This document shows positions 1-64,000 of a DNA stretch of 64,000 bases, in pieces. This DNA is from Gracilinanus agilis (Eukaryota): contig NC_058134.1 in NCBI RefSeq assembly GCF_016433145.1, positions 197,495,804 to 197,559,803 of the forward strand, written 5' to 3'. The stretch's first letter is position 1; each line of letters opens with the position of its first letter. The notes beneath the pieces were generated by a model, which saw nothing but the letters and a program-made list of their open reading frames with translations, did no database searches and had not been told where the DNA came from. The translations under genes were made by a program, and so were the position numbers.

Positions 1-350
1 CCCGAGTCCCTAGATCCCCGGTCCCGGGCCTGCTTCTACCCCTCCCCCGCCACCCCACCCCTGCTCCCCGCACACCCCACCCCCAGTCGCTGCCGCCGGC
101 GTCTCCTCCATTTGTTATTTTCTCCGATTAAGGTTCTCCCCTCTCCGGCCCCAGTCTCTTCACCCCCCCCCCCCGTGTCCCCTCCCCTCGCCCATTTCAG
201 GCACTGCCTGTCCGGAACCTTGGCCGGGGGTGGGTGGGAGACGGGATTGCGGGGAGAGAATAGGTGGTAGGGTCCCCGAGAACGCGGGGGTGGGGCAACA
301 CAGGATAGGGGGGAAATGGGAGAGATGAAAGTGAGAGCATGAAAATGTCG
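1..350 (+). promoter_or_regulatory. ATN1: GC/CpG-rich 5' region of ATN1 (promoter / non-coding exon 1 area)
   Basis: CpG-rich, C-rich start of the window, 4.3 kb upstream of ATN1 exon 2; exon 1 boundaries not resolved. Confidence 0.5.
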
Positions 351-3300
351 GGGCTACGGGAAAGGTGGGAGAGTCTGGGGGAGGAGACGAGGTCCAGAAG
401 GGGGGTGGGGTGCAAGGGAGAACAGGAATATGAGGGAGAACGGAGGAAAGATGGGAAAAAAGGGAGTGTGTAAGGGTGCAGGGTGAGGTAGAGGAGGTTG
501 GGGAGAAGGGAGTAATGGGGGTATATGGGGAGGTTCGCGCAGGAAGATCTGAGGACTCCCCAAAAGGGTTTTCGGGGCAGGTAGGTATAGGTGGCAAAGG
601 GGGAGGGGGTGTGGTAGGCGGGAAGATGAAGGTTAGGGGTAGAATAAGTAGAAGAGTTTGAAGTAGATAAAAGGTGGAGAAAACCAGAGTCTGGAAGAGG
701 GAAACCAGAGAAGGGCTCTCTGGGAGGTCAGGTGTTTTTTTTGGGGGGGGAGGGGCACGAGCGTGGCTTTAATGCTCAGACTTCCCTTCTTCTGTTCCCT
801 TATTATCCTATTCCAAGCACATCTACTCCTAAATAGAGGGGCCTCAGGGTGCGGGGCCAGGGTCTCCTCTTAACTGATCAGACCGAAGAAGGAAATGTTT
901 GGGGGGTGGAGAAAGGGAAGCAGGCCTCTGTGGGAGGACTCTCCAGCCCAGTGGGGTTGCTCTACCAGACCCGGGCTTCAGCTACCCCTTTTTTCTTTCC
1001 AGCCCCCAGTTCCAGTGCCATCTTGCACCCTCTAGACATGGCTACATCTTTTGGCTCCAAAGACCCTGAAGGGACTCATTCCTAAAAAGGCTTAAGGCCT
1101 CATAAACCTCTTTCCCTGGCTGGGCATAGTTGGGGTAGGCCCAGTGACTTCTTGTTATGGCAATTCTCGGAGTTTTGGCAGCTAGGCTCCTGGGGAACCC
1201 CTGGGGCCTGCTCCCAGTGGGCTCCTCTGCAGAGTTTCCATGGTGCTGGGGCTTTAGGCCCGACTTCTCACTTGGTCCAGGTTGGGGGGGGGTGTTTGTG
1301 GGAGTCTCCGTCTTTTTATCTTTTAAGGTCCTGTAACCCCACAGAGCCCTCCCACCTAGAGATAGGCCAGTTTTGTTCTAGCTGTTGGGGTGGGCCTCTC
1401 TGTCTTGGGGAAGGGCTCCATGAGGAAGCCTAATCCCTTTCTGGACCAGTTTTCTCCAGCCTTGCCCAGGATCCCTGCCTGAAGCAATGGGGCAGCATTT
1501 ACAGCCTTTCACCTGGAGCACAGTGGCTTGACAGCAGAAAGATTTTGCCAAACTCTCTTCTAGGACTTCAGGGACTTCCTCAACTGGTTCCACAATGCTC
1601 TCCCTCCATTTTTTCATATATTAACCCTCATATCTTCTCCCAAATCTCTCTCTCTTCCCAAGCCATCCCCACAATGATCTTCCCCCTCAGTAGTCCCTCT
1701 ACCTGCCATCTCTTTGATGGGACATACTGATGGCCCCACTTTTTCTGCCTTTGCCAGGTGAGAATATCCCTTGGGAGAGCAACAGGAAGTGAGCTGCTAG
1801 GGTTATTTGTAGGTTAGAAAGCCCTGTTGATGTTTGGTCTACACATACAGGTCACGTTGTCCTTGGAAAGCTGCTGTGAGGGTCAGTTTGTTGCTCTTGT
1901 ACAGCCTGGAAGAGTGGTGGATTTAGGCCAGGGGTCCCTTAAGTCTTCCCACCAGGCTCTCCTAGGTTGGCACCCGGCCTGATTCTATATCCTTGATTCC
2001 CTTTCCACAGCAACTCCTCAGATTTTGCTGTTCCTCTTTCAAAGTTTCTTTGCCTCTGCTTATTTCTCTGTGTTGGTCCATCTCTGGTATTCTTCCTTTG
2101 CTCTCTGAATGTTCTTCCTCCATCTCTGCCCAGCTGATTAACTACTAGATGAGAGGTGGCTCCACTATTTGGTGCTTTATAAAAGGGGACTTATATGTAT
2201 TGCATGCCCCCTACCACCTATCACTGAACCAAATATCCTTTTGAGTACCCCAATCAGGCAGCAGTGTTTCTCTTTAGTGATTTATTTTCCTCTTCAAGGC
2301 TGCCCTTGATGTTTACCCACTTTAACTTGAGTTTGTTTGTATAAACATGTCAGGGGATAAGGATACATACTGGTGCTACCTCTCCCTAATTTGGGGAATC
2401 AGGGAATAAGAGATTCTGATAGTAGTAGGTCATAAACAAAAAATACCCACAGAGATGAGACCATCTAGATAGTAGAGCTGACATTTGGCAAAGACAAAAT
2501 GGACACATTCATCGCTGTGGTGTTTTTGGTTTGAAATTTCCCAACCCCACTATGTTATATCTGATTTATATTCCCAAGGTGATATGTGGTATTTAAAAAA
2601 TCAAATTAAGCAACATGCAAACATTAGTTGGCAGGGTGCAGGTGAGGAAGGCATAATCTAGTGGCCAAAGCCCCAGATGATGTTGTTTTGTGACCTTGGG
2701 CAAGTCATGCATCTTTTCTAGGTCTCTTTTCCCCTCTGTAAAATGAGATGAATCATCTCCACTCTTTCCTGTCTTAGGGATATAGTAAAACTGAATGAAA
2801 GCACATTTATTAAGTTCTCTGTGTCCTTTGGGCTAAGATGTTATGGGAGTTTAATGATATTGTAAACATTGCCACAAAGCCTTGGCTGGGTAACTTCTTT
2901 GCCCACCTTGATGAGGGCCAGTAACCTAAGGGAAAGGAAAAGAGCTAATTTCACTAGATTCAGGAAGACTTTCCTCCCATTGCCTTTAGGCAGTGGGCCT
3001 GAAGGTCAATAGCATTCACTGGGCATTTATTCTAAAATCCTGTACTTTGAATGATAGCAAGATAAACATTTATATCCTACCTTAAGATTTCAAAGCACAT
3101 TCTTCATAAGCCTTTAAGATAGATGGTGCAAGTATGATGACGCCCATTTTACAGATGAAGGAAATGAGGCTAGAAGAAATTAAGTCCTCATGGTCACATA
3201 GCTCAAGTAAGAGATGGTTCTAGGAAAGAAGGTATGAACCGTCTAATGGGGGAGATAGGCAGCACACATTTAGGGGAGGAAATACAACTAAAAAACAGTG

Positions 3301-4354
3301 GCAAGTGAAAAAATAAATTTTGTGGAACCACATATATTTGAGTACTGGAAAGCTTTGGTCCTTGTTATGAGGCTTAGAGCTGAGATTATAGAGGCCATTG
3401 AGACCAACTTCCTCTTTTTACAGGTAAGGAAACTGAGGCAGGCAGAAGTTAAGTGATTTACTAGTCATATATCTAGTATCTGAAGCAGGTTGAAAGGTAT
3501 GATCTACAATTTTTATGGGTGTTTAGACTTATTTGGACCTCTCAGTTGCTCAATTTAAAAACATGGACTACTGGTCTATGCCATGGTGGGAATTCAGGAG
3601 TGGAAAATACATTCATTTCAGCTCAAATATGGACTAAGCAGGCTAATAAAATGGCAATATGATAAGGATCTGAGGCCTAGGATCTGGCTTGGGTCTATGA
3701 ATCCTTAGCAAGGGCATTCACTGAAGATCTATGCCTGCTTCTCCCAGTATAAAGCAGCTCATTCTGTTTCTTCCTCTCTGGCTTTGGAAATAATAGACTA
3801 GAATTGAAGGAGAGATTGAAATGTTTATTCTCTTCAGAATCCCACCAGGCTCCACTTTCCCTCCAGCCAGATCATCCCTTCATATCCCTACTTACTGTAG
3901 GATCCAAAGTTTGAAGGGTGCACCAGGGCAGTTTTAGGTTTCCTCCCTCAAAGAAATTTTCTTGGGGATGGGCTGGCTGATCCTTCCCTCACTTGGAGGC
4001 ATGAGGTGATTGGTGTCCCAGGGCAGATCAGGGTAGTTTTATCAGGTCCATCCATCTACGGCATAGGGTTCTGGGCATCTTGTAAATCCCGACCATTTTG
4101 GTGCTAGCACCTCGGCAGAAGGCAATTCCATGAGGTTGCCACTAATCTTGTTTATGAAGTGCAAGGATGCTCAAAGCACTGGGCATACTTGTTCCAATTC
4201 CTCTTCCACCCTAAGATTATTCCCATTGGTACGAAGTCCACATAATCCTTTTTCAGACAGATAAGATTTTTATCACAGACCAATTGGGTTCTCCTTCAGG
4301 ATTCAGGTCTTGTTTTTGTGGTTTTGATGGCTTCTTTTTTTTTTTGTCTGGCAG

Positions 4355-4537
4355 GCTCCACTGGAGAGATTCTAGAACATTCTCACTCTGAGGCTTCAGC
4401 CTTAGGTGCCTCCACTTGAACCCGGAGAAGGCCTGCTTCCTGCTCAGGCCTAAACTGTGGGGAAGTTGGGGGTAAAACAGCCATTTATGTATTCAGCCTA
4501 CCAGGCAGAGGAGAATGGGGCCTCCACAGCCTGAAGA

Positions 4538-4564
<27 letters not shown>
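4355..4564 (+). CDS. ATN1: ATN1 exon 2 (5'UTR 4355-4537; CDS 4538-4564 MKTRQNKDS)
   Basis: Poly-T tract then CAG acceptor at 4352-4354; ATG 4538; donor GTGAGT 4565. Confidence 0.88.
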
Positions 4565-11992
<7,428 letters not shown>

Positions 11993-13253
11993 AGCACCGG
12001 CACTGGGACCATCGAGGGGAGGCGGCAGAGCCCCTCGGAAGAAAGTGACCAAGCCTGCCGGAGGAGAGGGAGCAGGAGGGAGGGTGCTGGATGAGGCGGG
12101 GGTAGCTTGGGGAGATTGAGAGGCAGAAGCGCCCAGCGGCACAGCCGGGATTCCCTTCCCTTGTTTCTCCTGCCCCTCCCAGCTTGGGGGTGGGGGGTGC
12201 AGCCACCCCCTCCTCTCCTCTTCCTCGGTGTGATTACTTCATCTGTTAGATGTGGCTGTTTTGTAGCATCGTGTGCTGCCCCCGCCCCCCCCAACCTGTG
12301 TGCGGCGCGCCTCCCTTATTGTATACCCCGACAATTCCTCCCCCACATTAATAATTTATATATATATAAATATCTATATGCCACTCTTTAAAAAAAGCCC
12401 CCAACCAAAACCAAACAACAACAAAAAGATCCTCACAACCCCCCAGGATGACTAAGACTGGTTATTTGAGGGTGTGGGGGTGGGGTGACAGACTGTCACG
12501 TGGGAGGCGACTGGTAACCTACTGAAGGTGCCAAAGCGGGGGACCTGTGGGTGGGTAAGGGGTAGCGCTGCCAGATTCTCCGTTCCCCCCTCCCCCAACA
12601 CAGCGCACGGAGAGCCCATTTAACCTGCCTAGGACAGAGCCCAAGGGACTGAGGGGATCATGAGGTCAGCCGAAGCCCAGAGCTGTTTGGAGGACTTCAG
12701 ATGGCCATCAGCGTTTCCTTCCTTTTGCTTTTCTCAAAAATGCACACAGTGAGTGTAAGGATCCTCCGTTTTCAGGGCAGGAAATGCCACCCGGGGTCAA
12801 TGAGTGCTCCGGGTTCCTGACCTTGGCAGTGCCTGTATTCCCACACTACTCCGGACCCTTGGGGGTGAGGGGTACAAGGCTTCCCCCCAGAAAAGCACCC
12901 AGACAGTTTTGTGGAATGGAGGTGGCCCTGGAGCCCCAAAGTGCGCGGCAAGGGATCCCCAGTAGTAAGAGGAGTTAAGACGTGGTTTCTAAAGCGCCCC
13001 CGGCAGAATGACGAAGCGAGAATTATCCGCTTTCCTGGAGCCGGAGGGGCTCCCGGGCCCAATGGAGGAAGGGGACACGTTTCCAAGATCAGGAAGATCA
13101 CGCAGCACCCCCAAGCTCAGGCTCAACAAGAAGTGAACCCAAGGCGAAAGTTTCCCGAGGACTCCAGCCTGCCCAGGGTTCCGCTCTCCTCGGAAGCTTT
13201 CCGTGACGCGCTTTCCCTCTTCTCACTCGAGGGGTTGTGCCTGGACTTTTTAT

Positions 13254-13279
13254 CCAATCAACACCGAGGGTATTTGCAT
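13254..13279 (+). promoter_or_regulatory. U7 distal sequence element (CCAAT + octamer)
   Basis: CCAAT 13254-13258 and ATTTGCAT 13272-13279, about 200 nt upstream of U7; same arrangement as the mouse U7 promoter as recalled. Confidence 0.85.
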
Positions 13280-13415
13280 AGACTCTTATCAAGACTTTAA
13301 CAACTTCGGAAGGGGAATGCAGGTATTTTACCTTAAAGGACAAGTCCTGGCTGTCAAATGTACTTTGTTTCCATGTAACTTAAGGAAGAGAGAGATTCGG
13401 CAAAGTTCCCTTTAC

Positions 13416-13436
13416 TCACCCTCACTGTAAGTGGAG
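13416..13436 (+). promoter_or_regulatory. U7 proximal sequence element (PSE)
   Basis: TCACCCTCACTGTAAGTGGAG at about -61 to -41. Confidence 0.88.
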
Positions 13437-13476
13437 TCACCGGATACCCTCAACTCACTCCCGAGCAGTTTCCGTT

Positions 13477-13536
13477 AGTGTTACAGCTCTTTTAGAATTT
13501 GTCTAGTAGGTTTTCCGGTATCTACCGGGAAGCCCT
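13477..13536 (+). ncRNA. RNU7-1: U7 snRNA (functional locus)
   Basis: AGTGTTACAGCTCTTTTAG (pairs with the histone HDE); U7 Sm site AATTTGTCTAG 13496-13506; 3' hairpin 13509-13534; intact PSE, DSE and 3' box; syntenic position upstream of C12orf57. Confidence 0.97.
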
Positions 13537-13544
13537 CGTTTTCT

Positions 13545-13558
13545 GTTTGTGAAAGAAG
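13545..13558 (+). terminator. snRNA 3' box
   Basis: GTTTGTGAAAGAAG matches GTTT-N0-3-AAAR, about 9 nt after the U7 3' end. Confidence 0.75.
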
Positions 13559-13825
13559 TGACGTTTTCTTTAAACAAATTAACGCGTGTTTGTTCGTAGC
13601 TCGCCGGGCTCGTGGGTAGAAGCTTGATTTGGTTTTGCTTCCGCCCTGCAAGCCCGGTAGCTGGGAATAAATTTCGCTTAGCTCCCACTGTGGATGCTGA
13701 CGCGCTGCACCCGGTTGCTGGGAGCTAACGCGTGGCTTCCGGGGCCGGCTAGCTGCTTCCTCTCCCAAGTGTTGCGGGAGCGGTAGCTTTCCGAAGCTGC
13801 GACTAGCAGCCCTGCAGGGCGCCCC

Positions 13826-13877
13826 ATGGCGTCCGGCCCCGCGCAACCTGCGGCTTTGAGCGCCGAGCAAGCTAAGG
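13826..13877 (+). CDS. C12orf57: C12orf57 exon 1 coding part
   Basis: 52 nt; donor GTGAGC. Confidence 0.94.
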
Positions 13878-15754
13878 GTGAGCGGTGCTCTCTGCTATGT
13901 GGATGGTAGTTTAGGAGTAGGAAAGGAAGGGAAACGTGGAGGGAAACAAATCAAACAAAGAAAGGCAATGCCAGCACGGGGAAGGAAGGCCCGGGAGGGT
14001 GCGGATGAGGATTCTTTGGCTTTGTCCCTCGCCCATGGAGGGTGGTGGTGAGGAAGACTCCGGCCGGGAGGGTTAGCCGGGTTTGCCACCTACCTCCTCA
14101 CAGCCCTTGCCGCTCCTTGCCCCTCTCTCCCCCTCTCTCTGCGGCACCTCCTCCCCCCTTCGGCGCCTGCACCCTGCACCCCTATGCCCCGGGCATCGGC
14201 ATCGCCAGTGGTCCTGGCTGAAGTCATCCAGGCATTCGCGGCCCCGGAGAACGCGGTGCGCATGGAGGAGGCTCGGGACAATGCTTGCAACGACATGGGC
14301 AAAATGCTGCAGTTCGTGCTGCCGGTGGCCACGCAGATCCAGCAGGAGGTCCTCAAAGCCTACGGCTTCAGCTGCGACGGGGAAGGTGGGGTTGCTTAGG
14401 TCTGGCGGGGGGAGGCGGCGCGGGAGGGCCTAGGCCGAATCTTCGTCCCTGGGGAAATCGAATTAATTTTATTAGACGGACGATTTCGTCAGTGTGGAGC
14501 AGAGTCGTCCCTCCCCAGCAACTCAGTCCTCGCTGCCTGGGGAGCAGTGAGTCCGGTGAAATGACCCGGGCTACGGGGTGAGGATGGGGACGAGAGGGAG
14601 GGGAGGGTGTCACCCGATACGCCCAGGTTGTTTCTGAAGCAAGACACGAAACCCTGGGCTTTCTACCGTCGAGGCCTATCCCTATCTACTCTTGCCTCAA
14701 ATTGATTGATTTGTTGAAAATTAAATCATAAAAGGGCATTATTTTTATTCATCAGACTCTTAAACGAAAACCATTTTTTTTTAAAGCACGGCTTCTAAAA
14801 AGGAACCGCAAAATACGATTTGGAGCTATTATTGCACTCACCCTGCAATAATATTTATTATTGTGGCGCACCCTGCAACAGGCAAATTAACGAGGGGAGG
14901 GGGGGAGGGGGGAGGCCGCGCTGGGCGCTGAGAGCCTTTTTGAAGCTGTTGTCCCCTCTTCGGACACGTGGTGGCAGCCGGGATTTGGGCATACATTTCC
15001 CCTTCCCCTCCGTCCTTCCCCCGGGGTTTGGCTTCTGGATTCCTATTTGGGTGTAGTCTACCGGCCAAGGGTATCATCGTTCAGGCGGATGGGGTCAGTT
15101 CCTGTAGATTTGGGCCCCGAAATGTGCCGTGAGAGGGAAAGCACCGTTCGAGTCCGAGTATCGTGGCAGATCGGTATACAGGTGGGATTGTGTTTCGTGT
15201 GTATTCCCGTATAAAACACTCCGCCCTATTTGTCTCTGCCCCCTCCCCAGCTCGACACAGCATCCAGTTGGGTTTTTTTCCTCAGAAGGGAAAATTCGTC
15301 ACCTCGGCTTTTCCCACAAGCCTGTAAGCACCCCTTCGCTTCTGCGTGGTGCCTGCGGTGGAACAGGAAGTGATTCGGTCTAATTTCCCTCCATCCCATT
15401 GGAGGTGGAGAAGAGAGCTGAAAGCTCCCGATGCATTGTGGGTTGTGACAGCGGCCGCTTCCGCCCCTGGCTGTCAGTTTCTACTTGCTCCGGACTTTTA
15501 GCCGGCCGGGGGAGAGCGAGAGGGCTAGGCCGGCTCTTCTTATCTGAGGGCAGTGTGGCCACGCCAGGGGTGGGGGCTGACTTCTCTTCCGTAATCTCTT
15601 AGGGGTCCTGAAGTTTGCCCGCCTGGTGAAGTCCTACGAGGCCCAGGATCCTGAGATTGCCAGCTTGTCCGGAAAGCTGAAGGCCCTGTTTCTGCCGCCC
15701 ATGACGCTGCCCCCGCACGGGCCTGGATTAGGGGGCAGCGTGGCAGCCTCCTGA
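13826..15754 (+). CDS. C12orf57: Protein C10, join(13826-13877,14209-14385,15603-15754); 381 nt, 126 aa
   Basis: MASGPAQPAALSAEQAK/VVLAEVIQAF...YGFSCDGE/GVLKFARLVKSYEAQD...GSVAAS*; GT-AG introns. Confidence 0.96.
14209..14385 (+). CDS. C12orf57: C12orf57 exon 2
   Basis: 177 nt; within ORF 14184-14399. Confidence 0.95.
15603..15754 (+). CDS. C12orf57: C12orf57 exon 3 coding part
   Basis: 152 nt; TGA 15752-15754. Confidence 0.95.
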
Positions 15755-15824
15755 GGGGGGACCTGTGTTAGGGAGAAGTGCTGCTCATCCTGGAGCTCTT
15801 GTACCGCAGCTGTCCCCAGAGGAG

Positions 15825-15830
15825 AATAAA
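15825..15830 (+). terminator. C12orf57 polyA signal
   Basis: AATAAA 70 nt after the stop, followed by U/GU-rich sequence. Confidence 0.8.
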
Positions 15831-17214
15831 CATTGCTATTTCTTGGCCTCAGCGTGGCCTCCCCACTTGTTACTCTGGCTGTTTCTTGGGCTTGCCCACT
15901 TCAATGGTTTCTACATTTTACAAAAAAAAACCAAACTTTCCAAATGATCTGACTTTCCCCCCTATTCAATCCCCATTCCCCAGCACATATTAAATTCAAT
16001 TCAGTATTCAAATCTGACCCCAAATGTTTACCTATGACCCTAAGCAAGTCACTTTTGTCTAAAAAAAAAATCAATTTCAGTAAACAATCATTAAGCATCT
16101 TCTATGTGCCAGGCACCATGCTAAGGCCAGGGGATAGAAAAAGAGGGAAAAGACAATCCCTGCCCTCAAGGAACTCGCCATCTAATGGGGGTGGTGGTGG
16201 GGAAAGACAACATACAAACAAATATATATGAAGCAAGCTACAGAACAGGATAAATAGGAAATAATTAAAATGCCTACTTTGGAGCTGGTGTCTGTGAATC
16301 ATGGTGCCGAGAAAGCCCCAGAATTCCCCTGCAAAAATGAGACTTTATTCACATCCAATCAAGTCTTTATGACTCCCCTGGGCATGTAAGTACTGGGGGA
16401 ACGTGCTAGAGAACAGGCTGGAATCCCTGTGGGCATAAACGTCAGGCAGAGGTAAAATTACAGTTAGAGGAGGGTTTGGTTTATGGGTTCTTCAGACCTT
16501 GATTTGTTAGCAAATCCCATAGGAAGAAGAGATCTGGGGTCCGATGCTAAATGCTAATTCAACTTTCGGCAACCTTGGGCAACTCTGTGTTTTCATCTGT
16601 ACAATGAAGAAATTGAGTCAGAAGATTTCTAAAGTTCCTTCTAGCTTGAAATCCTAGGACCAAGGCCCAGAGATGGGAGGTCCTGGATCCAAATCTGATC
16701 TCAGATTTGTGTGACCCTGGGCAAGTCACTTAACCCCCACTGCCTAGCCCTTGCGGGTTTTTCTGCCTTAGAACCTTGATTCTAAGAGAAGTGGGAAGGC
16801 TCTAAAATAAATAAATAAACAAATCCTATGACCATAAAATGGATCCTTGGTTTGATTTCCTAATACCGGCCTCCCTTTCCCCCCCACCCCCCAGCTGGGA
16901 ATGGATGTTTGAGGCGACTTTCCCCGTATTTCCAGATTCTGATCCCGGGCTGCTCTGCAGGGAAAGCAAAGGGGGAAGTAAAGAAAAAGGAGTCAGGCCA
17001 GGATTTGTAGGTGATTCTGAGACAAGCTGCCCAGGTAGGGCGGTCTCTGTGCCAGGCCCGCCCCTACCCCCTGCGGGTCCCCTCTCTGTGGATCATTAAC
17101 TCAGTGGGTTGTCCTTGGGATGCCCCTGCCCCCACCTGCCATGGATAAGGAAATCTCTAGTTTTCCGGAGTTTCTTCCCTTACCTGGACGGGCCAGCCCG
17201 TGGGGGCTGTGCTA

Positions 17215-17224
17215 GGAAATCCCC
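17215..17224 (-). promoter_or_regulatory. NF-kB site in the PTPN6 P1 (epithelial) promoter
   Basis: GGAAATCCCC (GGGGATTTCC on minus), about 70 nt upstream of the P1 ATG. Confidence 0.55.
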
Positions 17225-17291
17225 GAGCTCAGTGCCTTCACCTGGCCTGGCTGTGGCAACCGACCAGGCCCAACCATTGGGGGAGAGAGAG

Positions 17292-17305
17292 ATGCTGTCC
17301 TCGGG
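17292..17305 (+). CDS. PTPN6: PTPN6 alternative first coding exon (P1): MLSSG
   Basis: ATGCTGTCCTCGGG|GTAAGT; phase 2 matches exon 3; human equivalent MLSRG. Confidence 0.85.
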
Positions 17306-20199
17306 GTAAGTCACTCCTCTGGCTCCCTCCAGCTTCTACCCTCTGGGCCTTGGTTCTGTTCAGGCAGAGGAAGAGAAATCTAGAAAGGAGGCGGGAGGTC
17401 TTGGTTTTCTAGGTAGTGGGGGTCAGCGCAGACTGGACATTAATTAGTTAACAGGCTTTGTACTGTGGGGGAGGAAGAGGAAAGGGGAAGTTGGGTTTTT
17501 CTCGGAGAAGTCTGGTTCAGCCCAGATTTACCTCTATCCCAGCCCCCAAAGCAACCGGCACTGAACTCGAGGCTCGCCTCCATTTGAGCTTAGAGGGGCA
17601 AAAGAAATGGGTGTCCTCACTTTGGTGGCTCCCATGAGACCCTTTTGGGGGCATAACTTGCTATTCTTTCCCCCCCAGAAGTGAGTATTTCTCAGAACTC
17701 GAGCACTAAGGTCCCTGATTTTATTTTTGTACGGTTTCTCCTTGAAGGCCATCATCTGTCCATTCATTCATTCTCACTGCTGGAACTTTGGTCTCTTTCT
17801 GTCTCTCTCCCTCTCAGTCTCTGCCTCTCTTTCTCTCTCCCTTCTTTCCTCTGTCTGTCTGTCTCCGTCTTTCTGAGTCTCTTTCTCTCTGTCTCTGTCT
17901 CTCTTTCTGCAAGACTCCAGACCCTGACCCTCTGAGGCAGCATCTCTAACCACCTCCACCTGAAACTGTACCCCATCCTCAACTTCTTCTTTCTGCCATT
18001 CTTTCAGGAAACTTGGCTTGGCATCTCAGAATTCTCTTTAATTTCTCTTTCTCCTTTGGGGGACCAAATCCTTTCAATGTTCTTTTTTAAAAAACCAATT
18101 CAGTAAACATTTATTAAGCACCTATTGTGTACATAGCTCCATTGTAAGTGCAGGAAGCTGTTTATAAAGATAGAAAATTTTGTTAAGGCTTTGCCCTAAT
18201 AAACCTTATACTGTCTACACATTCTTCCCAGTGTATCATCTCTCTCTCTCATTATCACGACGATAATCCAGTCCCTTATTCTCTCGTGTTTGTATTATTG
18301 AAATAATTTCCCTGCCTTCAGGCTCCTCACTTTTTAGAGAGTCAGCTAGATGGAGTTTCAGGACTAGAGAAAGGAAGACCTGAGTTCAAATGTGACCTCA
18401 GGGTCTCAGCTATGAGACCTTGGGCAAGTCACGTAATCTCCATCTTTGTTTTCTTCCTCTATATAATGGGGATCTAAGGGCATCTTCCTCACAGTTGTGA
18501 CGATCAAATGAGAGAATATTTGTAAAGTGCCAGCATGGGGCAGGCACTTTATAAATGCAGATTCCCTTCCCCGTATGCATCCTGCAGCCATGCTGCTCCC
18601 CAGCCAATCTTCTGAAATGACCTATTTGTGCAGATTCTCCTCAGAAATCTTTGATGACACTATATAGATTTGCTGCAGAATCATCTGTCAATAAGCATAT
18701 TTAATACCCACACTGCTGGGAATCTTAACCCAGAGTCTCTGAACTTGGAATTTTTTTTTATAACTGTATTTCAATATGATTGGCTTCCTTTGTGTTTTAT
18801 ATATTTTATACCATTAAAAACATTATTTTGAGGAGGTGTCGAGGTTTCACCAGATAATCAAAGGAGTCTAGAGGTTGGGGATACAGAGGCAAAAGCGCAA
18901 GAGTTCCTGGCCTCAAAGAACCTATTCTATCAGAGGAAAGCACAGATGAACACACATAAAACACTTTTAAAGCAAACACAAAGTGATTTCCCTTCCCTTT
19001 CCCCAGGAATTTAGGATTGTTCTAGCAGCTGGGGGGGAATCAGGGAAAGACCTCAGTTTTTAGCTGATCTTTGAAGAGAAGAGATGCAGGTGAAGGAATT
19101 TATTCTCTATCCAGAGATGAGAGATGGAATGTTGAATTCTAAGCCAGAAGGCAAGGGCTTAACGACAACAACAAAAAGCTGGCATAGGAAAAGTGAGCAG
19201 GAGCTGGGTTGTAAATGCAGTCTTTTCTCTTTGGTCCCAGAGGCAGTAAGGAGCCACTGGAGTACCTTGAGCAGGGAAGGAATGGGGTCCTCCCTGTGCT
19301 TTGGCACCTGGTAGAGGGTAGATTGGAAAAAGGAAGAGGAAACATAACAGAGGGAGGCCAATTCGGAGACTATCGCAATAGTCCAGGCAAAAGGTAATGA
19401 AGGTTTTGGTTTCAATTGAGAGAATATCTAGACATATATTAAAGGAGGATGACAAGATCTGGGGTGAAGGAAGAGTGAGGATACAAGAATGAAATCCTCC
19501 AAGTCAGGGTTCAGAACAAAATGAATTCCTCAGCTTGTCTTTGCTTCCATCCTGATGTACTACGAATTTATTTTATGTAACAATAGGAAGGCAATTCTTT
19601 TTTTTAACCCTTATCTTCTATCAACATCAATTCTTTAAAATAAAAACAAAAAAATCCAAAAAAAGCAGGGCTTAACGACAACAACAAAAAGCTGGCATAG
19701 GAAAAGTGAGCAGGAGCTGGGTTGTCATATAGTGCATATTTCCATATTCCTTATGACATAAAAGACACACATTGCATATACAATTTCTAGCTCTTTGCTA
19801 TTACAAAAAGGGTGGCTGTAAATATTTGGTCCTTTTCTTCTTTTTTTCTTTAACCTCTATGGGATCTAAGCCTTGTAATGTTATTTCTAGGGCAAAAGGT
19901 ACACATAATTTAGTAACTTTTGGAAAGAGTTCCAAATTGCTTTCCAGAATTTGCCTGGTCTATTTACAGTAGAGCTCTACTAGGTCTCCCTGCCTCAAGT
20001 CCCTCCCTGCTCCAAATCATCCTCCCCAAGTGATTTTCCTAAAGTTCACATTTTACCTTCTCATCCCCACCCTCACCCCCAGACAATAAACTCTAGCCTC
20101 TCCCTGTGCCCTTCAGGAGCCAGTCTCAAATCCTCTGTTTTGGTCTCCAAAGCCCTTCTACAAATGGTTGCCTTCCTACCCTCTTCCTTTTTTTTTTTT

Positions 20200-20560
20200 T
20201 TAAGTTTAATTTAATTTTTCTGCAATTACACGTGAAAAAAATTTCCACCATTTAAAAAGGAGTTTTGAATCTCAAATACCACCACCCGTGATAAGGAATC
20301 TGATCTAGATTTTACACATGCAACATGTAAAACATTTGTCTACTGTAATCCTTTTGTGGAAGGAAACTCAAACAAAAACAAATGAAGAAGGAAAGTGAAA
20401 GAAGTTGGCTTTGGTCTGGAATCAGACTCCATCGGTTCTTCCTTTGGAAGCTGATGGCATTTTTTTAACACAAGTCCTTTGAGATTGGCTTGGACCATCG
20501 TACTGCTGAGGATAACTAAGTTTTTCACAGTTGGTCACTGTGCAATATTGCTGTCACTTG
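20200..20560 (-). mobile_element. L1 3' end fragment (marsupial)
   Basis: T-rich tail then L1 3'UTR-like sequence; similar pieces at ~39160-39490 and ~46880-47225. Confidence 0.55.
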
Positions 20561-22299
20561 GGAAGATGTTCTCCTGGTACATTCTGACCTTCTTAACCTG
20601 TTCCCCACTTTTGCCAACTCTGCTGTTCCTCGAACTCTCATTTTCTGTGTCTTTGTCCTCGTGGTCTGGCTGCTGAGGGAATTCTCCCCCTCGGTTTCCG
20701 CCTCTGATTGTCCCTGGCTTCCAAATCCCACCATGTATAGCGACATTTCTGGCCGCCCATCGATGCTCTTAGCCCCTTCTCCTTGGAGGTTCCCAGACAT
20801 CTACCTGGTACGGAACTGGCAGATGCTGAGCTGATTTCCACGTTGCAGGAATGTGAGCTCCTTGAAAAGGGTTTCTACCTTTTTTTGTACTCCCAGCCCT
20901 TCTGATTAGCACTTAGTTCCTGTGAAGTTATTAGCACCAAGGCCTCTGCCTTCGTAGGGGCTCCACGAAAGCCTGGCCTTGCAGTGGGAATAAGACCTTG
21001 TGTGCAGATCTCTGTGCGCGCACCCAACCTGGCTATCTTCTAACGAGGGTGCGCCTAGTCTTTCCAAATCAATACTTCCCTTCCCTTCTCCTTCTGACCT
21101 TAAATGGCAAAGACGATATAGCTTTTGCCTTCCTATTGCCATCTCCTTGGCTTACCCAAATCCCTGTATCCTGGGATGCTCTGGGTCCGTTTCCCTCCCA
21201 GAATGGAATCCCATTGATGGTGGTGGGAATTGCGCTTCTCTCATCATTTGGTGGTTGGCCATATCCCTCCCAGTCCTAAGAATTGCAGGGTAGGGAGCCA
21301 GGGGGAGGAGGGAGAGCATCATAGCATCATAGGGATGGACGGTGTCCAGAGGAGCTCATTCAACCAACCCCATCGTTTTGCAGGTAAGAAGAGGCAAATG
21401 CCCGGAGATCTGCCCAAGATTATGAAGGAGGGGGTTCAGCATTACTCCTGGGATCGGAACCCAGGTCTCTCGATTCCAAAGCCAGGGCTCTGTCCATTTC
21501 ACTGGGTTGCTTTGGGAAAATTGACTGGTGGATATTAAAATCAATAATTAAAATGACTTGTGGAGAGTGAGAAGCCCCCAGGCCTCTTCCTCAAGCTGTA
21601 GATCCTCCTCTACTCCCAACATCTGCTCTCTTCCTGGAATGATCACCAAGCTAGGAGGTTAGCCAGGACCCACTCCCACAGGCTGGAGGCAGGCGGCCCA
21701 CAAAGTGGGGGTAGGGAAGGCAAGTTCTGGGGTTCCGTTACTCACCTGGCCCCTGAGTGGGGAGCACACCCAGGCCCTACCCCAGGGGCCACCTGGTGCT
21801 CATCTTGTCCCTTATTTGACTTCCGTGCCTTGCTGGGGCAAGAAGAAGGCTCTCCTCCTCCTCCTCCTTGAACATTATGGCTCAAGCCCTGCTTGGGGGT
21901 GTCCTCTTCCAGACCCTCCTCTGTCCAAGCCTGTCCCCTAGCAGAGAGGGAGCCTCCATTGTCATTTGACTATTTCTCCAGCTTGTTCTCCTTCTCTTCT
22001 GAGCATGGACAGGGACCAGAGAAGCGATCAAGATGGAGGAGGGACTTGGAGGAGGGGAGGAGAGAAGGCTTAGAAGTCACCGGTTCCCCTGTTGGGGTGA
22101 CTCGCCTCCTGCGCCCATAGGAGCATGCTTTTGCGTGTGAGGTCACGTGTGGCCTTGGGGAGCAGGTGTGCGGAGGAGCCTCCGTGTTTTTGTGTGCATG
22201 TCGCCATCACACACGTGTACATGTTCCTGCATGGCATGTTCTATGTGTGCTAAGAAATCACATGCTTGAGTGAGATGGGCCACCTCCCACCCCACCAGG

Positions 22300-22544
22300 C
22301 TCTGCTTTCTGGGCTCTGCAGCAAAAGGAGAAGTAGAAGTGAGTTCCCTGTGGGGGTCTGGCCTCACCCCTTCCTGTCCCCGCCCCCCCACCCTCGGCCG
22401 CCCTGTGCTAGTGGTGCCGCTGGGGCCAGTGAGAGGAGGGCTTGGGCTCGGCAGTACCAGGGGAGAGCTCGCAGCCGGGACCTGGGCCTCCTCTCTTGTC
22501 CTCCCTCCTCACTGTCAGCCTGCACCAAAGGAAGTCTTCCCAGG
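22300..22544 (+). promoter_or_regulatory. PTPN6: PTPN6 P2 (haematopoietic) promoter / 5'UTR
   Basis: AAAAGGAGAAGT (PU.1-like), GTGAGTTCCC, GC box CCCCGCCCCC and AAAGGAAGT directly upstream of the MVR exon. Confidence 0.6.
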
Positions 22545-22552
22545 ATGGTGAG
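22545..22552 (+). CDS. PTPN6: PTPN6 exon 2 coding part (MVR)
   Basis: ATGGTGAG|GTAAGG. Confidence 0.92.
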
Positions 22553-23442
22553 GTAAGGACCGATGGGCGAAGGATGCTGGAGCCGTGCGGGGCAGCCGAA
22601 GGGCCGAGTCCCGAGCTCTTTCCTGCCTCCTTCTCCCCTCTGTGGATGGCACCCAGCCTCCCCTTTTGTCACCCTCACCCCCGGCTGTGGGTTCCTTCTG
22701 CAGGTGGTTTCACCGAGATCTCAGTGGGTTGGATGCTGAGACTTTGCTAAAGGGCCGTGGAGTCCACGGAAGCTTCTTGGCCCGGCCCAGCAGAAAGAAC
22801 CAGGGAGACTTTTCCCTCTCAGTCAGGTGGGTGCCCGTACCTCCTCTGGACCACTTACCTCCCTCCCCACCCCCCAGGGATATCCTCGGGCTCCCTGGGC
22901 TTCCCCATGGCCTTGTGCCACCACGAAGGAGACTCTTCCCAGCAAACCTCAGGTTCCTGAGCTGTCCGCTGCTCCCTGCCCCATCCTTCAGCTCTTGTTC
23001 TGGCCTGGAGCCTTCCACGGCCCCTTCCCACTGTTCCTGGTTGGTATCCCACAGGGTAGGAGACCAAGTGACCCACATTCGCATCCAGAACTCTGGGGAT
23101 TTCTACGATCTCTATGGAGGAGAGAAGTTTGCCACATTGACAGAGCTGGTGGAGTATTACACTCAGCAGCAGGGCGTCCTACAGGACCGTGATGGCACCA
23201 TCATCCACCTCAAATACCCACTCAACTGCTCTGACCCCACCAGTGAGAGGTGAGGCAGCTATTACCCCTAAGTTCTTAATCCCATTAAAAGTCAGTTTAG
23301 CTGTGACCCTCATTTCTTAGTCCAGGGGTCTTGAACCCTGGTGTAACATCAGGAAAACCCTCCTAACCTACCCCTCTACCACAGAGGTCATCTAGTTCAG
23401 TCTCTCACCTGGTTCAATAATTCTTTCTTTCTTTCTTTCTTC

Positions 23443-23501
<59 letters not shown>

Positions 23502-26500
23502 NNNNNNNNNNNNNNNNNNNNNNNNNNNNNNNNNNNNNNNNNNNNNNNNNNNNNNNNNNNNNNNNNNNNNNNNNNNNNNNNNNNNNNNNNNNNNNNNNNN
23601 NNNNNNNNNNNNNNNNNNNNNNNNNNNNNNNNNNNNNNNNNNNNNNNNNNNNNNNNNNNNNNNNNNNNNNNNNNNNNNNNNNNNNNNNNNNNNNNNNNNN
23701 NNNNNNNNNNNNNNNNNNNNNNNNNNNNNNNNNNNNNNNNNNNNNNNNNNNNNNNNNNNNNNNNNNNNNNNNNNNNNNNNNNNNNNNNNNNNNNNNNNNN
23801 NNNNNNNNNNNNNNNNNNNNNNNNNNNNNNNNNNNNNNNNNNNNNNNNNNNNNNNNNNNNNNNNNNNNNNNNNNNNNNNNNNNNNNNNNNNNNNNNNNNN
23901 NNNNNNNNNNNNNNNNNNNNNNNNNNNNNNNNNNNNNNNNNNNNNNNNNNNNNNNNNNNNNNNNNNNNNNNNNNNNNNNNNNNNNNNNNNNNNNNNNNCT
24001 TTCCTTCTGTCTTAGAATTGATACTATCAGTTCCAAGGCAGAAGAGCAGTAAAGACTAGGTAATGAGGGCTAAATGATTTGCCTGGGGTCACATAGTAAG
24101 TGTCTGAGGCCAGATTTGAACCTAGGACTTCCTATCACCAAGCTTGGCTCTCTATCAGCTGAGCCACTTAGCTGCCCCAAGAATCCCTTCTATGACATGC
24201 CTGTAAGTGATCATTACACTTGGATGTTTAATTACCCCAGAGATAGACTGATGGACAGCTTCGGCTCTTTTTAGAGAGTCCTTTCTCTTTAGAGCCCAAA
24301 TCCACCTCTTTGTAACTTCTATCTATTGCTGCTCCTTCAATCTGAAGCTACATAGAATGAATTTGTTTCTTTTCCAGCAGGAGAACATATTCTCCCTCAA
24401 TCTGCTCTTGTCTAGCCTAAATGTCCCCACTTACATCACTCTTTCCTCATCTGACATGATTTGCAGACCATATTTATCAGTGTCCCTCGTAAAAAGGTAG
24501 TGTCCAGAATTGAGGGCCATACACCAGCCTTGGCCTGATCAGAGTATAGAGGGATTCTCAGTCCGAACACTGTCCTTTTAATTTTTCATTAGTTTTTAAA
24601 AAAACAACTATCACAGCATTCTTCATATCTTTGAGGAAGGCTAGATGACCATTTGTTGGGTATACTGTAGAAAGCATTCAAGCTTAGGTATTGCTTGGAC
24701 CAGAAAACCTCTAATGTCCTTTCCAAGCCTAAGATTTGATGATTCTGAAATTAAGCTAACAATCAACTAAAATATCCAGGTGTTTTCACATTGCCTTCTG
24801 CCAAACCACGTTGGCCCGCCCTATTCTTGGGCAATGAGTTGGTCAGCTTATAATGAATCTTGTTTCTTCTACATTATCTGTTGATTAGCAAAGTAGACTT
24901 TCTATGCCATTATCCCAAGTCATTGATTTGAAATATCAAATAGGATAAGACTAAGAAAAGAGTCCTAGAGCATGCCATTAAATACCTTCTTCCACACTGG
25001 CACATCGATATTATTCATTATGTTTTAGTGACTTTATCTCTTAAACAGGAAAGTTTCAGACCTGGCTTCAACCTCAACTTTCCACCCCTTCCTTGGTAAT
25101 TCAGCGATGCCACCTCAGCTGATTTTTTTTTTTACATACCCATCTATCATGTTCTTGTAGCCTTTTCCATTTCCACTTAGGTCTACCAAGGACACGGGGT
25201 GGGGAGGTTGGAGAGGAAGGTTGAGGATCATAAAGGACAGAAGCCACAGGTGCTATTGAGGGACTCAACAAACAAAAGTTTGAATGATCCATGGGAAAGA
25301 CAGTGGCAGATAGACTTGGGTTAAGGTATGCAGGAAAAGGAATTAAAAGAAGCCAGGAGGGGCAGCTAGGTGGTCCAGTGGATGGAGAGCCAGACCTAGA
25401 GACAGGAGGTCCTGGGTTCAAAGACACTTCCTAGCTGTGTGACCCTGGGCAAGTCACTTCACCCCCATTGCCTAGTATTTACTGATCTTCTACCTTGGAA
25501 CTGATACTCAAATGAGTTATAAGACAGAAGATAAAGGTTTAAAAAACAAAAAGACAGAAGAAGCAACCAAGGCAGGGCCAAGGGTTGGGGAACAGTAAAG
25601 ACACTGGATTTTAATAAAGACCAGCCTGAGGGAGAGCTTCAAAGAGATGACTGTGAGTGATTGGTCACCCCCCAACCTTGGGTGTCTGGGTTGCCCAATG
25701 GGGTGCTCTCTGGGTAGAAAAGAGAGTTTACCGCCAACAGTCTTCCTCGGCACCTTTCTCTTCCCTTTCCTTTGGGTACAAAGTGGTTTCCTTTGGGAAT
25801 TTGCATCTGCCCCCTCTGTACCTGAGTACTTGGCTGTGGGCAAGTCAGTATTTGCATGGACACTTCCTCATCCTGTTATTGGAGGTGGGGGACCAGGGAG
25901 GAAGCTTTAGACCCTTTCCTCCTCCACCCGAGGGGGCAGGCTGCCTCGGCTGGGTGGTAGGGTTCGGGGAGCAAACTCTGGGGTCCTTGGGTCAGTGGTC
26001 ACTGAGGCCCCGGCCTCTTCTAGGCGAGCCCTGAAAAAATGAGCTTCTTTTTCTGCAGTCTGTCCTCCCCTCCCCCTCCTGCCCCAGCATCCCTGCGGTT
26101 GGAAAATCTCAACCCCCCCTCATCCCCCAGGCTGAAGAAACCTCACTTCTCACTCTCTCCCCAGAGGGAGCTTTTTGCTTTTTCCATCACGTGTTTTCCT
26201 GTGGGGCTGGGCAGCCCTGGGGTTAACTGTTTCCTCTAGGGAACAAGTTGGGGGGGCGGGGAGAGTTGAGGAGATGCTGGGGAAAGGCTCCAGTTCTGCT
26301 TTCTGGACTGACCCCTGAACCCCGCAGCCCCCCAGTCCTGTCCCTTCTTGACCGTGATGTGATGCTGGGCACCTCCGGGTCCCCCCTCCAGCTCTGGCAC
26401 CAGAGAGCCTGGGGATGTCCCTGCCTCTCCCGGAAGGCTATCTCCCAGGACTTTCTTCTTCCTTCCACTTCCCCTCTCTCCTGATCCTTGTCTGGTCCAC

Positions 26501-29500
26501 AGAGATGGCTCTGAGCCTGGCACTCGTGAGGAACATCTGCCAAGGCGTCGAGTCTCCCGCCTCTGCCTTCCCTTCTTGTTCCCCGGCTTCCCATCACCTC
26601 TCTGGCTCCCTCGTCCCTGCTTCCTAATCTCTGGCTCTCTCCGTCTTCTTGACCCTTTTCATGTCTCTGGCTCTGACTCTCCTCGCCTCGAGGGGCTCCA
26701 TCCGTCCCCCCAACTCCTCCTTCTGTCCCATCAGGTGGTACCACGGCCACATTTCGGGAGCCCAGGCGGAGACGCTGCTTCAGGCTAAGGGGGAGCCCTG
26801 GACGTTTCTGGTCCGCGAGAGCCTGAGCCAGCCGGGCGATTTTGTGCTCTCGGTGCTCAGTGACCAGCCCAAGGCCGGCCCAGGCTCCCCACTCAGAGTC
26901 ACTCACATCAAAGTGATGTGCGAGGTGAGATGGGCGCCATGGCAGGTGGGGCCAGGATGTCTGGGGGGGCCGGGGCCCCCCACCCTCTCATCTAGGGGGT
27001 CCCAATGGGAGATGCCGATCGGATGGCTGATATGGGTCTTCTCTCATGACACGAGCCACAGGGAAGTGTGGATTCCACGAAAGCGCTGGTAGAACCGATA
27101 TCAGACTATTTGTTATCTCCTGTAGGTTATCCATCATATATATAAGTATATGATATATTATTCTAGTATATAATATAGTATATAACAACATAAATATATA
27201 GAAAACTATCTGATATCAGCTCTCAGTTATGGAGAGAGGAAGGGAGAAAACCGGAATCCGAAAATGGCAGAAAACCATTGTCAAAAATTGTTTTTCTGTG
27301 AATAAAGACATTTTTAAAAGGAGAGTATAAATGGGGAGAGCACCCCCCCAAAGCAGCAGGGAAATGTCCTGTCTTCACTCCAGGGAATGCCCACCCTGGT
27401 TAAAGGGGTAATGGCAAGGCAGAGGCTAGGATTTCCAGATTTATCCTGGTGGGGGCTGACACATGGGGCTGAGATCAAGGCTGAGCTTGGAGAGGTCTTG
27501 GGACTTCTGTCTCTTCTTCTCACTTCTCCTCGTCACATCCTCGCCTTGGGTCTCTCAGGCTAGCCGTTACACCGTGGGTGGTTCTGAGACCTTCGACAGC
27601 CTCACAGACCTGGTGGAACATTTTAAGAAGACAGGAATCGAGGAGGCCTCGGGGACCTTTGTCTACCTGCGCCAGGTGAGCAGAGGCTCCCCCAGGTGTC
27701 TGTCTGCTCCTCCCCGATGATCCCTGCCTGCTGGCTCTGCCTCGGAATTCCCCGACCCAGACTCACTCTCCCTTCCCTTTTTCTCCCCAATTTCTGCCCA
27801 ATTTTCTCCCCAGCCCTATTATGCCACCAGAGTGAATGCAGCTGACATAGAGAACCGGGTCTTGGAGTTGAACAAGAAGCAGCAGGTAGAGGAGACATCC
27901 AAGGCTGGATTCTGGGAGGAGTTTGAGGTGAGCCTGCCAGACGGGGCTAGTCCAGTGCCCTGTGGGTTACCGTCCGTGGCATCTGGGTTGTAAAACGTAA
28001 CCCATACGTATGCATGGCTTGTCGTGTGCGAGGCCGGTGATGCCCCAAAATGATGGGTTTTCCTCAAGGCTCTGTCTAGATCTTTCTTCTTTCACTCTCT
28101 CAGTGACCTCAGCGACTCACATGAGCTTCATTATTATCTCTGTACGGAGGACTCCTAATCTGTATAACTAGGACTTTTTGCCTTAGCTGCATGGCCAGCT
28201 GCCCATTAGACATTGCAAAGTGGATGTCATGGAGGCATCTGAAACTCCAACTGTCCAAAACAGAATTCATTATCTTTCCCCCAAAACCTTCCCCTCTTCC
28301 AAATTTTTCCCTTACCTTTTTTTATACCCTTACCTTTTCAGACCCTTTTCTGTTACTTTTTTTTAAAACCCTTACCGCGTATCTTAGCATCAAGAATTCC
28401 AAGGCAGAAGAGTGATAAGGGCTAGGTGATGGGGGTTAAGTGACTTGCCCAGGGTCATACAGCTAAGAAGCGTCTGAGACCAGAGTGGTCTCCAGACCTG
28501 GCTTTCTATCCACTGAGCCACCTGGCTGCCCTTCCTATTACTTTTGAGATCTCTTATGCCTTTCCAGTCACCCAGGTTTGTCACCAATGGCCAACAGTCA
28601 ATAAATATTTATTAAGGGCTATAAAAAAAAAAAGATAAAGATGATCCTTGCCCTTAGGGAGCTCACAGGCTAAGGAGGGAGACATCTTGCCAGTAGGTGT
28701 GTTAGGATAAACTGAAAATAATTGACAGAGAGAAGACACCAGAATTAAGGGGGAGAGGGAAAGGTTTTCTGTAGCAGGTAGCATGCTAACTGGGACCTGA
28801 AGGAAGCCAGGGAAGCGGGAACGCTGTGCCCCTGGGGGAGGAGAGTGGAGTAGAAGGTGTAGGAAGATCAAGAAGATGGGGAAGAGGGCCCTCTCTCTTC
28901 TCTCATCTAATACCATCGATTGCTGGATCTTCCTTCTACCCCCACATTTCTAGTGTCTGTTTCTTCCATCTACACACAGAAATACCAGATGCTTCATGAT
29001 AGGTGCAAACACTTACAAAGCACTTTAAAGCTTGCAAAGCGCTTTATATAGATGTATCTACACACACACACACTCATTTTATCCTCCAAAACAATCGTGT
29101 GAGATAAGTACGATCGCTATCCCCTTGAGATGGACAGGGAGCCTGAGACTGTCATTTGCCCTGCTTGGGTCTCCAGTCTTCCTGATGCCGTGTCCATCTG
29201 TCTAGTCATTCTATCACCTCATTCAGGGTTTAATCCCCTTTCACTTAGAATATTAAAAAAAATGTTTCCCTTCCATTTTAGAATCAATACTGTGTATTGG
29301 TTCCAAGGCAAAATAATGGTAAGGGTTAGGTGACTTGCCCAGGGTCACCTGTTAGGAAGTATCTGAGATCAGATTTGAACCCAGGGACCTCCCATCTCTA
29401 GTTCTGCTTTTCTTTCTGTTGAACCACCCAGCTGCTTACATCACCTATATTATTTTAATAATTTCCTAATTGGTTTCCCTCCTCCAATTCATCCTCCACA

Positions 29501-32500
29501 CAACACAGCTATTGAAGTGTTTCCCTAAAGCATAGGTCTGATCAGGTCATTCCCCTTGCTTAATAGGATGAAAATTAACTCCTCTGTTTGGCATTTGAAG
29601 CCCTTCCCAGCCTGACCTTAATTTCTCTTTCCATCTTCATTGTCCATTACTCCCAGGGAGCATGAGCTGGAGTCACTGGTCCATGAGAGCTGATTGTTAA
29701 ATTTTCAGCATGAGCATGGCAACAAATCAAGGCTTGCTTTATTTCTTTATTGGTTGTTTAGTTTCTAAAAAGTGATGAGGGGCAGCTAAGTGAGTCAGTG
29801 GATGGAGAGCCAGACTTAGGTGGTTCTGGGTTCAAATGTGGCCTCAGATCCTTCTTAACTGGGTGACTGTGAGCAAGTCACTTAACCCCAGTTGTCTAGA
29901 CTTTACCACTCTTCTGCCTTGGAATGGAATGTTAGTGTTGATTCCAAGATGGAAGGTACAGTTTTTTTTTTTTTAGACCCTTAACTTCGGAGTATTGTCT
30001 CATAGGTGGAAGAGTGGTAAGGGTGGGCAATGGGGTCAAGTGACTTGCCCAGGGTCACACAGCTGGGAAGTGGGAAGGTACAGATTTTTTAAAAAGTGGT
30101 AGAGAAAACTTTCATATTATGCTGATTGTGTGTTTATATATATATATGTACATATGTATAAACTTCATATAGTTTATACACATTTTTTCCAGAATCAGTT
30201 GTTAAATATTTACCAGAATACCCTTCAGTCTATCCAAACTGGCCTCTTTGGTGATCCTCACACATGCACCACATTCTGTCTCCTGTCTACATCTCTCTAT
30301 ACTAGCTCCTATGCCTGGGATGCTCTCCCTCTTCATTCCCACATCCTAGAATCTCCAGCTTCCTTCAAGGCTCAGATTGCATGTCACCTCCTCCACAGGA
30401 CATAGCATCATGGAACTCCGAGACCAATTGGTTCAACCCCAACTGAGGCCAAGAGGAAGGTTACTTACCAGAAATCATGCAAAAGCTTTTCCTTCCTGAT
30501 TTATGTCCCCTGGTCCCAACTAATTTCCTCCCCAAATGTTGCAAATTGGAGAAGACCTTAAATACTTAGAGGCAATAGGGAACCTATTTGGTTTTGGAGC
30601 AGGGGAGTGGTAGAGTTAGACCTGTGCATTAGAAGGTTCTTTGGACAAATGTGTAGAGAATAGACTGAAGATCATCCTTTCCTACTCCCCGAATTGTTCC
30701 TGCCCCCACTATATCGACTTTATTTGTGATTTCACTCCTAGTGGGGAATTCTTCTAATATCAACAAAGAGCAGCTAAGTGGCAAAATGGATAGAACACTA
30801 AGCCTAGAGTTAAGAGGACCTGAGTTCAAATATGGCATTGGAGACTTATTAGCCATATGACCTTGGGAAAGTCACTTATTCCTGTTTGCCTCCATTTTCT
30901 CATCTGAAAAATGAACTAGAAAAGGAAATGGCACCCCCCCCATACCTTTCCCAAGAAAACTCCAAATGGGATCATGAAGAATCAGACAAGACTGAACAAA
31001 AAATAGCAAAACTATTGATGAGCTAACAATCTGAAATTCATAGACTTTATCATAGAACACTGAGCATCTAAATGGTTTCTCTGAGTGGTATAGCTGGTAT
31101 GTATCTGAGGTAGGACTTGAATCTTTGGCATCACAATGCCTCTTTTCTGGCATCTAAGAGGAATTTAATAAATATTTATTCATCTATACATTTATTCGTG
31201 CTGTGTTCTAGACAACTGGTCCATCAAATTTAGTCCCCATGCCGGCTCTTGGCCAAGATCCCCAGGCTAGGGCTTTCTGTTGTAGATTTTAAAATTAATA
31301 TCCAGTACTCCAAGTATAATATTTAATAAGATTTATTAATATTTAGCTTGGAGCAAAAGGAAACTAAAAAGGCTAGAGAAAGAGAGAAAGAGCTCTCACT
31401 CAAGCAACTCACGTGGAAGAGAGTATGAGAGAGGCGTTACCCAAAACTTATATAAAATCATGTAAACAGAAAGGAAAAGGGAATTTTGGGGCAAGGGAAG
31501 AATTCTGGGAGATGAAGTCTAAAGGATACAAAATTTCCTGATGCGCTGTCTTGTCCTTTTCTTTTCTTCTTTCCCATCCTCTATTTCTCCCTTTAAGTCT
31601 CTGTTTTTGGGTTATCTTGGCGTCTGTCTTTCTGGCCCAGTTTCCTTCCCTCTGCTCCATGGGCTAAAGCTCCTTCTTTCCTTTTCATCTCCTAGAGTCT
31701 TCAGAAGCAGGAGGTGAAGAACTTATATGATCGGCATGAAGGGCAGAGACCTGAGAATAAAAGCAAGAACCGATACAAGAACATCCTGCCCTGTGAGAGC
31801 CCACCAGGATCCCCCTGGAGCCTTTAGCCCCCTCTCCACCCTCAAAACTTCCAGCCCCACCACCCATCCCCTGTGGGGTCTGCAGCTCCTCCTCCTCCTC
31901 CCACTGGGTCTCACTCAGATCTCTGGGTCTCCTCTGTGGAGTCAGTTCCTTCCTTCTGTAAATCTGAGCCAACGAGGGGTTTCAGGCAGCCCAACACCTC
32001 TAGCCCAATTCCTAGGATCTAATTAGGATGAGGTTCAGCTTCTCTTCATGTCTCACTCCCTCAACTATGTCTTCCCCTTTAGTTGATCACACCAGGGTGA
32101 TCCTGCAAGGTCGGGACAGCAACATTCCAGGGTCTGATTACATCAACGCCAATTATGTCAAGGTCAGTGTCTGGGCCAAATCTGGGGCCATGGAGGGAGG
32201 AGCAGTCGTGGGTCTTTCTCCTCGGGGTACTCGTGGACCGGCCAGGGGAAGCAGCATATACAGGCATGATACAGACTTGAGCCTGGGACAAACAGAAACT
32301 CTGATGAGGATGTGGCCAGAGGCCCCAGGTTTCTGTGTCAGGCGCTGCTCCGAGAGATGGAATCCTGAGCTGTGCCGGTCCACAAGCTTTATGAAAGACG
32401 TCCTAGATGCCAGGTGCTGGGCTAAGTGCTGGAGATACAAAGAAAGATAAAAGAGAATCCCTGCCCTCCGGCCGTTCACAGTCTAACGGACCAATTGCTT

Positions 32501-35500
32501 TGTCTGTCCTTGAGCACAGAACCAGCTGGTGAGCGCAGAGGAGAATGCCAAGATCTACATCGCCAGTCAAGGTTGTTTGGACGCCACAGTCAATGACTTC
32601 TGGCAGATGGTGTGGCAGGAGAACTCCCAAGTTATCGTCATGACTACCCGGGAGGTGGAGAAGGGTCGGGTACGGTGCCTACTTCAGAAATTGTGCTCCA
32701 TTTCTCCTCCTCCTCCTCCGCTCCTTCTCCATCACTCCTCTTCCTCCACTCCTCCTCCTTCACGCCTTCTCTTCTCTCCCTTCTTCTCAAGCTTCCTGAT
32801 CTCTTCTCTCCTCTCAACCTCAACTCAGGTCTGACTGCTTCTAGTCTAGACTACATCTACCATAAAAGACCTCGGAGCTTAGAAGGGATCTTGGAAATTA
32901 TTTAAAGCCTGGCAGTAGCACTAAACTGAACTTGGGCAGTTAGCCCAAATTAAATTTTTATGGATCGATAAAACTTTTATTACCCCAAATCCTGATTTCA
33001 CAAAACCTATTCACTTAAAAAATGGACCTTTTATTTTTCTTTTCCCTTTTTTCTTCCTTCTCCCTGCATCCCTCTCTACATCCCACTCCCCTATCGCTTC
33101 CCATATTTAATGCCTGAGCTACTTAGAAATGCAGCAGGATTGGTCCAGGGGAGAGAATTCATTCACTCATTCACTCATTTATTTAAGAGATAAGGTCTTT
33201 ATGCATTTTTATGACCAAAACAAAACTATGGAAAGCTATAGAATGTAGAAATGCCATTTGGAGTAAGAGTTAAAGGAAGCAGGGCAACTAGGTGGTAGAG
33301 TGCCAGGGCTGGAGTCAGGGACACTCCTCTTCATGAATTCAAATATGGCCTCAGACACTAACTGTGTGACCTTGGACAAGTCACTTAATCCCATTTACTC
33401 TAGTTTCCTCATCTGTCAAATGAACTGGAGAAGGAAATGACAGACCACTCCAGTATCTGTACCAAGAAAACCCCAAGTGGTATCACAGAGTCAGGCATGA
33501 TCGAAAAAACGACTAAACAACCAAAATGAAAGCTTTAAAAAAAAAAAAAAGGGTTAAAGTAAGCATAAGAATTTAGCTTTACCTAAATATATTCCTTAAT
33601 AAATTCTTTTTTTTTTTAAACCCTTGTACTTCGGTGTATTGTCTCATAGGTGGAAGATTGGTAAGGGTGGGCAATGGGGGTCAAGTGACTTGCCCAGGGT
33701 CAAACAGCTGGAAAGTGGCTGAGGCCGGGTTTGAACCTAGGACCTCCCGTCTCTAGGCCTGGCTCTCACTCCACTGAGCTACCCAGCTGCCCCATAAATT
33801 CTTAATAAAGTCCAAGGTCAGAGACCTTGCCAGGGTATTTCCTCTGCCTGCTCCTTTTGGGAAGAGCATTTAGGAAACAGATCCCAAATATAATTGGATT
33901 GGGTTTGGTCTGGAAAACACTGACCAAGTCCAACTCTCAATTTACAGATGAAGATGCTGAGGCTCAGCAATGTCCAGGTTCATTATTGGAAAAGTCAGGA
34001 TGAAAACGTCTTTTGGGTCTGAAATGAGATGGTTTATGCCAGTCCAGTAGCAGCAGGCAGTAAGGGCTTTAGGGCAACACAGTACCTCCAGCCCAATTCC
34101 TGTGATCCGATTAGGACGGAGGCTTCACTCCCCTTCACTTCTCCTTCCTCACAAGTTGTCTTTCCTTATAGCTGATCATCCCAGGTGATCCTTGCAAGGT
34201 GGAGATAGCCACATCCCAGAATCTGATCAACAGGCAGCAAGCTAATGTTCTCATTAGGCTGTACCTCTTGAGGACAAGGGGCTGCCATTTTTTGGGTCTT
34301 CTCTAGAGATTTGGCCTTGAAGGAGACCTTGAATGTAGTCTATTCTGAATGCTCCCCTCGAACTTCTGCCTCTGTGCTTTCCATGGCACCAGGTTGCTCC
34401 GTAGCCTCTCAGCCAGCCACAGGTATAAGGTATTTGAGAAAGTAGTTAGTCCTGTTGAATCCTGCTCTGTCCAGCTCTTCTCCCTTCTCTTATTTCCTCT
34501 CTCTCTTATTTCACTGCCATTTTCCTCCTTCTCTCCTCCCAGAACAAGTGTGTCCCTTATTGGCCTGAAGTTGGGACCCAGCGATCCTATGGTCTATACT
34601 CTGTTTTCAATTGCAAAGAGCACGATGCCCCTGAGTATAAGCTCCGCTACCTGCAGGTCTCCCCCCTGGACAATGTAAGTGACCCCAGAGCAGAGAGTCC
34701 CTTGGTCTGCCCGGTTGGGGAAGAGATCTTGGGTTCCTACTCAATCCCCTCAAATCCTCACCAAGAGGGAATGTAGTGGTGGTGGGAACAGCTGGGTGGC
34801 TCACTGACTAGAGAGTCAAGCTAGGAGACTGGGGTTCCTGGGTTCAAATCTGGCCTCAGACATTTCCTAGCTGTGGGACCCTGGGCAAGTCCCTTAATCC
34901 CAGTTACCTAGCCCTTGCAGCTCTTCTGCCTTGGAACCAATACTTAGTCCTGATTCTAAGACAGAAGGTAAGGGTTAAAAAAAGAAAAAGAGGGAGTAGG
35001 GAGGAACAAAATTGGGGCTTCCTCATGATTGGTGAGAGCAAGGGGAGTGGGTACCAATGCTCTTGTGCCCTGCCTCAGGGGAACTTGGTGAGGAAGATCT
35101 GGCACTACCAGTACCTGAGCTGGCCTGACCATGGGGTGCCCAGCGAGCCCGGGGGTGTCCTCAGCTTCCTGGACCAGATCAACCAGTGCCAAGAGAGTCT
35201 GCACAATGCAGGACCCATCATAGTACACTGCAGGTGAGATGGATCCCCATCCATTGCTTAACCTCTGTGGGAGCATCACAGGGCATGAGCGTTTGGAGAA
35301 GGAGGGTGTGTATTTGAACCTCTGCTCCTTGTGGGAGTTTGGGCAAGTGGCTTCACTTGTCTGGGCTTCAAATTCAACTTATCAGTCAGTCAACAAGCAT
35401 TTATTAAATATCTGCTGTATGCCAGGCACTGTGCGAAGTGATGAGGATGCAGGTTGGAGGAAACAGTCCTTATCACCGGGAAATTTTATATTCTGTCACT

Positions 35501-38500
35501 GGACATCCCCAAGGACATGTCTAAGTACTGAGAAAAGAAATACAAGGTTCTTGGGGTGGAGGGTGGAGATTGTGGGGAGGAGAAGGGAAGGAGGTCCAGG
35601 GATGTGGAAAGAAGTGATTAACGGATTCTGCAAGGCAGAGATGTAGAAGGAGTGCATTTCAGATGTGGGGTGCTGCTATTGCAAAGGTCCAGTGTTGGGA
35701 GATGGCTGGACAGTAAGAGTTTGGAGCCTGGATAATCAGGGCTAGCCAGAGGAGTTTGTATTTGATCCCCCAGCAGGAAGGTTCTTCACCTTTCCTGTGT
35801 CCTGGAGCCCTTTGACCAATGTGCAGAGGCCTAGGGACCCTTCTCAGAATAACATCTGGAGGGGAAAGCAATTATAATCAAAAGAAATGCTAAGTTTCAG
35901 TGAGAGGTTAGAGAAAATGAAGATGGAATTTCTTTCCACCGACCTCTTAGGAATCTGTGGACCACACGGCCAGAGCTCTAGTCCTATTTTTTTTTCTTTT
36001 TGTTTTGTCATCTGAGGCCTTCATCTATGATTTCAATAATATTGGAAATTCTAGGAGAAAGTTCCCCCTGTCAAATCCAGTCAGCACCTGCCTTGTTATT
36101 TGGAGTCTTCCAGAGTTGCTTAGAACACTGAGAGTTTAAGTGATTTCATTAAGCAAATCTTTTTCATTGTGAAATTAGAGATGATCAATAAGTATTCATA
36201 TACAAATGAGAAAAAAGGATTTTATATAAAGCTTGAACGTTCAATGACTTCCCCAGGGTCATGCAACCTGTATGGATCAGTCAGGACTCAGATCTAGGTT
36301 CCCAGGCCAGTCCTCTACCCACAACCCCATGCAGACTGCTGATCTTAGAGGTGGAATCCGTAAAATGACAGTGGTGTCTAGGATCCATTCTAGTACTAAA
36401 TCTTATGCCCTGGAGCTTGGGGACCCTCTAGACTAAACTGTAATCCCCCAAGAGAAACCCTCCCTTTTCCTGAAGAACCTTCCTTTGGAGAGCTCCTGCC
36501 TGACCCCAGCTCTCTTTGTCCTTTTCTCTGAAGCTGCAAAGGTTGTAGGTTCTACCACTGCCTTTTCTGAATTTCTGTTGAAGCCCCAGGACTTGCTCAA
36601 TCTGCTCGGTCTTACCTAGAACTCCCCAATCTGGACTCTGCAGGAAGAAGTGTTCCCCACAAGAGCCTTCCCTTCCCTTTCCCCTTCCCTTTCCCCTTCC
36701 CTTTCCCTTCCTCATCCCCTTCCCCTTCTTTTTAAAAACAAAACCCTTACTTTCTGTCTTAGTATCAGTCCTAAGACAAAAGACTAGCAAGGGCTAGGCA
36801 ATTGAGGTTAAGTGACTTAACCAGAGTCACATAGCTAAGAAATGTCTAAGGTTAGATTTGAACTCAGGACCTTTTGACTGACATTCTACACTGGCTACTT
36901 ACCTGTCCCTTTAATTACTATCTATTGAGAATTTAGAAAAGAAGGCTGAAAGGGACCTCAGAGGTCCTTAGGTTTAGATTTCAAGCCCAAAGGAAGCTTG
37001 GACTCTATTGCATCAAGCTTTCTTTTAACAGACCAGGAAATGGAGTCTCAGAGAACTTACATGATTTGCCCAAGGTCACATAGTAAGTAGCAGAACCAGT
37101 ATTTGAACCTGTATCCTCCCGTTATCCTCATGCTCTGCCTCCGTGTGAGAGGTGGGATGATGGACTCCCCCGGGAGTCCTCCTGCTTACTGTTCTCATCC
37201 TCGTGGAGATGCCATTCTGGCCTGAACCAGAATTGGTCCACAGTAAGGTCCTCTAGCTAAGTACTTTATTCCTGGGGCAAAAAAATCAGCCGTGGACACA
37301 GAATTGAGAGTAAACTCTGCCCTTTGCTAACTGCATAGTCTTGAGCAAATCATCGTACATTCTCTGCCAGGAGACTGTAAACTCCTTGAGGGCAAAGACT
37401 ACTTTTTTTGGTTTGTTTCTATTTCTGTTCTTGTATCCCCTGTGCTTTCTGAGCAGGAGGCACTTAGCCAGTGTTTGGGGGGGCATTGAACTGAGTTGAA
37501 TTAGGACCCCGTGTCCTCCAATATTAGATGAGATTTGGATCTCTAAGAGTTGACCAAGAAATCAGGTCATGAACCCAAATTCAATCAAGCTTGAGGTTTC
37601 ACACAAATCGGGCAGGAGATGAAGGAGAACTGGGGTGCATTTTGTCATAAGCTCCTTTTTGTCAGTGCCAAACCCCAAGTCGTCCCTCAGACTGTGGGGT
37701 TACATGATTTCTCTTCTTTCACTTCCTACGTGACCAGCCTTCTGTTTGGAAACTTGGGGTGGGGAGAGAGAGATGGTGGTCATAAGAATTTAGAGGGAAG
37801 GTCTAGGATTGGAATTTGTACGAGAGCCCACCAGCTTCGGTGCCAAGGATCCAGACCCCAGTCCTCATCCCTGAGGGGGTTTGGGGGCATCCTCGGTGCA
37901 GGGGGAGAAGGAACCTACCCAGAAGCCACCCTTCTTGCCAGTTCCCTGGAGCAAACTTTTCAAAATCCCCCTGGTCTTTATTTAGACGTTACAGGAAGGA
38001 AGTGGGTGAAGTTATTTTTGACAGACTGGGTTTGAAATTAGACGGTGTGACTCAGGCCACCAGCTTGTCGGATCTAGTAAGATGGGGGAAGGGACTGGGA
38101 GCCCGTCCACCTGGCTTCTGGGGTTCCTCAAAGTCAGGCTGGAAGGTTGGAGTCGAGTTGGATCCTGGCTCCTTCCCTGGAGCTCCATGACAAAGTCCAC
38201 CTTCTGGTTCCCATTCTCCCAAAGAACAGCCTTCCCGTGAGGCTTGGGGGGGAAAAAAAGGGAAATGAGATTTTCATAAGGAGGAAAACCCAAAAGCAAG
38301 CCTCAAAGGCACAGCACGCAGACAGTCAAACCCCTCAGAGAGAGGAAAAAAAGAAGCGTGGAATTCTGGGGTGAAATAAGGCATGGTGGAAGGGTGATGA
38401 GGAGAACTGGGGTGGGGGTGAAAGTCATTAAGGAAACTGGCTGAGGGGGGTTCCCAGTGGGACAGGGAGGAAGTGTGGAGTTGAAGGAGGATTCCAAGAG

Positions 38501-41500
38501 CTGGGATCAGAGCAGATTCTGCCCAGACTGGAAAGGAGAGGCTGGAGCCAAAGGAATGAGAGGAATGGACTCAGTTTCTTTATCTGTTCAAACAAGTGAG
38601 TTTATCTTTAAATTAAAGAGAGTCGGCGTGTGTTAGTGGATAAATACTGGGCTTGGAGTCAGGAAGAACAGTTGCTCTGTGGCTCTGGACACTTCCTTCA
38701 ACCTCCATTTCTCCATAACTAAAATGGGCATTAGAGCTGCAGCACTTCATAAGGCTATCGTGGGACTCCAGTTAGATAATGGATATAAAACCATCTGGAG
38801 GCTTTAAAGTGCCTTTTTCAGTTCTCATTGTCATTAATGCAACAAACGTACTGTCTGCGTACTGTTCCCAGCAATGGGGGAAGTAAAAAGTTGAGATAAA
38901 TGGATGAGTTCACACCTTCCTCTTGGCAAGGCACAGACCAGATTACATGATACACAACATTAAGTGATAAATAGTATAAAACGAAAATGCAAACTTTATG
39001 AAAGGGTGTGAGATCTTGAGTCTAGTGAGAACTTCGTGGAGGGGGTGTGTGACATTTGAATTCGGCTCTGAAGAATTGACCCTGGCCTCCTTGCTCTTCC
39101 ATGACCAAGACACTCCATCTTGGAAAATACAGTATTTTCTTTTCTTTTTGTTAGTTAATGTTTCTTTTCAGGTTTAAATTTTCTCCCTCCTCACACCACT
39201 CCCCCAGCCATGGAGAAGGCAAGAAATGTGGTGTCCATTCTAATAGGGAAGTCATTCACAACGTATTTTTTCACATTAGCCATGTGGTGAAAAAAAAAAA
39301 CAACCAAGAGGTCCATTGGGTCTCTTTCTGGAGGTGGAGAGTGTTTGTTTAGAATTGTTGTGGATTGGTATGTTAGTCAGAGTTGCTAAGTCTTTTCACA
39401 GTTGATTATCATGATAATATTGCTGTTACTGTGTACAGTATTCTCCCAGTTCTGCTCACATTCATAAAAATCTTCCCAAGTTTTTCCACTCTGGGAATTT
39501 TCTCTGCTGCTCCCTTGCTTGGAATGCTGTCCCTCCTTTGCTGTATGAACTGACCTTTCTGGCTTCCCTTAAGTCCCAACAAGAATGTTACCTCCCATAG
39601 GAAGCCTTCCCCATCCCCTCTTAATTCCAGGGCCTTCTATCTGGTAATTATTTCCTACTATTTAGCTTGTCTCCCATAAGATTGTAAGCTCTTGAGGGCA
39701 GGGACTGTCTTTTGCCTCTTTTTGTATCCCCAGAGCTTAGCACAGTGCCTGGCATGTAGTAGGCAGAACTAGCACTTAATCAATGTTCAGAGATTGATTG
39801 TTCACCCGACAGAGGGAGGATGCTCCAGGTATGATCAAAGGACTTGGCAAAAATCTCACAGCCAGGAAGACCCGAGTTCAAATCCTCCTTTTGGCCCATA
39901 CCTCTATGTGAGTGACCCTGGTCAAGTGTCCTCATGAAGTGTTCCCAGGCAGCTTGTTAAGACTTTTAAGTTATAAAGCTGGTGTTCTCCTGCCTTGGTA
40001 GAGGGAGTATCCTGAGGAGAAAGTCTCCCCTGTCAATGGAATCACAAATCTAGTACAAAAAAAATAATAAAACAAAATAAAGAACTTGGTGACCTCTAGG
40101 GCCATTTCAAATTCTAATATCTCTTTTTTTAAATATAATTTTTATTTTAAAAAATATTTTCTAATCTCTTTTGAAATAAACAATAAAATCAGGTAGCAGT
40201 CCTCACTCAAATCAGACTTAACTGAAATCAGGAGGAAGCAGGAAGGAAATCGTCTGAGAATTAAACAATTAATATACCCACCTTCTTCTCTGAGATCATG
40301 CCTAGAAAAAGAGAACAAGTTGTAGAGGGGCTGGCGGCCTGAGACCAAATTTGTATGAGAATCACGGAGTGGGTAAAGAGGTTTTGTCAGAAGCAGGCCA
40401 AAATCCAGGCTCTGCCTTCTCAGCCCTTCACCGTAGCTGCCTTCTGTCTGTCTGTCCCTCATGCCTCCCTTCCTTTCCTGTTCAGCATCTGAGGGCAGCC
40501 CAAAGTCAACTGACCCTTCAATGACTGATTTCCACCCCTTTTCCCCTTCTCCAGCGCTGGCATCGGACGGACGGGAACCATCATCGTTATTGACATGATC
40601 ATGGAGGCCATTTCTACTAAAGGTGAGGGGTTCAAGGAGGAGTATCTGTTCTTCCTGGGTCTTTCCCTCCTCTGCCTCGGCCCTATGTGGATGTAATTGC
40701 CCCGATGTCCAGACAATCCCTTCCTGGGGTGAGAAGAGGAGATTGGGTGGGCGTCCGGGGTGCTGACGAGGGGTCCTTCCCCATCCCAGGTCTGGACTGT
40801 GATATCGACATCCAGAAAACCATCCAGATGGTCAGGGCGCAGCGTTCAGGGATGGTGCAGACAGAGGCCCAGTACAAGTTCATCTACATGGCCATCGCGC
40901 AGTTCATCGAGACCACCAAGAAGAAACTGGAGGTCTTGCAGGTAGGAGCTGGGGGTCGTGACGATGCTCCCAGGCAGGAGCTGGCCACTTTGGGGTGGAT
41001 GGAAGGGCCAGGCTCGCTCTCGCCACCCTTTCTCCCAGGCGCAGAAGGGGCAGGTGGAGTCCGAATACGGGAACATCGGCTACCCCCCAGCCATGAAGAA
41101 CGCCCATGCCAAGGCCTCCCGGACCTCCTCCAAGTGAGTGATTCTCCCCCTTTCAGGGGACTCTGTATCCCAACTCGGCTTCCATTTTCCCATTGTTTTT
41201 GTTCAGTACTGTCTGACTCTTTGTGATCCCACTTAGGATTTCCTTGACAAAGATATGTGGAATGCTTTGGCATTTCCTTCTGCAGCTCATTTTATAGATG
41301 AGGAAACTGAGGCAAAAAGGGGAAAGTGATGTGCCCGGGATCACACAGTCAGAAAGTGTCTGAGGCCAGATTTGAACTTGGGTCTTCATGGCTGCTCCAG
41401 GCTCTATCCGCTGTACCACCTAGTTGCCCCTGCTTTCCATGGGTTGCAGTTAAACATTATTCAAGGGGGAAAAGAGGAGGACTAGATCCCATAGTCTTTT

Positions 41501-42536
41501 TAAAAATCGTATTGCTCGGGATATCTTTATTTCTTATTAAAAAATTAAAATTATTAAAAATTTTAAATATTAAATCAAGACTATTAAAATGAAAACCAAA
41601 ATATTAAAATTAAAATATTAAAACTAGTTTAAAAAGGCTTAATAAGATTTAAAAAAGAAAGAGCTGAGGAGAGAAAGTGGGGGGGGGGGAGAGGGAAAGG
41701 CAATGGAGCAAACCCAGCCAATATATCAACCATGTCTGGTAGTATTCCAATAAGTGCAGTATTCGGTATCCACAGGCCACCTCACCCCACATCCTCCTTC
41801 TTTGCAAAGAAGGGCAAATACTTTTTTTTTCAACTCTTGTCCAGAGCCAGTCTTGGCCACTATCATTACACAGTGTTCAGTTTCATTTCCTGCTCTGCCT
41901 CCCCTTTAAAAAAAATTCTTCCCATTTAGACCATTGCCGTCATTCAGTCACATCATTTTTTTAGGCTGGAAAGGGGGCCTGAAGATTCTTTAGGCCACCC
42001 CACTTTGTTTTATAGATGATCGGTGTGGTACAGGGAGCTCAGGGCATACCGCTTCCCAGGAAGTGTCAGAAATGGGATTTGAAGCCTTTTGGGGTCTTTG
42101 ACTCCAGATTCTTCTAATGCTCTGCTGGAGTTCACTTGGGCCTGACTAGGAGGAACTCTCCCTTCTGGGGCTGTGTACCCCAACATGTCCTGAATGGAAG
42201 ATGAGTTGGAAAAGGAGGGGGCCAAAGTCCAGTGTGGTTTCCAGGCTTGCTCTGGAGCTCACAGTAGATTAATCACAGGAGAGGCAGGAACATCACCCAG
42301 TCCTCCAGGGACTCCAGACCTCCAAGGATCCTCCCAGGTCACCAGGTTGGGTCGTGTCCCCCAACCCCCCATCCTCCGGGCCTCCCCCCATGACCATGTG
42401 CCTGCCCTTTTGCTACTGCAGACACCTGGAGGATGTGTATGAGAACCTGCAGAGTAAGAGCAAGAAGGAGGAAAAGATGAAGAAGCAGCGGTCAGCTGAA
42501 AAAGAGAAAAGCAAAGGATCCCTGAAGAAGAAATGA
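22545..42536 (+). CDS. PTPN6: SHP-1 tyrosine phosphatase, join(22545-22552,22704-22826,23055-23249,26735-26924,27559-27675,27814-27927,31696-31792,32083-32162,32520-32669,34543-34674,35079-35233,40555-40622,40790-40941,41039-41133,42422-42536); 1791 nt, 596 aa
   Basis: Two SH2 domains (WFHRD..., WYHGH...FLVRES), [46 protein letters not shown]; all introns GT-AG with consistent phases. Confidence 0.97.
22704..22826 (+). CDS. PTPN6: PTPN6 exon 3 (N-SH2)
   Basis: 123 nt, [15 protein letters not shown]...FSLSV. Confidence 0.95.
23055..23249 (+). CDS. PTPN6: PTPN6 exon 4
   Basis: 195 nt, [11 protein letters not shown]...NCSDPTSE. Confidence 0.95.
23419..23501. repeat. (TTTC)n microsatellite abutting a gap
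   Basis: Direct reading; probably the expanded tail of the minus-strand SINE beyond the gap. Confidence 0.9.
23502..23998. other. Assembly gap (N)
   Basis: Run of N. Confidence 0.99.
23999..24178 (-). mobile_element. Opossum-type tRNA-derived SINE
   Basis: Ends ...TAGCTGCCCC (head on minus); core GGTCACA/TCTGAGGCCAGATTTGAAC. Confidence 0.8.
25359..25546 (+). mobile_element. Opossum-type SINE
   Basis: GGGGCAGCTAGGTGG head, GGTTCAAA B-box, GTGACCCTGGGCAAGTCACT core, A tail. Confidence 0.82.
26735..26924 (+). CDS. PTPN6: PTPN6 exon 5 (C-SH2)
   Basis: 190 nt, [12 protein letters not shown]...HIKVMCE. Confidence 0.95.
27559..27675 (+). CDS. PTPN6: PTPN6 exon 6
   Basis: 117 nt, [12 protein letters not shown]...FVYLRQ. 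Confidence 0.94.
27814..27927 (+). CDS. PTPN6: PTPN6 exon 7
   Basis: 114 nt, [13 protein letters not shown]...GFWEEFE. Confidence 0.94.
29962..30072 (-). mobile_element. Young 5'-truncated SINE nested in the tail of an older + SINE (~29778-30100)
   Basis: TSD GGAAGGTACAG at 29951-29961 and 30073-30083. Confidence 0.85.
30768..31003 (+). mobile_element. MAR1-type core SINE with RTE-like tail
   Basis: MIR core plus GAAAAGGAAATGGCA...CCAAGAAAAC...AAGAATCAGACAAGACTGAACAA. Confidence 0.7.
31696..31792 (+). CDS. PTPN6: PTPN6 exon 8
   Basis: 97 nt, [12 protein letters not shown]...NRYKNILP. Confidence 0.94.
32083..32162 (+). CDS. PTPN6: PTPN6 exon 9
   Basis: 80 nt, [26 protein letters not shown]. 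Confidence 0.95.
32520..32669 (+). CDS. PTPN6: PTPN6 exon 10
   Basis: 150 nt, [19 protein letters not shown]...VEKGR. Confidence 0.95.
33281..33522 (+). mobile_element. MAR1-type core SINE
   Basis: MIR core plus GAGAAGGAAATG...CACTCCAGTATC...CCAAGAAAACCCCAA...GACTAAACAAC. Confidence 0.75.
33608..33793 (-). mobile_element. Young full-length opossum-type SINE with TSD
   Basis: Retains CpGs; ATAAATTCTT duplicated on both sides; near-identical to the copy at 59021. Confidence 0.9.
34062..34250 (+). pseudogene. Decayed tandem duplicate of PTPN6 exon 9 plus upstream intron
   Basis: Aligns by hand to 31975-32150 at an offset of about 2088; 45/57 columns identical in the exon part; AG acceptor at 34170-34171 retained. 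Confidence 0.85.
34543..34674 (+). CDS. PTPN6: PTPN6 exon 11
   Basis: 132 nt, NKCVPYWPE...VSPLDN. Confidence 0.94.
35079..35233 (+). CDS. PTPN6: PTPN6 exon 12 (WPD loop)
   Basis: 155 nt, [19 protein letters not shown]...IIVHC. Confidence 0.95.
40555..40622 (+). CDS. PTPN6: PTPN6 exon 13 (P-loop)
   Basis: 68 nt, [22 protein letters not shown]. Confidence 0.94.
40790..40941 (+). CDS. PTPN6: PTPN6 exon 14
   Basis: 152 nt, [28 protein letters not shown]...LEVLQ. Confidence 0.95.
41039..41133 (+). CDS. PTPN6: PTPN6 exon 15
   Basis: 95 nt, [17 protein letters not shown]...RTSS. Confidence 0.93.
42422..42536 (+). CDS. PTPN6: PTPN6 exon 16 coding part
   Basis: HLEDVYENL...GSLKKK then TGA at 42534-42536. 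Confidence 0.94.
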
Positions 42537-42760
42537 CCGCTTAGGGATGCTGTGGTAATTCTTCCCACCATGCCCTGCTGGGGTCACCACCAGCAACTAG
42601 TGCTGCCCTTCTGCCTCAGGCTCCATCCCCTTTGCCCCTGTTTTCTCAAACAACCTCCCTTCCCTTTCCCCATGCCTCACCCCAACCCCTCAGCCATTTC
42701 CCTGAGGCCCCCTCTTTCCAGGCACTCCCCTCACTCCCACTTTTCCTTCTTTCTCTACAG

Positions 42761-42995
42761 CCTGATCCCCAGCACCAGAGGACACCAGCTTCTTCCCCCA
42801 CGCCTTCCCTATGGGTATTTATTCCTTGGCTTCCCTCCTCCCTCCCTTTCAATCAGTCCTTTTCTAATTTAATGGCTTTACCTCCGCCCCTGCCCCTCTT
42901 TGCCTACACTGGTCACTGTACATAGCCCCCCGGATGCCAAGGGGACCCCAGCTCTCCTCTGAGCTTGTAAATAAAGCCCCCAGTGCCTCAGCCTT
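42761..42995 (+). other. PTPN6: PTPN6 non-coding last exon (3'UTR) with AATAAA 42970-42975
   Basis: Donor TG|GTAATT at 42555; pyrimidine tract plus CAG acceptor ending 42760; TTGTAAATAAAGCCC. Confidence 0.7.
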
Positions 42996-43149
42996 CGTGT
43001 TCCTGGTGCATGTGTGGGAAGGGGCTCAGGTGGGGGAGAAAGTGCCTTTGGAATTAGACTACCAAGAAAGAGGGTCAGAAACAGAAACTAAGACCAGAGA
43101 ACAGAATGAGACTTGGGCCACAAATGAAAGGGAGGATCGATTAAAGACA

Positions 43150-43435
43150 GGAATGGGTAGACTCAAAATAATAGTCTTCAATGGTTGATGTCAGCTTGTC
43201 AGATGACTTTAGCAGGATTCCCAAAGATCTGTGCTTGGCCCTGTACTATTTAATATTTTTTTAATCAGTAAAAAACTTGCCCAACCCCACCCCCCAAAGA
43301 TGGCATATCTACTCCCTTTGGAAATGATAAAAATTGAGGAGGGAGAATTCACACACTGGATAAGAGACTCCAAAAAGGTCCTGACAAGTTGGTGTGCTGG
43401 ACTGAATCTAAGAAGATGGTGAATCCAACAGGATG
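43150..43435 (+). mobile_element. CR1/L3 reverse-transcriptase fragment (probably continues ~44480-44690)
   Basis: GIPKDLC/VLGPVLFNIF resembles the CR1 RT motif GVPQGSVLGPVLFNIF. Confidence 0.65.
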
Positions 43436-44881
43436 ACATTCAAGGGGCAGCCGGGTAGCTCAGTGGATAGAGGACCAGACCCAGAGATGGGAGGTTCTGG
43501 GTTCCAATATGTTCTCAGACACTTCCTAGCTGTGTGACCCTGGGCAATTCACTTAACCCCGTTGCCTAGTCCTTCCCACTCTTCTGCTCTGGAGCCAGTA
43601 CACAGTAATGATTCTGAGATAGAAGGCATAGTTCTCTATCCACTGAGCCATCCAGCTCCTCCCACAAGTCACTTTTTACCCTCTGTGCCTCAGTAAAATG
43701 AGATAAAGGAAATGGCAAAGCATGCTAGTATATTTGCTAAGAAAACCCCTAAATGAGGTCCCAAAGAGTCGGACACAACTAGAGAGACCCAACAACAGAA
43801 CAAATGCTACATGTCATCTCTTGACTCCATGTTTTACCCAGTGGTGGTGCCCCCTGCCTGGAATGTCCCCCCTCTTTGTCTCTGCCTCCTGGCTTCCTCT
43901 CAGACTCTACTCAAATCTTCCTTGTCCTATAAGAAGCCTTCTGCACTCCCCATTCCCCATTCTGGTCCCCAACCCCAACATACACTCCTGGTGCCTTCTT
44001 CCCTCTGAGACTCCTTTCAGTTTCCCCAGTATATAGTTTGTCTGTGCATGATTGTTGGCATCTCATCTCCCCTTTGCCCTTCCCTGGAGGGCTGAGACTA
44101 TTTTTGCCTTCTTTGTATTCTCAGCCCTTAGTGCAAGTGCTTGACACATAGTAGAAGATTAATTTAATTTATTGTCTATTTGATTAAATTAATTACTGAT
44201 TTGGCTTGTTGACTTAGGCCTTTAAAAAAAATGCAGGCCTAGATGACCTATCTGGGACAGCTTGGTGGCTCAGTGTATAAAAAGCCAAGCCTGAAAGTCC
44301 TGTGTTCAAATCTGGCCTCAGAAACTTCCTAGCTCTGTGAGCCTGGGCTTAACCTTAACCCACATTTACCTGGCCCTTAGTGCTCTTCTGCTTGCGAATG
44401 ATACCTTGTATTGATTCTAAGACAGAAGGTAAGGGTTTAAAAAAAAAAAAGTCATATCTTCCAGGAACAAGGAGGCAATAGTCCCCCATCCTCTACCTTG
44501 GTAAGACCACATCTGAAGTACTGTAGTAAGAGCAGTGATACAGGAAGGAGGGCAACCACAACAGGGAAAGGCCTTGACGTCAAGTCATACGAAGAGTAGT
44601 TTCAAGAACAAGGGATGGTTAAGTTGGAGAAAAGAAGAAGGAGCTGTCTTCAAGTCTTTGAAGAGTGGTCAGATGAGGAGGAATTAGGGATCTATCAGTC
44701 AACCGACAAGCATTGATCACCTTCCTACTAGCGGCCAGACACCGAAGGAGGCACTGCAGCACAAACACAGAAGTGAGACAGACAGTCTCTGACCTCAGGG
44801 ATCTTTCACCCCCCCTGGGTGGATGCAGTGTGTTCGCAGAAAAGCAAGTAGAGAATGCACACACATGCACATACATGCATA

Positions 44882-45219
44882 TAGGGATCCTTCACCTATC
44901 ACGGGAGTTATGTTCCAGAGACCCCCGCAACAGGTGAAAATCCTCAAAGTAGTGGCATTGTATTTATTTTATTATTTATATCTATTTTAAGGCTTTACAA
45001 ACCCTTCTCACTCTCCTATTAACCTTTTCCACACTCTTATAAACACTTCCTATGCTCTTAAACCTTTTCTATACTCTTAAACCTACATCATTTTAACAAA
45101 ATCCCAGGATATAGCCAAAACTCTGCGATACAGAATTCGATTAAAAAACAAAACAAAAAAAAACCCCGCAATACAGTGAAGCCATGATAAGTGAACCATG
45201 ATATAGCAAATGACAGCTG
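44882..45219. mobile_element. Tigger/pogo-like MITE remnant
   Basis: Degenerate inverted termini (AGGGATCCTTCACCTATCAC... / ...GTGAACCATGATATAGCAAATGACAGCTG) around an AT-rich core. Confidence 0.45.
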
Positions 45220-46705
45220 TGTATGCCAAGTAGAAATAAATACTCAATGAATGGAGAAAGGCACGAATAACTGGGCAATCAGGAGAGTCTTCTTGAAGGA
45301 AGTAGCCCTCGAGCTGGGCTTTGAAAGGATTCGGGGGTTCCAACAGGGGAAGGTAAGGAGAGTGAGAATTCCAGGAGTGGGAGACAACCTTTGCAAAAGG
45401 ATCAAGGTGGGAGATGGAATGTTGTGCACAGGGAATAGGAAATAAGCCAGTTTGACTCAAGGACAGAGTGTTTTGGAGGGAGCAAGATGTCATCGAACTG
45501 AAAAGATAAGCCTGTGAAGGGCTTCAAAAACCAAACAGAAAAGATTTCGTATGATGCTAAGGACCATAGGGAGCCCATGGAGGGGAGGGCAGGGGAAGAT
45601 GACAGTGGTTGTGAGATGAAAGGGATTTATTTGGGGATTTGTGGAGATGGAGGGTACAATCCCACCAAGTGGAGGACGCATAGGTAGGGGGGTGGGTTGT
45701 GACCTCAGAAGGACATAATGGGAGTCATATGATCAGATCTGTGCCTTAGAAATATTAGTTTGTCAGTGAGCAGAGTTGGGGATGGATTGGAAAGGGAGAG
45801 ATGGTGCAGGGAGACCAATTATGACCATGTTTCAGTAATCTAAACGAATGCTGATGAGGGTCTAAACAAGAAGGCTGTGCTTGGCACCTGATTGTATGGG
45901 AAGGGTAAGTGAGAAGCAAGAGGCCAAGCTGGCTCCTTGGTTGTGAACCTGGATGACTTGAGGGATGTACTGTGGACAAAAGGAGGGAAGTTGGGAGGAG
46001 GGAAAGGTTTAGGAGGAAAGATGAGTTCTGGCTTGGACATGTTGGGTTTAAGATGCTTATGGTGCCTACAGATGGAAATGTCAAGCAGCCAGTGGGAGAT
46101 AGGAAATGAGCTTAGGAGAGCAAGATAAAGGCTGAAGAGCTCGATTTGGGAATCATCTCCATAGAATCGTTATTTTTAGGCTTGGTGGGAAGCCCAGAAG
46201 CAGTGGGTGGGTGGGATTGGCAGAGACAAATTTAGATTTGATATCAGGATAAACTTCCTAACAATTAGGTCCATCCTAGCAGCAGAATAGGCTGTGTTGG
46301 GAGGTAGACAGCTCCCCCTGGCTTCAAAGCAGAAGGTGGATGTGACTGTGGGTCACCCTGTGGAAGGGTGGATTCCTTTGGGGATATGAGTTAGGGCAGA
46401 TGGCTCTTGGGATCCCTTCCAACTCTTCCCTAATGCCCTTTCCCTTTGGGAGCTTTAGAGCTAGAGATGAGAGTGAGATAGCGACAGTGTGTCCTTCTGA
46501 GGGGCCCAGAATTGAACAAAATCCTCCAGGTATGTTCCACTCAGTGTAGGGTGCAGAGTACTCCAAGATCACCTGTCCTGGACGATTTCCTTCTAATGCA
46601 GCCTCAGATCACTCTGCTTTGATCCCTGGATCCCTGGAGAGGAGTGGCCTGGGATAGAGGGGAGAATGTTGGAGTAGGAGCCAGGCATCTTGATTCTTCC
46701 ATTTT

Positions 46706-46881
46706 NNNNNNNNNNNNNNNNNNNNNNNNNNNNNNNNNNNNNNNNNNNNNNNNNNNNNNNNNNNNNNNNNNNNNNNNNNNNNNNNNNNNNNNNNNNNNNN
46801 NNNNNNNNNNNNNNNNNNNNNNNNNNNNNNNNNNNNNNNNNNNNNNNNNNNNNNNNNNNNNNNNNNNNNNNNNNNNNNNNN
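46706..46881. other. Assembly gap (N)
   Basis: Run of N. Confidence 0.99.
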
Positions 46882-48474
46882 TTAAAAAAATTCTTTTTAA
46901 AGCTTTTGTTGGTAATTTCTGATTCTTACATCATCCTAGTATCCCATATATCCCTTCCTCTCCCCCTCCCAGAGAGTCATCCCATATGACTAATGATATT
47001 TTCCCAGAGAGGAAAAAAAGCCAGCACACCTGAATGCTACATTGACAAAGTATAAAAACAGTAGCATCTGTGGACCTCTCACCTCCCCAAAGGGGCACAT
47101 TAGGGACATCTTTTCCTGCCTCTTCATTTGAGTCCTGATGATCTTTGTAATTTTGTTACATGTCCTTTTGGCTTTTTGGCATGTCGCTCTTTCCATTTAC
47201 ATTGTTGTAGTTATTATGTATATTGGGAAGTGAGCGTTTAGTAAGCATCTGCTGTGTACCAGGTTCAAGCACTTGACAAAGATTAGATCACTTGATTCTC
47301 ACAACATAGAGAAGTGGTTGCTATTTTGATTCCCATTTTAGGAAACTAGGACGGACAGAGGTTAAGTGACTTGCCCAGGGTCACAGAGTTAGTAATTACC
47401 AGAGGTTAAATTTTAACTCAGGTCTCACTGACTCCCTGCCCAGAGCTCTACCCCCCACGCCACCTAAGTGCCTCTGGAGAAGTCACTTCATGCCCCTGAG
47501 CCTCAAGCTCTTCATCTGTAACAGGAAGATAACAAGACTAGGAACAAATGAAATGATGGTTATGAAAGTCCTCTGATGACTTTAAAATGAAATATAAATA
47601 TGAGACTCTTGCATTATACACCCACCCAGTTTGTGACTGACCCTTTGTTAAATAAGAGCGGGTCTATGGATAACAGGTTATACTATAATTTCAGGGGGAT
47701 CAACAATAATAAGGAGATATCTCAGGGGCAGTGAGGTGGCTCAGTGGAGAGAGCCAGGTCTGGAGTCAGGAGGTCCTGGGTTCAAATCTGGCCTCAGACA
47801 TTTCCCAGCTGTGTGACTCTAGACAAGTTATTTAACTCCCATTGCCTAGCCCTTCCTGCTCTTCTGCCTTGGAACTAATACTAATAAATTGATTCTAAGG
47901 CGGGTTTTAAGACATTCTAAGAAGGTAAGGGTTTAAGAAAAATGATGATATTTCACATTTATGTAGCACTTTACAGTTTGCAAAGCAGTGTTCATGGATG
48001 ATTTCATTTGATATTTACCACAGACCCATGAGGTAAGTGTTATCATTTCTGTTTTATAGATGGAGTGGCTTGGAGAGTGATTTGTCTAAGGTCACACTAC
48101 ATATCGGAGGCATCTTAGGGTCACGTAGTCAGTATTTCTCAGCAGTAAGACTGATCTAACTCCAACAGTATCAATTCCAAGACAGAAGAGCAGTAAGGAC
48201 TAGGAAGTTGGAGTTAAGTGACTTGCCCACAGTCACACAGCTAGGAAGTGTCTGAGGCCAGATTCGAACTCTGCTTTTCCTGATTCCAGGACCTAGCTGT
48301 CCCAATTCTCCTTTATCTTCTCCTAAATCCAGAACCACTCTTTTCTACCTTCCTCTAAACATCCAGGGGTGGGGAAAGATTTTTATTACAACCCAACTCC
48401 TTCCCCCAGGATACATTGCTCTCTCCTCACTTTAGAGCCCTTCTCCTCTTTCCTTAAGCGACACTTGTGATCGT

Positions 48475-49783
48475 TGTCTAAATCTGCTCATGAGGCTCAA
48501 GGGCTACCAGCTTTAAATCTATAGATAACGGCACATAGATTATCTAGCAAGCAATTTAAATATCTGAGTTGTCCATCGAGGGCCGGTCTACTCCTGCCCA
48601 TCCGCCCAAGGTCCTCACCAGTTTCTCTTGGGCTCAGTGTGGTATCCTTTCTAAAAGACTGCAGGGTCCTTACTGTCCAACTTAAGTCAGTCTGCAGAAG
48701 CCTAGATTTCCTTCCTATTGCCAATTCTGCAACTGCAGTGGCTGCTGTTTGAGTCAGATCTATTTGATTGGGCTTGGAACAAATGTAAGGAATGATGGTA
48801 TTTACTAAAAATATTAAGATATGTAACAATTAAAAGATGGTCTGGAGGCTCAGCACCAGAGTTATAAGCATCTGACCTTTCATCTTGGAGTCAATACTGT
48901 GTATTGGTTCCAAGGCAGAAGAGTGGTAAGGGCTAGGCAATGGGGGTCAAGTGACTTGCCTAGAGTCACACAGCTAGGATGTGTCTGAGGCCAGATTTGA
49001 ACCTAGGACCTCCCATCTCTAAGCCTGACTCTCAATCCACTGAGCTACCCAGCTGCCCCCTATAAGCATCTATTAATAAAGAGAAAGAGAGAGAGAAGAG
49101 AGAGATTCCCGTCTCACTAATTTAAGATAAAAATCAGGTCCCAGATTTCAGCCCAGTGTGGTTTCTTCCATGCTGGGCTGCCCCTTGTGAAGAGCCAGCC
49201 CAGGGAGTCAGTCTGCTCAAGAGCAGAAATAGAGACTAAGAGCGCTTCTCACCTGGGTTTAAAAATCCTCCTAACCCACTTGCTTTTAAACATCATGCTG
49301 GTTTGGTGACATTCCTCTGGCTCTCTTTCCTTTGCTAGGGACACCCATAGCAACACTGACTCTGCCACCTTGTCACCCACCCTAATGCTGACTCTCACAC
49401 TCACACCAGGGCATTCCAGGGCTTAGACTCTTGGGATCAACATCCTCTAAATAATTTCCTTCATATAATCTCTGCTCTGATTCTCGGGGAGGCCAGCATG
49501 TCAAGTCTCCCCACTTCTTGGTTTTTTCAGGAGTTTGACATGTCGGGTCTCCCCAGTGAATCATTCCACATATGGAGCCTTTACATTTAGGATTTTCTCA
49601 CTAGGGGATATCAAAATAGGAAACATATTGTACATGACATGGAGGTAGTGTGTGATTTCTGCAAGCATCCTTATAGCATTTTCTCCAGAGGATCCACTTT
49701 CCTGATATAGGGTGTTGGCGATTAGCTTTTCCTACAATTACTTTCAAAGCTCTTAAACTTTGGACTTTTAACATAATTACACA
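48475..49783 (-). mobile_element. ERV 3' LTR (about 1.1 kb without the nested SINE)
   Basis: Minus-strand polypurine tract GAGAGGGGGAT (49784-49794) followed by TG at 49783; the far end TG at 48475 is tentative. Confidence 0.55.
48874..49060 (-). mobile_element. SINE nested in the LTR
   Basis: TSD TATAAGCATCT at 48863-48873 and 49061-49071. Confidence 0.85.
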
Positions 49784-50449
49784 ATCCCCCTCTCAGGAGG
49801 GTATTTACCAACAATAAAATCAATGCAGGATGTATGGCTAAGCTATAAGGTATATGAATCAATTCTCCCAGAAACAAGAGGAGAGAGAAAAATTAAAATT
49901 AAAAATATATATTAAAATCCTATATGTATAAAAACATGAGCACAAATTAAGATCATAACAGGGCCTTGATTCATCATCAAGGTCCAATTGAGGTAGCTTG
50001 TATTCTACAATCATGCGGGACAGGTGCAGCAGTATTGCAGTTACCCAACATCAGCCAGGACCACAGAAGACAAAAAAAGACAAAAGGCTGAGGAAAAAGG
50101 GAAATATGATTCCCTGGTCTGATTTCTACTTCACTCACAGGGATAGTAAGCCAAAATTAAAGCCAAGCAGAGATACATGTCAGTCTCACCTAAAGGCAGG
50201 AAATAGGGAAGTCCAATGTCGGGGCTTGCCAAACAGCTGCTTCCTCCAATCCTCTGAGGCAGATCCTCTACCTTGGCATAGATCATCACCCACTCTACAG
50301 GGATTGTTGGTCTCCTTGATCTTGTGTTCCTTTGCACTGATCAGTGGCTCATTAGCAGTTGCTTCTTCTGAAATCAGACTCGAATATCAGTTAAAATCCC
50401 ATAATATTTAACAACCAGTGGCAGATTTCCATAGCCTAAACCTTTTGGG

Positions 50450-52150
50450 TATGCAATGTTATCAGAGCTAATAGGTATTGTAAACTAATCCTTCAGTATC
50501 AAAATATTAATACTGATTCCATATACTTAAGCTAAAAGAATCAAACTTCAATTAGGAAGAGAGAAAGAAAAAATTCAAATAGAAAATCATATTGTACATC
50601 TCATTAAACAATGGGCCAGCGAAACATAGGCATAGCAAAAAGACTTATTACTCAAAAGGGAAAGACATTGTCTCTCTAGCTCAGCCATAATCCACAATCT
50701 GAGTGTATGTCATTTTTTCACCACGTAAAAGCTTGGTATGAGTTAAGACAAATTCGAAAGGGTACCCCAGTTCCCAGGATCAAAAAGGCCCATTTGGCTA
50801 GAGTAGCTAACAAGCCAGTTCCCAGTAGCCATAAGAGTTTCTGCCATGCACCATCAGATGCCACAGGGGTCTCTAAAGCAACTTTCTCCGTGTCATGCAA
50901 AATCCTTTGAAGCTCATGGACTTTTGTCACGATTTCACCAGGTCTATTTATATAGGAGCAATAAGATTGATTAATAAGGGCACACGCAACTCCCTCTGCA
51001 GCCTTGTATCAAGAACCAGCCGGTTTTGTATAACTGTCTTTGCTGAGGAGTCAGTCTGGGAGCAGCTTCAACTGGATCTAGAGCCAATCTTTCAACCTCA
51101 GCAGGGAGATTTCTCATAGAATCGATTATTGCCATCATTCCAAAAATTGGGCAGAACCTCCCAGAAAAGCCTCTGTAGTTCTTGACCTCTTGGTTCTTGA
51201 CTGCCCCCAATTACCCAGATTCCTAGCTGTGGACCTGCCCACCTGGCCAGTGAAATGATCTCGCACCCATACTGGTGGGTACCATAAACCAAAGCACAAG
51301 CGCCATCCCACCCTTGGGAAAGGTGGTAAGCGGAAGAGTTACAGACACAGAACTGCCTGGGGATCACCGAGCCCCATGAGAAATCCACCTTCAGTGGGGA
51401 CGAGGCAGTAACAGCCGTAAAAGACACGCATGCATGTGTCCCATCCTTTGTGTTTTCTAGCTTTGCCATCACACAAATAACTGTTTTGGTAGGGAATGGA
51501 ATGGCGAGATCGCCCTTTACATTGTGGCCCGCACGCCTCCTCCTCAATGAACACTTTCCTCTCTCCATGCACAAGTCAAAGGTAGGCACCCGACTGATCG
51601 GGGGTCGTGGGGCTCCCGAGTATCTGAAAAACAAGTCAGAAGACCTGTTCAAATCAACGGAGATTTTCAAATCTTTAAATTTCTCGAAGACCAATGATAC
51701 AGGATGTAACCAGTTTGGTGGAGTCCATCTATCACTATTTATGTGACATGTAACAAAAGCCAAAGCGGGAAAAGGTTTTTTGGGTAACACCCGACCTTCC
51801 TGGGGTGCAAGTTGTGGCAAAGTCTCATTCCTCTGGCCTGGAACTGTTGTCCGTGACAAAATGGAGCTCTGATGGATCTGGTGACAGACCAACCATCCAT
51901 AAGGACCGATGGCTTTGCCTTGAGAGAGACTTTGTCTGACTTCTCCATGGACTTTTATAAGAGCGTTATCCCTTGTCTAGTTGTGAGAAGAGACAAATGA
52001 AGACAATGTAACAGAATTTATAGCTAAGAGCCAAAACATCCTAACTAGAGGCAACATTGTGTAACAGAAAACCCTAGATTAGATTATTTCATAAACTTAA
52101 AGCAAAACCAAAGCCCCAAAGAAACAAGCAATAAATGCAGGGTGTGTGAT
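50450..52150 (-). pseudogene. Frameshifted gamma-type retroviral env remnant
   Basis: Furin site RTKR 51186-51197; ISD IQNRLVLD 51008-51031; then AAEGVACALINQSYCSYIN (degenerate CX6CC); hydrophobic TM-like segment; motifs lie in different frames. Confidence 0.85.
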
Positions 52151-52159
52151 GGGAGAAGG

Positions 52160-53340
52160 TACCTGTTTTACAGGTGAACAAAGAATCTGCGACTCCTTTC
52201 CTCCAATTTTGATAGCTGTCGAAGTAGTTAACAATACTTACAGGATTTAGGAATACCTTCCCAAGCAGGTGGATTTCCTCCAGTGTGCTGGAAATTCTTT
52301 AGATACGTCTTGTCTCCTGGGTGAGGATCCTGGAGGGAGAAGTCTAGAGGTCCAGCCTGACCTGCAGCTCCAGATTCATGCAGTTCATGGAAATGGATCT
52401 GCAAATCCTGTATATAAGAAGCAAGAGAAATGTCCCCCGCCTAGGAATGGTGTGTGTGTGTGTGGAAAGGCTCAGCCTCTATGGGGGACGTCCAAACAAC
52501 ATTTCAAATGGTGAGACGTGTAGATCTTCCCTAGGTCTGCTGTAAAACAGGGCTAAGGGGAGAACTCAGACTATTTCCAGAGAGTCTCAGGGCACAACTT
52601 ACCAGTCATGTTTTTTAAGTTTTCTATTCATGAGCTCAGCTTGGCCTTACCTCTGAGGATGGTAGGGTGTGTGGAATCTGGGAGTGGTCCCCAAACAAGA
52701 ATAAATCTGGAATAAAACAGGATTAGTAAAATGGATTCCCCTGCCTGAATCAATGTGTGCAGGGGGGCCAAAGCGAGGAACAATCTCCCTCGAGAGCATG
52801 TCAGCAACAGAAGCTCCTGTAGGAAAGTTTCTATCCATTTAGTGAGTCAGCCCACTAGTAACAGGACACATTTTATAATGCCCATCCTTAGGCAGAGTCA
52901 TAAAATCAATTTGCAAGTGCTCAAAAGGTGTGTAAGCCAGGGGACACCCTCAAATGTCTTGGTGTGGAAAGCATGTTGATTAAGTGCCTGGCAAGTGGGG
53001 TGGCTGCATACACCCTAGAGCAAGGGTTGGCAACCTTTTTGGCCATGAGAGCCATAAACGCCACATTTTTTAAAATGTAATTTCGTGAGAGCCATACAGT
53101 GCTCACAGTGCGGCTCCTGTAACAGCGCCTGAAAAAAAATTGACTTTATGGCAACTGCAGAAAGAGCCATATCTCAAAAGGGCCAGATATGGCTTGAGAA
53201 AAATACCTGGCCCTTAAAAGAGCCAGATATGGCTCGAGAGCCATACGTTGCCGACCCCTGCCCTAGAGGCTATGTTGGTGATAGCATGGTCTCTGGCAAG
53301 CTAATGAGCTTCCACCTATTTGGGATCCCTTCTCTTAATT
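52160..53340 (-). pseudogene. ERV integrase remnant
   Basis: HLQIDF 52902-52919, RFGPPAHIDSGRGIHFT, PYHPQ, SPFEMLFGRP 52485-52514, PGD...WEG..VLLTTSTAIK (GPY/F module); stops and frameshifts. Confidence 0.9.
53021..53260. mobile_element. hAT-Charlie-type MITE, 240 bp
   Basis: 14-bp TIRs CAAGGGTTGGCAAC / GTTGCCGACCCCTG; 8-bp TSD CCCTAGAG at 53013-53020 and 53261-53268. Confidence 0.92.
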
Positions 53341-53645
53341 CATGACCACCACCCATATTCACAGGTTAAAACACAATATGCTGTGATCAAAAATAATAAC
53401 AGCTAATGATTAGTTTATTGTACACAGTGTAACTCAGTTCTGGCTTTTGCCCCCAGAAGTTTGACTATAGAGCAATGGGGAGAGAGTGATGTGGTGAGGG
53501 TCTTATCCAATGTTCTAAATTCTGTGGTCAGCCCCTGACCCTAACCTTGAGATCAAGGGGGCTGATTGGATTAAGAAGAGAATCTAATGTAAATGAAGGA
53601 AACAAGATATCACCACAAACAATAGATGTGAGAGAAAGTCATAGG

Positions 53646-54199
53646 TGTAAGGGGGGAAATAGAGGTTTTATGGCTTCAATATATTAAAAGGTGGTTGCCA
53701 GGGGAAATTTCCTCAATTAAGGAATAATCTCAAGTCAAAATTGACTTTTATGGTGATTTATTTACAATTAGGAAGGTTGAAGGTAGGGAAATTGAGAGAG
53801 AGGAAAAAGAGAGTCAGCCTAACTTACCCAAGTGATAATTCAAAGGGAAGCAGTCAGAGGTCCTGCCAGAGTCTCAGCATTCCAATACTCCTCCATGAAC
53901 CAGAAGAGGTCCTCATCAGATGCTGTCTTCTACAGAAGACCTTCGATGACTGAGGACCTTCTCCTTTTAAAGGGGTCACTTATGCGTTACTTCCTGTGCC
54001 TCCCTCCTGATTTGCATGTCCAATCACAATAGATGATTCTCATAGTACTGCCTAGGGGGCAGTCAGTTGACTCTAGCACACTTGGGTTATTGACCTCCCA
54101 GAATTAGAGGTGTTCTCACCTTTGGTGATTAAATCTAAAGATGGGCAGTGTAGACAATCTATCACATAGGGAAACCATAGAGTATGGGTCATCATTACA
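53646..54199 (-). mobile_element. LTR of a second family (554 bp)
   Basis: TGTAA...TTACA termini; minus-strand AATAAA near 53757; TTTAAAA TATA-like box; no clear TSD. Confidence 0.7.
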
Positions 54200-55154
54200 A
54201 GTGACCATTTCTGGTCTTGGGCAAAAAGACCCAGATAAGTGTGAACTGCTCTTAAAGCAAAATCTGCATTTGTTGATAGAATGTGGCCAGAGAGAGATGG
54301 TGACACACTTCTTTCCCTCCCTTCCCCTTCCACATCTTTTCCCTTTCTCAGGGGAGAGAGCTGGATATGGGGTGGATTATCCACTCACTTTAGACTTTTT
54401 GCTTTCCTTTGGGATCTGGAAGCATTAACCTTTGATCTAAATGGGCACATGCATTTCGGAGTCTTTAAATATGACAAACTTGTTGAGCAATGTAAACCCA
54501 AGCTACTGCATTATTATTTATGGCTCATCTCCTCTGTATAGATGAAGAATATTCTCTTTTGTTTTAGAGTTCAGGCATAAAGGAGCTGGACTTGGGGGTT
54601 CAGAGCTACATATTCAACAAAGACCCAAGTATATTAGGTGGTTCTAATGAATGCCACAAGACAAAGAGAAGTATTCCTGTCTCATTCCTAGGAAAATATT
54701 TCTGGCAAAGGCAAGCCTTATGGTCCAAGAACAAGTAAGTTAAGGGAGCAGCCACTTTTCTTTCCTTTACTTGGAAGCAAGAGCATGCAGGGTTTGAAAG
54801 GAAAAATGCATCCAGAGGAGTGAGGAACAAGGAGAGCTCTGCCCATACCAACGAGTGACCCCATTTAGGAAATGAAATCAATTGATAGTTTTCCTGGCTC
54901 AGGGTAGTAGCTCAGTCTGCTTTGCGCTCCCGCCTCACTTGGTTATCATAGTATAGCATGAAAGGAAATCCATTAAGAACTCCTGTATGGAGAAATCTCC
55001 CTTTAGCCATTTCCTAAAATTCCTTCATTGTGACCTTCCAGATCTGTGGATGTGTCTGGGGGCGGTCCCCAAACAGTCCATGGTTATACAGAGAGCTTAT
55101 AGAAAGGAATAAGAGAAAGAAGGCAAGTATATACTCCTTATGTCAAGATTATAG

Positions 55155-55354
55155 GGGGCAGCTGGATAGCTCAGTGGATTGAGAGCTAGGCTTGGAGACA
55201 GGAGATCCTAGGTTCAAATCTGGCCTCAGACACTTCCCAGCTGTGTGACCCTGGGCAAGTCACTTGACCCCTATTTCCTAGTCCTTACCACTCTTCTGAC
55301 TTGGAGCCAATACACAGTATTGACTCCAAGACAGAAGGTAAGGGTTTAAAAAAA
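55155..55354 (+). mobile_element. Opossum-type SINE
   Basis: GGGGCAGCTGGATAGCTCAG head through AAGGGTTTAAAAAAA. Confidence 0.85.
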
Positions 55355-57464
55355 TTTAGGATTATAAACAAGGGAGAGTAGGGAATATGGTCATGGAAAT
55401 TAGTCTCTTCACTTTCATTTCAACAAGATTCATTATATGTTAGCCTTAGCATCTTGGGATTCTATTTCCTCTGGGAAGGCTGATGCTGATGGATTGCTTG
55501 GGTTCAGGAGTTCTACAGTAGGTCTAAAGCCAGTGGAGTGTTATCACTGAATCTGGCATAAATAGGGTGAGTTTCTAGGAACAGGGGACCACCAAGCTGC
55601 TTAATGAGGGGCAAAACTTCCCAGGTCAGCTATGGAGCAATCAAAGTTTCTATACTGATCTACAATGGGGCTGGGCTTACGAGGGGCTAAGAACTCATCT
55701 CAAAAAAAAAAAAAAATCTTATCCATAATGTTAGTCTTTATTGACTAGTCATTCATGCCCAGTGTCTTGATCTCTATCCTCTTCCTTATGGAAGCTCAGA
55801 GTCCAAATCCAAGGTCAAGAGAAGAAAGGAAAAAAGCCATCCCTAGGTGTCATAGTGGGTAGTTCTTTTCTCCCTCCATTTATCATATTGCTTCCTGTCT
55901 CAGTGGACCCCAGGAGCAGTCATTAGAGTCTCTGCAGCCTCTGCAGCCCTTTCTTTTTTAGAGACAAAGGATCAAAGACAGAGAGACAGAGAGAACTGGT
56001 TGTTTGTTCAGTCGTTTTCAGTCCAGTCAGATTCTTCATGACCCAAGTTAGGGTTTTCTTGGCAAAGATACTGGAACGGTTTGCTATTTCCTTCTCTAGT
56101 TCATTTTACAGATGAAGAAACTGATTAAATAAGACTAAGTGGCTTGCCCAGGGTCACCCAGCTAGTTAGTGTCTGAGGCCCCATTTAAACTCAGGAAGAT
56201 GAGTCTTCCTGATTCCAGGCATAGCATTCTAGTCTACACCACTGGGATATCCCATAAATTCTGTTCTGTCATGCTCCATGGAAGCCTCCTGGGCCTTTAG
56301 GTCCCCAAAGAAAAGTCCATATTGAAGAAGTGAGCAATTGTGCTTGTAAAAGGGCTTCTACCTATAGACTTCTGCCTTAAAAAATGCAGTAACTTTACTA
56401 CACTCTGCCGTTGCCCTTCCTGGCTTCCTTTAAGTCCCAACTAAAAATACCTTGCTTTTCCTTTTTCCCCAACCCCTCTTAAGGCTGCCTTGCCCCTGGC
56501 CATTTATTTCCCATCGATCCTATACATAGCTTGCTTCGGATGCTTTTATAGTCATGTTGCCTCTCCTGTTAGAGTTCAAGCTCCCGGAGGGCAGAGGGGG
56601 GTCTCTTTTCCCTTTATGTATCTCCAGGATTTAGCACAGTGCCTGGCACAGAGTAGGCATTGAATAAATGCTTATTGATCCATGGATACCATTCCTGGCT
56701 TCCACTCTGGCTCGCCTTCTCTTCCTTCCCTCCCCTCAATGACGAATGGAAGAAGGAACCCACTTGGTGTTTGTTTTCAGGTCAGCACTGTGACAAACTG
56801 AGTGTGAATCTGGGGGTGCGAGAGAGAAGGACTCGTTTGAGATGGGTGCAACCAGGGGGCCCAAGGAGGAAATACATAGCCAGAGAGCCTGGTTGTCTCG
56901 GCCATGGACCATTGTCTAGTGGACCTGTCATCATCTGTGCCAGCAGCACTGACCTTGTCCAGTTCACTTATTCACTCAACAGCCTCGGAAGGAATGCGAT
57001 GTATAAACTAGCCCACCAATATGCCTTCCTATGTGCTGGGGATACAAAGGAGAAAAAACGAGGTCTTTGCCCCTGAAGGAGCTCGGATTCCATCAGGCCA
57101 GACGGTGTAGGAATAAGTATTTACACAGGAGATCTCTGCAGTAGAAATCGGAGGTTAGGTCAGAAGAGAACTAGAGCCCCAGCAGGGAGGGGGAGGATTG
57201 ACTAGGGAGGAGGAAGCCTGGAAAAGGCCTCTTGCAGAAGGTGGCATTTCAGCTGAGTCTTGGAGGAAGGCAGGAAACAGAGCCAAAGAAGGAGTCAGGA
57301 GACCCAGAATCCTGTGTGAGGAACAGCAAGGAGGTCATTGTCACTAGCTCCTAGAGTTCACAGGGGAGCCAAATATAAGAAACTAGAAGGTAGGAAGGGG
57401 AGAGGTTGGGAAGGACTTTAAAAGCCAGGCAGAAGATTTTCTTTTTCTTTCTTTTTTTCTTTTT

Positions 57465-57641
57465 TTAAACCCTTAACTTCTGTGTATTGGCTCCTTGGTG
57501 GAAGAGTAGTAAGGGTGAGCAATGGGGGTCAAGTGACTTGCCCAGGGTCACACATCTGGGAAGTGTCTGAGGCCCGATCTGAACCTAGGACCTCCCGTCT
57601 CTAGGCCTGACTCTCAATTCACTGAGTTACCCAGCTGCCCC
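57465..57641 (-). mobile_element. Opossum-type SINE (second minus copy at ~57698-57893)
   Basis: T tail, core, ...CCCAGCTGCCCC head. Confidence 0.82.
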
Positions 57642-58789
57642 AGGCAGATTTTCTATCTGATCCTGGAGGTACTAGGGAACCCACTGGAAAAATTTTTTTT
57701 TTTTAAATCCTTACCTTCCATCTTAGAATTAATACTGTATATTGGTTCCAGGGCAGAAGAGTGGTAAGAGCTAGGCAATAGGGGTTAAGTGACTTGCCCA
57801 GGGTCATACAGCTAGGAAGTATCTGAGGTCAAATCTGAACCCAGGACATCCTGTCTCTAGGTCTGGCTCTCAATCCACTGAGCCACCCAGCGGCATCCTA
57901 CCTCCCTCAACCACTGGAATTTGTTGAGTTGAGGGTGGCATGAGTTGACATGACCTTATATTTTAGGAAGATCACTTTGGCAGCTGCTGGATGGGAGTGG
58001 GGAGAGACTTGAGTTAGGGAGACCAACCAGAGGGCTCATGAAATAGTCCAGGTATGAAATGCTGAGGGCCTGTGCCAGGGTGGCAGGTGAGTGTAGAGCC
58101 ATCTCGAAGAGTTCTGAAAGCAGAAATGACAAGATTTGGCAAAAAGGTTGGAAAGGACTAAGATTAGTCCCTGCCTTGAAGGCACAAACATCTACAAGGG
58201 GAGGGACAGAGCCTCCACAGATAACTCTATGTGAAGCAGACTGTGAATGATCTCAAGATAGGGGAACAAAGGTTCCCCCATTTGGTTGCAAATAGGGAAC
58301 CAGGGAAGGCTTCATGGAGGAGGGTAGCATTTGGGCTTGGAAGAATGGCTTGGATTTTAAAGGTAGAGACAAGAAGACAGGATGCTCATTAGAAAGTATG
58401 AATAAAGACTAGAGGGCAAAAATACAAGGATGAGTTTTGTAAATGGTAAATTATCTAGTTTAGCAGACTTAGAGTATATGAAATGGAGTAGGGAAAGAAA
58501 AGCAGAAAAGTTTGAATTCAAAGCACAGGGGATCTATAGAATGTCAAGCTAGAAAGAATTGGATTTTTTTAATTAGTTTTAAATTTTATCTATTAGTATT
58601 TATTCTAGTATAAGACTAGAAAGTATTATAAAAAGACTTTACTTGATAGAAAGTAATTTGTTATTTAATAGATTTTTGAGATGAGGAGAGGGGCATGATC
58701 AAAGGAAGATGAATCTGATCATGGGTGTAGTAAGGAAACTGGGGGTCAGTAGTCTGGGTTGGACTGAAGTTGGTGCTCTGAACAAGTTA

Positions 58790-59470
58790 AAAATCCCCAA
58801 TTAAACCCCAAATTGGAAATCCTGAGAAATCAAAGAAGAGATGAATAAAATTGAAAGTAGGAAAGCCATTGAACTAAGAAATAAAACTAGGGACCAGTAT
58901 TAGGAAGGGAAAAAAAAAACAATGAAATGGGTTCATTTGATTAAAAAAAGAAGAAAACAAAATGACCAGGACTAAAAAAACGAAAAGAGTGAATTCCTCA
59001 CCAATGAAAAAGAAATCAAAGGGGCAGCTGGGTAGCTCAGTGGAGTGAGAGTCAGGCCTAGAGACGGGAGGTCCTAGGTTCAAACCCGGCCTCAGCCACT
59101 TCCCAGCTGTGTGACCCTGGACAAGTCACTTGACCCCCATTGCCCACCCTTACCAATCTTCCACCTATGAGACAATACACCAAAGTACAAGGGTTTAAAA
59201 AAAAAAGGAAATCAAAACAATTATTAGGAGCTATTTTACCCAATTATATGCCAATAAATCTGACAATCTAAGCAAAATGGATGACTGTTTACAAGGATAT
59301 AAATTGCCCAGATTCACAGAAGAAACTGATGGAACGATCCCATCTCAGAGAAAGGAAGTGAATAAGCCATCAGCGAGCTCCCTAAGGACCAGAAGAATTC
59401 ACAAGAGAATTCTGCCAAACATTAAAAAAACAATTCATTTCTATGCTCTATAAGCTACTTGGAAAAATCA
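58790..59470 (+). mobile_element. L1 ORF2 fragment interrupted by a SINE
   Basis: IIRSYFTQLYANKSDNLSKMD and EFTREFCQTL..QFISMLYKL resemble L1 ORF2. Confidence 0.8.
59021..59206 (+). mobile_element. Young full-length opossum-type SINE
   Basis: Intact head, core and tail; near-TSD AAAAGAAATCAAA / AAAAGGAAATCAAA. Confidence 0.9.
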
Positions 59471-59735
59471 GGTTGGCACCATTCATGGAAATAGGGAAGA
59501 GAAGGAGCCAGGCCTGGGGGGTCCCTATTCACAAATCTGGCCTGAGGCAGGAGGTGCTGGAGGTCTGTTGGGGTCCTGGAGAGCGACATCATGTACTAGA
59601 GCCCCTCACTGAGTCGTCGCTGTGGCCGGGGGGCCTTGGGGTGGGGGGAGGCCCTCACTGAGTCTTCGCCCTTGGCCGGGGGTCCTTGGGGGTCCTGCGG
59701 GGGGTGGGGGGTGGGGGTTGGAGTCAGAGGTCTTT

Positions 59736-59973
59736 NNNNNNNNNNNNNNNNNNNNNNNNNNNNNNNNNNNNNNNNNNNNNNNNNNNNNNNNNNNNNNNNN
59801 NNNNNNNNNNNNNNNNNNNNNNNNNNNNNNNNNNNNNNNNNNNNNNNNNNNNNNNNNNNNNNNNNNNNNNNNNNNNNNNNNNNNNNNNNNNNNNNNNNNN
59901 NNNNNNNNNNNNNNNNNNNNNNNNNNNNNNNNNNNNNNNNNNNNNNNNNNNNNNNNNNNNNNNNNNNNNNNNN
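59736..59973. other. Assembly gap (N)
   Basis: Run of N. Confidence 0.99.
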
Positions 59974-60178
59974 GGGTTGGAGTCAGAGGTCTTTAGGAAC
60001 AGAAACACAACTGGGGCTCCTGTGGGGCCGCCCTGGGGCAAAGCGATCCAGGGAAACCAGATTCTTTTCCTTTCCCAAGTTCTGGGGTAGGCCGTGGGGG
60101 TGGGGAGCCGGGAACGGGCAGGGAAAGGGTTAAGGGAGCGGGTGGGGGTGGGGAGAGCCGGCCTATGGCAGGAGGACA

Positions 60179-60356
60179 CACCTGTGTGGCAGCCCTCTGC
60201 AGGCGTGGCCCAGGTGAGCCAGGCGGCAGGAGGGAGGAGGCAGGAGGCAGGGCAGAGGCCCTGATGTAGGCCCTGTAGACGCCGGGCCTCAAACTCGCGT
60301 CCACCATCCCATCCAGACCCCTGAATCGAGGGCGGTCGGGGGTCCGGAGGCAGGTA
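60179..60356 (+). promoter_or_regulatory. miR-200c/141 promoter with ZEB-type E/Z-boxes
   Basis: CACCTG 60179-60184, CAGGTG 60211-60216, CAGGTA 60351-60356 in GC-rich DNA upstream of the miRNAs. Confidence 0.65.
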
Positions 60357-60710
60357 GGTAAAAGGGGGGCCGGGGAGAGGCCGTGAGGCCTGAATGGCCC
60401 AACAGGAAGAAGGAATGGCGGGTGAGGAGTGGAGCTTCCCGGAGAAGACGCCTCAGGCCTTGGGGAAGTAGAAAAGAGGGAGAAAGGAGAGTGTGGGCTA
60501 GGCGGGGGCTGTGTGGACGGTAAGTGACTCCTCTGGCTCCCCCTCGGGCCTCAGTTTCCCACTCCGGGTTGGGGGGAGCCCCTCCGGCCCCCCCACGGTG
60601 CGTGTGGCCCCTCTCCAGCAGGAGGTGGTCGGAAGGGCCTCTGGGCAGGGGCCTGCCTCCGTCTCGCTGCCCAGACTTCGCGGTGCCTCCAGTGCGGCGG
60701 CCGGGACTGG

Positions 60711-60782
60711 CGCCCCATCTTACCCAGTAGTGTTTGGGTGCCTGTTGGGAGTCTCTAATACTGCCGGGTAATGATGGAGGTC
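60711..60782 (+). ncRNA. MIR200C: pre-miR-200c (5p 60716-60737; 3p 60756-60778)
   Basis: 3p TAATACTGCCGGGTAATGATGGA matches mature miR-200c; complementary 5p arm CATCTTACCCAGTAGTGTTTGG. Confidence 0.97.
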
Positions 60783-61143
60783 CTTTCCTAATGACGCCTC
60801 CCGCCACCTGCAGGCCCCAAGCCCAGAGATGGGACATGCACCCCCGCGTTGCCCCGTCCCAGGTGGGCTTCAGCTTTTTTTCTGATGGGAAGACTGGCCG
60901 GTTAGAGGGGCCCTGGGGGGGCTGAGACTCTCCCTCAGGCCCCGGGCGATTGGTCAGCTTTCCCTGAGGCCTGTGATTGGTTGACCTGTGAATCTACAGC
61001 CCACGACTGACCCACCGAGGAACTCTCTGGCCTGGCCTTTGCCTTTTGCTTTCGTTCCTCCCGGAGGCCTCTCCCAGCTGGCCAAAGAGGGACTCGAGAT
61101 CCCCCTGGCGATGGGTCTGCTCTGGCCCTGGATGTGCCCAGCT

Positions 61144-61228
61144 GGCCAGCTCTGGGGCCATCTTCCAGTACAGTGTTGGATGGTGAAGCTTCTAACACTG
61201 TCTGGTAAAGATGCCCTCCGGGTTGGTT
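61144..61228 (+). ncRNA. MIR141: pre-miR-141 (5p 61159-61180; 3p 61193-61214)
   Basis: 5p CATCTTCCAGTACAGTGTTGGA; 3p TAACACTGTCTGGTAAAGATGC. Confidence 0.96.
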
Positions 61229-61484
61229 CTCCCTTCGATGACTTTTGGCCCTGGTGATCTTCAGGGAGAGCTGGGATCCACAGAGAAGGCCCTGCTCGCG
61301 ATTCACCTTTCTAGAGTGCCCGGACACAGGGGTTGGGGGCTTCTGCTCTTTGGACCAGCCTGAGACAAGATGGCTGCCCAGAGGGTGGGGCAGGACTTTG
61401 CCTCAATCTTCAGTTGGAACTCATGTGACCCTTCCTGAATTTACATCCTTTTTTGTCAAAGGTTCCCCTCCGTTCTTTGTGATA

Positions 61485-61495
61485 AATAAAATAAA
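61485..61495 (+). terminator. Overlapping AATAAA pair, probable pri-miR-200c/141 polyA signal
   Basis: AATAAA at 61485-61490 and 61490-61495, about 260 nt after miR-141. Confidence 0.55.
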
Positions 61496-62877
61496 AAATA
61501 ATTTAAAAAAAAAAGGCCAATGAGGGACCTGGTGGGATTTGGGTAGCCATTGTGCAGGGTGGAGGTCCTTTACGGTATTTAGAAATGGCCCGCTAATTCT
61601 AGCTTCTCTGGGGATACCTCGATTCATCTTGGCAAGCTTTTTCTCTCAAGAAACTGAGGCACACCTAGGTGGCCCGAGGTGGGGACTGGACCCGATTCAC
61701 CGGACACCTACCTGGGGTCACGGGAAGGTACTGGCCAGAAGGCCACCAGGATTCTCACCGGGCAGGCTCATTTGATAAACTGACAGACATTGATGTAGTC
61801 ACAATTAAAGACGGCTGCCTGGATGAGTTAGTGCACTGCGGGGAGGCTCGGGCACCCCCATACTGCGCCGAGGGTAGCCAATCATCGAGGTCAGACTTAT
61901 GCCCGAATGACTCGAGGCGTGGAGAAAGCCCAGCGTCTTTCTGAAGAGCCCGTCTCCTCTTCCCGGGGAGGAACTCCCAAGGGGCAAGCCTCGCCAAGCC
62001 GCTGCTTACACCCTTGGGCTCTTTCACTCCCTTTAAGGAAAAGCTGCACGGGCTGTCGTGGGACCCCAGGGTCAGGCCCAGGCCCAGGAGCCCACTTGTG
62101 CCCCATTTCAACTTGGTGTCTACAACTTTAACCCTCTCAACGAAAAATCGAGCTGCCCTGCTGAGCATCTGCCCTGGAGCTCACTTCTATCTGCAAAATG
62201 GGAAGAATGCTAATAACTGGGCTATCCCCTGTGATCTATCCTAAGGTACAACCTCCCTTCCAGGCCTTAACTAGGCTCCGAAGATGTGGCCCATCATTCC
62301 AGGATAGGCCCCAGATCTCCTGGGATCTGGCTTTTAGTGTTTCCCATAGACTTCATTTAACCTGTATGAGTCTGAGAAGGTCAAGTTTTATCTCCAAATA
62401 TCAGAGATCAGGAAATGGGCTCAGGGAAAGCATCACTTTGCAACTAGAATCCCCTTTGGACATGATCCAAAGGCCTCGGAGAATTGGGGTGCCCTGGGCC
62501 TCTTCCCCATGAAGCCTGGGCCCCCACTGGGTATATTTGACTTCACTGGCTACAAAGAAAAATCTCTGACAAAACACAGGAGCAGGAGGCCACTGGTCAG
62601 GCTCAGCAAAGCTTGGGCTGCTGGAGGCGAGGACAGCTCCAAAACCAAAACTGGAAACTGGTTAATGCTCGGGTCTCGACCCACCTCTTCCTCCTGGCGC
62701 TGCCCTCTGCTGCCACTGTGAGGGTGACCCCCTCTCTGCCACTGAGCCTGATCCAAACACTTGGCACCCCCTGCTGGCGAACCAGAAGATAGATGTCTGG
62801 TAGGCCTGTCCCAGTGTTCCCCACTGGGAGAAAGCTAAGATCCCAAATAGTGCTGGATTCCACTTAAGTAATAAAAA

Positions 62878-62883
62878 TTTATT
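62878..62883 (-). terminator. PHB2 polyA signal
   Basis: TTTATT on + (AATAAA on -), about 280 nt after the PHB2 stop. Confidence 0.75.
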
Positions 62884-63164
62884 GAGAATTCCCAGGATAG
62901 CTGCTATCTCCTCCTGGCCTTGGAGGGACACCAGCTAGAGAGGAAATCACTAAGAAATCACACAGTCCTTACACCCCAGACCCCCAGCAAAATATGGGGA
63001 GGGGGATGGGGAAAGGAACATCTGTCAGTCTTCATTTATCCAACGAGTTGGGGAGGGGTGGTGGGTGGTGAAGGAGAGAAAGTCACATGATGGTGGGGTG
63101 AGGGAGGTGGACCCGTCTCAGCCTTGTTGGAGACCAGCTTTCTCTGGAGACCAGGAGGTCGCCT

Positions 63165-63192
63165 CTACTTCTTGCCTTTAATGAGGCTGTCA
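63165..63192 (-). CDS. PHB2: PHB2 last exon coding part
   Basis: CAG|TGACAGCCTCATTAAAGGCAAGAAGTAG. Confidence 0.95.
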
Positions 63193-63953
63193 CTGTGGAG
63201 AGGGGAGAGAGGGGTGACATGTAAAACGAAGGTGCCTCTGCACCCCTGTGCCCACGCTGGGCCTCCCCCCTACCCTGGCCTCTAGAGAACACTCGCCGTT
63301 TCCCCACCATTCCCACCATTCCCGGCCACAACTCACCTTCCCCTGGAGGCAGCATGTAGAGGCACAGACAGACAAAGAGAAAGACATAATTTAACATCTT
63401 TAGGCTTAACATCCTGCAGCCCGAGAACCTTCCTCTCCCAGAACAGACCGAGGGCTGCCAGGACTTGGGACCTGACCCCGGAGTGCTGGGTCCCAGCCCT
63501 CGCCCCTGCCCCCATCCCTTCTCCGAAAGCCACCAATCAGATTTTGCCTGGGAGAAGCCCACTAATGCCGGGTAGGCCAGAGCCTTCCCTCTGAAGCTGC
63601 CACGAGTGTTGCCTTGTAACCCCTCAGGCTGGCAGCACGATCCCCCCAGTGAGCCGACAAAGGTGAGTGTCTAGAACGGAGGAGGGCAGCCCGACGATGT
63701 GGGAGGGGAAGGTCGCTCACCGAGTGAAGCTTTCATCCTGCAAGTTCAGCACGAGGTTGTCGGCCGTGAGATAGATTCTGTTCTGAGATGTGGCGATCTG
63801 AAGCCAAGGCAGGACAGGTAAGCCCCCTGCCCTCGGCCCGGCCCGGCCCCCTTGCGCCCCCCACCCCCCACTTACAGTTTTGGAGATGTTTTGGGCTGCC
63901 CGGATCTTCCGAAGCTTGATGTAGCCGGGGTTCTTGCTCAGAGCTTCCCCGAG
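63165..63953 (-). CDS. PHB2: Prohibitin-2, 3' partial: complement(join(63165-63192,63337-63342,63721-63797,63876-63953))
   Basis: [62 protein letters not shown]; the gene continues beyond the window. Confidence 0.96.
63337..63342 (-). CDS. PHB2: PHB2 6-nt microexon GGGAAG
   Basis: CCTCCAG|GGGAAG|GTGAGT; supplies the Gly-Ser of RGSD. Confidence 0.88.
63721..63797 (-). CDS. PHB2: PHB2 exon (77 nt)
   Basis: CAG|ATCGCC...ACTCG|GTGAGC. Confidence 0.95.
63876..63953 (-). CDS. PHB2: PHB2 exon (78 nt) with AC acceptor
   Basis: 26 codons; donor GTAAGT; upstream ...TCCTTAACTCTGCCCAC. Confidence 0.94.
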
Positions 63954-64000
63954 GTGGGCAGAGTTAAGGAGCCACAGACACAGACAGGCCTGACCTCACT

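What the first reader, a model, noticed from the sequence alone, without database searches (positions are those of the whole stretch)
34062..34250. Hidden duplicate of PTPN6 exon 9 in intron 10: candidate newborn cassette exon
Seen: about 190 bp matching 31975-32150, including AGCCCAATTCCT...TTAGGA, the pyrimidine tract and the AG acceptor (34170-34171); 45/57 columns identical by hand in the exon part. A 1-nt deletion and a 1-nt insertion put TGA in the original frame. However, intron 10 is phase 0. Splicing 34172-34198 via AAG|GTGGAG would add 27 nt in frame (LIIPGDPCK) between EKGR and NKC in the catalytic domain. Using CAG|GTGATC at 34184 would give a 13-nt frameshifting poison exon. Inference: an exon-duplication relic that may be exonised in a new frame, or regulate SHP-1 by NMD. 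Both donors are weak.
Basis: partly seen in the sequence, partly recalled or inferred. Interest (0 to 1): 0.7.

Follow-up and report, generated by a model that had tools for sequence, protein, structure and literature searches.

The report
Old decayed PTPN6 exon fragment
An intron of an opossum's SHP-1 phosphatase gene holds a real but decayed 165-base copy of part of an earlier exon; it is shared by four marsupial orders and changes at the same rate as the intron around it, so it is an old inert relic, not a newborn exon.

Summary
Window 34063-34227 is a unique, highly significant copy (75.6% identity, E 2.6e-21) of 31975-32138. That stretch is the last 108 nt of the upstream intron plus the first 56 nt of the 80-nt PTPN6/SHP-1 exon at 32083-32162. 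The last third of the exon and its donor are not detectably copied.

The "newborn" reading fails. The same copy sits in the same intron, 316-426 nt before the next exon, in Tasmanian devil, Dromiciops and koala. The duplication therefore predates the split of American and Australasian marsupials.

Across the four species the copy is no better conserved than its intron:
- Copy: 0.747 mean pairwise identity.
- Rest of the same intron: 0.765.
- Real parent exon: 0.954.

The splice features are not conserved either:
- The acceptor AG is GG in Dromiciops.
- The candidate donors differ between species.
- The would-be micro-exon is 27, 29 or 28 nt long, or absent. The in-frame LIIPGDPCK reading exists only in the opossum.
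- None of 16 annotated marsupial SHP-1 isoforms has an insert at this junction.

Verdict: an ordinary neutral exon-fragment relic. The scan reports similar relics in TMC2 and GNL3 of this genome.

The parts
31975..32082 (+). Parent, intron part: the last 108 nt of the intron upstream of the parent exon (polypyrimidine tract and acceptor).
   Evidence: Aligned to 34063-34171 with 83/105 identical columns. Four-species identity of this stretch is 0.802.
32083..32162 (+). Parent exon (80 nt, phase 1 to 0), encoding [26 protein letters not shown] of the SHP-1 catalytic domain. Only its first 56 nt (32083-32138) are represented in the copy.
   Evidence: 26/26 residues identical to koala, devil, Monodelphis and Gracilinanus SHP-1. 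Four-species DNA identity is 0.954.
32520..32669 (+). The next exon (150 nt, phase 0 to 0), which separates parent and copy. It matches human SHP-1 residues 309-358.
   Evidence: E 1.6e-23 to full-length chains 2b3o and 3ps5.
34063..34171 (+). Copy, intron-derived part. It holds a possible branch point (CTCAC, A at 34151), a pyrimidine tract and the AG at 34170-34171.
   Evidence: four-species identity 0.756; acceptor region -20..+3 is 0.754.
34172..34227 (+). Copy, exon-derived part. It has a 1-nt loss and a 1-nt gain with TGA at 34186-34188 in the old frame. GT sites at 34185 (CAG|GTGATC) and 34199 (AAG|GTGGAG).
   Evidence: identity 0.733. Between species the copies differ at 11-23 of 56 sites here, against 2-3 of 56 for the real exon.
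34543..34674 (+). The exon after the intron that holds the copy (132 nt, phase 0 to 0, NKCVPYWP...). The copy ends 316 nt upstream of it.

Best explanation
This is a non-functional fossil of a short intragenic duplication. Before the last common ancestor of living marsupials, about 165 nt of PTPN6 was copied into the next-but-one intron. The copied piece was the 3' end of the intron before the [11 protein letters not shown]... exon, plus the first two thirds of that exon. Most likely (inferred, not shown) the piece was filler used in the repair of a DNA break. The less likely alternative is a larger tandem duplication that has since been almost wholly erased. As far as can be detected, the fragment never carried the exon's own donor site. 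Since then it has drifted at the neutral rate of the intron, picking up frameshifts, a stop codon and, in one lineage, the loss of its acceptor AG. In the opossum of this window it is a pseudo-exon: a good-looking 3' splice site with no conserved 5' splice site behind it. If it is spliced at all, that is expected to be rare noise without a selected role.
For: The homology is real and unique. Orthologous copies lie in the same intron of Tasmanian devil (L003:14299-14453), Dromiciops (L005:20400-20587) and koala (L006:18556-18714), each 316-426 nt before the next exon. The whole intron aligns around them. Conservation equals the intron background: copy 0.747, rest of intron 10 0.765, intron 9 0.765, intron 8 0.781, real exon 9 0.954, exon 11 0.886. 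In addition, 79% of equal-sized windows elsewhere in the intron are at least as conserved. The exon-derived part differs at 11-23 of 56 sites between species, against 2-3 of 56 in the real exon. The acceptor is AG in three species and GG in Dromiciops. From the acceptor to the GT site that aligns with the opossum's second donor the length is 27, 29 and 28 nt, and Dromiciops has no GT there. In the maximum-likelihood tree the parents lie on one side and the copies on the other. No homology is found beyond the block, and no copy of the intervening exon, in any of the four species. No other PTPN6 exon has a copy in the window. All 16 annotated marsupial SHP-1 proteins read REVEKGR|NKC with no insert.
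Against: Rare or NMD-degraded inclusion is therefore not excluded. In the opossum the acceptor, branch point and pyrimidine tract look usable. The devil copy has AGG|GTGAGA at 8.39 bits. The parent-versus-copy split in the tree is only weakly supported (67/77, no starred branch). Only four species were compared, and no second didelphid could be fetched. The mechanism of origin is inferred from the absence of further homology.
Confidence: 0.85

Rival explanations
1. This is a regulated cassette or poison exon in the opossum. Under this reading 34172-34198 adds nine residues in frame between EKGR and NKC. Alternatively 34172-34184 gives a 13-nt frameshifting exon that sends the mRNA to NMD and so tunes the SHP-1 level.
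For: The acceptor AG, the pyrimidine tract and a YTNAY branch-point candidate are intact. The intron is phase 0, and the 27-nt reading is open and in frame. The 13-nt donor scores within the range of the true donors on a rough matrix.
Against: There is no conservation above the intron background. The donor-1 region is the least conserved part of the copy, at 0.50 identity. The acceptor is lost in Dromiciops, and lengths of 27, 29 and 28 nt mean that no common reading frame exists. No annotated marsupial isoform carries the insert. From general knowledge, a 13-nt exon is below the size usually recognised without special enhancers. The insert would fall in a conserved loop beside the catalytic-domain KCxxYWP motif. 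Aberrant splicing of Ptpn6 in motheaten viable mice cuts phosphatase activity by 80% and is lethal (PMC9922729), so an in-frame insert there is more likely harmful than useful.
Confidence: 0.04
2. The retained 3' splice site acts without a donor. It could work as an upstream alternative acceptor for exon 11, adding 371 nt that carry an in-frame stop at 34304-34306. Or it could work as a decoy site that engages U2AF/U2 and slows removal of the intron, giving intron retention.
For: Only the acceptor side is needed, and that side is intact in three of the four species. The frame from 34172 closes at 34304-34306, so use of this acceptor would create a premature stop. Decoy exons that drive intron retention are an established mechanism (PMC6097662, PMC7373989).
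Against: The acceptor region is no more conserved than the intron (0.754 against 0.765) and is destroyed in Dromiciops. The canonical acceptor of exon 11 has a long pyrimidine tract. No RNA evidence is available.
Confidence: 0.04
3. The origin was a tandem duplication of a roughly 2-kb unit spanning the parent exon and the next exon. Deletion and decay then removed almost all of the second unit. This differs from a short ectopic insertion.
For: The copy lies downstream in the same orientation, about 2.1 kb from the parent. Tandem exon duplication is the textbook route to duplicated exons (PMC9013439).
Against: There is no trace of the intervening exon, of intron 9 or of the parent exon's last 24 nt next to the copy in any of the four species. 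The present spacing is inflated by lineage-specific SINE insertions, so the 2088-nt period carries no information.
Confidence: 0.15

Closest known systems
Unannotated intronic homologues of exons within their parent gene (Letunic, Copley and Bork 2002, as summarised in PMC9013439; Ivanov and Pervouchine 2022, PMC9013439)
   Same: It is a stretch of intron in the same gene and orientation that is homologous to an annotated coding exon and was found by a similarity search. Such targets are common: about 2% of human exonic nucleotides have a homologue at 80% identity or more within the parent gene (PMC9013439).
   Different: It is not adjacent to its parent, since a whole exon lies between them. 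It covers only 70% of the exon plus 108 nt of the upstream intron, and it has no donor. It cannot form a mutually exclusive pair with its parent, and its frame is broken.
Pseudo-exons (intronic sequences with splice-site-like signals that are not spliced)
   Same: It has a good acceptor, pyrimidine tract and branch-point candidate, with only weak or non-conserved donors downstream, and it is not conserved above the intron background.
   Different: Its signals are inherited from a real exon by duplication and did not arise by chance. That origin explains why the acceptor looks so good.
Templated sequence insertions, or filler DNA, at repaired double-strand breaks (PMC5110952)
   Same: A short segment of about 170 nt was copied from elsewhere and inserted, with no poly(A) tail and no further flanking homology.
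   Different: The template is only about 2 kb away in the same gene, and the junctions are too decayed to look for microhomology or target-site duplications. This mechanism is inferred, not shown. The scan's note s1-189288 gives the same reading for a TMC2 exon fragment in this genome.
Conserved poison exons and decoy exons (PMC6097662)
   Same: It is an intronic element with splice sites whose inclusion would introduce a frameshift or a stop.
   Different: This copy shows no conservation above the intron background and loses its acceptor in one lineage.

Membership tests
Intragenic exon-duplicate relic | Significant sequence homology to an exon of the same gene, on the same strand | tested here: met
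   E 2.6e-21 and unique in the window. Score 118 against shuffles of 19 +/- 2.2.
Intragenic exon-duplicate relic | Homology runs across the intron-exon boundary, so it reflects a DNA-level copy of a genomic segment and not a shared repeat family or a processed-mRNA insert | tested here: met
   There is one continuous alignment from 108 nt of intron into 56 nt of exon. The window holds no other copy of either part.
Intragenic exon-duplicate relic | Loss of coding constraint in the copy | tested here: met
   The copy has frameshifts and a TGA. Between species it differs at 11-23 of 56 sites, against 2-3 of 56 in the parent exon. Identity is 0.733 against 0.954.
Tandem exon duplication / mutually exclusive exon pair | The duplicate is adjacent to its parent, with no other exon between them | tested here: not met
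   The 150-nt exon at 32520-32669 lies between parent and copy in all four species.
Tandem exon duplication / mutually exclusive exon pair | The duplicate keeps the full exon length, the frame and both splice sites | tested here: not met
   Only 56 of 80 nt are retained, the parental donor is absent and the frame is broken.
Functional cassette or poison exon | Splice sites and exon sequence conserved above the intron background in related species | tested here: not met
   Identity is 0.747 against 0.765. The acceptor is GG in Dromiciops, and lengths are 27, 29 and 28 nt or none.
Functional cassette or poison exon | Junction reads in RNA, raised when NMD is blocked | not testable with these tools
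The 14 candidate RNA runs held only 5-7% of the sampled words.
Newborn (lineage-specific) exon | Present only in one species or one young lineage | tested here: not met
   It is present at the orthologous place in a didelphid, a dasyurid, a microbiotheriid and a phascolarctid.
Transposable-element-derived exon-like sequence | Further copies elsewhere, or membership of a repeat family | tested here: not met
   The only match in the 64-kb window is the parent. The SINE copies in the same intron are separate lineage-specific insertions. No repeat library was available for a direct check.

The most novel reading that the evidence does not exclude
The relic is spliced in some marsupial lineages without being conserved. 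In the Tasmanian devil the copy pairs an intact acceptor with AGG|GTGAGA 29 nt later, which on a rough matrix is as strong as the true donors. That could define a frameshifting micro-exon that lowers SHP-1 output. In the opossum the 27-nt in-frame form, or use of the acceptor alone, could give a minor isoform. This would be an 80-million-year-old exon fragment being exonised independently in different frames.
Probability: 0.08. Interest if true: 0.4.

Novelty: new member of a known kind. Interest (0 to 1): 0.15.

Why it matters
It matters little for SHP-1 biology. The result removes a tempting candidate, an in-frame insert or NMD switch in the catalytic domain of a key immune phosphatase, by showing that the element drifts neutrally. 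It has two modest uses. It is a clean, datable example of a partial exon copy that has stayed recognisable for roughly 80 million years in slowly evolving marsupial introns. It is also a shared rare genomic change linking American and Australasian marsupials. Finally, it is a warning for exon-finding: an inherited, strong-looking acceptor does not make an exon.

Tried and rejected
- **Junction reads.** There is no read evidence either way.
- **Host DNA in metagenomes.** An exact-pattern scan for the shared intronic motif found nothing.
- **ORFs near the copy.** A word search with the 105-aa open frame across exon 11 found only eutherian read-through ORFs. Their contigs start too close to exon 11 to cover the place of the copy. 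An exact look-up of the 109-aa ORF found nothing.
- **Loci not obtained.** No DNA came back for Monodelphis, Gracilinanus, Trichosurus, bilby and tammar (file too large) or for a eutherian outgroup (not on record). A second didelphid and presence outside marsupials are therefore untested.
- **Extending the homology.** Tests for homology upstream, downstream or into a copy of the intervening exon were not significant in any species.
- **Repeat-family explanation for the intron part.** Rejected, because the window holds no other copies.
- **Literature.** A search for PTPN6 plus pseudoexon returned 0 papers.
- **Joined models.** One local script read each pseudo-exon followed by exon 11 in memory, only to count frames and stops, and printed no joined sequence.

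Full report
**The gene.** The window carries the SHP-1 (PTPN6) gene on the + strand. The exon at 32520-32669 translates to a peptide that matches residues 309-358 of full-length human SHP-1 structures (2b3o, 3ps5; E 1.6e-23). The other exons are recognisable in the frame scan. At all five residues where Monodelphis and Gracilinanus SHP-1 differ, the window agrees with Gracilinanus agilis. The window is therefore from that didelphid opossum or a very close relative.

The three exons that matter here are:
- 32083-32162: 80 nt, phase 1 to 0, encoding [26 protein letters not shown].
- 32520-32669: 150 nt, phase 0 to 0.
- 34543-34674: 132 nt, phase 0 to 0.

The labels "exon 9" and "intron 10" fit the numbering that counts two alternative first exons. 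I did not map the first exons, so I use coordinates.

**The observation.**
- blastn of 33900-34400 against the whole window gives a single non-self match, 34063-34227 to 31975-32138: 75.6% over 168 columns, E 2.6e-21.
- The local alignment scores 118, against 19 +/- 2.2 for shuffles.
- One base is lost and one gained a few bases later. This puts TGA at 34186-34188 in the old frame, after which the frame is restored.
- The acceptor AG (34170-34171), the 27-nt in-frame reading LIIPGDPCK and the 13-nt alternative are all as described.
- One correction: beyond 34227/32138 and before 34063/31975 the similarity is no better than shuffles. The block is about 165 nt. It lacks the exon's last 24 nt and its donor.

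**Age.**
- Word searches led to the marsupial SHP-1 cluster. From it I obtained the genomic loci of Tasmanian devil (L003, L004), Dromiciops (L005) and koala (L006).
- In each, the window's parent segment hits both the orthologous exon and a second place between the next two exons: L003:14299-14453, L005:20400-20587 and L006:18556-18714. These lie 316-426 nt before the following exon, as in the window.
- The whole intron aligns across the four species, with the copies in register.
- A maximum-likelihood tree of the four parents and four copies puts the parents on one side and the copies on the other. Support is weak (67/77) and the internal branch is short.
- Conserved position plus this tree point to one event shortly before the crown-marsupial split. 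From general knowledge that split is roughly 70-90 million years old. The copy is not newborn.

**Constraint (mean pairwise identity over columns filled in all four species).**

| Region | Identity |
|---|---|
| Copy, whole | 0.747 |
| Copy, intron-derived part | 0.756 |
| Copy, exon-derived part | 0.733 |
| Acceptor, -20..+3 | 0.754 |
| First candidate donor | 0.50 |
| Second candidate donor | 0.74 |
| Rest of the same intron | 0.765 |
| Intron 9 | 0.765 |
| Intron 8 | 0.781 |
| Real parent exon | 0.954 |
| Exon 11 | 0.886 |

- 79% of equal-sized windows elsewhere in the intron are at least as conserved as the copy.
- In the exon-derived 56 nt the copies differ between species at 11-23 sites, and the true exons at 2-3.
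- The acceptor is AG in opossum, devil and koala but GG in Dromiciops.
- The distance from the acceptor to the aligned GT site is 27 nt in opossum (AAG|GTGGAG), 29 nt in devil (AGG|GTGAGA) and 28 nt in koala (AGA|GTGAGA). Dromiciops has no GT there.
- The in-frame cassette is therefore an accident of one lineage.
- All 16 annotated marsupial SHP-1 proteins fetched read REVEKGR|NKC with no insert. This is weak evidence, since rare or degraded isoforms are not annotated.

**Splice-site look.**
- CAG|GTGATC scores 7.15, third of 76 intronic GT sites. AAG|GTGGAG scores 4.76, ninth of 76.
- "Both donors are weak" is thus only half right on this scale. However, a 13-nt exon is very short, and that donor region is the least conserved part of the copy.
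- The acceptor side looks usable: CTCAC with A at 34151, 20 nt before the AG, and a pyrimidine-rich tract.
- This profile, a good inherited acceptor with no reliable donor, is that of a pseudo-exon.

**Origin.**
- In none of the four species is there a trace of the intervening exon, of intron 9 or of the exon's 3' end next to the copy. No other PTPN6 exon has a copy in the window.
- The present 2088-nt spacing is inflated by didelphid-specific SINE insertions at about 33228-33515 and 33590-33829.
- I therefore favour a short ectopic copy, such as filler at a repaired break, in the manner of templated insertions (PMC5110952). A largely erased tandem duplication is the alternative. This is inference.
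- The scan's notes report similar exon-derived relics in TMC2 and GNL3 of this genome.

**What could not be done.**
The candidate RNA runs held only 5-7% of the sampled words.
- DNA of a second didelphid and of non-marsupial outgroups could not be fetched.

**Comparison with what is known.**
- Homologues of exons inside introns of the same gene are a known and common class (PMC9013439, which also summarises the 2002 survey).
- This copy differs from classical tandem exon duplicates. It is partial, it is not adjacent to its parent, and it has no donor.
- Conserved decoy or poison exons (PMC6097662) are a poor fit, because nothing here is conserved above the intron background.
[quoted passage not shown] An insert in this catalytic-domain loop is therefore an unlikely gain.

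**Verdict.** The relic reading is right, and "newborn cassette or NMD exon" is not supported. This is an ordinary neutral fossil, a new member of a known kind, and of low interest.

Noticed in passing
window 32957-32997: An AT-rich block inside the same intron has 0.94 mean pairwise identity among opossum, devil, Dromiciops and koala. That is above exon 11 (0.886) and far above the intron background (0.765). It may be a conserved intronic regulatory element.
   Followed up: partly
window 33228-33515 and 33590-33829: These stretches are absent from the three australidelphian introns and match repeats elsewhere in the window (for example 30000-30073, 30821-30974 and 34824-34913). They are didelphid-specific SINE insertions that lengthen the intron.
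   Followed up: partly
L003:14404-14432 (Tasmanian devil): The devil's copy keeps the acceptor and has AGG|GTGAGA 29 nt later, which on the rough matrix is as strong as the true donors. This is a potential frameshifting micro-exon and is worth a look in devil RNA-seq.
   Followed up: no
protein P0146 (Strigops habroptila isoform X2): This gene model carries a 37-residue insert at the same EKGR|NKC junction. It looks like a retained short intron in a predicted isoform and is unrelated to the marsupial copy.
   Followed up: no
window, PTPN6 exons: At all five residues where Monodelphis and Gracilinanus SHP-1 differ, the window agrees with Gracilinanus agilis. This points to the source species or a very close relative.
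   Followed up: yes
window 23502-23998, 46706-46881 and 59736-59973: These are runs of N. The first lies in a PTPN6 intron after the second SH2-coding exon.
   Followed up: no
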